From contig NIVC01001987.1 of assembly GCA_002269645.1 (NCBI GenBank), forward strand, positions 1 through 64,000: 64,000 bases of DNA, written 5' to 3'. The stretch comes from Macrostomum lignano. Lineage: Eukaryota. The translations under genes and the position numbers were made by a program. The number at the start of each line of letters is the position of its first letter. The stretch's first letter is position 1. The notes under the pieces are model-generated. The model searched no databases, was not told the DNA's origin, and was given only the letters and a program-made list of their open reading frames with translations. Shown one piece after another: positions 1 through 64,000 of the stretch.

Positions 1-24
1 AGCATTCGTCGGTTTGGCGTCTCG

Positions 25-228
25 TCAGGGAGGGGGCCAGCCGTTTGGCCTCCTGATATACACGGGCAGCATTTGTAAAAGCGGCGTCTCCCTGTTTCGT
101 ACACTCTCCGAAGAGCGGTTTTCACCCTCATTCGCAACTAGAGTCGATGCACAGCATGAGTAATTACACTTGAACTCCACAGACGGTTTGTCTGAGCAAA
201 GCTTTGAAGTTACAGCTGCGGCACCCAT
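25..228 (-). CDS. Small Cys-cluster protein (67 aa, MG- start, CNYSCC) of the Polinton
   Basis: Complete ORF; CTATAAATAG TATA box about 40 bp upstream of the ATG on the minus strand, like the neighbouring viral genes. Confidence 0.5.
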   Translation of the reverse strand: MGAAAVTSKLCSDKPSVEFKCNYSCCASTLVANEGENRSSESVRNRETPLLQMLPVYIRRPNGWPPP

Positions 229-388
229 GATCCAAAAACAGATTATAAATCATGAAAATGATTTCTATTTATAGTTTTTTAACGTCTCGTATTTACTGCT
301 GGTTTCTGCCGCCTCTTTGGTTCGCGAAGTTGGTATGAAGCATGCCTGTAGGCATCGCTGCCACGATCTTCAAATTTTTTAACTTCAT

Positions 389-662
389 TCAGGCCACTGG
401 CTCGGTCTTTGTGGAAGTCGTTGTGGAAATCACTAGTTTCCAATTGCTTGCTCGACTAAAAATCGTCTCGATCAGGATCCGCCTGCCGACTTCTTTTTTC
501 ACACTGACTTCTTCTTGTTGGCGTCGCCCTAGTAGAGCTTTTGCAATATCTGCCTCTTCAGCCAGGGCCCAAAAAGCGGTACTATATTTTGGGCTTGGGC
601 GGTCGCGCCTTTCATTCGATGTAATCTTTTTCAGTAGATCGAAAATATTGCTTCCTGGCCAG
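389..662 (-). pseudogene. Frameshifted C-terminal part of the Polinton GSNIxDL protein
   Basis: A one-base frame change near 660 turns GKPGQEAIFSIY* into (W)PGSNIFDLLKKITSNERRDRPSPKYSTAFWALAEE..., open to a TGA at 389-391. Confidence 0.5.
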
Positions 663-1275
663 GTTTTCCATCAAATACAATTTCCCACGACTTGTTGAAC
701 TCCAAATTCGGGTATCTTTCTGTCAACATGTCCCAAACTCGTTGTTGTCGTTCAGGAAAACGATTACTCTTCTTTTGCTTGATCTGACTTAGTTTATTTT
801 GGAGTTGAGTGTTGTATTCAATGAGTTTTTCATATTCTGTTTTAGATGCAATTTCTCGGGGTGCGCCTTGACTCAGTCTATTAAATTCTTCTTCTGGCAC
901 AACAACGTATTTATTCATTTTAGCGACGAGTAGTCCACCAAACAGGCTTGATATTAGCGGTGCAGCAACAGATGCAAGGATGGGTAAAAAACCACCGACT
1001 TGAGGGTTCGAGAGAAGCATATTCTTCTTCCTATTTATAGACAATTTTGTGTCTGCCAATTCACGCAACGATCTTCTGTATCGCTTTAATCGCAGATACT
1101 GTTTCGGAGAAAGATCAATATTTCCCCGGAGTACGTTGTGACTCAATTCACAGAGACAATGAATCAGTTCCTTGCCTGCACCTCGAATAATTGCCCGCCG
1201 AAGAGTGGGACGGGCTTTGGCGAGCTCTGCGAGCTCGCCGCGACAAGAACATAGTCTGGAGATTCCGTTTGTCAT
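631..1275 (-). CDS. Polinton basic protein with adenovirus pX/mu-like GG|FLP amphipathic tail, in frame with a downstream MNKYVVVP module
   Basis: Likely ATG at 1275, behind the TATA cassette. Arg/Lys-rich body, then QVGGFLPILASVAAPLISSLFGG, resembling the adenoviral pX tail after a GG protease site. Second ATG at 918. Confidence 0.6.
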   Translation of the reverse strand: MTNGISRLCSCRGELAELAKARPTLRRAIIRGAGKELIHCLCELSHNVLRGNIDLSPKQYLRLKRYRRSLRELADTKLSINRKKNMLLSNPQVGGFLPILASVAAPLISSLFGGLLVAKMNKYVVVPEEEFNRLSQGAPREIASKTEYEKLIEYNTQLQNKLSQIKQKKSNRFPERQQRVWDMLTERYPNLEFNKSWEIVFDGKPGQEAIFSIY

Positions 1276-1287
1276 TTTGTTTAGCAC

Positions 1288-1353
1288 AAAGATGTTGGTT
1301 GCAGTGCATCGCAATTTATGCACAATATATTTATAGACAAGTTTCATAGCAGC
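1288..1353 (-). promoter_or_regulatory. TATA promoter/5'UTR cassette, copy A
   Basis: 26-nt exact match (TATTTATAGACAAGTTTCATAGCAGC) to 2107-2132, plus a further ~40 nt of similarity; contains CTATAAATA on the minus strand. Confidence 0.6.
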
Positions 1354-1776
1354 ATTACGATTGTACACCAATTTCAGTGCAGTGGTAATTGACAATAAAA
1401 TTACACAACATTTGTGACAGCACTAAAAATCCAAAAGCGACTGTGAGGAGATGTTGCTAGGTGTCGAGACGGGTACAAAACAAACAATGGAGACACGTAC
1501 CGATTGTGGAACTTCTTAAATTTTACAATGTCTGCTACGGCAGGATCTGTGTTATCAGAGGGTCATCAATCAAATATTTTGACAGTTAAAAATCGAAGCG
1601 GGGTCAATCAACCCCGCATTACTTTTGTTGCTGCGTGGTGGAACGTGCCGAGTTGGGATTTTGTTGCTTAGGGGTGTGGCGATAAAATTGCTGCTGCCGC
1701 AGGGCAATAAATCAAAAGTTTTTGACAGTGGTCAGAAGCGGTCATTTTCATTGCAGATTTGGCTCAATTTCATTCA

Positions 1777-2048
1777 GCCAGCGGGGTGCAGCACGAGTGC
1801 ATTCCGCAGGCCATCCCGAGCGTGGTTGAGCAAGTCAGGCATGGGTAAAACTACCGTGTTTGGGCGGTCCACGCCGCAGCAGCCGGAGACCACTGATGAG
1901 GTTGACACACCTGGTGTGTACTTGGAGATCTCGAACGCTGGACCCTCCTGGTGCGACTACCTCATCAGTGCTCTCCAGCTGGTGCAGCGGGGCCCGCACA
2001 AACACGGTAGTTGGTCTGTGGGATGCATTCGTGCTGCACCCCGCTGGC
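1777..2048 (-). ncRNA. Candidate long hairpin RNA (272 nt imperfect inverted repeat)
   Basis: 1777-1813 pairs with 2012-2048 (37 bp, 4 transition differences). 1849-~1914 pairs with ~1945-2011 (about 11 mismatches). 35-nt unpaired insert on one arm, ~30-nt loop. Lies directly behind TATA cassette copy B. Confidence 0.5.
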
Positions 2049-2061
2049 ATGGGTGAGCTTG

Positions 2062-2132
2062 AAAGATGTTTGTTGCAGTGTACTGCAATTTGTGCATGAT
2101 ATATTTTATTTATAGACAAGTTTCATAGCAGC
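2062..2132 (-). promoter_or_regulatory. TATA promoter/5'UTR cassette, copy B
   Basis: Paralog of 1288-1353; leads to an ATG at 2050 at the foot of the hairpin. Confidence 0.6.
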
Positions 2133-2188
2133 TTGTACGTACATACAAATTTTGTTAAAACAGTAAAGTTACGCAATAGCTATATGGA

Positions 2189-2653
2189 TTAGACATACAA
2201 AACGCTAGTCACATGATCGTACATTTGACAGAGCTCTTTAAAGTTTCGTATACCAAGGAAAACAAGGCGACCATTCTTTCCGCATAATAAACATTTAGCA
2301 TTGCGAAATGGAGACTTTATTACTATTCCATTGAAAACTTCGCACTCCCACTTCACCCATTGGGACCCTGAGTATGCAATTTGGAAAAAATTTGGCCATC
2401 TGTCTACTTCAGCGCGGTAAGTACTAGTGGTAACAACAACAGAAATTGGTTTACATTGAGGAAAAAGACGCAAAACTTGGTTGACTGAGCGACAACCGAA
2501 TACAATTGCAGACAAAGAACGCTGAAAAAAGTTTATTGTACACTTTCCTATCCTCAAATTGATAAGAGCTCTTGGCCGGCGAAATGTCCGTGCGCTCGCC
2601 CAGTCCAAGTCAGGCATGCAGCTCCATTTCGCGCAAAACACTCGTTCACGCAC
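2189..2653 (-). CDS. Polinton hypothetical protein (probable start MPDL at 2617)
   Basis: 154-codon ORF abutting the stop of the upstream gene; CLLC motif near the C-terminus; no recognised family. Confidence 0.45.
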   Translation of the reverse strand: MRERVFCAKWSCMPDLDWASARTFRRPRALINLRIGKCTINFFQRSLSAIVFGCRSVNQVLRLFPQCKPISVVVTTSTYRAEVDRWPNFFQIAYSGSQWVKWECEVFNGIVIKSPFRNAKCLLCGKNGRLVFLGIRNFKELCQMYDHVTSVLYV

Positions 2654-3422
2654 TCGACGTTCTGCAAGTAGATTTTTCGGCAGTTTTCTTTACTTTCGTA
2701 TCCTTCTTGGGGGCTTTCGGTCGCTTCTTTGATTCGTTGGCTGCTACTACTTTCGATTGATGCTGTCGCTTTCTGGCCTGATTTTTAGGCACCTTTGGCT
2801 GCTTCTCCTTGACAAGCTTTGATGGTTTTTTTGCTTTCTTGCTTACTTTCTTGGAGCCTACCTTGATTTTTGGAGGTGGCGTCCAATAGCAACGGTCGAA
2901 TGCCTGTTTGGCTTCTTCGACAAACTGTAGCTGTTGAATTTTTGGCATTGCGGTCAAAACAGCGCCTCGAATCACGGCCGTGTCGAGAGTAAACAGAATC
3001 CTGTAATAGCCGCTCTTGTTTTTGTAATCCTCTACAGGCAGTCCGTTTTGGTCGTACATTTTAAAGTCGTGAGCCAGCCCAAACGCTGCACTGTCGCCTC
3101 CAAACGCTGCACTGTCGCCTCCAAACGCTGGGTTGTAGCCCAGAAGAGCTAGACTTTCACTGGAAAGGTGCTCCGCCACAGTGTTGAAAGTGTAGGGTAT
3201 GCAGCTCTCAATGTGTTTTTGTGCAATGATGATGAATTCGCGACCTTCGTTGTCAGTACGCACACCTTTGACAATCAAAACAGGGACCGCATTGGCCAAG
3301 TAGAGAGGCCCCTGTTCGTCATATTCAATGTCAAACGTTTCAACCCCGTTGAAGCTCGGACCTCGCGGTTTGAGTGCCAGCAGCTCTCGCTTTACGCCGT
3401 TGAAGTCTTGCACTGTCTCCAT
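2646..3422 (-). CDS. Polinton protein, 258 aa, globular N-domain plus Lys-rich tail (possible nucleic-acid-binding protein)
   Basis: ATG-initiated ORF with a TATA cassette about 70 bp upstream; in-frame 21-bp duplication (FGGDSAA x2); C-terminal ~75 aa very Lys-rich. Confidence 0.65.
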   Translation of the reverse strand: METVQDFNGVKRELLALKPRGPSFNGVETFDIEYDEQGPLYLANAVPVLIVKGVRTDNEGREFIIIAQKHIESCIPYTFNTVAEHLSSESLALLGYNPAFGGDSAAFGGDSAAFGLAHDFKMYDQNGLPVEDYKNKSGYYRILFTLDTAVIRGAVLTAMPKIQQLQFVEEAKQAFDRCYWTPPPKIKVGSKKVSKKAKKPSKLVKEKQPKVPKNQARKRQHQSKVVAANESKKRPKAPKKDTKVKKTAEKSTCRTSSA

Positions 3423-3516
3423 GTCTCTTGTCTGTTTAGAAAAATTTGCAGGTACGGGAGCTTGCAGATGCTCCGGGCTGGTGCTTATATACCCGAGAGT
3501 CTCAATAAGTTTTGTT

Positions 3517-4044
3517 TTAATTACACGATAACGAGCTTTTTACGGTGTTGTCGTTGTCGAGGATTCCAGAAAAAATGAACCTTTTGTTCCTATTTTCGGG
3601 TGCTGGCGTTGGAGGCGTGCTGAAATCCTTGCTCCAAGTTGATGGTAGTTCAAGCTTTGGCGGCCTGTTTCTCTTGTGCTTTGGCAGCCAAATCTTTTGT
3701 TGCTCCTCCCACGACGGATTATACAGATCTTGATGGTTCCGAAAACGTATTTTTTGGCGATGCTCCTCACTTAGTATCGGAGCCAGTAATCTCTCCATTC
3801 GTGCTAAATCAGCTTTGAACCTCATTTTGTCCCGTAGTTGCTCATTTATCCTGGCTGCTGCGTAGTCTTGGCTGTCGTAGGGACCTTGATCAATTTCCTC
3901 GACCTTGGCATTGAAGGTGACTAATCGCTCAGAAATCGGTTTGCTGTGGCAAATGCACAACCAGTCCGCAGATTTTTTCAACGTCTTATATTCGTCTTTT
4001 TCCTCGTTCGATAATAGAGGGTAGTCTCTGGAAATCCAGCTCAT
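3517..4044 (-). CDS. Polinton hypothetical protein, 175 aa
   Basis: ATG-initiated ORF behind the second copy of the GTATATAAGC cassette; charged helical composition. Confidence 0.6.
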   Translation of the reverse strand: MSWISRDYPLLSNEEKDEYKTLKKSADWLCICHSKPISERLVTFNAKVEEIDQGPYDSQDYAAARINEQLRDKMRFKADLARMERLLAPILSEEHRQKIRFRNHQDLYNPSWEEQQKIWLPKHKRNRPPKLELPSTWSKDFSTPPTPAPENRNKRFIFSGILDNDNTVKSSLSCN

Positions 4045-4106
4045 TTCTTGTCAAACACTGCGGGATGTTATTTGAGCTTAGAAAACTGCTGAGAAGCCGA
4101 GAAAAG

Positions 4107-4317
4107 TTTGCAGGTACGGGGGCTTGGTGCTCTGGGCTGGTGCTTATATACCCGAGAGTCTCAATAAGTTTTGTTTTAATTACACGATAACAAGCTTTTT
4201 ACGGAGTTGTCGTTATCGAGGATTCCAGTAAAATGAACATTTTGTACCTATTTTTGGTACTGGCGTTGGAAGCGTGTTGAAATCCTTGCTCCAAGTTGTT
4301 GGCAGTTCATGCTTTGG
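4107..4317 (-). repeat. Dispersed duplicate of 3445-3660 (TATA promoter plus decayed 3' end of the 175-aa gene)
   Basis: 58-nt exact identity between 3475-3532 and 4134-4191; flanks are diverged and contain indels. Confidence 0.8.
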
Positions 4318-4699
4318 TAACCAAAATTGCTTGTCAAACACTGCGTTTTCCACATGATTTTTAATTGAACTTGGTGAATTTAGAAAACGGCTGAGAATCC
4401 GAATTTTCTTTATTTATGGTTTGCTGTCTGACAAAATTGACCTGGCATCTTATTAAACGAGAATATTTCATGCATAGAATTTAGTGTTTTTAGACCTTGA
4501 TGACGTGTCTGGCTATAAATTTAGCCTTGTGTCTCGACCGGGTTGTTGCGTAACCCTGCTGCAGGTAGCTATAGCGAGCCGCGCAGGGCAGAGGGGTGGA
4601 CAGCAGCGATTTACAGCGGCTGACTCATCATGCGCGCGCGCGGGGGCCGCCAATTTTGTAGGGGCAACAGAATATCTTCTTGGATGCTAATTCTGCGCG

Positions 4700-5592
4700 T
4701 ACAGTTATGGGGTGGGTGGGCGCGCTACAATTCTGCCAATTTTGGATGTATATATGGACAGTAAATATGGACAGTTATGGGGTGGGTGGGCGCGCTACAA
4801 TTCTGCCAATTTTGGATGTATATATAGACAGTAAATATGGACAGTTATGGGGTGGGTGGGCGCGCTACAATTCTGCCAATTTTGGATGTATATATGGACA
4901 GTAAATATGGATAGTTATGGGATGGGTGGGTGCTACAATTCTGCCAATTTTGGGTGCATATATGGACAGTAAATATGGATAGTTATGGGGTGGGTGGGTG
5001 CTACAATTCTGCCAATTTTGGGTGCATATATGGACAGTAAATATGCATAGTTATGGGGTGGGTGGGTGCTACAATTCTGCCAATTTTGGGTGTATATATG
5101 GACAAGTAATATGGACAGTTATGGGGTGGGTGGGCGCTACCATTCTGCCAATTTTGGTATATGGACAGTTAATATGGACAGTTATGGGGTGGGTGGGCGC
5201 GCTACAATTCTGCCAATTTTGGATGTATATATGGACAGTAAATATGGACAGTTATGGGGTGGGTGGGCGCGCTACAATTCTGCCAATTTTGGATGTATAT
5301 ATAGACAGTAAATATGGACAGTTATGGGGTGGGTGGGCGCTACAATTCTGCCAATTTTGGATGTATATATGGACAGTAAATATGGACAGTTATGGGGTGG
5401 GTGGGTGCTACAATTCTGCCAATTTTGGGTGCATATATGGACAGTAAATATGGATAGTTATGGGGTGGGTGGGTGCTACAATTCTGCCAATTTTGGGTGC
5501 ATATATGGACAAGTAATATAGACAGTTATGGGGTGGGTGGGCGCTACCATTCTGCCAATTTTGGTATATGGACAGTTAATATGGACAGTTAA
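4700..5592. repeat. 70-bp tandem array (~13 units) in the presumed Polinton TIR
   Basis: Unit GGACAGTTATGGGGTGGGTGGGCGCGCTACAATTCTGCCAATTTTGGATGTATATATGGACAGTAAATAT recurs at ~70-bp period. Confidence 0.9.
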
Positions 5593-5670
5593 TTCTGCGT
5601 ACACCAATGCTGCGGGGTTGGGCGCGCTTCTGCGTACAACAACGGCGGAGCGCTAATTATGCGTACTACT
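5593..5670 (-). promoter_or_regulatory. Polinton terminus / putative protein-primed replication origin
   Basis: Three TGCGTAC motifs in the last 80 bp, ending in TACTACT; followed by GGTCCT (candidate 6-bp TSD). Confidence 0.55.
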
Positions 5671-5858
5671 GGTCCTCGCTTCTGTACGACACAGTGTACA
5701 CTGATTACATGTACAATTAGATTTACATGAGAGTTACATGCATATCTCACATAATGACTCTGGACCAATTAGAAGAGGTCTAGTGCATTTAGATAGGCGC
5801 TGAATTTGCATTGGCTCTGACACCCACCTCACCTCCAAAACCCTGCTCTAACTGCACA

Positions 5859-6775
5859 TTACGTAGTAATGTAGAGAGGTGACTCGCCAGTGTTTCGTTG
5901 ATGATTGACGTCAGCTTGTGCTTTGATGAGAGAGGTCACAACTCGGAGGTGACCATTCTCTGAGGCAATGTTGAGAGGTGAGTAGCCATTGACTTCTTGA
6001 AGATTGACGTCAGCTTGTGCTTTGATGAGTGAGTTTACAACTTGGTGGTGACCATTCTGTGATGCAATGTAGAGAGGTATCTCACCAGTGTTTCGTTGAA
6101 GATTAACATCAGCTTGTGCTTTGATGAGTGAGTTCACAACTTGGTGGTGACCATTCTGTGATGCAATTAATGTACAGAGGTGAGCAGCCATCGTCTTCTT
6201 GAAGGCTGACGTCAGCTTGTACTTTGATGAGTGAGTTCACAACTTGATGGAGACCATTCTCAGATGCAATGTAGAGAGGTGACTCGCCAGTGTTTATTTG
6301 TTGATTGATGTCAGCTTGTGCTTTAATGAGTAAGTTCACAACTTGGTGGTGACCATTCTGTGTTGCAATGTAGAGAGGTGAACCGCCTTGGATTTGTTGA
6401 AGATTGACGTCAGCTTGTGCTTTGATGAGTGAGGTCACAACTTGATGATGACCAAAAAGTGATGCAATGTAGAGAGGTGTCTCGCCAGTATTTCGTTGAA
6501 GATTGACGTCAGCTTGGGCTTGAATGAAGATCCCAACAATTTTTACTTTTCCCAATTCACATGCAAAATGAAGCGGTGACATTGATGCTGATGAGCCTAT
6601 CAACGTTAGAAGCTTTCTGCAGGTATCGTGAAATTTTTGTTGCATTTTCGAACATAATGGCTTCCAGGATCTCTTGTTCAGTCACATCGAGGCTCTCGCT
6701 TTGGCTTTCGGACCTGCCGATGGTCTGCATTAGAACTGCTGCAATCGCTGTCAGGGTTCTTAAAAGAGCTTCCAT
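5859..6775 (-). pseudogene. Intronless ankyrin-repeat gene (7 full + 1 truncated repeat) with signal-peptide-like N-terminus, two frameshifts
   Basis: 99-bp repeats encoding G.(S/T)PLYIAS.NGHHQVV..LIKAQADVN. Frame breaks near 6575 and at a 4-bp insertion near 6168. Starts MEALLRTLTAIAAVLMQTIG. Confidence 0.8.
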
Positions 6776-7660
6776 TTTGACGCGGTATCGGTGCTGCGAA
6801 ATGCACAGAGCGCCGCTTTTTGCTGGTATTTATCTATTTTTGCTCATTTGCGTCACAATTGTCTACCATTGGCAGCGCTGCCACGGGCCAATTGAAATGA
6901 ATGAGGCTTGTGTCGGTTTATCTGTTTATTTATCTGTCTATAGTGTCACAGACATACAGTCAGCCTGACGCTAGTTACCGCCTTATTTAGGAGGGCTGTT
7001 CGCAAAGAAGCTGTTGTATGCAGCTTACACGCACGAGCAAAAATATTTTGGATCACAAGAGTAAGAATATTTTTTTTTATTATAGGCAGGGGGTTGTGTG
7101 CACCCTGGCGCACTTTAAGCGACATAGGCACACAACCGGCGAGAGGCATTACTGCCCGACTGCCCGACTCCCCTGAGCAGGCATACAAGCGCGCACGAGT
7201 AAGAATATAAGAATATATAAAATAATATTTGCAATTGCATGCGTACCGACAAATGTATGCTGCTCGTACACACACTATCTATTTAATATACACGCAGCTG
7301 TACGTACGAGTCATTTATCAGTTAGTTTGTACTCGTATACGATCACGGCTTGTATCTAAATTGTGCATTTCAATATTTCGTAAATGCACTTTCTTGAAAA
7401 TGCACTGTCCATAAAGCTCTCTATACATTCTCGAAATTCTATCTTCTCGAAATTCCACTTTCTTGAAACGTCAATTTCTTGAAAACCAAAATCATCAGTC
7501 CATTTTGCTTTCTCGAACATATTCGAAGTCAAACTCTAATACGCAACAAGTGCCTTTAGTTGATTTTGAAATTGCGAGCACATGTCATACATTACAGCGT
7601 ATGAATTTATGAGATACATATGGCATGAATACATTTACATGTAGTTACGACTGTATGGCC

Positions 7661-7986
<326 letters not shown>

Positions 7987-10900
7987 ATACACCTCTCAGC
8001 CTCGACAGCTCAGCATAATTCACTCCGTAAGCCTTGACATCTAAAAGCAATTCCCCCGTAAGCCTTTGCGACATCTAAGCAATCCCCCCGTAAGTCTTAA
8101 CTTGACATCCAAGCAACCCCATGAAGCGAAAGTCCTCAAGGCCCATGGTCAGAAGAGCGAAAGTGTCTTGATACCTGAATGTCTTTAGCCGACAGCTGAT
8201 GTCACTAAGGTGGGGTACGTCTGGAGCCTGCTGGACCTTAGGGAGGGCACCACTTGTCTCTGCTCCGGCAAAATACAGCGGCCGGGTGGTTGTATGCGCC
8301 TTGCATACTTGCAACATAGACAACATTTTAGCCTTAGGGGTCGCGTCTGACTTTCTGGTAGATTCTGTAGACAATTTTGGTGGCACTGGAGCCGGGACAA
8401 ACCTGACCAAACTGGCCGTGCTGCCTGCATATCAGCAGTCAATTGTCGATGATTATACTTTTGCATCGCGTCCTTGGTGCTCAGCTCCCAGGTGTCCGTG
8501 CTCAATTGGATGTTCTCCTCAGTCCTCTTGGTTAGCATGGCCGGTCGAATAAAAGTTTTGAGTACGTTGTTCTTCTTTGCGTTGCAATTCTTTTTGGGGT
8601 GGTCTGCCTGCAATTTTCAACGTGAAAGAAGCAGTGCAGAAATGCAAAATGCTTACTGCATACGGTCGGAAAATGATCCGAGGTCAATACGGTCCGAGGT
8701 CACTGCAATGATTCTGTAATGACTTGAGAACAAAGTCTTGATTAGCTATAGCGCTGGGAAGTGGCTCCGAGTGGCAGACAGAAACAGAGATGTAAACCAG
8801 ACCGTATCGTCTAGCTTAATTGCTATATACTTCGATCTAGAAAGCCTGAAACCAGAACGCTTTTACAAAATTGGCTATGAAAACAACGAAAACAAAATCA
8901 GAAAAGACCTCAATGCAATCCAAAAAAATTATAGTTTTCTCTCTGATATAGATTGACTTGAAGATCTTTTTGCAGATTTCATACCATAAAGTTCTATCAC
9001 TGCTTCGTACGAAAGGACCTGTTTTTTTAAATACCCGAAACTACGATAAGAGGGAATCTTTGTTCTCTACTCTCCTCTTTTTGTTGATATCATGATTGCT
9101 TTCTCTTCCTGGGTGCTATCTGTTTGCATTTCTTCGTTCTTTGAGGCGCTATTTTGTCTTTTTTTCCGCTTTTCTGTGCGTCAAATGTTAGCCTTTCAAA
9201 ACTTCTCTATGCATTTTTACGCACTACGCATACTCTTTCGCATACCCTTTCGCATACTCTTAATTACATACAAATGTTGAAACAAATTATTTACCAGTTA
9301 AAACAAATATTTAAAATGCTATTGTAGTACGGTTATATATGCTTTGATATAGTGACATAAAATACGGTTACTTATCGTTTTTCTTATTCGCGATCAATTT
9401 AAAACTAGTCAACATCTTTTCTTTTTCTTTTCGATTTTTCGTTCGAACTTCATTCGTACCTTATCTCGTAATCTCGTAATCAAAGCAATACATCGTAATT
9501 CGTACTCATTTTTGTGCTCATATTTATACACATCCGTACTCATATTCAATTTATATTCATATTATAATTCCCTTATTTAAATTTTTTAAATTTGTCGTTT
9601 CGTTGTTAGTCGTCACTTTTCTTACAAAAATACCGTAAAAAAGTCTGGCGCGCTTTCAAATACTTTATCTTTTACAATAACGTCGAATCGTCTTAAGTTG
9701 ACTCTTTATAAACTTCAATTTCGAAACTTTTTCCAGATACATTGCCCTATAATATATTGGCCAAACAGGCTAATTGCCTGAGCCAAATTCTTACTACTAC
9801 TACTACTAATACAAATTAAATTCAAATTCTAGAAAACTGAGAATGACATATTTAGATTCCTTTCTATTTTTAAAGTCCAAAAATATCTGTGCAATTTTTA
9901 CTCCAAGCAACTTAGTAGGCTATGAGTATTGAATTATAAGGCCACAATTCATAATAAATTTCATGAGAGCTAGCCTGGATGTAATAAACTGAATTGCTAA
10001 TGTAGCAACCTAGGTTCAATTCTTAGTTAACTTAGTAGTATCAATTTTTTCTTAACATTTTCTAATTAAAGATTTATTATAAAGAAAGATTATTGTACAA
10101 GCTTAAAAATTATTCCATTAGCTTAGAAAGAGAATAACGAATAAGTTGAGACATTAATTATAATGCTTAATAATAATAAATTAAAATAAAGTAGTTAGTT
10201 TGGGCTGAAACCAAAAGTTGGAGTTTGGGTCATAGACAACCTAGCTTGTGTGTGGGCACTCAAAAAAGTACTTTTATTATGCAAGAACAATGGGAAACAA
10301 GGCACTACAATTGCACTAGCTAAGATATTGATTATTGCATTAGCTAAAAAAGAACTTTTTTGACTACAAAGTTTATTATTTTATATTATATAACATAAGA
10401 TAAGAAATATTGCACTAGCTTAAATAGATTATTGCACTAGCCTTAGAAAGATTATTGTTCTAGCTAAGACAGATTATTGTGCTGGCTAAAAAAGAATTAT
10501 TGCAATCAATTGGTCATTTTGTCTGCCGCTAGTTTGTCTGCCACCCTTTCGTCTGCAAGAATACAATATAGTTGTTTCAGTGTAGGACCAAGACCGCCAC
10601 ACACCAAGACCGCCACACTTGGGGGAGCTAGGGGGAGGAATTTGGCTCGCCATGTTATTGGATGGTGCTGGGGGAGGGGTGAGATGGGGACGACAAGGCC
10701 GCGAGAGAGGAACCGGTGAGCGGGCCGGATGGGTGAGTGATGAGCCCTCCTCGTTTTTTTTCATTCAATTTGAATTGTAAAAGAACTATCAATCCTAAAT
10801 AAACAGCTACTTTTAGTAGAAAGCTGTGAAAAAAGGCTCTTGACTTAACTGCATTCTTAATTCGCAGTTTCGAATGTGGTCCTTGAGTTGGTTGTCATTG

Positions 10901-11594
10901 TTATAATTTGTTATAATGTGAGTTTTCATGTGTGATTCGAGCATGTCCGATTGCCAATGCAAATTTGCCAATTCGATCGCAGGCAGGCAGGCCAACATGC
11001 ACTTGTATTTAGAGGTTACGGGATGGTGAGTCGTGCAGCCATACCATTTTTATTACGTGTACATGTACAGGCTTCCTATAAAAACGACACTCAAGTAGTC
11101 CGTGATATGTACAGGTTGTACGAGGCCTGTTAAGCAGCTTTCATGCTCACTTTAAATCACTCAATCACTAACTAACTCACTCACTCTCTCACCCTCTACA
11201 TGTATCTCACTCGCTCACTCACTCACTAGCACACTGATCACTCACTCAAAAGTTACTGTGATCGCTCTTAATACAATCAAAATGTATGGCACGAAAATGC
11301 ATGCACATCACATGTACATGTAATCATTTACTTTGATTTCGGATGTTCTCCCTGTTCATAAAAAAATACGTTCTAAAACTATTTGAACGAATAATAGCTA
11401 CAATTGTACATTTGTACTGTACATCACATTGGGTACCAGTGTACTGGTGCATGTACATGCAGTTCTGATCCCTACCATACAACAGATGGACAGACACTTG
11501 CTTTTAATTTACCATGCAATCAATTGGCAATGATCGACCTGGTACACAGTATGCGCATTGTGTGATAGATACATGTATATCCATGCTCTGTACA

Positions 11595-12072
11595 CCACTT
11601 TCAGCCTCTCTTTACTCTCAGCCTCTACTCTCAGTCTCTTTCAACTCTCACCCTCTCTCCACTTTCAGCCTCTCTTTCAACTCTCACCCTCTCTCCACTC
11701 TCACTCTCTCTCCACTCTCACCCTCTCTCCACTCTCACCCTCTCTCCACTCTCACCCTCTCTCCACTCTCACCCTCTCTCCACTCTCACCCTCCCTCCAC
11801 TCTCACCCTCTCTCCACTCTCACCCTCTCTCCACTCTCACCCTCTCTCCACTCTCACCCTCCCTCTACTCTCACCCTCTCTCCACTTTCAGCCTCTCTTT
11901 CAACTCTCACCCTCTTTCAACTCTCACCCTCTCTCCACTTTCAGCCTCTCTTTCAACTCTCACCCTCTCTCCACTCTCACTCTCTATCCACTCTCCGAGA
12001 AACAATGGGTGAGAAACAGTGGGTGAAACAGTGGGTGAAACAGTGGGTGAAACAGTGGGTGAAACAGTGGGT
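11595..12072. repeat. 17-bp CT-rich minisatellite followed by (GAAACAGTGGGT)x5
   Basis: Units CTCTCTCCACTCTCACC, then 12-bp repeats, just upstream of the transposase. Confidence 0.9.
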
Positions 12073-12276
12073 AAGAAACGCTCTTCCAAAAATGCCAGAA
12101 CTCTCATTGGCTGGGCGCTCATCAAATAGCAGTTATCCTCCACTGATACGGCCCCGAATTTGAATTTTCTGTTTATCTAGCTCGTATAATTGTATTAGAA
12201 TAGCATATCTATACAATAAAAACTGATTATCTGATATCGGAGCTTAAATAGTTTTTGATCAAGAAATATCATTAAA

Positions 12277-14136
12277 ATGGCAGGTGCATACCCATGTGTA
12301 GTGTGTGTACAGCCTGTTGTCAATGGAGAAGAAGCTATTGAGTGCTCGCAGTGTAGCGAATGGCAGCATCGTGCGTGTAACAGTCGCGTTACACCGGAGC
12401 AGTACGCTGCGATGAAACGTGTACGCGAGTTTTTCTGGCTGTGCAACCGATGCCTTAGGCCAACTACAGGTGTGCCTTCATCTGCACCCTCAGCTGCCCC
12501 AGCAGCTACTGTGCCGCCAACCTTTCCAGGATCAGGACCAGGTGGTGAGCCTATTGACCAAGAGGAGCCATTGCTTCCAGTCCCTCATGTAGAAGTGGAA
12601 GAGAGGTTTTTATTTCAGTATCCCGATTTCGCTGACGCTGAACCTGTGCTCGAAGAATCAATTCACGAGCCTCCAGCAGAGTTGGCGCCGCCTCGTAGCC
12701 CACCTCCGCAGGCTTTTGAGCATTTTCCAGGTGCTGGATTCAGCCACGGCAAAGACTTGCTGGTGCAGTACGTCAGGCGTGATCTTGGCCGCTTGATGCA
12801 TGTCAAGAGCCGGCGAAACGGCAACACTTACTACCGTTGCAACAAAACTGCACCGAAATGCCTGGGCTCAGCCGTCAAGCGACAAGACGGAACCATTGAA
12901 GCCTTGAAAGAGCACACCTGCGATCCAGTCGATCAGCCAGTTAAAAAACGACGTATTGCAGCTCAGGTAAAAGCGGAAGCAAAGCGAGCGCCATTCAAAT
13001 CTGCTCGCATCATCGCTGAGGAGAAAGTAAGAGAGCTCCCCCAAGAAGTGCAGGCAGTGATTAATATAGATTCCTTAAGTCGCAATGCTAATTATTCTCG
13101 TAAAAAAAGCCGCCCCGCGGAGCCAGCTAACATCCATTTTCAGGTTGATCCCGAGCACGTGCCCCCAGAGTTCCATTTGCAGGACGTTACTGTGCCAGAG
13201 ACAAATGGACGGCACTTTGTCTTCATGTCTGCGACACAACGGGAGATCCTGTCCACACGACGCATTCTGCACTGCGATGGCACATTCGGCATTGTCAAGG
13301 CGCCTTTCATGCAGCTGTACAGCCTTCATGGAGCCATTCGCTGCGACAATCAAGAGCGTCTGGTACCACTGGCATTCTTTCTGATGTCAGGTAAGGCTCA
13401 GGCTGACTACCAAGCCTGCTTCCGGCAGGTATGGGAGTTGACTGGTAATGCACCTGTCCAATTTATCTGCGACTTTGAGTCGGCCGCCTGGCAAGCCATT
13501 CGGCTAGTTTATCCAGCAGCCCAAGTTCGTGGCTGCTTTTTTCATTACTGCCAGGCTGTTTTCAGGCGAGTCCAGTCTCTTGGATTGCAGGTGCAGTATG
13601 CGACTTCCCCTGCGGTAAAGTTATTAGTACGCATGCTGCTTTCGATTCCTTGTCTGCCGGCTCCTTGCATGCTAGATGGCCTTGCAGCCTGCACTGCAAT
13701 GGCAGGAGAGAATCAGCGCCTTCTAGAGCTAACGGAATACGTGCGTGCAACCTGGCTACAGCACCCTGTGTGGGACCGGGATGCCATCTGCGTCTTTGAG
13801 CGGTTCACAAGGACGAACAATGCCGTGGAGGCTTGGCACGCGCAGCTCAACAAGCGTGGAGAGAAAGCGCTTAATTTCTATCTTCTGCTGACCCTGCTTC
13901 AGCGTGATGCAGAGCGGGTGCAACGTCTGCTGCAGCAAGTTCATCAAGGCCAAGCTGTCACGCACCACCAGCAAGTACATGCTAGGTACGCGCGAGTGAA
14001 TGTCTGCTTTGAGACATTCTGCCGACACCTGAGAGAGGGCACTATGTCGATTGCTGCATTTCTCCGGGCCTGCAGCCATATTCATGCGCAACCTGGATGG
14101 CAGCAAGAGGGCGAGGATGATGCGCAGCAGAATTGA
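12277..14136 (+). CDS. MULE transposase with N-terminal PHD finger and FLYWCH-like domain (619 aa, intact)
   Basis: C4HC3 PHD (CVVC...CSQCSEWQHRAC...WLCNRC); YYRC...C...EH.C; DDE motifs CDGTF, CDFE, RTNNAVEAWH; GCFFHYCQAV (CxxH). Confidence 0.92.
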   Translation: MAGAYPCVVCVQPVVNGEEAIECSQCSEWQHRACNSRVTPEQYAAMKRVREFFWLCNRCLRPTTGVPSSAPSAAPAATVPPTFPGSGPGGEPIDQEEPLLPVPHVEVEERFLFQYPDFADAEPVLEESIHEPPAELAPPRSPPPQAFEHFPGAGFSHGKDLLVQYVRRDLGRLMHVKSRRNGNTYYRCNKTAPKCLGSAVKRQDGTIEALKEHTCDPVDQPVKKRRIAAQVKAEAKRAPFKSARIIAEEKVRELPQEVQAVINIDSLSRNANYSRKKSRPAEPANIHFQVDPEHVPPEFHLQDVTVPETNGRHFVFMSATQREILSTRRILHCDGTFGIVKAPFMQLYSLHGAIRCDNQERLVPLAFFLMSGKAQADYQACFRQVWELTGNAPVQFICDFESAAWQAIRLVYPAAQVRGCFFHYCQAVFRRVQSLGLQVQYATSPAVKLLVRMLLSIPCLPAPCMLDGLAACTAMAGENQRLLELTEYVRATWLQHPVWDRDAICVFERFTRTNNAVEAWHAQLNKRGEKALNFYLLLTLLQRDAERVQRLLQQVHQGQAVTHHQQVHARYARVNVCFETFCRHLREGTMSIAAFLRACSHIHAQPGWQQEGEDDAQQN

Positions 14137-14267
14137 TCGCGATCTCTCCGTTTTGCCTGATTCAAGTGGAAACTTTTAATAATTAACCATTTTACTTAAA
14201 TCGAGTTATAAATCTCAATTCATTGCTTGCTTAGCAAATAGCTCCCTCATTATCATTTTTCGCACAC

Positions 14268-14590
14268 CATTATATTCTGCACTTTTATTTCAGTCCATAT
14301 GCGGCGCACAGGTAAAGCTATTAATTATTACCTTCTAAATGCCATCATTTTTCGCATGCCATTACATTCTGCACTTTTATTTCAGTCCATATGCGGCGCA
14401 CAGGTAAAGCTATTAATTATTACCTTCTAAATGCCATCATTTTTCGCATGCCATTACATTCTGCACTTTTATTTCAGTCCATATGCGGCGCACAGGTAAA
14501 GCTATTAATTATTACCTTCTAAATGCCATCATTTTTCGCATGCCATTACATTCTGCACTTTTATTTCAGTACATATGCGGCCCACAGGTA
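14268..14590. repeat. 92-bp tandem repeat (~3.5 units)
   Basis: ATGCGGC recurs at 14299, 14391, 14483 and 14575. Confidence 0.9.
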
Positions 14591-14817
14591 AAAAAGAAAA
14601 AATCTGCGTATTCGCTAAATTTGCTTGCATCTTATCCACTGCCCCTCCAGTTTTATTTCACTGCACCCCCTGCTGGATTGTGGAGGCGGGGGCACATTTG
14701 GCTTGTGAGCGCGAATAACAAGATCTTAAACTTTTACACCGTGCTTAAAGCGAAATGTGCTGCCAGCTCCATAGGTCATCTCGAGCCCGAACTCCATGTG
14801 GCACTTATTTATACTTA

Positions 14818-15050
14818 ATCTCTAATCCAAATATGCTAAATCTCTAAGGTTTGTTTGCTTGCTTGCTTGCTTGTCCATAAAGCTCTAGAGCTCACTGTCC
14901 TTGACCGATTTTCTTAAAATCCAAATATACTAAATCTCTAATATTTGTATGTTTGTCCATAATCTAAATATACTAAATCTCTAAGATTTGTATGTTTGCT
15001 TGTCCATAGCGCTCTAGTCTAAATATACTAAATCTCTAATAATATGCTAA
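14818..15050 (+). mobile_element. Repeated Helitron-like 5' end fragments
   Basis: AAATATACTAAATCTCTAAGGTTTGTATGTTTGTCCATA motif reiterated here and again at ~41732-41790; resembles non-autonomous Helitron/HINE starts. Confidence 0.35.
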
Positions 15051-16829
15051 AATTACTATATCTACTTGTACTAATGAGGTAGAACTACTAGATTGCATAA
15101 TCACTGTTTAAACTGCGCACAGAATAGCTTGCGCAAAAAAGTTCAAATTTAATTTCAATACACGACCCCATCTCTGTTTGTGATCCCTCTCTACTACATC
15201 TTTGTCTCTCCTTCTGATAGTTTAAATCAAAGCGACTTCTTTTCCAGCTTTGCATAACACTATCATAAATTAGCTACTCCAGCAATAGCATATTGCCAGG
15301 CAAGGTAACAAAAATTTATCACTTTTTTAGAATGAATGCATTGACAGCTTGCTTGGTTAGCCAACTGTCTCAGGGTTCTTATTAAATCAAGACAGGAAGC
15401 AAATACTCTCCACCCAGTTACCACGAATAGATCGTATAGTAACAAAAACAGCTGTACTTAACTTGTTTTCTCTTATAGGTTCTGAAATTCATCGCTTATA
15501 GGCTACATGCAACGGCCGTGCATTTTTAAAATACCAAGCCATAAATCTTAAACGGAACGAGGGGCGCACTCAAAAAAATTTAGGGGGGGGGGGTGTTACG
15601 GAGAGAGGTGGCACTGGCAAGAGGGGGCAGACCCCGGAAGTTCCCTCCCTCGACCCCTCCCCCTCTGGGTGCAACCCCTGAACTGCATGGACTCGAGTCG
15701 AGCTTAAAAAAACTGTTTGTATATATAACTGTGAGTTCCAATTAATGTACTGAGTTCAAAAGGAGGGCACAAAAAAGATTTGGATAGTAACGGATTTTTT
15801 ACGAGGGGCCGGCGTTAGAGATATAGCTATCAAATATTCCAAAATAGCTGCGGGTATTCAATATAGTGTGATCAGATTGAATTCAATTAAATTCTGAGCA
15901 ACGTACGAGCGTATGTGGGCGTGGCATCTACATTGCAGTTGGTGTTCCCATGTGTAATAGTGCAACCAAGCGAGGTCCCTGGAGCGAAAACCTGGATCTG
16001 CCAAGTACAGCATGAGCATGAGGTCATGACCTCAGAAGTACATGCAAACTTTGATGGGACTAAAAGAAGTCTATCTAAAATAAAAAATGATTGTGCCATT
16101 GGTCCGATCTTATGGTATTTTGCATATTTCGCATGTCCGATACTAGCTACAACTGTACTAACAGATGAATGCAAGCATTTTGCAAAAGTATGCAACCATT
16201 GTTTTCTAACAATTTGTTCGCAAATCTCCCTTCGATCTGCCCTATCCACTGATATCTTCAAGTTTGCATATTTTTCACCTAATTCAAGCATCTCCACCGC
16301 ATGGACTCCCGAAATATAAACGGAGCGCATCACACCGCAATACTTATTTGCGAGCGGCAAGGCTCAGACCACAGTTTGCAGTGCTTTAAAAACGGCTTTT
16401 TGATTTCGCAAATATTTCCTTTTTGCATAACGCTGAATGTGATTTCAGCTGCAAAAATTTGACTGCTATTGATAATTCCTGATCGGCTAGAAAAAACGTC
16501 ACAGATAGATTGGAAAACGTGTACATGTACATGTACCTTTGCACTTATATGCACATACGTGCATCTCTGTATTGCATTTATTACATTAAATGTATCAAGG
16601 AGTTTGGTATATTTTGAAGAGATGTCAGAATTGTCAAAATCAGTATTTATCGATCAGTACCCTTTGAAAAAATGCATGTACATGTAGCTCACACTGTACC
16701 TGTGCAAAGTTGCCGCAGTGCGCGAGAGTAAAGGATATTTGCATTTAAAAATCGGAGGCAAAAGATCAAATGTGTGAAAAATTCTGTAATTTATTATAGT
16801 GCCTGAAATTCAGAAATGAATTAAAAGCG

Positions 16830-17066
16830 AGAGAGTGAGTGAGTGAGTGAGTGAGTGAGTGAGTAAGAGAGTGAGTGAGTGAGTGAGTGAGTGAGTGAGT
16901 GAGTGAGTGAGTGAGTAAGAGAGTGAGAGTGAGAGAGTGAGTGAGTGAGGGAGAGTGAGTGTAGGAGTGAGTGTGAGAAAGTGTGTGAGTGAGTGAGTGA
17001 GTGAGAGTGAGTGTCAGTGTGGGAGTGGGTGTGAAATGAGTGAGACAGAGAGAGTGAGTGAGAGAG
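16830..17066. repeat. (GAGT)n microsatellite
   Basis: Direct reading. Confidence 0.9.
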
Positions 17067-18622
17067 ATCGAGATCTCCTTACCCCTCTCCATATATTCTC
17101 TCATTACATGTGCATGTAAATTTACTCTCATCCCCTCCCTTTGCTTTCTCCGAAATTCTCGGCTTTGAGTACACAATAAAATACACACAGTGCTCGTACA
17201 TTTCCAGACATTCTCATAGGCATTGGGCCTAAGATGCACTTTTTCTGTTATGTGAGTGAACGATAGTTGTTAACTTGCTTTCGTCAAAATACATGTAAAC
17301 CTTCGTCAAAATGAATGGCACCTCTAAATCCACGTACCATAGCACATATCAAGACGCTTAGATTTGTTTGTCCGTAATGCACTACGCACCCAGACGCCGA
17401 ATATACGAATGTGCGAGCTCGTAAAAAAACTTTTCAAATTGCAGCAACCTGCAATTGCATTTTGAGAGGCGCTTTTTTGAAAATGAAGTTAAGTCTAATT
17501 ATTCAAGCTTTTGCTTTCAAAAGCATTATTCATGCTCATCTACTGCTAAAAGTAACAAATGGTGGTTTTGTTAAAGATATTGTTAAAATTGCCCTGGTTG
17601 ACTTGCAATCGTTTTGGGCCACTTATTCGTGACCAATCTTGGGACGCTTCCTCCTCATCCAACTCCACAACCCATCACAACCAATAGCAATGCTGGAAGA
17701 TTAGTAGCTCCCCCTCAATTCCAGTAGCCAGTAAGAGCTGTGGCGGTCTTGGTGTGTGGCGGTCTTGGTCGTGCGCCGTTGTTTCATCTGCCAATGAATA
17801 GTAAAGTTTTAATAATTGTAAATATGTCAGTTGTTGTCATTAATTTGAGATTTGAGATATTTGAGATAACAGTGATTAAGATATCGGGATCATTTCTTAG
17901 TAATAATGACTTAAATGAGTAATTTCTGAATATTTTTGTTTATATTTAATAAACTACGCAATTGAACAAATTCAATGCATTTTCGTCATGATATGGCATA
18001 ACGCCATACTATCTCTTAACTTTCTCAAAGCTTCAAAGCTCAAAAGCAATTAGTCGAGTTAGAATTATTTTACTTATTATAAGTAAGTTACATGCGCACA
18101 AATCATAAATCCCATTCACAGCTCACTACATAGATTCAATTAATGCTTATATACGAATACTTGTATTTAGCCTTTTTCACCGGTAGACGAAAAGGCGGCA
18201 GACAAAATGACCATGCAGCCTCTAGTTTTGCACATTTAATTATTTTTCAAAAATGGTGACACTGACACTTAGTTATTGCGAGTAAAATATTTGAGCTTGC
18301 ATAAGTTTATAAGACATGGCAGTGTGTCAATTTTATGTCTATGGTTATTACTATTAGTTTGAGATGGCTAAAGGCTATATCTATGGCAAAAACCTGCTCC
18401 CAGTCCTTGTTTTTTTAAAGGGACTAAGGTGGGAGGGAGGGACTAGGAGTCCAAGAGATTTTTTTGCCTTGCTTGCTTTCTTGTGCAATCTTGATTGTCA
18501 ATCTTGAGCAATAACTCTTCTAGATCATGGCTAAATTTAGATGCCCTGTAGCACCCACTAGCATAAGCCCAGTTCAGGGCCATGCATGGCATATCTAAGG
18601 CCCTATTTGATACCTACCTAGA

Positions 18623-18799
18623 CATACTTGGCATGGCGCAACCTAGGGATTCACCTGGCCATTTCTATTGGCAACGTACATATGTAAGTTGCTATTGGAC
18701 AGAATAGTAGTCATGTGACTGCTCTCAGCCAATAGCAACTTCCATGTGTGTGTTGCCAATAAAAATGGCCGGGTGATTCCTAGGGTTGCGCATGTGCAC
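18623..18799 (-). mobile_element. 172-bp palindromic hAT-type MITE, copy 1 (inverted, interrupted at its end by a hAT insertion)
   Basis: Matches the copies at 48699 and 52652 in reverse; the last bases (GTATG) reappear at 28088. Confidence 0.75.
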
Positions 18800-19539
18800 T
18801 AGTGATAGATCCAAATATTCGGATTTGGATTCCAAATCCGAAAAAAAAGTCTCACTTTTTTAGAAATCCAAATGTTTCGGATTCGGAAATTTTATTTTCC
18901 AAATTTCCAAATGTGCTTCCGAATATGAAAAAATCAAAAATTCAAAACAAAATTATGCTAACGTAACAGAAATACAACTTTTTGAAAAGAAAGTCTGATG
19001 AGGACGCACTTTTTCCCAAATCCCGCGCTAGCACATGGGCTCTAAACTTACTTGCCTACTAACAGTGGGCAAGGGGCATTTTTATCTTTTTTCTGCGAAT
19101 TTTCATAGAATCTATACTAGATATAATGTCTGGTCATACTAGTAGTCAGAATAACATAGGCATTGCTTTTTGGATCATAAATCATCGCTTTCGTAGCTGG
19201 TCTGACAGCCACCTGCGCCTCACTCAGTGTTGAGACGGGCGCCAGATGGTCTGAGAGGATGCGGGCGGTAGCTTTTTTCTCATCATTTTGACAGGCCATC
19301 AAGATTTATGAGGTCAGAGCCTATTGTTCGGATTCACTCAAGCGTGTGACAGCTTTGACAGCTATGCGTTTTACCCCTAAAAGTACTTTGGGATTAGCGA
19401 TTAGCAATTTCTCTTCATTATCTTCACTTTCTATTTAATAAGAGCTTTCTAATGTATATTTTTTCATTAATTTCTGTCAATCCTACGCGAAAAGTCATAA
19501 ATCATTTTGTTGCGATTTTGAGTGATTTATGGCCGCACC

Positions 19540-20985
19540 TGTCATCTTTTTACGACCCTGTGGGAACTGATAGGATCTCTCGGTCACGTGATTCTGGGTA
19601 GCAACGAGCTTAGCCAATCAGAAAATTCGGCGCTCATTTTAACAAAACGGCTCAGCCAATCAGAATCGACGTGTTCCATTATAACAAACTGCGGTCCAGT
19701 TGGCGGCTATTTAAACCATGTTTTTGGCCCGCTCGGACGCAACTCTTGCTCGGGTCCAGCACGCAACTTCTGGTTCCCGGAGCGCGACCGTCGTTTCTTG
19801 ATCCCCAGATTGCGACTTCCCCCCATCATCATCAAGGACGAATCCCCCGGTCGTCAGCAGCGAACATCAAGCGAAGATCATCACCTGCTAGCTATTAGCG
19901 AAGATTGTATCAGCATCATCCCGAGTCTACAGCTACAGAGCATCAAGCCGATTCGGTCACTGTGGATTACCTGGTCTCCGGCTGTTGAGTTTCTGATTGG
20001 TTGGGTGAGAGGCTACCTAGACTTGCTTGATTGGGTGATCCCCTATCTGTCCCCTGTTTCAGTAGCTGGATTAGGCGCACACTTTTGCTCATTTTGTTCA
20101 GTAGTGCTGTTACTGAGGCAGAAATCACTTAATAATACTGCTAGTAGTCTAAACTCCAATTCGATCTGAGGTGTGAAGTGATTTAAGGAGAAAGCTAAAT
20201 CTGACAGTTATTTTTATCGGTTTTAGTTCTTTGTTCGCCGATGGCTCAGATGAGTAGCTAGCTAAGCTAGTAGGCGCCGGTCACAGTGGACCAATGGCAA
20301 GGCGGTTCTCAGTCGATCAATCACTCGAATCAGTGAGCAAAACTGCCAGAAGTGCAGAATCGGCGCCAGAGATGTACTTTACACTCTAGGTTGGCCAAGC
20401 GGCTCGGGTAATGAATCATGCGAGGTCTCTGAAGTTCGAGTTAGTCTATCATCAGCGCTATGAGAGGCTAGTTGGCGCGTTGAAGGCCAAAAGTACATAT
20501 CTTCGTATTTAGCAATGTAATAGTACATGTAGCTACCCCATAGACTCGCCACTGCAAGAATCCCCTGCACAAGTCCCCTCTGTACTGCATGGCCAATGCG
20601 ATCTAGTCCCAGCAGTGTCCCTTATCATCGGCTATGACTTCGAGATTGACAGCAAAAAGACACTAGTTGGCAGGTAAGTGCAAAGCCCCTTCTAGTCGGA
20701 AGCCCGATTTCGAGAGTCCCGGTGTGGTGAGCCAGGACGCACGGGCTGGTGGCAGCGAGTTAGCTTAGTCTGCGGATGAGCTAATTTCTACCTTCAAAAT
20801 TCTCCCTGCTTGTCTCTCGCTGTCCCTCTCTTAGCTATAGGACCTAGACTGCTCGCCACACGATCAAGCTACCATGGGGCTGACCATCTGACAGGAGTGG
20901 GGGGCCAGGACTCTAATTGATTTATTTCTGAGGCCTGAGGCCCGAAGGCTTCCTCACAAGGGGCCTGAAAGGTCGAAACCCATCA
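19540..20985 (+). repeat. Putative 5' LTR
   Basis: Starts TGTCA (inferred) and ends CATCA 2 nt before the PBS; contains two AGCCAATCAG CCAAT boxes and a TATTTAAA box near 19706. Confidence 0.5.
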
Positions 20986-20987
20986 AA

Positions 20988-21005
20988 TGGTGGCAGCGGT
21001 GGGAT
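20988..21005 (+). promoter_or_regulatory. Primer-binding site, tRNA-Leu
   Basis: TGGTGGCAGCGGTGGGAT is the reverse complement of ATCCCACCGCTGCCA-CCA, the 3' end of eukaryotic tRNA-Leu (AAG/TAG type). Confidence 0.85.
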
Positions 21006-23508
21006 GTTTGGTAAACACTAGCCGGTAAGAAGTGGTAAAGTGCTTACCGGTAGTGATGGCTGGTAAATGGCAAATTGTGACAGAATAATAAAATCGAGTT
21101 GCGCCGTTTAAATTTCAAAATTGGGAATTTAGGTTTCTTTTAGATTACTGTAAGTAGTCAGTTGCGATAGCTTTTCAAGTCTGAATTATGAGAGTCCAAA
21201 AATGCACGAAAAATTTATGCTACTGGAACCAAAAAAAAATTACTAGTATGAATTGCTTACCATTAAATGCATGCCTATTCCAAAAAATCAACCAAAAAAA
21301 TTATAAAATTCAAAAAGCCAGAGCATATAAAAAAAATCAACCCCGCACATATAACTCTCTCAGCTTGACCAGTTATCTAGGCTCTCTGCTTAGTTCTCCA
21401 GTTTTGATTTCAGCCATCTAAATATGCGAAAAATAGAGACTTAGGATAGTTCTTGTACTTTTGCTAAACAGAAAAGTTTCGAACTGATCACTCGAAATTA
21501 AGCTATTAATTTTTGTCGTGTAGACAAGAGGCCATTATCCGAATGGTAATGCTTCCTCGGCCAAAACGTTCATTATAGAATGCTGACAGCGCTCGTAGTT
21601 TTTGTCTTGTTTGCTAAATCTAGAATCAGGCAGCTTTTTGGATGTGCGAAGCCTTGGTTTCATACGCAGGGCCTCACGGGTTTTGGGTTCAAAGGTTATA
21701 CTCTGGAGCAGATTAGTACGGGACAGTCGGATTAGCGTACTGTGTGATCATAGTATCATTTCGATTTAAATCGGGGTGTTCTATCTGAGTGCTTCTCACG
21801 AATTGTTGTCCGCTATTCGGGCTTTGGTGGTATAAATCGCTTTAAGTGGCAACGGAGAGCTCAAATTCCCACCGCAATTCTCGGTATTCCGGCTAACAAT
21901 GGCAAGTGCTGTGCCGTTGGGCCTCTGGATGCGCTGGGTCAGACATCCATGTCCTGAAAAATATGTCTGGGGTTGATGGCTACCGGAACGCGAGAGCAGC
22001 CACGCTACTTTGGGTTTGGGTACAGAATTGTGAGGTCTGAAGTTACTTTAAGTTCGTACATTTACCATCTGCTTAGCCTAGGAGTCTGGAAAGTGTGTAG
22101 GTATTACTTTCAGTAGTACAGTTTGCCAGTGCACAAGTAATTTTTCCTGGTTGCGGAATTTAGGGTTTGGAAGTTTGCTTTTGCCCTTTCGGTTCTTTCT
22201 TAGAATTGGAGGGGTATCTAATGTAAATACAGTAAGGAAAGCGGAGAGAATTACCCACACGGTGCCATGGTAGTATGTGCGAATTCCAGCTACCGCTCTG
22301 GTTAACGATTCTGCAGAGAGCAGAAAACGCCGTGGCTATTCATTTTTATGATAGCAAGAGGAGGGGAGCGCAGCTTTGTCTGGACAGACTCTACTGACTC
22401 AAGACACAGATGTCTTCTGTGGTTCGCCGCTATAAAAATACCCGACCCGATAACGTAGGGTCATAATATTTGACAAACTTTCCTGCTGCCCGTAGCTTTT
22501 TCTATGATCAAAATTCTTAGGGACCGTGCCAAAAGGTTTTGTTGCGGAGTGAACACTGCACTACGGACCTGCTTAACTCCTTGTGTATTATCTGTCTGTT
22601 CGCGAGTATCGTTCATTAGGTGTAATCCGCCCTCACCGGTCAATGCTGACGAAAACTACACAGAGGGGCCACTGGGCGCGCTGGGTCAGACGTCCAAGTT
22701 CCGCTAAAATATCAGCCTTGATGGGGATTGTGAATCTGTCTAGCCGTAGCAGCACCCGGACGGTTTCCTAGTGGCGATACCACGCAGGAGAGCTCTAATA
22801 CACATGAGGTGCCCACATATTGGCGCCTGCAATTTAGGCTAATGAGAGCTGATGAGACCCTCCATGATTTACTAGCCCATTAAAATTATTCGGAAGCAAA
22901 AAGAGCCGCTCAGAGAGAAAGAGAGACTGAGACTGTAGTAGCCTGCGGAAAGCTGTGGCCTCAGCCCAGTTGAGAATCAGTGAGTTTAAAAGCAGCAATT
23001 TGAGAAAATCCGAAGTCGGATTCAAGACAGAGACAGAAGGATTTTAGGTGTGAAAAGTTTGAAAGTCAAGTGTGACTGCGGTGTGAGTGGAATAAGTGAA
23101 GTTTCCGCTTTGTTGGTTTTTGCGTATTTTTTCATTTTTGTGCGGTGTTTGCGATCATTATCGCAAACCCCGCGTTCGTATCGTACGCTTTTTGTATATA
23201 GATTGCGTATCTTTTGCTTATTTGCGTGTTTTTTATTTTTGCTTGTAATTTATTGCTTTTGCTTTGAGCTCCCCAACTCGCGGCGCTCAACCCCCCCATT
23301 GCTCACTTGTGTCAAAACCCTACCCCAGTTAGGCTTTTTGCACAATCTCCCCCCTTCCCCCCCCCATTCGATTCGATTCATTGCTATTGTCTTGCTTTGA
23401 AGCAGACACCCAAATTCGGCTAATAGCCAATTGCATTCATTTTTTTCCGCCCCGGTTCAGATTCACATTCTTTTGTTCTGTCCCGGCAACTGGTGTTGTG
23501 CCCGAACT

Positions 23509-24858
23509 ATGGAAACATGTAATTCCAGTACCAGTAAGTCAGGAGGTAGAGGCAGAAGAGGTAGAGGGAATAGGAACGGATCAGCAGCCGCCGTTGCAGC
23601 CGCCTGCGATTTTTCGTCCCAGGGCTCAGGCTCCCCCGAGCGATCAGAGTGCGGGTCATCCCCGCAGAGAGCCCCACCTCAACCCCAAGCCGCCGACATG
23701 GCAGCCCAATTAGCGCAAGCCCTTGCAGCTATCGGATTGGGCAGAGAGACACAGAGTGTCAAGATTAGCGTTGAGAAATTCAACCCAGCAGAATCCTGCT
23801 TCCCCCAGTGGGTTGACAGAGTCAAGTTCAAACTCAGGTCTGAAGAGATTAGGGACAGAGAGCAGAAGAAGAGCACAGTAATCTCGCTCCTCCCCCCAGA
23901 TCTGCAGAGTCTTGCTATTGCCCTCCATCCCGGCCTTGACTTTGAGGAATTTATAGAAAGGTTAGGTCGTCAGGTAGGAGAGGCCAGCCCAGAACTAGCG
24001 AAGAGGAACAAGGTCCGGAATCTAAAACAGAAGGCAGGCCAGAATCACCACGCCTATTCGGCCATGGTGCGTAGTGTGATAGCTTCTGCTTACCCCGACA
24101 TGAGTCCTAGACAGTTAGAGTCGGAGGTGATCTTTGCCTACTTGGAAACAGCTGACATCGCCCCAGATGTGCGCAAGTCGCTGCTAGGGCAACAGTTTCG
24201 CAGCATTGATGAAGTGCTGGCAGCACAGCAGAATCTCCAAGAGGCAGATGAGATTTCCCGGCGCTTAGCGCGAGACCAGCCCAGATATGATCAGCGTAGG
24301 GACGATAGAAGCAGAGATCAGAATCGCCCCAGCGACAGAGAATATCAACGCAGGTGGGTCCGCATGCTAGAGTCAGAGGAAGGAAGGGAAGTAGAAGAGG
24401 CACTGGCAGATTTACAGCAGCGCCAAAACAGCCTAGATGAAACCGTCGGCAAGATTTACGGCGCTATGAGCCAGGTTGCGGAGAGGATTGATCAGGCCAT
24501 GATAAGCCACTCAGATCAGTGGGAGGGAGACCTCACCGTGGTAGAAGATACTGAGCGAGCTAGCCAACCGCCTAAGGGCAAGCCCCCGCCCCCCTCATCT
24601 CAAAATCTGTCAGCGAAGCCCGCACTATTGAGGCAGAACGCGATTTATGGTGACTCGGCCAAGCAGACTGAAAGAACTGAGGTTTACCGGCCCCCGCAGT
24701 TGCGCAACAGTGCACGCGCGCGCCCGCCTCCCCTGCATGTTCCTACCCAGGGAGAGAGCAGTACAGGAGAAGAGAATTTGAGGCCCCCGCCAACCCCGGC
24801 GCCAGGAGCGCAGAAACGGCGGCCCACTTTCTATCTCCCGCCCGGGTCGGAAAACTGA
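23509..24858 (+). CDS. gag: Retrotransposon Gag (449 aa, intact, no zinc knuckle)
   Basis: EKFNP...FPQWVDRV...FEEFIERL...LKQKAGQNHHAY...AYP capsid-like pattern; ends GSEN* on a slippery GGAAAAC. Confidence 0.8.
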   Translation: METCNSSTSKSGGRGRRGRGNRNGSAAAVAAACDFSSQGSGSPERSECGSSPQRAPPQPQAADMAAQLAQALAAIGLGRETQSVKISVEKFNPAESCFPQWVDRVKFKLRSEEIRDREQKKSTVISLLPPDLQSLAIALHPGLDFEEFIERLGRQVGEASPELAKRNKVRNLKQKAGQNHHAYSAMVRSVIASAYPDMSPRQLESEVIFAYLETADIAPDVRKSLLGQQFRSIDEVLAAQQNLQEADEISRRLARDQPRYDQRRDDRSRDQNRPSDREYQRRWVRMLESEEGREVEEALADLQQRQNSLDETVGKIYGAMSQVAERIDQAMISHSDQWEGDLTVVEDTERASQPPKGKPPPPSSQNLSAKPALLRQNAIYGDSAKQTERTEVYRPPQLRNSARARPPPLHVPTQGESSTGEENLRPPPTPAPGAQKRRPTFYLPPGSEN

Positions 24859-25361
24859 GAGTAGGGATGGGTGGCGCCCACACTCACCCCTCTTCTGGAC
24901 TTTCAAGGGCAAATTTAGCAAATGGTGGCAAAAGGAAAGTGAACCTTGTACCCGATTTCATTGTTCCTAGGAGGTCTGCAACATTTAAAAGCTCTCGAGC
25001 TGACGTGTATGTGAAAGTTCAAGTGGAGAGATTGCCACTCCGAATTCTCATTGATTCTGGATCGGCAGTCTCCATCTTGCCCTTCAGAGACTTTGTGGCG
25101 GCCACTAATGATGACATGGACAGGTTGGAAGCCCCTACAGTCTCTATCTATTCCTATAGCGGGCATAGATTAGAGATTGTGGGTCAGTCCAAGCTGATTG
25201 TCACCCTAGGGGCTGAAACCATGCCAGTAATGTTTTTAGTCGCCAGTGACCTCGCCACGAGGCCTCTGTTGGGCAACTCTTTTCTGGCAGCCGCGCCTGC
25301 TGTCTTGGACTATCACACTAGAAATTTACTAGTATTGGGGCAAATGCTCCCATTCTGTTGA
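24849..25361 (+). CDS. pro: Retropepsin aspartic protease, -1 frame relative to gag
   Basis: LRILIDSGSAVSIL and PLLGNSFL motifs; the frame overlaps the gag stop; ends in a clean stop with no RT following. Confidence 0.85.
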   Translation, partial: GKLRVGMGGAHTHPSSGLSRANLANGGKRKVNLVPDFIVPRRSATFKSSRADVYVKVQVERLPLRILIDSGSAVSILPFRDFVAATNDDMDRLEAPTVSIYSYSGHRLEIVGQSKLIVTLGAETMPVMFLVASDLATRPLLGNSFLAAAPAVLDYHTRNLLVLGQMLPFC

Positions 25362-25662
25362 CTTCCTTGCGAACTTTGAGGTTTGGGGCCCAACTCGGTT
25401 TCCCCTTGCCCACCCCTCTTTGGCTAAAGTATTATAACAGGTTGGACTTCTAGAGTGATTAGGTCAAATTAATCAGGAATAATAGTTAGGAATTTAAGAA
25501 AAATTATGAATGAAATGATAAGTTATGAAAAGCAGTTTATTTAAGAACAGAAATATTGGCACAAAGAAATTAATATGGTAATAGTTTGTTTAGAGAAGTA
25601 ATTTATGGATAGTAGTAATGCTGCAGCAATGGACAGAAAGGGTAGGCGTATGAGTCTGGAAG

Positions 25663-26197
25663 CTAGTGTAATTCGCTGAGCCGTGAGGCAGCCTGCAGCA
25701 GAAGCTCGACCGTCCGGTTGTGATCCGGACAGCCGTGCTGCACTGTCTGCAGCATGGTGGCGTGTTCCTGCAGCTGTACCGAAAGGTCGGCGGCAGCGGG
25801 TGCAGCGTTCTGGGTGGCGGCTGGCGTGCCCGACGGCTCCTCTTGGATGGAGTCCAGGGCCACCACCGGCGAGGCGCCTGGAGAGCCCGCACTGTACGCT
25901 CCGTAGGGAGTGGAGGCTGCCACAGTCGCGAGTCGGGTCGATGAGCTGCTGGAATGGTTGTTGCCGCGAGCTCGGCCACGACCGCGACCCCTGCCTCCTT
26001 GAGCTGGCTCAGCTTGACCCGGCAGGTGAACGTGGTCTCGATGAGGGGTGGCGCGAGGACCCCGGCGCGAGGACAGAGCACTCGCTGGCCGTCAGCGCGG
26101 GTCACCACCTCGGTGGGGAGTACTGAGAAGGTGCCGTGCAGAATTTTCTTATTGAGCACAAGGCTCTGTTGTAGGATCAGCGCTCCCTCTGCGAGTG
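25663..26197 (-). CDS. Antisense accessory gene inside the LTR element (probably spliced, one frameshift near 25925)
   Basis: GC-rich block. A pyrimidine tract and CAG acceptor precede EGALILQQSLVLNKKILHG; the protein-like frame switches to AASTPYG...ELLLQAASRLSELH*. Confidence 0.4.
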
Positions 26198-26745
26198 ATA
26201 GGCGGAGAAGTAGATGCAGGTCAAGGATAGAACAAGAGTTAGAGCTGTCAGGATTGGAATTAGCTCGAAATTCTTAATCGTTTTGAGCTCATAGTCTAAT
26301 TAACATAATTCTGAAGAGTCTATAATTCACTTGGGAGAATCCGCCGTGGCTATTTTTGGCATCCCCAGTTAGTCTGTTGGGATTCCTCATCTCTCCCCCC
26401 CCCAGTCTTCTCCTCTTCTCTCTTCCCTCCCTCGTGCACCCCATGCACCCCCATTGTAACCCTTGCTTTTTGTCTCTCTCGCTAAAAGTTGACGGTCTGT
26501 TGAGCCCAAATGTTTTATTGGCCCTCATAATGAGTTTTTTCTACTATGCGCCCCAAATGATTTGTATCAATTGGAGGGAGACTCCGGCGTGGAGTCACCC
26601 CCCCCCTTGTTTGCTGTTATCTGATGTTTTCCGGATATAAAGGGAAACACTTTAACTGTAAATCAATTCGATTTTCTGCGAGCTAAAGCATTCTGCTAAG
26701 CTATAATTCTTTTTCTGTAAGAGAGAACTTTGTGCATCTGCGAAA

Positions 26746-27717
26746 ATGGAAGCCTTTTCGGTTAATGCTATCAAAGAGGAAGCTCACTCACCGCTGTCAT
26801 CCGGCGCTACTAGTCCGCACAGCCGAGGCGGGCTGGGAAGCACGGGTGAGCGGCCGGCCATTCTGAATGGTCTGCGACACCTAGAAGGCGAGAGTGAAGA
26901 GAGGTATGAAGAACTCGAGCAAAGCGTGAAGGAGCGGGTGTTACGACAGCTGGGCATCCGCCTGCATGGAGAGGGCCCACTGCAATACACTCTGCCGCCC
27001 GCTGCCCAGCAAGCGATCAACGAGCGACACTCCCTGAGAGCCGCCCATGCTCGAGCGGCAACAATGATGGGTACGGAATTGGCCTACTCATGGGCTGACG
27101 TCGACAATAGCCTATGGCGGGTGATCCTCGGCGAAGCCTACGAAGCGCTGAGTCGGCATTTCCGCGAGATCGAAAGAGCGGGACCGTGGCCAACAGCGAC
27201 GAGGTGGCCGAATCTCACCCAGCGGCTGGCGCCGCTGCAGCTGAGCAACCCAGGCCGGGCGGTGCTCTACCTGGCCCAGCTGCTCACTTTCCCCTGTCCG
27301 GCGGCTGTCGACTACGGCCTCTCCCCTGCGGCGGCGGCTAACATCGTTTCCATGCTGAGCCGACACGAGGTCCATCTGACGGCTCTGCAGATGGCGATGT
27401 ACGCCAGACTTGTGCTGGGCCTGCGAGGCACCAACGTCATCGTCTTCCACGATGGGCTGTTCGCTCTAGCCACCGATCTAACGCAAGCGCTGTACGTCTA
27501 TGCGCCTCATCAAGCGGGCGAGTGGGCCGCGCAGCTAGCGCTGCAAGACTGCCTGGCAACAACAGTGCTGGTGTTGGCAGTCGGCGAAGCTCCCGAGAAC
27601 TGGGGCGGCCTGCCACTCTTGCAGCCCTGCCCTCGACGCCTTCGCGAACGCCTCATCATTGTCCCGGCGAACGAGCGTTTCTGGCTGCTGGTGCGCTGGT
27701 GCACTAACGTGCACTAA
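26746..27717 (+). CDS. Accessory protein of unknown function (323 aa, intact) in the LTR element 3' region
   Basis: ATG-initiated, GC-rich, uninterrupted; TATAAAG box at ~26635; AT-rich 3' flank. Confidence 0.7.
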   Translation: MEAFSVNAIKEEAHSPLSSGATSPHSRGGLGSTGERPAILNGLRHLEGESEERYEELEQSVKERVLRQLGIRLHGEGPLQYTLPPAAQQAINERHSLRAAHARAATMMGTELAYSWADVDNSLWRVILGEAYEALSRHFREIERAGPWPTATRWPNLTQRLAPLQLSNPGRAVLYLAQLLTFPCPAAVDYGLSPAAAANIVSMLSRHEVHLTALQMAMYARLVLGLRGTNVIVFHDGLFALATDLTQALYVYAPHQAGEWAAQLALQDCLATTVLVLAVGEAPENWGGLPLLQPCPRRLRERLIIVPANERFWLLVRWCTNVH

Positions 27718-28564
27718 ATTATACACAGTAACTTAGTTATCATATCAAATTGCACAAACGTAATGTCAGTTAGTATTAGTAATTGGAATTAGTTAGATTA
27801 GATATATAAGTATTGAGTTTAAGTCTAGTTTAATTCAATTCAGATACTAGATAGATATAAGCCCGAGATTAGATTTAATCATATCAGTACAGCGGTAATA
27901 TGATTACTAATTAGATGACGAGGCATTTTTGTCACTAAAAGGTGTCATATTTACTCCCACCGTGTACCTTTTACTTTTGTTTACATTCGGAAACACATTC
28001 GGATATTCGGATTCGGATTCGCAATTTTTTTGTACATTCAGATTCGGTTTCGGCAAATCGTAAAAATCTACATTCGGTCCATCACTAGTATGCTCCTAGA
28101 CCTAGATAAGTTTCTATTGCGCCATTGCCACCTAGGCAACACCTTTGGTAATATACTTTTCTAGGTGGCAAACTACTACAATGTCTAGTGCAACTAAATT
28201 TGATATAACAAACTCGTTAACTGTTCTTTAACTTAGTTAAAACTTAGTTCAAAATTTGTTAAATTCAAAAAATAATTAAATATGCAAAACTAAAGGATTG
28301 CCAAGTATTGCACTTATTAAAAAGTGATTATTGCACTTGATAAATAATATATTCACGTACTTAATGATTAAAAGATTATTGAACTTAATAAGTTCAAAAT
28401 ATTATATTAAATAAATACATGATTGTTGGAGTAGCTGAGGAAGGGATTATTGCACTAGCTTAGAAAAGGCTTATTTATCAACTAAGATATGAATTTTTAC
28501 AATATCTAAGAAAATCATAATGCTTTATCTAAGGAAATAATTGCATTAGATATTTTCCATCTGG

Positions 28565-28930
28565 TGGATGCTTGCTATTTAGAAATATTTGCTATTTAGA
28601 GATGCTTGCTTTCTGAGAGATGCTTGCTATTTGGGGGATGCTTGCTCTTAGGATAAGGGGATACTTGCTATCTAGAAAAGAGGTGCTAGCTATCTAGGGA
28701 TTCTTTCTATCTAGGGATGTTTAGTGTTTTGGGATGTTTGCTTTCTGGGAGATGCTTGCTATTAGGAGGGGTTGCTTGTTTTTTAGGGATGCTTTCTATC
28801 TGGGACTGGGAGATACTTGCTTTTTGTAGGATGCTTGCTATCTAGGGGGGGCAGGGGTGTTTGCTATCTTGGGATACTTGCTATTGTTGGATGCTTGTTA
28901 CCTAGAGGGATCCTTGCAGTCTTGGATATG
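28565..28930. repeat. Degenerate ~18-bp repeat (GGATGCTTGCTAT core)
   Basis: Direct reading. Confidence 0.75.
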
Positions 28931-29019
28931 TTTTCTATTTACAGAGAATGTCTGTTAGGCCCCTATCTTTGTAAAAGCTTTATTTTGTTGTCTTTTTATT
29001 ACTTTTAGTAAAGAGACTA

Positions 29020-30560
29020 GCAATCTACGCCCCCCGTTGGGGAGCCAAAGAAATGCAATACACGTATTTTTAATAAGCTACATGTAGCCTTGAAATCTTA
29101 AAAAATCTCCTGTCAAAATTCTAACCCTAACCAAAACCCTAAATTCAATATTTTGTCCATGGGTTTTTGCATGATCGATGCTTCTATGATTTTTGGCATG
29201 ACGCTTCCATTGTTTTTGCATGACGCTTCCATTATTTTTGCATGATGCTTCCATGATAAACATTTTTAATAAGCTAAATGAGCCAAGTTATAAGCTACCC
29301 TAACCCTAACCCTAACCCGAATCTTAACGCAATAACCCTGAACCTAACCCTAAACCTAAACCCTAATACCAACCCTAACACTAACCCTACAGCCTGACAT
29401 CTGCATAAGTTTGTGAAGAGCTAGTATTATTTTTAGCTTAGTATCTTAGCGTTAGGGAGCCAAAAATACAGTACAAGTTTTGTAATAAACTACATGTAGC
29501 ATCTCTTTGCAATATACCTCAGAAGTCCCTTGTAAGCCTTGAAATGTCAGTAATTCCCCCACAAGCTTTAACAAATCAACTCCCCCCTTGACATCTCAGC
29601 GATGCCCCAAATAAGCCTTGAAGTCTAAAAAAATCTGTCAACCTTCTAACCCTAACCCTAATCTAACCCTAACCCTAACCCTAGCCTAACCCTAACCCTA
29701 ACCCTAACCCTAGCCTAACCCTAACCCTAACCCTAACCCTAACCTAACCCTAAAGCATTGAAATTTCAGTAATTCTGAGTCATTATAGCACTACTACAGC
29801 GTTATAGCGATTCCCTGCAAGCCTCGACATCGTAGGGATTCCCAAATGAATCTCTTAACTTCGACATGAAGCTTCTTTTATTTTTTACATTATGCTTTTT
29901 CTATCAGTGAGCCCTGAGGAGCCAACAAAAAAATGTAATAAAAAGTTTTCATTAAACTACATGTAGCTTCTGACTTTAGCCTTGAAATCTCATTTATACC
30001 CCCGTGAGCCTTGACATCTCAGCTATTCCCCCCGTAAGCCTTGACATGTCAGCGATGCCCCCCATAAATCTTGAAATCTAAAAAAATCCCCTGTTAACCT
30101 TGAAACCCGATAAAATATAACCCTCAACCCACACCTGACCTAAACCTAACTTTAACCCAACCTAAAGCCTTGAAATCTCAGCAATTCTTCTCCCCTAAGC
30201 CTTGGCATTTTAGTGTTTCCTTCTTTAAGAATCACCAGCACTATAACGATTTCCACCAAGCTTTGACATTGTAGCAATTCCCAAATGAATCTTTTAACTT
30301 CGACATGACTTTTCTTATATGTATACATAGTGCTACTTTTATTTTTTACATGACTCTTCTTCTATCAGCGCCCCCCCTGTGGCGAGCCAACAATGAATGT
30401 AATAAAAATTGAGTAAAGTACATGAACTTTGAAGTAGCTTCTGACTTTTGCTTTGACATCTCAGAAACCCCCCCCACCTGTAATCTCAGTTATTCTCTGT
30501 GAGCCTCGACGTCTCAGTAATTCTCCCCAGCACAGCACTGTACTATAGCTTCATTTAATT
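29020..30560. repeat. Four diverged ~450-bp units containing telomere-like tracts
   Basis: GAGCCAA...TACATGTAGC/TACATGAAC anchors recur near 29045, 29458, 29920 and 30380; shares the GCCTTGACATCT...CCCCGTAA sub-repeats seen at 8000-8100. Confidence 0.65.
29645..29752. repeat. Interstitial telomeric (CCCTAA)n tract
   Basis: About 17 CCCTAA units with variants; a weaker tract at 29298-29380. Confidence 0.85.
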
Positions 30561-30689
30561 TTTATATGACACCTTTCATGTCTGACATGGCGCTTCTTTT
30601 GATTTTTACATGACGCTTCTTTTATTCTTCCATTATTCTTCTTAATTTTTTAAATGACACTTTCATTAGTTTTTATACGAGGCTTCTAT

Positions 30690-32128
30690 GATTGTCTGCA
30701 TGACGCTTCTATGATTTTACCATGACGCTTCTATTATTGTTTGCATGACGCTTCTATGATTTTTACATGACGCAACTATGATTTTTTAAATGACGCTTTT
30801 ATGATTTTTTACATGACGCTTTTATGATTTTTTACATGACGCTTCTATGATTGTTTACATGACGCTTCTATGATTTTTACATGATGCTTCTATGATTGTT
30901 TACATGACGCTTCTATGCTTGTTTACATGACGCTTCTATGATTGTTTACATGACTCTTCTATGATTGTTTACATGACGCTTCTATGATTGTTTACATGAC
31001 GCTTCTTTGATTTTTACATGACGCTTCTATGATTTTTTCCATGACGCTTCTATGATTGTTTACATGACGCTTCTATGATTTTTTCCATGACGCTTCTATG
31101 ATTTTTTCCATGACGCTTCTATGATTGCTTACATGACGCTTCTATGATTGTTTACATGACGATTCTATGATTGTTTACATGACGCTTCTATGATTTTTTT
31201 ACATGACGCTTCTATGATTTTTTACATGACGATTCTATGATTTTTTCCATGACGCTTCTATGATTGTTTACATGACGATTCTATGATTGTTTACATGACG
31301 CTACTATGATTGTTTGCATGACGCTTCTATGATTGTTTACATGACGCTTCTATGATTTTTTCATGACGCTACTATGATTGTTTACATGACGGTTCTATGA
31401 TTTTTACATGACGCTTCTATGATTTTTTCCATGACGCTTCTATGATTGCTTACATGACGCTTCTATGATTGTTTACATGACGCTTCTATGATTTTTTTTA
31501 CATGACGCTTCTATGATTTTTTACATGACGATTCTATGATTTTTTCCATGACGCTTCTATGATTGTTTACATGACGATTCTATGATTGTTTACATGACGC
31601 TTCTATGATTTTTTTACATGACGCTTCTATGATTTTTTACATGACGATTCTATGATTTTTTCCATGACGCTTCTATGATTGTTTACATGACGATTCTATG
31701 ATTGTTTACATGACGCTACTATGATTGTTTGCATGACGCTTCTATGATTGTTTACATGACGCTTCTATGATTTTTTCATGACGCTACTATGATTGTTTAC
31801 ATGACGGTTCTATGATTTTTACATGACGCTTCTATGATTTTTTCCATGACGCTTCTATGATTGCTTACATGACGCTTCTATGATTGTTTACATGACGCTT
31901 CTATGATTTTTTTTACATGACGCTTCTATGATTTTTTACATGACGATTCTATGATTTTTTCCATGACGCTTCTATGATTGTTTACATGACGATTCTATGA
32001 TTGTTTACATGACGCTTCTATGATTGTTTACATGACGCTTCTATGATTTTTTTATGACGCTTCTATGATTGTTTACATGACGATTCTATGATTGTTTACA
32101 TGACGCTTCTATGCTTTTTTACATGACG
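30690..32128. repeat. ~23-bp satellite (ATGACGCTTCTATGATTGTTTAC) with higher-order structure
   Basis: About 60 units; a diagnostic variant block recurs ~420 bp apart. Confidence 0.95.
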
Positions 32129-32180
32129 CCTTTAGTCCTTTATTTGTCCTTTAATAAAAGCTTTTAATAAAAAAACTTTT

Positions 32181-32245
32181 CACTACTAAGATTCGAACCC
32201 AGGTCGCTGCATTTGCAGTCCAGTCTGTTCACATCTAGGCTAGCT
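32181..32245 (-). mobile_element. tRNA-derived SINE head (fragment)
   Basis: Minus strand carries a GGTTCGAATC B-box with an A-box-like TAGCCTAGATG about 35 nt upstream; no complete cloverleaf. Confidence 0.4.
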
Positions 32246-34698
32246 ATTATCGAATTTATAAATGAAATTGTAGCACTTAAGTATCAGTCTCAATTAAAGT
32301 TGACAATATGGTTACGCAATCTAAATCAAGTATGGTGCTACGCTTCCACACTGCATTTTCAATACTGTGACGAAATTCAAGTTGGAGTTACAATTCAGTT
32401 ATGATGCAATCTATTTCAGAATCAGAATTCAACGAGTCAGTTTTTTCTCTAGCATTCTTACAATGCATTTCAAGTCGAAAAGTTTGCTTGACCTTTGCAA
32501 AAAAGCATGTTTTTCGAATATTTAATGCCTTTAGCATCGAGCAATTTCTTAGCCACGATGCATGTACCGTCACGGGAAAATTTCTGATCGAACAGTGCAA
32601 GTCTCATGAAAATCGGTTAAGCCATTTTTTCTCTAATCGATTACAAGCAAGCAAGCAAGCAAGATTTTCATTTTTAGTATATAGGATTCATGGTTAACAT
32701 TTTTGTCTATAACAATTTCACTTCAATAATGTGATTTATTAAATTAAAGAAGGAATTGGTTCTTAGGAAAATGTTTTATTTATTGTATTTTCATGAATAA
32801 TTTTTGCTATATTAAACATTCTGCTTACATTTACTACTCCTATACCAAATAATTCTATTTGCTATATTAGTTGTAGCGTATCTCTTAGCCCTATCTCTTT
32901 TTTTCCTTTGTCTTTGCTCTTGAACTATGCCATTTTATATTTTATAATGTTTGCCTTTATTTATAGGTTAAGAGAAAAAGACATTGTTTAGGAGTACTTA
33001 GCAAATGTTTCATTATATTGGGTTTTTGTGCATTCTGGATACACCTAAATCCTTAACAGAGTTACAAATTTGCATCTTAATTTTTTCATTGGTATGTATA
33101 TTGGCCTAGTTGTAATTTACACCTAGATTTTGCAAATTTTATCAAAGTTCTAATATGTTCTCTCTATACTCATGCATTGGTTTTCTATTACAATTTGGTC
33201 TCTAGCAAGAAACATGCATTCCCAGCATCCAACATGTTTCCATTTTTCAATTTTCCTAACTTTAATAATTATCAGCAATAATCAAATTATCAATACTCAA
33301 AGGCTCAACCCTCCATTCACCCTGAAGCTCTCCCTTCTCAAACCTGTTAGTCAAAAGCTGCCTGCACTCGATTGGTTTTGTTGGCTGCTTGTGTTTCCTG
33401 ACCATATCTGTAACATCTTACTATCCTAAATCGTTCACATCACAAAAATACTGTACCACCTGAGCCCTGAGCTAAACTACACCTCTGTCCCTGGGCAGCT
33501 AGACAGCCAACCGAGGCTCGTTGAGGGCTTGGGTGAGTCGCTTTTTGTGGTCGGCAGAAGTAAATAAAAAAGCCCAGCAAGACCGCCCGCTTCATATTCT
33601 CCGCCTTGTCTTCGAATTCAGTGCCGGCAACTTTCCTATCGCAGGCCGCCAGAATGGCTGAGCTTATCAGGCCCGAATCGCAGACTACTCGCAGTGAGGT
33701 AGTGTGTTTTTCAGTTGAGAATTACATCTTGGAGCCTGCAGCTGAGCAGACCACTAGCTTGCTGCGAGGTCCGCCAAGCAGCTGTCTGTCCATGCGTCAC
33801 ATTCGATCTCCGATGTTCAATGCGTTTTCAATCTGTTTTTTGGCTCTTTGAAATCTGATTGTTAGATCTGTTTTGCCCCACTGCTTTATTCCCCAGTCTC
33901 TCGGGATTCGGGAGACATTTTAGTGCTACGTTTTAGGGAAGGAAGTCATGTGCCAATAGGCTTTGTGTTTTTCTTTTGATTTTTTCAAAAAGTAGCTGTT
34001 TGCAATCTTTTGCTGCTTTGTTTCTGTACCGAAGGCGAGATAGCAGTGATTGAAATGGATTTGCCAAATGTAAGCAGTGCCCTCTGCTATATACACAGTT
34101 TCCCCAGTTCCCCTGCGTCATCCAGGCTTGCAAGAGTTCAGCAGTTTCCTATCGAGATAAGGTTAGGCTTAGGCGAAATTGCGGTGTCTTACTCGGTTCT
34201 GTGTTTACATTTCTGCGCCCGACGTCCCCGGATTCCCATCTTCGCAGTGCCAATTTGGGAGTAGCGATTGCGGCGACCTTATCAAGAAAGCAGGCGCCTT
34301 AATCTCAGCAGTCCCCACTGAGCGTACATTTGAGTCGCCCGGCAGTCTGGTCAAGTCCGGTCTGCCCTTCACAATCCTCAGACCTGTCTATATGCTTAGC
34401 ATCAGTTTTGCAAAGCACTGACTTCGAGCCATCCAACTGGAATGTTCTGGTGCCAAACTTCACTGGATTTATCTTAGCCAAATTACAAACTTTCAAAAAT
34501 TGCTTGTTTCTATGGTGTCCTGGGGCCCCGGAGTTGCAAATTCAACTTCGACTGACTGGCCTTTGCCATGATAATCTTGATAGCGCCCAGCCCGTTTCCC
34601 GATGCGTTCCAGCCGCCGTCTTTTCGGCCTCTGTTGTAGCGCAGCCGCCGCTGCCGACGAGCGAGTAGCTGCTGGACTCGCCGCCCAGGCTGCTAGAC

Positions 34699-37600
34699 AT
34701 GCGACTGGCATCAACCGATGGGGCCTCACCGGCGGCTGCTGGCCGCGCCTGGCAGCCCCCGTCATGGTTGGCGCCCGTGCTGGCCGTAGCCTCGGCGCTG
34801 CTGCTTTTGGCCATCATTCTGCTGCTGGTGAGCTTTCATGTACTGTGGGAATGGATTCATGTACTATAGGGATAGATTCATGTACTGTGGGAATAGATTA
34901 ATGTACTGTGGGACTAGATTCATGTACTGTGGGAATAGATTCATGTACTGTAGGGATGGGTTCATGTACTGTGAAAATGTATTTATGTATTGTGGGAATG
35001 GATTCATGTTTTGTGGGAATGGATTCATGTACTGTGGGAATAGATTAATGTACTGTGGGAATAGATTGATGTACTGTGGGAATAGATTCATGTACTGTGG
35101 GAATAGATTCATGTACTGTAGGGATGGGTTCATGTACTGTTGAAAGGATTCATGTACTGTGAAAATGGATTCATGTTTTGTGGGAATGGATTCATGTACT
35201 GTGGGAATAGATTAATGTACTGTGGGAATAGATTGATGTACTGTGGGAATAGATTCATGTACTGTGGGAATAGATTCATGTACTGTAGGGATGGGTTCAT
35301 GTACTGTTGAAAGGATTCATGTACTGTGAAAATGTATTCATGTATTGTGGGAATGGATTCATGTATTGTGGGAATGGATTCATGTACTGTGGGAATGGAT
35401 TCATGTACTGTGGGAATGGATTCGTGTACTATGGGAATGGATTCATGTATTGTGGGCATGGATTTCCTATGTACTAAAACTCGTGTACTGTGGGTATGAA
35501 TTTATGTACTGTGGGAATATATTCATGTACTACGGAAATGAATTAATGTACTGCAGGTTGCTTTTGTTTGGAGTATCTGCATGAGTTGTGAGCAGGTATC
35601 AGTCTATGTCCCAAATTGTGTCAGCAGATATTTGGTGGTTTGTGTGAAAAATTAACTTGCACACGCTTCGATACTATGTTGAACAGCACACTGAACAGTA
35701 GATTATATTGCCAGTCTTTTTAGTCTGGATTTCCTGGGTTTCCAAAGTATTCCTTGCTCCAATTTTGGTTGACTTTGATGACTTTATTTGTCTCTCTGTG
35801 TTCACTTAGCAGTGATAGCCGCCCGCCCCTAGTCTGCTGTACCTGTCTGTGCTGTAGGCTTAAACTCGGGCTTATTGGGCACGTCATCTTGTATAAATAT
35901 TGCTGCAAATGCGTCTTGTGTTATTGGCTGTGCTATTCTCGCTGTTCTGAATACTTTTGCCCACCTGCCTTCATACTGATGATGAGTGGCCTGAAGCGCC
36001 ACTGGATAAGACATAATCCTCTTTGTCACTCTCTGGTGAGTTTTTACTTAACTGCAGATGATAGCGTGCTGACCTGTAGATGATAGCGTGCTGACCTGTA
36101 GATTATAGCGTGCTGAACTGTAGATTATAGCGTGCTGAACTGTAGATTATAGCGTGCTGAACTGTAGATTATAGCGTGCTGAACTGTAGATTATAGCGTG
36201 CTGAACTGTAGATTATAGCGTGCTGAACTGTAGATTATAGCGTGCTGAACTGTAGATTATAGCGTGCTGAACTGTAGATTATAGCGTGCTGAACTGTAGA
36301 TTATAGCGTGCTGAACTGTAGATTATACCGTGCTGACCTGTAGATGATAGCGTGCTGAACTGTAGATTATACCGTGCTGACCTGTAGATGATAGCGTGCT
36401 GAACTGTAGATTATACCGTGCTGACCTGTAGATGATAGCGTGCTGAACTGTAGATGATAGCGTGCTGAACTGTAGATTATACCGTGCTGACCTGTAGATG
36501 ATAGCGTGCTGAACTGTAGATTATACCGTGCTGACCTGTAGATGATAGCGTGCTGACCTGTAGATTATAGCGTGCTGAACTGTAGATGATAGCGTGCTGA
36601 ACTGTAGATGATAGCGTGCTGAACTGTAGATTATAGCGTGCTGAACTGTAGATTATAGCGTGCTGAACTGTAGATTATAGCGTGCTGAACTGTAGATGAT
36701 AGCGTGCTGAACTGTAGATTATACCGTGCTGAGCTGTAGATGATAGCGTGCTGAACTGTAGATTATACCGTGCTGAGCTGTTAGATGATAGTGTGCAAAA
36801 CTGTAGATGATGGCGTGCTGAGCTGTTAGATGATAGTGTGCAAAACTGTAGATGATGGCGTGCTGAGCTGTTAGATGATAGTGTGCAAAACTGTAGATGA
36901 TGGCGTGCAGAAGCGTAGATGATGGCGTGCAGGACTGTAGATTATGGCGTGCAGGACTGCAGATAATAATGTGCAGAACTTGACGATGGCGTACTGACCT
37001 GCATGTGTTTATGTGTTACGAGTGCATGAATTTCTGAAAAAGCCGCTTGCATGCGCTTTGAGTTGCAGCTCGCATTCCCGGATCCTCTCCGGTTTTTGCC
37101 TGTCCAGGCTGAGCTGAGGACGCATTGAAACAAATGAAAAGATTCTAAAACCGACTCTGGCCTGGAAGTTACTGAGTGTCAAGTAGTCTGTCTTTATGCC
37201 GTCCGTCTGTCTGCAGGCCTTTTTAATTAAGTAAACAGATGTTCTCAGCTTCTAAGAAGTGATTGTCGAGTTCAGGCAAGCCATCCAGCCTATATGAAGT
37301 AGAGAAGATCATTTGAGTTGCATTATTTAAGAAGTTCCGGTACAAGTCATATATTTCATATTCATATTTTGTGCAAGTGTTTCATTTTGCAGCATGAATT
37401 TACAGCATCTGGATGCAGCGCCGCTTAGTATAAGAAGTTCCAACTAGTCGCCTAACTTTTATCGCACATACTGGTATTTACAGCAGGCATAATTTCAAGT
37501 CGAAAGTACTCAACACGTCAATGTACGTGTGGCTTTTACGGTAAAAACTCCCTTGTGAGATCCAAGTTTATTACTGAGATTTCCGATGCGCCAAATATCG

Positions 37601-39891
37601 GGAAATTGAGTCTCCATCGGCTACAATAAATTTCTTGCTCACAATCAACCTGATGCCGTGTCGCACACTCAGCTATCTGGTGCCACTGTTCTCATGCGCT
37701 CTCTTGCTCACAGCAGCCACCCCAATTGTCAACCCACCGCCAGTGGTTCTGCTGCTGTCGCCGCAAGCGAAAGTCCTCGCTGTCGTCCGCACTGCCGCAG
37801 TCGTCAGGCCCGACAGCTACCTCCTCCGCTGCGGCTGCGGCAGCTGCCGTCAGCGCTTCGATGCCGCCGTTGAATCCACCGGCACTGATCGAGCGGCCGG
37901 TGCAGCCGCCAGTGTGTGCCGCTGGCCCTTGTGGATTCGCGGCGGGAGCACCGCAGCCCAGCCGTTCCTCGGGCCGTCAGGCCGGCAAGGGGCTGCTGGG
38001 CTCCAGGCGCGGCTCCTCCGCCAGCCTGACGATCTCGCTGGGCTCCTCCAGCCAGCAGCCGCTGCATCAGCCGCTGCAGCCATCGGCTTTGGCAGAGCGA
38101 GCCCAAGAGCGGGACCTGCTGAAGTCGCTGAGCCGGCCTCTGGTGCCCGCAGACCTGCTGGCCGCCAACCCCAGTCCGCAGGCGCTGTTCAAGGAGTTCT
38201 GGGATGTACCGATGCACCACGCCGGGCGGTGCGACCTGCCGGAGGGCGCGGCGCCAAAGAATCGCTACCCGACCATGGTGCCTAATGCGGACACCCGGGT
38301 CACCATTCGGCAGGACGAGTACATCAATGCCAATTTCCTGCGGGGCGCATTCCGCACGGAAAAGTGCTTCATTGCTACGCAGGTCTGTTGCCTATATGAT
38401 CGTTTCGATGACCAGTCTAAGTTTGTTTATCAAAATCCAGGAAATTTGAAAGCAAATCTTGCCTTCCCTATTTTCCCGCGTAGGGTCCCCTGGCGGACAC
38501 GGTGACGGACTTCTGGCAGATGATTTGGGAGCAGCGACCCAGCGCAATAGTCATGCTGACTGACTTGGTGGAGCGGGAGCGGCCCAAGTGCCACCTGTAC
38601 TTTCCGCTGCACTGTGGCGATCGAATGCGGCACGGCCAGCTGGAGACCGTGCTAGAAGAGCTGCAGGATTGCCCAGCAGGATATCAGCGCAGGCTGCTGC
38701 GGCTTACTGTGAGTGTTTTTGGCCAGTGTCCCATGTTATCAACTTTACCCATGTTTTCTGCCTTCTTCCCTGTTCCACCTCTAAGTTTCTGTCCTGTCCT
38801 CTACCTCCCCTGTCCTCTCCCTACCTCCCCTGTCCTCTCCCTACCTCCCCTGTCCTCTCCCTACCTCCCCTATCCTCTCCCTACCTTCCCTGTCCTCGCC
38901 CTACCTCCCCTGTCCTCTCCCTACCTTCCCTATCCTCTCCCTACCTCCCCTGTCCTCTCCCTACCTCCCCTGTCCTCTCCCTACCTCCCCTGTCATCTCC
39001 CTACCTCCCCTGTCCTCTCCCTACATCCCCTGTCCTCTCCCTACCTCCCCTGTCCTCTCCCTACCTCCCCTGTCATCTCCCTACCTCCCCTGTCCTCTCC
39101 CTACCTCCCCTGTCATCTCCCTACCTCCCCTGTCATCTCCCTACCTCCCCTGTCCTCTCCCTACCTCCACTGTCATCTCCCTACCTCCCCTGCATGTCAT
39201 CTCTCTACCTCCCCTGTCCTCGCCCTACCTCCCTTGTCATCTCCCTACCTCCCCTATCATCTCCCTACCTCCCCTGTCATCTCCCTACCTCCCCTGTCCT
39301 CGCCCTACCTCCACTGTCATCTCCCTACCTCCCCTGCATGTCATCTCTCTACCTCCCCTGTCCTCGCCCTACCTCCCTTGTCATCTCCCTACCTCCCCTA
39401 TCATCTCCCTACCTCCCCTGTCATCTCCCTACCTCCCCTGTCCTCGCCCTACCTCGCCTGTCATCTCACTACTTCCCCTGTCGTCTCCCTACTGGTATCT
39501 CCCCATTTCGCCTCCCTTCCTGCTCGCGCAGCACGCGGATTATCCGTCCGAGGATTCAGCGCTCAGCCTGCAGCACTACTGGTTCCGCAGCTGGCCGGAC
39601 CACCTGTCGCCGGACAGCTCGGCCGCCATGCTGTCCCTGGCCGAGAGCTGCCTGTCCCTTCCACCGCCGATCATCGTCCACTGCAGCGCCGGGCTGGGCC
39701 GCACCGGCACCTTCTGCGCTATCTGCATCTGTGTGCGCCAGCTGCGCCAGACCGGCAGTTGCGACTGCCTGGCAACGGTCTGCCAGCTGCGCTTGGACCG
39801 CGGCGGCATGGTCGACTCACACGAACAGTACGAATTCGTGCACCGCGTCCTGCGGCTGTACGCGCAGACCCGCATGGAAGATGCCGGCTGA
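34699..39891 (+). CDS. PTPRR: KIM-family protein tyrosine phosphatase (PTPRR/PTPN5/PTPN7-like), single TM, ~450 aa
   Basis: Exons 34699-34827, 37744-38382, 38484-38708, 39532-39891, all phase 0 GT-AG. TM helix followed by WFCCCRRKRK; KIM-like LLGSRRGSSASLTISL; KNRY, YINAN, DFWQMIW, WPD and HCSAGLGR motifs. Exact paralog and start exon are uncertain. Confidence 0.85.
34835..35550. repeat. 21-bp intronic minisatellite (TTCATGTACTGTGGGAATGGA)
   Basis: Begins within ~10 nt of the intron-1 donor. Confidence 0.95.
36055..36990. repeat. 22-bp intronic minisatellite (ATAGCGTGCTGAACTGTAGATT)
   Basis: About 40 units, diverging toward the 3' end. Confidence 0.95.
38795..39480. repeat. 20-bp polypyrimidine intronic minisatellite (CCCCTGTCCTCTCCCTACCT)
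   Basis: Fills most of PTP intron 3. Confidence 0.95.
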
Positions 39892-42497
39892 CGATTGCGG
39901 CTTAAGCGCGCAGGTGGGCGGAAGATCCGGGAATCTCGGCAGTCATCGCGCATTTTCAGGCAAATGCTTCTCGTAAGCCATACTACTAGCAGTAGAAGGC
40001 AGGTTGCTGCGGATTCCTGCTAGCTTGCTCGCGCCAGAAACTATTAATAACATTAGGACGTCATAAAGTTAATTGGCCTATCACCTGACCATTAGCCGAG
40101 GGCAGCAGGAAAGTTTCTGGGTGTTTAGTAGTCCCTAATCGCTGCCTGTTGATTCCCTAGGCATTCTTCATACCTCTTTTGGCAGAATCCCAACTGCGTA
40201 GCGAGCCGGTTGTCTGTTGTGCTTGTTGCCATGCGGTATTTTGGGACGCTCAGTTTGTCCGACACAATCAAATTTCGGTGTTGCCAGTCAGCCCGCTTTG
40301 TAATTGCGCTTATAAATGTCCCGTCAGAATATATCTGCTACCACCTCACCTATCTTCGCTTCGTGTGCGATTGTGTGCAATTATTATATTCGCTAATTCT
40401 GATGCAGGCCCAGCACTGGTACAGATTTAGCTGGTCACACTCCGCTGCCCCAAACACTTGGCTCATTGCCACCGCTGTGTTGTGTCCCATTCCATGTGCT
40501 GGTGTTCAACTATCCGAGCTGGCAATTGATTCTAATCTCTTGCAATGCTTTTTATTAATAATACCATATTCCTATTGGAGAGCTTTTTGCCGACTAATAT
40601 TTTTCGTATTACGGTTGCACCCAATAATGATGAATTAACGTGATTTTTCTGTCTGTGAGCTAGTTTGTTTTGTCGTGGTGATTATTGTCTTTATGCGCAC
40701 CACACCGGGTGATCGGTTCCATTTTTTCTGCGTTTGCTGAATTCTTTTTTTTTGCTGTTTACCGTAATGTTTAAGAATTATTGATTCTCGCTTACCTTGT
40801 CTTGCGCTAACTTTTTCAAAACAAATATAGATTTATTCTAAATATTTGTTCGACTCATTTTGAGGTGGACGTGGATGCTATTTTTATAGAAATCTGACTT
40901 CTCGAGTTCTAGTGCAAAAAAATTGAATTCAGACTTCACGCCTTTATAAACTTTTCTGCACGTGTTATGCGCGACTGTTGAACTGGTGTCTCAACTGGGT
41001 GCGTCTAACATGGCTTCCACCCAGTACAGCAAGCATTCTGCGGCTGAGCTGCATAGACTTGCAATGTTTATGAACTTGATTTTACTCAGACAGTGATATT
41101 TTTAAAGCAGGTATTACGAGTAGCTTATTGAAATATTTAGTTTACTGATTTTTTAAGCCATAAAACTAACGACATCGAGATTATTAACTTAACTTCTATT
41201 CTATTGTTCACATGAATTACATAGTTTGTCAATCTTCATGTTTCACTTATTATTTATTAGAAAAGTTAATAAAAGTCCCCACAAGTGCGAATTATTAATT
41301 TATCCTACATGTATTATAAATCTAATTGTATAGCGTGTAAACAAACATGAAGCAAACGTGAACTATATATTTTCGTGTAGGATAAAGATCGAATTAAAGA
41401 CAATGATCAAATAGAGCAATGAGACTTGTGGAGTAGAGGACGGATTGGCCCAACTGTTAGAGTTGGCCCAAAATAAGCCCCAAATAAACCCAAAACTGCA
41501 ATACCCTCATGCAAGTCCAGCCACGGAAAAAGAGAGGGGCGGCTGCCCCCGCTCCCTCCCCTGGGCCTGGACTGGACCTGCCACTGAGTGAGCGATTTCA
41601 ATGAATGATCCTACTCCTAAAGTTAGGTTATGCAAGTTAAAATTCAAAACCGCGCAGTGTGCTTGACTTACACTAGTATAACAATATATTAGTTTTAGTT
41701 AGCATAAGAGTAGGAGGTTTAAAAAGGCAGAAATCTAAATATACTAAATCTCTAAGGTTTGTATGTTTGTCCATAACGCTCTAGAGCGAGCAATTCTTCA
41801 CCGATTTTGATCGCGTTTTCGCCAAAAGATTTGTAATCAGCCTGGGATTGTATGGTTAAAATTTCTTGTATCTGCTTCAATGCTAAAGGGATTAAATATT
41901 CGAAAAATATTTACTAAAAATAGTAGTTTTTTTCTTTTCAACGGAACGAAAGTATAAAGTATAGTATAGTGGTGGCTGCTGAGCTGATGTTTGTACTTAT
42001 CACACATTAATTAACTATCTGCAGCCTAGCGGCCTAGCCTGTCTGCCCCTACGCCCTACGGTCCTACTGCCACCGGGCAACTACCAAATGCCTTCTAATA
42101 AATAGTTCTATAACTTCACTACAGTAGACACTAAAGTCCAAAGTTGCCATGGTCTTATTGGATCCAATTTGGTTTGATTTGACAGATTTGATTAAATTAA
42201 ATTCAGTTTGGTTCAATTTGATCAGTATTATTATATTAGGCCTATAACTTATAAGCAGATGCTGAAAATGATACGGCATAGCCCCTATGTTTTTTCTAAT
42301 ATACTATATTATTTAATATTTAGTGCAATGTGCATATTTATTACCATGAAGACTTAGCACACACTTCACTACATACCTACTCAGTGCATATGAAATTGAA
42401 AGTATTCATTTCAAAATCTCATAGCCTACAATCCTATTATATTCATTTGAGCCAAATTATATTCTTTAGCTACTAGCTAGACCTACTACTAGTTTGC

Positions 42498-42844
42498 CAG
42501 TGGCATAGCCAAGAAAGGGCCGTGGCTCCCCTAGGCCCAATTGCCTGGAAGGGTAGGGTAGGGTTGGGCATGGCAGGTGAGGTACCAAAAACCATGATGT
42601 AATTAAGTGCCTACGGCACTAAAATGAGTGCCTGTGGCGCCAAAATGAGTGCCTGTGGCACCAAAATAAGTGCATGCAATTCCAAAACAAGTGCTGTGGG
42701 CTGTGGTATGGTGCTAAAAAAGTGCCTATGATACACAGTATGGTGCCAAAATGAGTGCCTATGGCACCAAAAGTGGCAATGGCATAAGGCATGGCCAGCC
42801 AGGCCAAACTGTCCCCCCAATTGAAATTCTTGGCTATGCCACTG
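42498..42844. mobile_element. hAT MITE, 347 bp
   Basis: Perfect 18-bp TIR CAGTGGCATAGCCAAGAA; perfect 8-bp TSD TAGTTTGC; internal 21-bp repeats. Confidence 0.9.
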
Positions 42845-44169
42845 TAGTTTGCTTGATTACTATTTTAAAAAGACAATTTGCGAACAATGTTGATGTCATA
42901 TTGCAGAGATATTACATATTTTGGCAATTATAAAGAAGTGCACATTTAACTATTATGTTTTATTATTGAATTAAATGTAGGCTATACTTTACAATTGCCC
43001 ACATTTCGTTTAGGCCTATAATTAAAAAAAAATCATAATGCATTTATAAGGCCTAGTTTATTTTTGTCTATTTATTATAAAAACTTAAACTTAAAGATAG
43101 GCCTAGTTGAACAAGATATATTTATTTAGTAGTCTATTTATTGTGGCAATACTCCAGTATCCAGTATGGCAGTATATTTTGTCCTATTTTTTAATTGAAT
43201 TAATCTTATCATTGTTGGAACTGCAGTTGGGGTCATTGTTGGGTTGGGATTATGGTTCCAGTCATTGCTGCGACTAGTAATTATAATATTACTAAGAAAT
43301 TATTTTTTTAGCTATTGCCAATAAGTGATAATGCTGATATAGTATAGAAATGGCTATGGATAACAGATAAGAGCATAGGGCCTATGAGTTCTTTAGGCCT
43401 GTATAAAGACCACAGTAAACTAAGATTTGGAAAGTTTTTTTTGTAGTTTTGTATTTTTATTTTTTGTTAAATTTTAATTTTTAATTCAAAAACTTCTTTC
43501 AAAGTTGGTCAAGTAGTAAAAAATTTATTTGAAAAAAACTTATACAATAATTTTTTTACTATTTTTATAATACATTTTTGTCTATGTCATGTGATCTTAA
43601 ATCATTAAAATATTCTAATAAAAAATGTAATAATATTTTATATAACTGATAAGCCTAAGGCTAAGTAAAAATTTTGTTTGTCTAAAAATATCAGTTAAGT
43701 CTTAAGAATTGAAAAAGTAGTTCATTATATTGGCTATGCATTTTTTAGGGGAAAGGGGCTAGGTCTAATGATATTTTTGCTAGAATTAACCATTTTTTTT
43801 AAATACAAAAGTTAAAAATGTACTTTTTGTAAGTATCACAGTTTTTTATTAAGCTTTTTCTTTAAAAAAGATCATGACAATTATTTATCATTTTGATAAA
43901 AGCTAAAAAATCATTTTTTTTGTTTTTTCTTTATGGAAAAGTGTTTTTTCTAATTAAATCATGTTTGCTTTTTATTCTATATAATAGCATTGCAAAGTTA
44001 TTTGTTTGTAAAAAAAACTAATTTTTACTAAAATTGCTTTTTGTATACATATTGGCAAATCGTAGGACCTTCATTAAAGTCTTTACTCTATGGGGTAGAT
44101 AGTCATTTTGTCTATTGCCAATTTGTCTAAAGCACTTGACTTACTTGACTTAGCTGCAAGGCTATCCTA

Positions 44170-44620
44170 GGGGGACATAGCGGGAAGGCGCAAATGCCTA
44201 TTCCACTTATCCCTAAATGGCCAATGTGTTACTATGGACATGGGTTGGCACTGCCCAGGGAGGTCCCCCAGTGTTGCCAGCAGCTATAGTTCTTTCTGGA
44301 AAGGAGAGTTCAGCCTTGCAGGTGGCCTCAAGGTAATGCAGGAGGTGAAGCTCACCAGGGTTCCAGTGGTAATTGATAGTATAGCGCAAGTTGATAGCTA
44401 CAGAGTAGTATTGTCTCAGGTTGAGCATTGAGGCAATGCCATTGGTGAAGACACAATTGGCCTGACACTTATAGAGAATGTTGAGGCATAGGTCACTATG
44501 TGGGACAAGGTTCCATTTAGTAGGTGCCCTCATGTAAAGGTATTTGACACCAGTATCAAATAAACACAATGTTGTTCTAGCCACCTCACCCCTGACAAAA
44601 AGGTTGAGAGGCAGTAGATT
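44170..44620 (-). pseudogene. Decayed Gypsy protease / RT-start remnant
   Basis: LFVRGEVARTTLCLFDTG protease motif; PPWAVPTHV resembles the SPWASPLHMV start of RT. Confidence 0.5.
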
Positions 44621-44649
44621 AAGGAAGGCCCCTATTTTAGCAAAGGGTG

Positions 44650-45330
44650 TATAAAATAGCTCTATAGTGGTTAGTGCAAGAGATCAAAGTATTGAGCTCT
44701 GAGCTTACTAGACAACTTTTATATTTTTGGTACAAGCAAACGTAAGAGTAATTGATGCATAAAAGCACAAGGGGTTTTAAAAGAATGCACACACTAGTCA
44801 CACTCAATGAAGCATTGTCAGTCAATCAATAAAATAAAACAGCAAGTGTACTCAATGTACACCCACTGAGTCACGTGATACGACACCTCTCCCATTGTAG
44901 TTTAGGTGGATGGGAATTGATCAAGCTCTGCTTGATCTTCTGAGAGCCTGTGCTAGTCCTTGATCCAGAAGTTGCAATGGTCAAGGCTGCAATGGTAGTG
45001 GTAGTGTTGGCGGCAGCATTGGTGGTGGCGGCAGTGATGGTGGCGGTAGTGGTGGCAGCTGTAGCGGTAGTGGCAGCAGAACCAATGGTTGTGATAGTGG
45101 AGGCCTGAGCTCATTGCTGGATTCTGGATTCATCTGCAGTGGCCCAGGCTGCTGGGAAGTCTTGTCAATTTGCATCTGTTCTATGTGCCACCGCACCATC
45201 CAGTTGTTTGGCAGAATGCACTTGTACCAGTTGTTGCCCTCCTTGCCAACCACTATAGCCAATGTCCAGGTTTGCTCGTTCCTACGGCTAAAGTCTTGAA
45301 TAAACACTGCCTCACGTTGCGCCATGGTTT
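44650..45330 (-). mobile_element. Decayed Gypsy 3' end: integrase C-terminus, PPT and LTR
   Basis: VFIQDF...W...VVGKEGNNWYKC...RWHIEQM integrase tail; PPT AATGGGAGAGG (44886-44896) directly followed by TGTCG (LTR start at 44885). Confidence 0.65.
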
Positions 45331-46859
45331 CAGCCTCAGCAGCCATACCAGCATCTCCAGGGAGCACTAGCATAGAACTACTGGAGCTTCCACTGGCCAG
45401 CCCATCTGGTTGCCTTTGGATGCCAGTCACTTCAACATCTATGGTGGATGCCGCCACTTTGGCCCCCGTAGCTCCCTTCTTGGCCTGCCTTTTGGCACAT
45501 TTGCACTTAAGCCAAGCCCATTGAGCTTTGTTGGATCTGCCAGATTTGGCTAGTCCTTTAGGCTCAGAGCTCGCAGTTCTCTTAGATCCACTAGCAGAGC
45601 TGGTAGGTCTTTGGATGCTTTGGTTTTGGTAGCTCTGGTTGGATCTGCTAGCAGAGCCAGCCGGTCATTCCTTTGCCACAGTTGAATCAGTCAGTTGGGA
45701 TCTGCCAGCAGGGCTGGCCAGTCCTTCCGATTGAGGTTGGGGTTTAGAAGGGTCCCTGTCCCTAGAATTAGCTTGGTTATATCCATAGCTCAAAGACCAT
45801 GATAAAGGTTAGTGGACTACACTCAAACAGGCGCAGTACCCACCTGGCCACTTGACCTGACCAAGTAGTAGGCCAAAAAACCTTCAAGGCTGGCCTGACA
45901 CCAGGATAAGGACCCCTTGCAACTGGACTACTCCCTGGCCTTCTAGCCCATTGGCACAGTCAAACACCTTAGCATTAGAGGGTACATTGAGTAGTACCAT
46001 GGCTTGTGGACTGGCAAGCCAGACCCGCATACCCAAGTTTAGCAAAAGCCACTAGATGGGTCTTCAGCGCTGGAGCCCAGTCTGTCTGGCAGCCCTAGGG
46101 TCGCGGGGGACAGGTACCCCTGGGTCAGCTTGCAAAACAATGTGGGGGGGGGGTCTGTGGCTGCCAGCAGCAAATAGAAGGTGCAGACCTCCCACCAGCC
46201 TTAACCTGCTAAAGATAAGGGCAGGCATGGAGCATCGCAGACCTTAGCCTACAGGCCTGGTCTGTCTTATACTTCACTGGCATGCTGAATATGCCATGCA
46301 AAGTCTTTATTCTATGGGGTAGATAGTCATTTTGTCTATAGCCAGTTTGTCTAAAGTAGGTGTTTGCAAACTTTTTATTGTGCCAGATTGGAAGACTAGC
46401 TGAGGCAGCGGGCCAGAAAAGACACTATTGTGTCTATAAATGACCATTTTAGGTGATTATTAGACCAAATACAGATATGGTAAATAAAGTATCATACTTA
46501 TATACTGATATATATTTGAGTACATTTGAAGGAATATAGAAAAAACTTATACTGAAATGAGTAAATACATGTAGTGCAGACTACAGAGCATGATATCAGG
46601 GATGCAAAACAGAAACCTATAAATAGCAAAAAAACTATATTCAATGAGATGAATGGTGCTGATGCTTGCAGCTAAGGGAGACTATGTTGGGAGCAATGGA
46701 AGATGTTGCCAGCAGCAGCACATTTATTAAGATTATCATCTGTCAGCTGACTATGTAGGTGGTTTTTAGTGTACTTCATGTTGTTGAATAGCTGCTTGCA
46801 AGTATAAGTGTTGCCAAAGATAGCCACCACTCTACAAGCATGGGGAGGTTGGGGAAATG

Positions 46860-47930
46860 CTATATATCTAACTGCTTGGCAAAGAACTCTAGCGGAGTAG
46901 TGGCCATAAACCTCCCTTGCAAACTGTTGTCACATTGCAGTTCAACAACTTCCATCTTGAGATTGTCTAGGAGGTCATCGATGGTGACTATGAATGGAGT
47001 AGACACAAGTTGGAAGTTGACTGCAAAGTCCCTGATGCACTGAAATCTCACCTCAAATTGATCCCTCAGGCATCCAGTAACACCCTTTGCATTGTCCCAC
47101 TGCACACAATTTTTTGGGAGGGACTCTAGATGTGTGATGGTTGGGCAGCACTGCTTTGAGATTTGGTCCTCCTATAAACAGAACTTTACTTGGAAAGCCT
47201 GCATAGCAGCACACATGTTTGTGATAAGGGAGTCTTTCCCCTAGAGCTTCTTGTTTAGTGTATTGAGCTGTTCATTCACATCGGCTAGGAGAGCCAGTTT
47301 GGCAAGCCAAAGGTGATTGTTTAACTCTTTGGCAAAAGGTAAGTTCTTTTTGTCCAAAAAAGTCACAATCTCTGAACAGAGCTCCCAGACACAAGCTAGC
47401 ATGTTTCCACAAGAGAGCCAGTGCACTTCATAATAGTAGAGAGGGTCGCTATATGCCACTGGCCTTATCCATGAGAACTAAACTGGTGATTAAGGCTGCA
47501 AGACAGGATACTGTTGATGGTTTTTTTTATAACAATGGACATTACATTAGCCATGGATGCTGCCTTCGCACACAGAGCCTCCTGATGAATGAATGATGCA
47601 GTAGAACTTCTTCATAGTGTGCACACTATTTTCCTTAGAACAGCAATTGGCAATCAGTGTAGCAGCACCTCTGACTTCCCCAATCATGACAGGAGCTCCA
47701 TCTGTTGTGACAGCAATGAGTCTCTTGAGGTCCAAGTTGTTGGCTAAAAGGCTAGCCAACACAGCATCGGCAATGTCTCTTCCCATTGATGTACCTTTCA
47801 TTGAGAAAAGCTCAAGAAACTCTTCCATCACCGTGAAGTCCATTGACACTCCACAAATGAAAATGGATAATTGGTTGGTATCTTTGACATTGATAGACTC
47901 GTCAATAGCCATTGAGAAAACATCAAAGCA
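46860..47930 (-). pseudogene. hAT transposase remnant (GTF2IRD2/EPM2AIP1/ZBED5-like)
   Basis: AIDES...QLSIFICGV...TTDGAPVM.G...CIIH; EVHWLSCG (from EVRWLSRG); WLAKLALLADV; MEVVELQCD; broken by stops and frameshifts. Confidence 0.85.
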
Positions 47931-48039
47931 ACCTAACTAGTGAATGAAGACGCTGTCGTCTTCAAAGGTGGGACAATGGTTTATATATTGGCTATATATT
48001 ATCTTTTATGGCTATGACCTATTTATTTAACCCAAATTA

Positions 48040-48300
48040 GGCTGGCCGCCCCCCACGCCCCTGGCATTAATTAGTCTAGAGTGGTATAGTAGGGGGCTGG
48101 CCGCCCCCACGCCCCTGGCATTAGTTAGTCTAGTGGTATAATGGGGGGCTGGCCGCCCCTCACGCCCCTGGCATTAGTTAGTCTAGTGGTATAGTGGGGG
48201 GGGGGCTAGCCGCCCCCCCACTATACCACCCCCCCCCCACCCCCCACTCCCCCACCCCCACTCCCCCACCCCCCGCTCCCCCACCAGCTTCGCTCGCATT
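48040..48300. repeat. ~53-bp tandem repeat x3 plus C-rich tract, inserted in the hAT
   Basis: GGCTGGCCGCCCCCACGCCCCTGGCATTAGTTAGTCTAGTGGTATAG unit. Confidence 0.75.
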
Positions 48301-48698
48301 TTTTCTATGCCACTTACTGGCTCCATCGTCCCACAACTAGTCTTAGAGGGATGCACAAATATCTGCAGACATCTCTGCTATTCTTCTTGAGCTAGTCCGA
48401 GTGGAGAGGCTGATGGAGGAGAAAGCAGATCACTAGTCAGGGCACATAACATTGGCAGTTGCTAGTAAGCAGTCCTTAATAAAGTCTCCATTGGTAAATG
48501 GGTTCATCTTTTTAGCAATGAGGAAAGATACCTCAAAACTTGTGCAGGTGGCTTTTTCTGCAAGAGTTGTACCAAGCTTTTAATGGACAAAGCTGCTAGT
48601 CTGCTGGGTGAGCTATATAGTTAGCCTGCTGATGGCACTCTGTTGGGAAGCATCATCTATCCTTGCATACTTGGATGTCTTATGTACAGACTCCTAGT

Positions 48699-48870
48699 CA
48701 TACATGCGCAACCTTGGGAATCACTCGGCCGTTTCTATTGGCAACACACACATGTAAGTCGCTATTGGTTGAGAGCAGTCACGTGACTACTATTCCGTCC
48801 AATAGCGACTTTTATGCGTGTGTTGCCAATAGAAATGGCCGGGTGAATCCTTAGGTTGCGCCCAAGCATG
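48699..48870 (+). mobile_element. 172-bp palindromic hAT-type MITE, copy 2
   Basis: Perfect 8-bp TSD CTCCTAGT; near-complete foldback around a central GTCACGTGAC. Confidence 0.9.
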
Positions 48871-51800
48871 CTCCTAGTGGCGGCGTACATTGGCTTCTTT
48901 GAAGACTGCAACAGTTGCCATAGAGATAAGACATTATCTTCCCATTGCATTCAACAAAAAAGTTATTGCTGAGTCCATGCTGGGTTAAATGCTCAATGCT
49001 CCATATCCACCTTACACTTTTGCTATGGCACTGAAGCCATAGTCTACGAATAACAGGAATAATATAGTTTTTACTGGAGTAAGCAAATAAAAAGACAGTG
49101 TATTGCTATTCATTGCTATGATATATTTGAGTTTTATCATTTTAATTTTTTCCAAGCATTAAAAAGTAAGAAAATCTTTCAAACATTATATATGAACAAG
49201 ACTTACTATGAAACAATGCAAGGCTGGTAGATATATTTGAGCAAAGATGTACAAGTAATTCATAGCAGCAAAAAAGATCAGTTACTAATATTGCAAGTCT
49301 GCAACTGATGTATATTAGGAATTGAAAGCAAGAAAAAAATGCAAGGGGTTGCTTTGTTTGATTTAGATTTAAAATATTTGGCTAGACTAGGTAGAGAGGC
49401 TTTTTGATTAGACTAGAGTTTGGACATAAAGCCAGCTAGAGCTAGAGTGAAGAAGAGAAGGGTGATCCACCAATGTACATTGGCACTTTGTTCATGTCCA
49501 ACTTTCTCTACACCTGCTCTTATTGGACAAGCCATTTCTCCCTCTCTTAACCAAACCCCTTGACCCAAGCCATTCCAATAATCCCACAACCCAAAGCATG
49601 CCAACAACCCCATAGTTAAAACTGATACAGGAATGACAGGGTGAAAGCTGATTTTACTTGTAAAGTTGAATGCTTCAACATAAAATTGATATGCAGGACA
49701 CTTTTATATTGTTAGATAGTAAGAGTATTGCAGGCCAGACTTAAAGGTATTGTAGGCCAGATCTGGCCTGCAGGCCAGAGTTTGCCAACCCTTGGTCTAA
49801 AGTATAAAGAAATTTGATACATAGATTTCTATACCTATTGTCCATGGCAACCTGAAATAAAAGGTTTTCTCTTTTTTGAGTTATATTGCAATTGTAAAGC
49901 ATATCTTTGCTAAGCATATAGTAGTAGTGCATGTAGGTTGTTACATGTTGAGCTTTAGGCAAAGGATATTTGATGTCAAATGAAAGTTGCCTGCATGGAT
50001 ATGCAGTGACTTTTTATAATCCAAAGCCTTTGCCAATAAGTATCTATAATGTGGCAATGGAGATGCACATGGTTGTTAAGCATGTTAAAATAGTCATTTC
50101 TATGCTTGAAAAGTACAATTGTTGAGGCAAAGCATTTTCTGTCTATTTTTTTACTTCAATGTCAAATAGCAGAGTTTTGCATTAGTGCACACTACAACTA
50201 GTAGTTGTTTATCATTAAGATCACAGCTTGGCATAAAAAACAAAATCCTTATAGGTACAGTTTCAACAATTGGCTTCATGCTATTTCCTTTATGCATGCA
50301 AATAAGACAAACTTGGAGCTGATTTTCTATAGTGAAACTCCATATAATGGGTTTGCATGGTTGCATACAGTTAAATACTATTAGGTTAAGTTAGTTTTCT
50401 ATATTTGATTGCTTATAGGGGTATTTTTTTCACTTTTTTCAACCTATATTTTATCTTTAATCTGTTTGCTCAGAAACAGTTTGTCCTAGCCCTAAGGATG
50501 ATTCTTTTTGGTAGCATTTATATTATCTTGTTCATTCCGCTACCCAATGAGGCTAAATTTTTATGCTTACACAGCTTGTACATAATTCAACTTATTATCA
50601 GCTATGTAAGTTGATGTCTCAACTGATTTTAGTGTAAATGCATTTAGGTGCTAACCTTTTATATAGTTAATGCAATTTTAAAAAGACATAAAAGGGGCTA
50701 AGAGCTACTACACATCTCTTAAATTGCCTTTAAAAATTGTTCTGAATAACAGATAGACTGTACAAGTATTCTGAATTATTGGGCCATAGCATAGATCTCT
50801 GTATAGAACCCATTAAAAAGTCAAAACAAACAATAAAATACAAATAGCTTTTGCAAAATCATTTTGAAAATTTCATTAAAACTCCTATTGGTACATTGTT
50901 TTTTTGAAAATAAAACCCTGTGTTTTGTTATTTAACTAGTCTTCAAAACAGCTATGGTAAAAAAACCAACAAATATTTTCATGTTAAAATAGATATTTGC
51001 ACTCTTGTCAATAAGGAAATATAAGTATATAATTACAAATTTAATCAGAACTAGGCCTAATGAACTTATATATCCTTTGTATTTTTTAGGATTATCAAAT
51101 CAAATCAACAGTTTCTTCCAAAGTTTCCTTTATCAATGATTGAGTTATAAAAACAAGGTTGGAAAATCAAGCATATTGCATAAAAGCATATATAAGCTAA
51201 CAAGCTATGTACATCATTTTATTTATATAAAAGTTAAGCTTGACTTAGTTTAATTTTCAAGGATTAGCAGAATAGGCATCTATTTTTTCTGTTATGCCCT
51301 CCTAAAACTTCCTTATAGCTGATTCAATAAGTCAAGCCAGTTTGGTGCTTGGTCATTATAGTAACAATGTCATCAGCAAAAACAGCTTATTAGTAAAAAT
51401 ACTTAATATCTATTGTTATGTCTTGAGACAGATCAGCTGGCATTGTCCCATGCTCTATACAAGCAAGGGGACTTAGCACCCAGTCCTGCTACTTGTTGAC
51501 CCCTGTCACATTGAGGCGTAGGCAGTAGGCTAGTAATAGGGTCACAGCAAATGCAGAGGCCCTAGTGACAATGTCCTAATGGCACTGAACCCCAAATAAC
51601 AAAGGCAGGATGACACAGTGGCCAGTGGTGTGATTAGCAAAGGGCCATTTTTTTGCACCTCAAAAATTTGCATCATTGTTTACTAGTTTAATAACATACT
51701 AACTACATCATGTATATGTACATATAGAAAACCTATTTTTTATGGTTTTTGCTTCTTTTTCTAGCACTAAGGTTCAATCCTTGCTGTGGCAATACTTTAC

Positions 51801-52651
51801 CACTCAAAAGTTTGGCCTGCGCAACTAAAATAACTGAAAGAAATAAAAAACTATCAGCCATCAGCTAGAATTTTTATCTAGTAGAGAACTAGAGATTGAA
51901 ATTTTAGTCAATTAAAGTTTGCAAAATGATCAATAGCAACCTTGTAAATACTTTTAGTCAGATTGGTATATTTAGCTACTTGAAAAATATTGGGCTCATA
52001 ACTACTACATGCTGGTTTTAGTCGCATAGATTTTGAAACATCTATAGTAATAATAAATGTGTCTAGGACCCCAAAAGATGACAGAATGGAGGAATTTCAG
52101 TTTAGCTGATGTTTGACAGTTGGATATATGCCTTTAAAATTGCAGTAATAGAAGTAGAACGGAGATAGTACATGCTAGAACCAGGGAAAAATATCATTTT
52201 TGTGGAAACGCAAGCATAAGACAACAAAAACTCCATCTTCCTCTTCCTGTATCGATCTGACTCCCTCATCTGTCTCTCTGACTCCCCTTTCCTATCTCTG
52301 ACTCTCCACCATCTGTCATTTTATCTTAACAATAAAATAAATATATTAAAAGTGAGCAGCAAATGTCCTTGTGCTTGGCAGCGATTGAATAACTTTTTAA
52401 GTTCGTGAAAAGAAAAGTCTTACTTGCACCATACTCGTACATACTGAAATGAAACAATGTAGCCGTTGTTTCATTTTTCTGCCATGCCCACTGGCCAATA
52501 AGGTATCCGTTTTCATCTTCAACCTTGAGCCAATTTTTATTCGAGCAAAATTTTTGCATTATTAGAATCTTAGTAATAATTTGAAGTCAACTATCCTTTC
52601 ATATAAAGTAAAAAGTTAAAGCATATGTAGTTCTGGAGTGTATTTAGTGAT

Positions 52652-52823
52652 CATACATGCGCAAATTTGGGAATCACCCGGCCGTTTCTATTGGCAACAC
52701 ACACATGTAAGTCGCTATTGGCTGAGAGCAGTCACGTGACTACTATTCCGTCCAATAGCGACTTACATGTGTGTGTTGCCAATAGAAACGGCCGAGTGAA
52801 TCCCAAGGTTGCGCCCAAGCATG
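52652..52823 (+). mobile_element. 172-bp palindromic hAT-type MITE, copy 3
   Basis: Perfect 8-bp TSD TTAGTGAT; inserted in the first unit of the 72-bp array. Confidence 0.9.
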
Positions 52824-53155
52824 TTAGTGATCTTGATTCCAACCCACGCGAGCAAGCTGTCCAACTGTAGAAGCATATGTAGTTCTGGAGTGTATTCAGT
52901 GATCTTGATTTGAACCCACGCGAGCAAGCCGTCCAACTGTAGAAGCATATGTAGTTCTGGAGTGTATTCAGTGATCTTGATTTGAACCCACGCGAGCAAG
53001 CCGTCCAACTGTAGAAGCATATGTAGTTCTGGAGTGTATTCAGTGATCTTGATTTGAACCCACGCGAGCAAGCTGTCCAACTGTAGAAGCATATGTAGTT
53101 CTGGAGTGTATTCAGTGATCTTGATTCCAACCCACGCGAGCAAGCCGTCCAACTG
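52824..53155. repeat. 72-bp tandem repeat (~4.6 units) just upstream of TMEM168
   Basis: GTGATCTTGATT recurs at 52827, 52899, 52971, 53043 and 53115. Confidence 0.95.
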
Positions 53156-53184
53156 AGTACTTGAATCTCTCTATTCCAGACGAC

Positions 53185-55400
53185 ATGGCAGCTCTGCAGC
53201 AGCTGGCGCACAGCCTGCCCCGCAACCTGCCACTCTCCGTGGTGGCGCACTGCATGTCTCTCGGCTTCATGCTCACTGGCAGCGCCCTGGCTCTGCACAG
53301 CCGCAGCATGCACATCTACACTGCCTTGCTGCCTCTCAGCCTGGTTGCTATAACAACTCTGGCTTTGGCTCGTCGCTTCTCCATTGGCGGTCGCCTCCTG
53401 CTGCGCCTGTGGCTCGGCCACCTGGCAGGGGCCGTAGCGGCTTCCGGCGCTCTGCCAGCGCCCCCCGGCGCCAGCCGCATCGACCTGGTGGCGGACTGGC
53501 TGCACCTGCTCTCGGCCATGTTCTTAGCCATCCGCCTCATGGTCAGCCGCCTCATCTATCCGCTGCTCGGCGCTGCCGATGCTGCTCGCGGCGTCGCCTG
53601 GGAGGTCTGGGGCGTCGTTTGCGAGCTGGCCGGCCTCTGCTCTGCTGCCTGCCTGCTGTGGCCTCCCGGACACTCAGTCTGGCTGTGGCTGGCCGTGCCC
53701 GCTCTGTCTGCCTCCTGCCTCCTCTTGCGCATGCACAGCTGCCTGGGCCCGCCCTTCACTGCCGCCGCTCTGGCTGCTATCTGGTCTGCCGTTCGCACCA
53801 GCGACCCGCCGCAGCTTCGTGCGGCACCTTTGGCATTGGCTGCTGCGCGGATCCTCGGGCCGCCCCTCCTGCGCTGCTGCTGCCGCTGCTGCCTCTACTG
53901 CCTGCCGACCAGCCCTGGTCCTGCGCTCCGCCTGTTCCGCAGTCCCCTGGCCCGAGCACCGCGCGTCCGCCTTCTGGCCTTCGCCTGCCTCGCTGCCACA
54001 GATGCCTTCCTGTGCGTGTCCTGCAGCCTTCGGCATAGCGGAGCGAGTGCGTCATTTCCTGTGGCTGCCGCTGCGTGGCTCTGCCTGCGCTGTATCAGGC
54101 TGGCGTTGCTATGGCAACTGAGCCGCCGTCTGCGCCGGCCGATTGACAGTGACGATGGTCGCTCTGAAGCTTACCCGCTGGCACAGCTGGGCGTCTGGCT
54201 GCTGAGCGCCTGTCTAGCTGCTGACTGTCTCCTGACTGCCTTTGGCTGCGGCGCTGACGGCGGCCTCCGAATGCCCGCGGGCGATCCGCTGACCGCTGGT
54301 GTTTTTGCTCTCGTCATCAGCTTGGACGCTACGGCGCTGTCCACCTGCTGCCAGCTCACTGACTCCGCCGAATCGGCCGCCTCCGCCTGCCTGGCCTACG
54401 CATTGGTCCTACCGGCCGCCTGGCAGCCGCCCTGCGACAGCCCGCCTGCTCTGCTGCAGCGGGTCCGCCGCTTTCTCGCCTGCCGCGGCATCTCCTGTCA
54501 CGCCTGCGACTTGCCCGCCGCTCTGCCAGCCGACTTGCTGAAGCATCGCCTGCGGGATCTGTTCGACCAGACCGGCTCAAATGGCCGCCTCTTTCACACC
54601 TATATTGTGTATTATTGCGGACCTTCCGGCCTGCGCGGCGACTGGCTGACCTCACCTGGGGAGCCTGGCTTTGACCTGGACAGCTTGTTGCGGCTGTGGA
54701 ATGAGGTTGGCCCTTTGTGATGGATCATGGGGAATCAGGTGCTGATCTGTGGGGAAGATGGGGAATCAGGTGCTGATCTGTGGGGAAGATGGGGAATCAG
54801 GTGCTGATCTGTGGGGAAGATAAACAATCAGGTGCTGATCTGTGGGGAAGATGAACAATCAGGTGCTGATCTGTGGGGAAGATAAACAATCAGGTGCTGA
54901 TCTGTGGGGAAGATGAACAATCAGGTGCTGATCTGTGGGGAAGATGAACAATCAGGTGCTTCACTCAGCCGCCTCACCCATGCTTTCAGTCGCCGGCCAG
55001 CCGCAGCAGTCGCCTGCTGGTGGTGTCGGACGCAGAGCACGGCAGGCGGTGGCTGCCGGCAGTTCGGGCGCTGCCGCAGTTGGTTAGCGTGGCGCTACAG
55101 ACGCACACGGGGCTGCTGGACCGGTTCACACCGGTTTTCACCAGCCGCCTGGCCGAGCTGCCGCCGATGCCGCCAGCTTCGCCAGAGGGCGCGCGGCCGA
55201 AGGTCGGCCTGGTGTACGCCGTGTCTCCCGGTTGGTCCGCCTTCGCTCCGCCGGCTCCGGCTTGCCGCCTCTGCGACCTGCCGAGCCGCCTGCGCCGCCT
55301 GCTGTGGTCGGGCTTTGCCGCCTGCCGCCGCTGCCGCATGCAGCTGTGCCCGCCTCCACTGCTGGACACCGGCCTGGGTTTCTCACTGCTGACCATTTAG
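53185..55400 (+). CDS. TMEM168: Transmembrane protein 168 (~643 aa)
   Basis: Exons 53185-54705 and 54990-55400 (phase 0). Multi-TM N-half; TYIVYYCG...GDW...LDSLLRLW, SRLLVVSD and a C-terminal LLDTGLGFSLL match recalled TMEM168 motifs. Confidence 0.85.
54728..54958. repeat. 31-bp intronic minisatellite (AATCAGGTGCTGATCTGTGGGGAAGAT core)
   Basis: About 7.5 units filling the TMEM168 intron. Confidence 0.95.
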
Positions 55401-55734
55401 CCTCGCATGAGATGGCTTTGCTAGTCACTTTAATTCAATGCTTTTATTGCGCTCTTTTATCGCATCACTTTTTAGATTCATCAACTAGTCCACACTTTTG
55501 CTGCACTGCGCTGTGAATTTTGCACTATACAGTTTTTTGTTGTGCATCAATTAAATACATTTAACATTTTTTGTATGGATTTTTGTTTGATATCAAATTT
55601 TGTTTGATATTTGTTTGATATCATAATCAGTTCGCCGCTTTTTGCTTCCTTTTAGCCCCGATTTCTGACAGATAAGTTGAAGCAGCCATCAGTTCAGTGT
55701 CTCCCATCCCACCATTCCATCCTCCACCATTCCA

Positions 55735-55986
55735 GTCATTCCATCCCACCCAGTGTCATTCCATCCCACCCAGTGTCATTCCATCCCATCCAGTGTCATT
55801 CCATCCCATCCAGTGTCATTCCATCCCATCCAGTGTCATTCCATCCCATCCAGTGTCATTCCGTCCCACCCAGTGTCATTCCATCCCATCCAGTGTCATT
55901 CCATCCCATCCAGTGTCATTCCGTCCCACCCAGTGTCATTCCGTCCCATCCAGTGTCCTCCCATCCCATCCAGTGTCCTCCCATCC
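55735..55986. repeat. 20-bp minisatellite (CCATCCCATCCAGTGTCATT) upstream of KIF6
   Basis: About 12 units. Confidence 0.95.
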
Positions 55987-56125
55987 CATTATGGGATATC
56001 TATCCTTTCCTGCTTACCCTCGAGTGTCTCCTAACCCTCCGGTGCCATGCCGTCACTACAGTGTCTTCAGGCTTATCTCAATCCCCAAAAACCACTGCAG
56101 CGCGACCAACCAGCAGCAGCAGCTG

Positions 56126-59100
56126 ATGGTGAAGCAGACAATCCAAATCTTCTGCCGGCTGAAGCCGCCCTCCTCCAAGGCCCGGCTCAGCAACTACGAT
56201 GTCGACTCTGACGCCGAGGGCAAGCCCCGCATCAGCTTCGTGTGCCCGCGCGAGCTCACAGACGGCTCGGTGAACAACAAGAAGGAACAGTTCAAGTTCC
56301 GCTTCGAGCGGGTGTTTGCCACCGACTGCCGACAGGAGGACGTGTTCGAGCACGTGGCCCGGCCCGTCATCAACAATGTGCTGAGCGGCTACAATGGCAC
56401 CATCTTTGCCTACGGACAGACCGGCAGCGGCAAGACCTTCACCGTGACTGGCGGGGCCGAGCGCTACGCTGACCGGGGCATCATCCCGAGAACTCTGTCC
56501 TACATATTCGCCTACTTCGAGCAGCGTCCCGAGTTCGAGTTCAGCCTGGGCGTCTCCTACCTGGAGATTTACAATGAGAACGGCTACGACCTGCTTGACC
56601 CGAAGCATGAGGCTGCCCGCTTGGAAGACCTGCCCAAGGTCACGCTGTTTGAGGATGCCGGCCAGCAGATCCACCTCAAGAACCTGTCGGTGCACCCGGC
56701 CGCCAGCGAGGAGGACGCCCTCAACCTGCTGTTTGTAGGCGACACGAACCGCATGATTGCAGAGACGCCCATGAACCAGGCATCCACCCGCTCCCACTGC
56801 ATTTTCACCGCCCACCTCACTGTGAAGGAGGTCGGCTCCGCCACAGTGCGCCGCGCCAAACTGCACCTGGTTGACCTGGCCGGAAGCGAGCGGGTCAGCA
56901 AAACTGGCGTCAATGGGCTCCTGCTCACTGAGGCCAAGTACATCAATTTGTCCCTGCACTACCTGGAGCAGGTAAGCCTGATGATTTAATAATAAGAGTT
57001 CAACAATATTTTTACCGCATTGAAGTTTCCGACAAGGTTCTAAGAATCGAGTGCTTGCTATTTCAGTAAGGCCTAGTTGAGCTGAGGATTGAACTAGATA
57101 TTTCCGATATTCTCACTCCAGTTTGCTGAAAAATCGGGCGGAAAATCCTTTGTATTCCTGCTGTTTAAAAACATCAGGAAAATTTTTATCCTGCCAATCC
57201 TGCAGGTAATCGTCGCCCTGTCCGAGCGGTCCCGAAGCCACGTGCCCTACCGCAACTCCATGATGACCTCGGTGTTGCGGGACAGTCTGGGTGGCAACTG
57301 CATGACAACCATGATCGCCACTCTGTCAGTGGAGTCGGCCAACCTGGGCGAGACCATCTCAACCTGCCGTTTTGCCCAGCGAGTTGCGCTCATCAAGAAC
57401 GATGCGGTGCTCAACGAGGAGCTGGACCCCAGCCTGCTGATCTCCCGCCTGCGCTCCGAGGTGGCCCAGCTGAAGGCGGAGATCGCCGCTCTCACTGGCG
57501 AGCAGCGGGACGACGAACTGACCGAGGAGGAGCTCCAAATGTGCCGCACCGCCGTCGACGCCTTCCTGGCCGACGCCAATGCCAGCCCGCTGGCCAGCGT
57601 TGGATTCGACGGCCGCAAGCTGGGCCAGTGCTTCCGCCTCATCCGGGATGCGGCCAAGGCGGGTGCGACCCCCGCCGAACCGGCACCCCCGCAGCAGATC
57701 GTCACCATCGCGCCGGAGCCGCTGGCCACCAAGGAGGTGCGTGAACTGCGCGAGACCATCAGCCAGCGGGACAACGAAATCGTCATCCTTGTCGGCATGC
57801 TCAAGCAGGAGAAGCGGCGGGCCGCCGAGGCCTCCGTCATGCTGCAGCAGATGGCCGAGTCTCCGGGGGCCAATGTGAGACAGTAATGTTTATTATGTCC
57901 CTTTTTAGATATTCCCCTATTATTTGAAAATCTCGCTAACTCCGAATCCCTCATTCGCCTCTGCGGGCTGCCAATCTGCAGCTGGACCAGTCGCCCAAGA
58001 AGTTCAACCGCACCTTCTCCAAGCCGGCCGATACTGCGGCATCGATGTCCCACTCAGCCTGCTTGCCTTCGGTCGCAGCCCAGCCTCAGCGGCAGCAGCC
58101 GCCGACACTGCATCAGCCGACTGAGTCCACAGGCGGCGAGTCCGACCGGCTGAGCCAGCAGCTGGAGCAGTCAGCCAAGGCTCGAATCCTGGGCGGGCAG
58201 CTGTCGCTGGGCCGGCAGGAGGCGTTCGAGCTGTTCAAGCGGGACTACGCCGGCAACCCGGAGATCGAGCGGCACAAGCAGGGGCTGCGGGACAACTATG
58301 GCCTGGCTAAGCAGCTGGGCGCCAGCGTCAACGAGTCCCGCCAGGCCATCGAGCGGCTCAAGGCCGGCCTCGAACGGGCGCGGCTGCGGCGGGCGCTCGG
58401 CAGCGAATCCGACAGCAGCGAGGAGGCAGCTCTACGGGCGGACATGGAGCAGAGCAAGGCGGAGTATCGGGACAGCTTCCAGCGGCTCAAATCCTTGAAG
58501 GCGGAGATCGAGCACCAGCAGCACCAGCTGGAGATGCTCAAGGTGCGCCTGGTCAAGGACTTTGAAGCCTGGTGGGCCGAGCAGAGTAGCGCCAACGCCG
58601 CAGCCGCCGCAGCCACCACCGCCGCTTGGCCAACACCTCCAGGCAGCGCTGGTGGCCGGGCGGTTGCGGCAAGCAGCGGCAGCCGCCCGCCAAGCGGCGC
58701 GGGCAGCCGGCCGGGCAAGCAGCGGACAGGATCTACTGGCGATGCAGCTGCGGGAATTCAGCTGACTGGTGAGGCTTTGGGGCACCGAAGTATGCTCAGC
58801 CTTGATAGTCGAAAAGGGAGCATTTTGTCTATACGGTGACTTGCTTGTAAATTGCATATAAAGCTCTAAATTGGCCAGCTATATGCATGGGGACAATTGA
58901 ATGGATATGTGTACATCCACCTGTGCTATTATTGTTGCTGTTCTGTGATCAGCGATGCCATGACAACTCTCGGCAGGAAATGCTCTGTTGAACTTCGAGC
59001 TGCCGACCATCCGGCATCCTAAAGTTAGGGATGGGTGACTCCAGCCTGTTTAGCCTCGTACTAACCGCGGCCAAGTCTGCTTAACAGTGCATTAGCGCCT

Positions 59101-59196
59101 CACCCGCCAATTTCAGGCGACAAGGAGACGGACGCGGAAATCATGGCCTTCATGCGGGCCAGGCAGAACCTGCTGAAACAGTCGCAGAGGCACTGA
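56126..59196 (+). CDS. KIF6: Kinesin-9 family motor KIF6 (~793 aa)
   Basis: Exons 56126-56971, 57206-57874, 57982-58768, 59117-59196. MVKQTIQIF start, GQTGSGKT P-loop, STRSH, DLAGSER, HVPYRNS, and a C-terminal TGDKETDAEIMAFMRARQ characteristic of KIF6. Confidence 0.93.
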
Positions 59197-59819
59197 GGCC
59201 TGTCAATTATCCAGCTGTGCAGTCTGCAGTTATAGATTAATGCACCGAATCCGTCCATCCAGTTTTATATTCTGATGATCGCGCGATTGATTTTTGGCTT
59301 TACTTTATATTCCTTTTTTGTCGCACAATTTTGTCAGTTCGCAAGTCTTAGTTTGTGATTTGCGAAGCCTTGAATTGAATTTTGCATTCCTCTTGCTGAC
59401 TCTTCCGTTCTGGAAGCTGGCCTAGCTCATTCCCAGCCTTATAGTTTAGTAATATTAATGATACGTGTAATTATTGCGTTCGTTTTATCATTTCTGTTTT
59501 CTTATTTATTGTACAGAGAGGCCTTTTTAACTGTATAAACTTGCTGCCTTATTATTGAAATTGTTTCCGATTTTTATGGGTGATTTTTTATGCAACCAAG
59601 TTGCTTCGCCTTATCAGAGCAAGGGTGTAATAAGTAATGAGCAGTTTTTAGCTAATTGCAATATTTCCTGCATCTTTTTGTTTTTTGATGACGTTTTCAT
59701 TCTTTGGGCTAGGCTAAGAATGCATTGCTATAAGGTTAGTGAGCAATGTAGTGGGAAGCGGGCCGTTTGTGGAGGGAAATGGTATCTTTATAGAGAATCA
59801 AGGTTTCTCGGATGGAAGC

Positions 59820-62290
59820 GAAGGAGGCGGGTTCTCTGAAGGAGGCGGGCTCTCTGAAGGAGGCGGGCTCTCTGAAGGAGGCGGGCTCTCTGAAGGAGGC
59901 GGGCTCTCTGAAGGAGGCGGGCTCTCTGAAGGAGGCGGGCTCTCTGAAGGAGGCGGGCTCTCTGAAGGAGGCGGGCTCTCTGAAGGAGGCGGGCTCTCTG
60001 AAGGAGGCGGGCTCTCTGAAGGAGGCGGGTTCTCTGAAGGAGGCGGGCTCTCTGAAGGAGGCGGGTTCTCTGAAGGAGGCGGGCTCTCTGAAGGAGGCGG
60101 GCTCTCTGAAGGAGGCGGGCTCTCTGAAGGAGGCGTGTTCTCTGAAGGAGGCGGGCTCTCTGAAGGAGGCGTGTTCTCTGAAGGAGGCGAGCTCTCTGAA
60201 GGAGGCGGGCTCTCTGAAGGAGGCGGGCTCTCTGAAGGAGGCGAGCTCTCTGAAGGAGGCGGGTTCTCTGAAGGAGGCGGGCTCTCTGAAGGAGGCGGGC
60301 TCTCTGAAGAAGGTGGGCTCTCTGAAGGAGGCGGGCTCTCTGAAGGAGGCGGGCTCTCTGAAGGAGGCGGGCTCTCTGAAGGAGGCGAGCTCTCTGAAGG
60401 AGGCGGGTTCTCTGAAGGAGGCGGGCTCTCTGAAGGAGGCGGGCTCTCTGAAGAAGGTGGGCTCTCTGAAGGAGGCGGGCTCTCTGAAGGAGGCGGGCTC
60501 TCTGAAGGAGGCGGGCTCTCTGAAGGAGGCGGGCTCTCTGAAGGTGGGCTCTCTGAAGGAGGCGGGTTCTCTGAAGGAGGCGAGCTCTCTGAAGGAGGCG
60601 GGCTCTCTGAAGGAGGCGGGCTCTCTGAAGAAGGTGGGCTCTCTGAAGGAGGCGGGCTCTCTGAAGGAGGCGGGCTCTCTGAAGGAGGCGGGCTCTCTGA
60701 AGGAGGCGGGCTCTCTGAAGGAGGCGGGCTCTCTGAAGGAGGCGGGCTCTCTGAAGGAGGCGGGTTCTCTGAAGGAGGCGGGCTCTCTGAAGGAGGCGGG
60801 TTCTCTGAAGGAGGCGGGCTCTCTGAAGGAGGCGGGCTCTCTGAAGGAGGCGGGCTCTCTGAAGGAGGCGTGTTCTCTGAAGGAGGCGGGCTCTCTGAAG
60901 GAGGCGTGTTCTCTGAAGGAGGCGAGCTCTCTGAAGGAGGCGGGCTCTCTGAAGGAGGCGGGCTCTCTGAAGGAGGCGAGCTCTCTGAAGGAGGCGGGTT
61001 CTCTGAAGGAGGCGGGCTCTCTGAAGGAGGCGGGCTCTCTGAAGAAGGTGGGCTCTCTGAAGGAGGCGGGCTCTCTGAAGGAGGCGGGCTCTCTGAAGGA
61101 GGCGGGCTCTCTGAAGGAGGCGAGCTCTCTGAAGGAGGCGGGTTCTCTGAAGGAGGCGGGCTCTCTGAAGGAGGCGGGCTCTCTGAAGAAGGTGGGCTCT
61201 CTGAAGGAGGCGGGCTCTCTGAAGGAGGCGGGCTCTCTGAAGGAGGCGGGCTCTCTGAAGGAGGCGGGCTCTCTGAAGGTGGGCTCTCTGAAGGAGGCGG
61301 GTTCTCTGAAGGAGGCGAGCTCTCTGAAGGAGGCGGGCTCTCTGAAGGAGGCGGGCTCTCTGAAGAAGGTGGGCTCTCTGAAGGAGGCGGGCTCTCTGAA
61401 GGAGGCGGGCTCTCTGAAGGAGGCGGGCTCTCTGAAGGAGGCGAGCTCTCTGAAGGAGGCGGGTTCTCTGAAGGAGGCGGGCTCTCTGAAGGAGGCGGGC
61501 TCTCTGAAGAAGGTGGGCTCTCTGAAGGAGGCGGGCTCTCTGAAGGAGGCGGGCTCTCTGAAGAAGGCGGGCTCTCTGAAGGAGGCGGGCTCTCTGAAGG
61601 TGGGCTCTCTGAAGGAGGCGGGTTCTCTGAAGGAGGCGAGCTCTCTGAAGGAGGCGGGCTCTCTGAAGGAGGCGAGCTCTCTGAAGGAGGCGAGCTCTCT
61701 GAAGGAGGCGGGCTCTCTGAAGGAGGCGGGCTCTCTGAAGGAGGCGGGCTCTCTGAAGGAGGCAGGCTCTCTGAAGGAGGCGAGCTCTCTGAAGGAGGCG
61801 GGCTCTCTGAAGGAGGCGAGCTCTCTAAAGAAAATGGGCTCTCTGAAGGAGGCGGGCTCTCTGAAGGAGGCGGGCTCTCTGAAGAAGGTGGGCTCTCTGA
61901 AGGAGGCGGGCTCTCTGAAGGAGGCGGGCTCTCTGAAGGAGGCGGGCTCTCTGAAGGAGGCGGGCTCTCTGGAGATGGGCTCTCTGGAGGCGGGCTCTCT
62001 GAAGGAGGCGGGCTCTCTGAAGGAGGCGAGCTCTCTAAAGAAAATGGGCTCTCTGAAGGAGGCGGGCTCTCTGAAGGAGGCGGGCTCTCTGAAGAAGGTG
62101 GGCTCTCTGAAGGAGGCGGGCTCTCTGAAGGAGGCGGGCTCTCTGAAGGAGGCGGGCTCTCTGAAGGAGGCGGGCTCTCTGAAGGAGGCGGGCTCTCTGG
62201 AGATGGGCTCTCTGAAGGAGGCGGGCTCTCTGAAGGAGGCGGGCCCTCTGAAGGAGGCGGGCTCTCTGAAGGAGGCGAGCTCTCTGAAGT
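59820..62290. repeat. 18-bp VNTR (GAAGGAGGCGGGCTCTCT), ~137 units
   Basis: Direct reading; variant pattern repeats at a 735-bp period (GCGTGTTC at 60133 and 60868). Confidence 0.97.
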
Positions 62291-62409
62291 AAGGTGGGCT
62301 CTCTGTGGCGACTGGCTCCATAAAGTGGCCAGCGGGAATTTTGTGCATTATAGGGCCAACTGCTTTGTCTCACCCGCATCTATCGCAGCTCTGCCAGCCC
62401 AGCTACAAA

Positions 62410-63796
62410 ATGCCCAGCCACCAGCTGTTACTCCAGTTGATGAAGCGGCCCAGTCTGCTGCTGCAGGCCAGTCGGGGTCTGTCAGCTGCCGCTGCTGGTG
62501 GCACCCGCACCGTCACGCTGATTCCAGGTGACGGAATCGGGCCCGAGATCTCCAACTCTGTTAAGAAGATTTTCGCTGCTGCCAAGGTGAGAAGCAGATA
62601 GAGAAAGGGCAATAGAAATATTTTCTTTGTCGTTTTTCTTGTGCACCCTGTGCCTGTGTTTGCCTGAAGTTATCTTTAATTCGCATCGTTGGAGCACACG
62701 AATCGGACATGCCGCCCTCCTCCCCGCAGGTGCCAATCGTCTGGGACGAGGTCGATGTAACGCCGGTGAAGGGCCCGGACGGACAGTTCCGAATTCCGCA
62801 GAAGGCCATCGACTCGGTGAACAAGCACGGCATCGGGCTGAAGGGTCCCCTGGCCACGCCTGTGGGCAAGGGCCACCGCTCCCTCAACCTGGCGCTGCGC
62901 AAGGAGTTCAACCTGTACGCCAACGTGCGGCCCTGCCGCTCGCTGGAGGGCTACCCCACCCCCTACAAGAACGTCGACCTGGTGACCATCAGGGAGAACA
63001 CCGAGGGCGAGTACTCCGGCATCGAGCACATCATCGTTGACGGCGTGGTGCAGAGCATCAAGCTCATAACGGAGACGGCCTCGCGCCGCGTGGCCAAGTT
63101 CGCCTTTGAGTTCGCGCTCCGCGAAGGCCGCCGCAAGGTGACGGCGGTGCACAAGGCCAACATCATGCGGCTCAGCGACGGCCTGTTTTTGAAGTGCTGC
63201 CGCGAGGAGGCGCACAAGCATCCCGGGGTTGAGTTTGCCGAGGCCTACCTGGACACCGTCTGCCTCAACATGGTGCAGGTGAGGTCATGGGTTTTCTTCA
63301 TGGGTATTCCTGCTGTTGCTTAATAGGTATGGGTTTTATTGCTTATGCACGAGTATGCCGAGGGTCCTACACCTGGTTCTGCTGCTGCTAGTGAACCCAA
63401 TGCCTTCAACATTGAACCGGAACCCCGCAGGACCCGACCCAGTTCGACGTTCTGGTAATGCCCAATCTGTACGGCGACATCCTCAGCGACCTGTGCGCCG
63501 GCCTGGTGGGCGGCCTCGGCGTCACCCCCAGCGGCAACATCGGGGAAAGCGGCGCCATCTTCGAGTCTGTCCACGGCACTGCGCCTGACATCGCGGGCAA
63601 GGACCTGGCCAACCCCACTGCCCTGCTGCTGTCAGGCGTCATGATGCTCCGCCACATGCAGCTGGGCGAGTTCGCCGACCGCATCGAGAAGGCCTGTCTG
63701 GACAGCATTGGTGACGGGCGCGCCCGCACCAAGGATCTGGGCGGCGGCGCCACCTGCTCCCAGTTCACCGACACCATCTGCTCCAGGGTGGCCTGA
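62410..63796 (+). CDS. IDH3A: NAD-dependent isocitrate dehydrogenase 3 alpha subunit, mitochondrial (~363 aa)
   Basis: Exons 62410-62586, 62730-63278, 63431-63796. Basic transit peptide, [55 protein letters not shown]. Confidence 0.95.
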
Positions 63797-64000
63797 GGCA
63801 CCGGCGATTTGAGTGTTTCGGGGGAGCGGCTTCGACTGTGGCTGGGCAGCTGTGGGACTGTGGGCTCGAATTCATGCGTTTGACACCTCACATAGCGATA
63901 GAGTCTTTGTATATTTGCTCTACTTTTGCTTTTATGTGGGATTTTGTGTGAAGCCTGTTTTGATTTTTATTTTGCTGCGATATAAACTCGCATTGGGGCT

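What the first reader, a model, noticed from the sequence alone, without database searches (positions are those of the whole stretch)
1777..2132. Promoter-driven 272-nt hairpin among the terminal genes of a Polinton: candidate viral dsRNA decoy or small-RNA precursor
Seen: a long imperfect inverted repeat (37-bp outer stem, ~65-bp inner stem with dispersed mismatches, one 35-nt bulge). It begins exactly where a duplicated TATA/5'UTR cassette (2062-2132, paralog of the one before the pX-like gene) places its ATG. Differences between the arms are mostly non-synonymous in the frames checked, so this is not a conserved coding duplication. Known: adenoviruses, Polinton relatives, make VA RNAs that antagonise PKR/Dicer, and animal hairpin RNAs yield endo-siRNAs. 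Inference: this is a dedicated structured-RNA gene of the element, either an anti-silencing decoy or a self-regulatory siRNA source. I know of no such described Polinton gene.
Basis: partly seen in the sequence, partly recalled or inferred. Interest (0 to 1): 0.75.

Follow-up and report, generated by a model that had tools for sequence, protein, structure and literature searches.

The report
Polinton hairpin built from host gene
A virus-like jumping element, in what is likely a marine flatworm's genome, carries a captured piece of the host's UAP56/DDX39 RNA-helicase gene duplicated back-to-back next to a copy of a promoter-like sequence of the element, a layout that would make a natural RNA-interference trigger against an essential host gene if it is transcribed and diced, which has not been shown.

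Summary
The 272-nt hairpin is real (z -15 and -13) and present in independent runs. Both arms are decayed copies of about 135 nt of the host's UAP56/DDX39 coding sequence. Evidence: PDB E 4e-6 with 16 of 16 hits in that family; collinear tblastn hits; and a contig in all four laid runs that matches the left arm at about 88%, then continues as the host gene. On the minus strand the order is duplicated TATA cassette, sense copy, loop, antisense copy, like a laboratory RNAi construct. Many sister elements lack the 780-nt cassette (direct join 1340-2121). The host is likely Macrostomum, where ddx39 RNAi is lethal and ddx39 marks stem and germ cells; fly UAP56 serves piRNA production. Best reading (0.5): a Polinton hairpin RNA yielding small RNAs that mildly dampen host DDX39. 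Main rival (0.3): a decaying by-product of capture and snap-back replication. Strand, small RNAs and knock-down are untested. Closest precedents are TART-A/nxf2 capture, rice miR820 and fly hpRNAs. Five literature searches found no Polinton case.

The parts
1777..1813 (.). Left arm of outer stem; on + strand it reads as host DDX39 codons ~70-81 (P0026 numbering)
1814..1848 (.). 35-nt bulge; also host DDX39-derived (codons ~82-96) with an 11-letter loss; the right arm lacks this stretch
   Evidence: (tables 4, 7)
1849..1919 (.). Left arm of inner stem; DDX39-derived on + strand to 1901
1920..1941 (.). Loop; on - strand 1953-1882 aligns weakly with DDX39 codons 124-154, with a 7-codon gap
   Evidence: E 0.003 as a linked hit
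1942..2048 (-). Right arm (inner 1942-2012, outer 2012-2048): sense copy of the same DDX39 fragment on the - strand
2062..2132 (-). Duplicated TATA/5'-leader cassette (TATAAA at 2114), predicted promoter of the hairpin
   Evidence: function inferred
1288..1353 (-). Other copy of the cassette, in front of the pX-like gene (TATAAA at 1335)
1341..2120 (.). 780-nt accessory cassette (spacer + hairpin + cassette copy) absent from many sister elements
   Evidence: table 5: joint 1340-2121 in 3 of 4 runs; X11 record 3 (114 letters = 84 + 30) shows a direct join
1354..1776 (.). Non-coding spacer downstream of the hairpin on the - strand; related pieces occur in other contigs; no canonical poly(A) hexamer on the - strand
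1835..2050 (-). 71-aa ORF: chimera of out-of-frame, in-frame-decayed and antisense DDX39 sequence; not a conserved protein
931..1275 (-). pX-like Polinton gene (~120 aa in relatives; a frame break near 926 in this copy)
2189..2617 (-). Conserved accessory ORF upstream of the cassette (68-69% to two unnamed relatives)
4701..5670 (.). Element end: 68-nt minisatellite (13 copies) and terminus reading AGTAGT on the - strand at 5670
   Evidence: AGTAGT as a Polinton end is recalled

Best explanation
The hairpin is an inverted duplication of a captured fragment of the host's UAP56/DDX39 coding sequence, carried by a likely Polinton behind a duplicate of its pX TATA cassette, and it is likely transcribed into a long hairpin RNA that host Dicer would cut into small RNAs predicted to dampen host DDX39 mRNA. 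Shown: the stems, the DDX39 origin of both arms, the order on the minus strand (cassette, sense copy, loop, antisense copy), and the presence of the cassette in only some family members. Inferred: (1) a host fragment was captured and then copied back on itself by snap-back synthesis during element replication; (2) the duplicated TATA drives a minus-strand Pol II transcript; (3) the best guides come from the outer stem, whose antisense strand differs from the host mRNA at no more than one of 32 positions (1785-1816); (4) the benefit is weaker TREX-dependent host defence (piRNA-precursor export, as in flies) or host mRNA-export shut-off late in a viral cycle; (5) the effect must be mild or restricted in time or tissue, because full knock-down kills the presumed host.
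For: DDX39 origin: three separate frames searched against PDB returned only UAP56/DDX39/Sub2 chains (13 of 13, 11 of 11, 11 of 11 hits; each E only 0.09-1.8). The left arm read through with X at its break gives E 4e-6, 16 of 16 hits in the family or untitled helicase chains of Sub2 length. tblastn with DDX39 proteins hits both arms and the loop collinearly (E 9e-7 and 0.003). In all 4 runs laid, a contig matches 1780/1787-1901 (X16: 14 other letters plus 11 gap letters in 122) and then continues off the window with the same loose end. Read by eye, the loose ends encode the neighbouring residues of the Macrostomum DDX39 proteins. Eight printed differences plus five that the protein requires account for 13 of the 14, all outside 1785-1816. 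Contigs from two runs guessed to be RNA, of two studies, bridge the loop (X11 1885-2136, X16 1806-2031). Five element-side changes sit on both arms and keep pairing (1853 and 1866 printed; 1784, 1892 and 1893 inferred from the protein). Inner-stem mismatches are 10 transversions to 3 transitions, against 10 to 21 among printed sister-copy differences (Fisher p 0.009, post hoc), as in diced hairpins with true internal mismatches. Host context: Dicer, Drosha and PIWIs are present (PMC4604429 passages); dsRNA soaking silences ddx39 and kills; ddx39 is expressed in gonads and neoblasts (PMC5173321 and PMC11075559 passages); fly UAP56 is needed for dual-strand piRNA clusters (PMC4826399 passages). 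Captured fragments of 140-235 bp at ~90% identity do trigger host-gene piRNAs in Drosophila (PMC13534243 section 8).
Against: No small RNA, strand, 5' end or knock-down could be examined; contigs cannot show them, the RNA label of X11 and X16 is a guess, and DNA may be present in those runs. The plus strand folds better (-187 vs -176 kcal/mol; outer stem 36 uninterrupted pairs with G-U on plus, broken after 20 on minus). The minus strand has no canonical poly(A) hexamer between 1776 and 1086, whereas the plus strand has one at 2286, so the promoter link is unproven. The arms look decayed: about 12% from the host, deletions in both, and inner-stem guides would carry 3-4 mismatches. The clean 32-nt run is not significant (permutation P 0.11; Fisher 0.03-0.11), nor is the transversion excess over the whole hairpin (p 0.13). 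The five shared changes reduce the match to the host and may simply predate the duplication. Hairpin-less sisters appear commoner (contig depth 99.8 and 648 for the direct join, against 21.4 and 68.8 for the hairpin contig; depth is no copy number), unlike the Drosophila capture elements, which have higher copy numbers. A piRNA role for UAP56 is shown in flies, not flatworms, and silencing an essential export factor could harm the element's own mRNAs.
Confidence: 0.5

Rival explanations
1. Neutral relic: the element picked up a host DDX39 fragment by accident, snap-back replication inverted it, and it is now decaying and being deleted by recombination between the two promoter copies.
For: Substitutions and deletions on both arms; left-only and right-only changes about equal (5 vs 5-6 in the 90 host-derived paired columns); a direct 1340-2121 join in 3 of 4 runs; a second duplicated block at 3438-3660/4100-4317 shows this region duplicates readily; a 13-nt word shared with 2606-2618 could be the microhomology used in capture.
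Against: The sense arm starts 12 nt behind an intact TATA cassette; the captured gene is a TREX/piRNA-pathway factor, the class repeatedly captured in flies (PMC13534243); pairing survives ~16% arm divergence (17 of 107 columns) with isolated mismatches; the inner stem is transversion-rich.
Confidence: 0.3
2. Sequence-independent dsRNA decoy: the host fragment was only raw material, and the RNA works by occupying Dicer, ADAR or dsRNA sensors.
For: Five changes shared by both arms keep pairing but lower the host match; inner-stem mismatches are dispersed; one RNA-guess contig differs at 2019, which would be A-to-G on the minus strand at an A-C mismatch (an allele explains it equally, since the letter is the host's).
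Against: No Rfam match; TATA layout rather than Pol III; the outer stem stays nearly identical to host mRNA; nothing indicates the very high abundance that a decoy needs.
Confidence: 0.1
3. DNA-level element: the inverted repeat matters as a cruciform or single-strand hairpin in replication or recombination of the element.
For: Folds as DNA at -104 and -97 kcal/mol; Polintons are thought to replicate through single-stranded intermediates (recalled).
Against: It is internal, absent from many sisters, and made of host coding sequence placed behind a promoter copy.
Confidence: 0.05
4. The 71-aa minus-strand ORF is the product, for example a dominant-negative DDX39 fragment.
For: Its ATG sits where the pX ATG sits relative to the cassette; the 36-nt gap brings a stretch into the DDX39 frame.
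Against: First 13 codons are out of the DDX39 frame, motif I is lost, the last third is antisense sequence, and there is no Pfam hit.
Confidence: 0.03

Closest known systems
Drosophila telomeric retrotransposons that captured piRNA-pathway gene fragments (TART-A/nxf2, PMC7785250; aub and piwi captures, PMC13534243)
   Same: A mobile element carries a 140-235 bp, 76-95% identical piece of a host gene tied to piRNA silencing and is proposed to silence it by small RNAs; here ~135 nt at ~88%. nxf2 and UAP56 are both nuclear-export family factors.
   Different: Those are LINE retroelements whose captured pieces feed piRNAs from the element's transcripts; the sections read describe no hairpin. Here a capsid-type DNA element has turned the piece into a sense-loop-antisense hairpin with its own promoter copy. 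Small RNAs were shown there, not here, and capture families there have higher copy numbers.
Rice miR820 in CACTA transposons targeting OsDRM2 (PMC3459959, abstract)
   Same: Transposon-borne hairpin whose small RNA represses a host gene.
   Different: Plant miRNA with one defined guide and shown co-evolution; the abstract does not describe a long captured coding fragment. Here an animal, a long stem made of the target's coding sequence, and no demonstrated guide.
Drosophila hpRNAs such as Nmy/Tmy (PMC12941216 and 10.1101/2025.11.28.691189, passages)
   Same: Long imperfect hairpin born by inverted duplication of a target-gene copy; young and patchily distributed.
   Different: hpRNAs are host loci that silence selfish drivers; here the direction is reversed, with a selfish element holding the hairpin against an essential host gene.
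Adenovirus VA RNAs (recalled; Rfam scan)
   Same: Structured non-coding RNA in a relative of the same viral lineage.
   Different: VA RNAs are Pol III, ~160 nt and not host-gene-derived; no Rfam match here.
Polinton/Maverick elements, adintoviruses (PMC8502044 and 10.1101/2023.08.22.554363, passages)
   Same: pX-like gene whose relative lies in an integrase-protease module; terminal repeat region.
   Different: No hairpin-RNA gene mentioned (0 occurrences of 'hairpin' in PMC8502044).

Membership tests
Polinton/Maverick (the carrier element) | Virion-module gene with pX-like domain | tested here: met
   8 of 50 aligned relatives hit Pfam Adeno_PX (best 6.4e-7); the window's own protein did not. 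Atlas top cluster 0.96 with viral members, recognition below threshold.
Polinton/Maverick (the carrier element) | Retroviral-type integrase, pPolB, ATPase, capsid and protease in the element | not testable with these tools
   Beyond the window start; no genome held. A relative (L003, 34% to the pX-like protein, E 6.5e-9) has rve integrase (2e-11) and adenovirus-type protease (2.6e-5) downstream. The window's 2-121 frame did not align with that integrase.
Polinton/Maverick (the carrier element) | Terminal inverted repeats and 5-8 bp target-site duplication | tested here: inconclusive
   One end only: minisatellite and AGTAGT at 5670; the motif's meaning is recalled; the other end is outside the window.
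hpRNA (hairpin-RNA source of endo-siRNAs) | Long inverted repeat within one predicted transcript | tested here: met
hpRNA (hairpin-RNA source of endo-siRNAs) | Extensive complementarity to a target mRNA, from duplication of target sequence | tested here: met
hpRNA (hairpin-RNA source of endo-siRNAs) | Single-stranded primary transcript across both arms | tested here: inconclusive
   Loop-bridging contigs in two runs guessed to be RNA; no strand, DNA not excluded
hpRNA (hairpin-RNA source of endo-siRNAs) | 21-22-nt Dicer products from the arms, and target repression | not testable with these tools
   Only contigs were served; no raw small-RNA reads
TE host-gene capture for anti-silencing (TART-A/nxf2 type) | Element carries a host gene fragment, direction host to element | tested here: met
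   The host version keeps the conserved protein; the element's copies have non-synonymous changes and indels
TE host-gene capture for anti-silencing (TART-A/nxf2 type) | Captured gene acts in silencing of the element | not testable with these tools
   Shown for fly UAP56 (PMC4826399 passages); unknown in flatworms
TE host-gene capture for anti-silencing (TART-A/nxf2 type) | Capture lineage has higher copy number; host region evolves faster | tested here: inconclusive
   Contig depths point the other way but are no copy number; the captured region is identical in 8 of 9 cluster members at protein level; host DNA not available
Adenovirus VA RNA | Match to the VA covariance model; Pol III layout | tested here: not met
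   0 Rfam matches at E<=1 in 1-6000; TATA cassette upstream

The most novel reading that the evidence does not exclude
An animal Polinton/adintovirus has assembled its own RNAi transgene: a promoter-driven sense-loop-antisense hairpin from the host's essential UAP56/DDX39 gene, which uses the host's Dicer pathway to knock down a TREX/piRNA-export helicase in stem and germ cells. That would be counter-defence or host shut-off encoded as captured host sequence rather than as protein.
Probability: 0.4. Interest if true: 0.9.

Novelty: new variant of a known kind. Interest (0 to 1): 0.77.

Why it matters
Small-RNA counter-defence by mobile elements against animal hosts is known from few cases, the ones found here being Drosophila telomeric retroelements acting through piRNAs. 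A virus-like DNA element that folds a captured host gene into a promoter-driven hairpin would add a second route (Dicer/hpRNA), point to UAP56/TREX as a restriction point for Polintons, and give the first handle on how these elements act on host cells. It is directly testable: the likely host is an RNAi model with published small-RNA data, and ddx39 is its standard lethal RNAi control. It also suggests a simple screen, namely checking the hairpins noted in other Polintons against host coding sequence.

Tried and rejected
No genome is held, so sister copies could not be aligned and covariation was not tested. Run search: no RNA holder listed on record; 4 of the 24 listed runs were laid, all contigs. 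One search printed 40 of 69 difference rows, 12 of 34 indel rows, 24 of 48 loose ends and 31 of 150 pieces. Depth ratios were computed (host/hairpin 1.4-1.7 in X5 and X3, 154-440 in X11 and X16; hairpin/pX 0.10-0.13 vs 0.57-0.66), but contig depth cannot rank genes, so they are not used as evidence of expression. X16 has no cover over the spacer, which proves nothing; no silent control stretch was laid. The 2019 change in X11 cannot be called editing without DNA of the same strain. Related loci: none for the pX-like protein in viral contigs or in the first metagenome scan; one distant locus in the second, with no long non-homopolymer inverted repeat among the 25 longest shown. An 18-letter arm motif gave 2 matches in viral contigs, neither extending beyond ~21 nt: treated as chance. 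MITE reading rejected: the arms are host coding sequence and match nothing else of length in the window. Spacer frames: 0 Pfam hits in 5 of the 19 frames listed. TBP-likeness of ORF 2189-2617: weak Pfam and PDB hints only; the profile search did not return TBP, and the model was too poor to search (pLDDT 38). Literature searches for a prior description: 3 papers; 1; 0; 34 hold three of four terms, 15 listed; 49, 12 listed; by title and abstract start none describes a host-derived Polinton hairpin. The library lacks most subscription papers, and no supplements were read; repeat annotations there could bear on novelty.

Full report
Observation. The inverted repeat is as described: outer arms 1777-1813/2012-2048, inner arms 1849-1919/1942-2012, and a 35-nt bulge. 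It folds far better than shuffles on both strands (z -15.3 minus, -12.6 plus; 0 of 100 shuffles each). The cassette 2062-2132 is an 83% copy of 1288-1353, each with a minus-strand TATAAA. Contigs from independent runs span the loop and both junction regions, so it is not an assembly error. Rfam gives nothing at E<=1.

The carrier. Only about 5.7 kb of the element's end lies in the window, and no genome is held. The gene at 931-1275 has 1,847 relatives at E<=0.001; 8 of 50 aligned members hit Pfam Adeno_PX, though the window's own protein does not. One distant relative lies before an rve integrase and an adenovirus-type protease. The end carries a 68-nt minisatellite and reads AGTAGT at 5670 (the motif's meaning is recalled). 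A Polinton is likely, but its core genes could not be seen, and the frame at 2-121 did not align with the relative's integrase.

What the arms are. Laying 4 of 24 listed runs on 900-2400 showed, in all four, a contig that follows 1780/1787-1901 and then leaves the window with the same loose end. Three separate frames of the arms searched against PDB hit only UAP56/DDX39/Sub2 (13 of 13, 11 of 11, 11 of 11; individually weak). The left arm read through with X at its break scores E 4e-6. A protein search returned DEAD-box hits including a Macrostomum lignano DDX39; its cluster has 8 named M. lignano members and 1 unnamed. The loose ends, translated by eye, give the residues flanking the captured piece in these proteins; Dugesia differs at the downstream motif. 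The host is therefore M. lignano or a close relative (inference). tblastn places DDX39 codons 67-116 on the plus strand at 1768-1906 (E 9e-7). On the minus strand it places codons 69-80 and ~98-114 in the right arm and, weakly, ~124-154 in the loop with a 7-codon gap. Read from the TATA cassette, the minus strand is thus sense copy, loop, antisense copy.

How close to the host. X16 record 12 has 14 other letters and 11 gap letters over 122 positions (88%). Eight are printed (1817, 1822, 1846, 1853, 1863, 1866, 1868, 1884), and the protein requires five more (1784, 1875, 1889 or 1890, 1892, 1893). So at most one difference can lie in 1785-1816. This clean run is not significant by itself (P 0.11; Fisher 0.03-0.11). 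Five changes are shared by both arms and keep pairing; five are left-only and five or six right-only. The shared ones either predate the inversion or were copied across the stem; I cannot tell which. Inner-stem mismatches are transversion-rich (3 transitions of 13, against 21 of 31 printed sister differences outside the hairpin; p 0.009, post hoc), the outer-stem ones are all transitions, and the whole hairpin is not significant (p 0.13).

Distribution. A direct join from 1340 to 2121 stands in 3 of 4 runs, so many sisters have one cassette and no hairpin. A further type has different sequence between 1276 and 2207. At least two slightly different hairpin versions exist (1822 and 1884 vary). 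Depth suggests that hairpin-less types are commoner, but it is no copy number. The sisters' cassette differs from the pX-side copy at only 3 of 84 letters, while the two copies in the window differ by 17%. That leans towards loss by recombination between the copies, although relaxed selection on the second copy fits too (inference).

Expression. Contigs from two runs guessed to be RNA, of two studies, bridge the loop (X11 1885-2136; X16 1806-2031). They show neither strand nor level, and DNA may be present. The plus strand folds better and has a poly(A) hexamer at 2286; the minus strand has the promoter-like cassette but no canonical hexamer before 1086. Either strand would yield RNA antisense to DDX39.

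Mechanism. Most likely (0.5) the hairpin RNA is diced and mildly represses host DDX39. M. lignano has Dicer, Drosha and PIWIs (PMC4604429, passages). ddx39 is expressed in gonads and neoblasts and its knock-down by dsRNA is lethal (PMC5173321, PMC11075559, passages); that these papers' gene is the one matched here is assumed. Fly UAP56 is required for dual-strand piRNA clusters and for bulk mRNA export (PMC4826399, passages), giving two possible benefits: weaker piRNA defence or late host shut-off. Lethality implies a weak or restricted effect, and the inner-stem mismatches may be attenuation. The main rival (0.3) is a neutral, decaying product of capture and snap-back synthesis; decoy (0.1), DNA-level element (0.05) and coding (0.03) readings are weaker.

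Comparison and novelty. It would work like TART-A/nxf2 and the aub/piwi captures (PMC7785250 abstract and Discussion; PMC13534243 abstract and section 8). There, fragments of 140-235 bp at ~90% identity triggered host-gene piRNAs and those at 79-82% did not. It is built like a fly hpRNA (PMC12941216 and 10.1101/2025.11.28.691189, passages) with host and parasite reversed, and it parallels rice miR820 (PMC3459959, abstract). Membership in these kinds hinges on small RNAs that could not be examined. It is not a VA RNA. Five searches (listings only) found no host-derived Polinton hairpin; PMC8502044 (passages) and 10.1101/2023.08.22.554363 (passages) mention none. Supplements were not read. Earlier notes of this scan list other Polinton hairpin cassettes and one bacterial element with an inverted host fragment; these are unchecked leads, not support.

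Verdict. Observation confirmed; interpretation redirected from decoy or self-regulation to a captured-host-gene hairpin. The origin is well supported and the function is inferred. New variant of a known kind; interest 0.77.

Noticed in passing
window 1831-1843 and 2606-2618: A 13-nt word in the DDX39-derived bulge recurs in the coding start of the neighbouring ORF (expected 0.01 matches per window by chance); possible microhomology for the capture, or a self-target if the plus strand is read.
   Followed up: partly
window 2189-2617 (-): Conserved accessory ORF; two unnamed relatives give weak TATA-binding-protein hints (Pfam E 0.0024 and 0.044; PDB E 0.33), not confirmed by profile search or fold.
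   Followed up: partly
window 3438-3660 and 4100-4317: A second duplicated block (90% over 223 columns) around the starts of two accessory ORFs.
   Followed up: no
window ~926: This copy has a frame break that runs the pX-like ORF into the next ORF; relatives end at ~120 aa. Mutation or assembly error not resolved.
   Followed up: partly
window 1354-1776: Spacer with four TGACA-type motifs; related pieces occur in other contigs with loose ends.
   Followed up: no
window 18635-18795, 48702-48862, 52655-52815: Three copies of a 161-nt MITE-like element with 63-nt arms in the host DNA.
   Followed up: no
window 12277-14136 (+): MULE transposase ORF with a PHD finger.
   Followed up: no
window 59676-62350: About 2.6 kb of an 18-nt tandem repeat, open in several frames.
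   Followed up: no
L003 326-5639: Polinton-like module in a metagenome contig: pX-like, unknown, integrase, chromo, two unassigned ORFs, adenovirus-type protease.
   Followed up: partly
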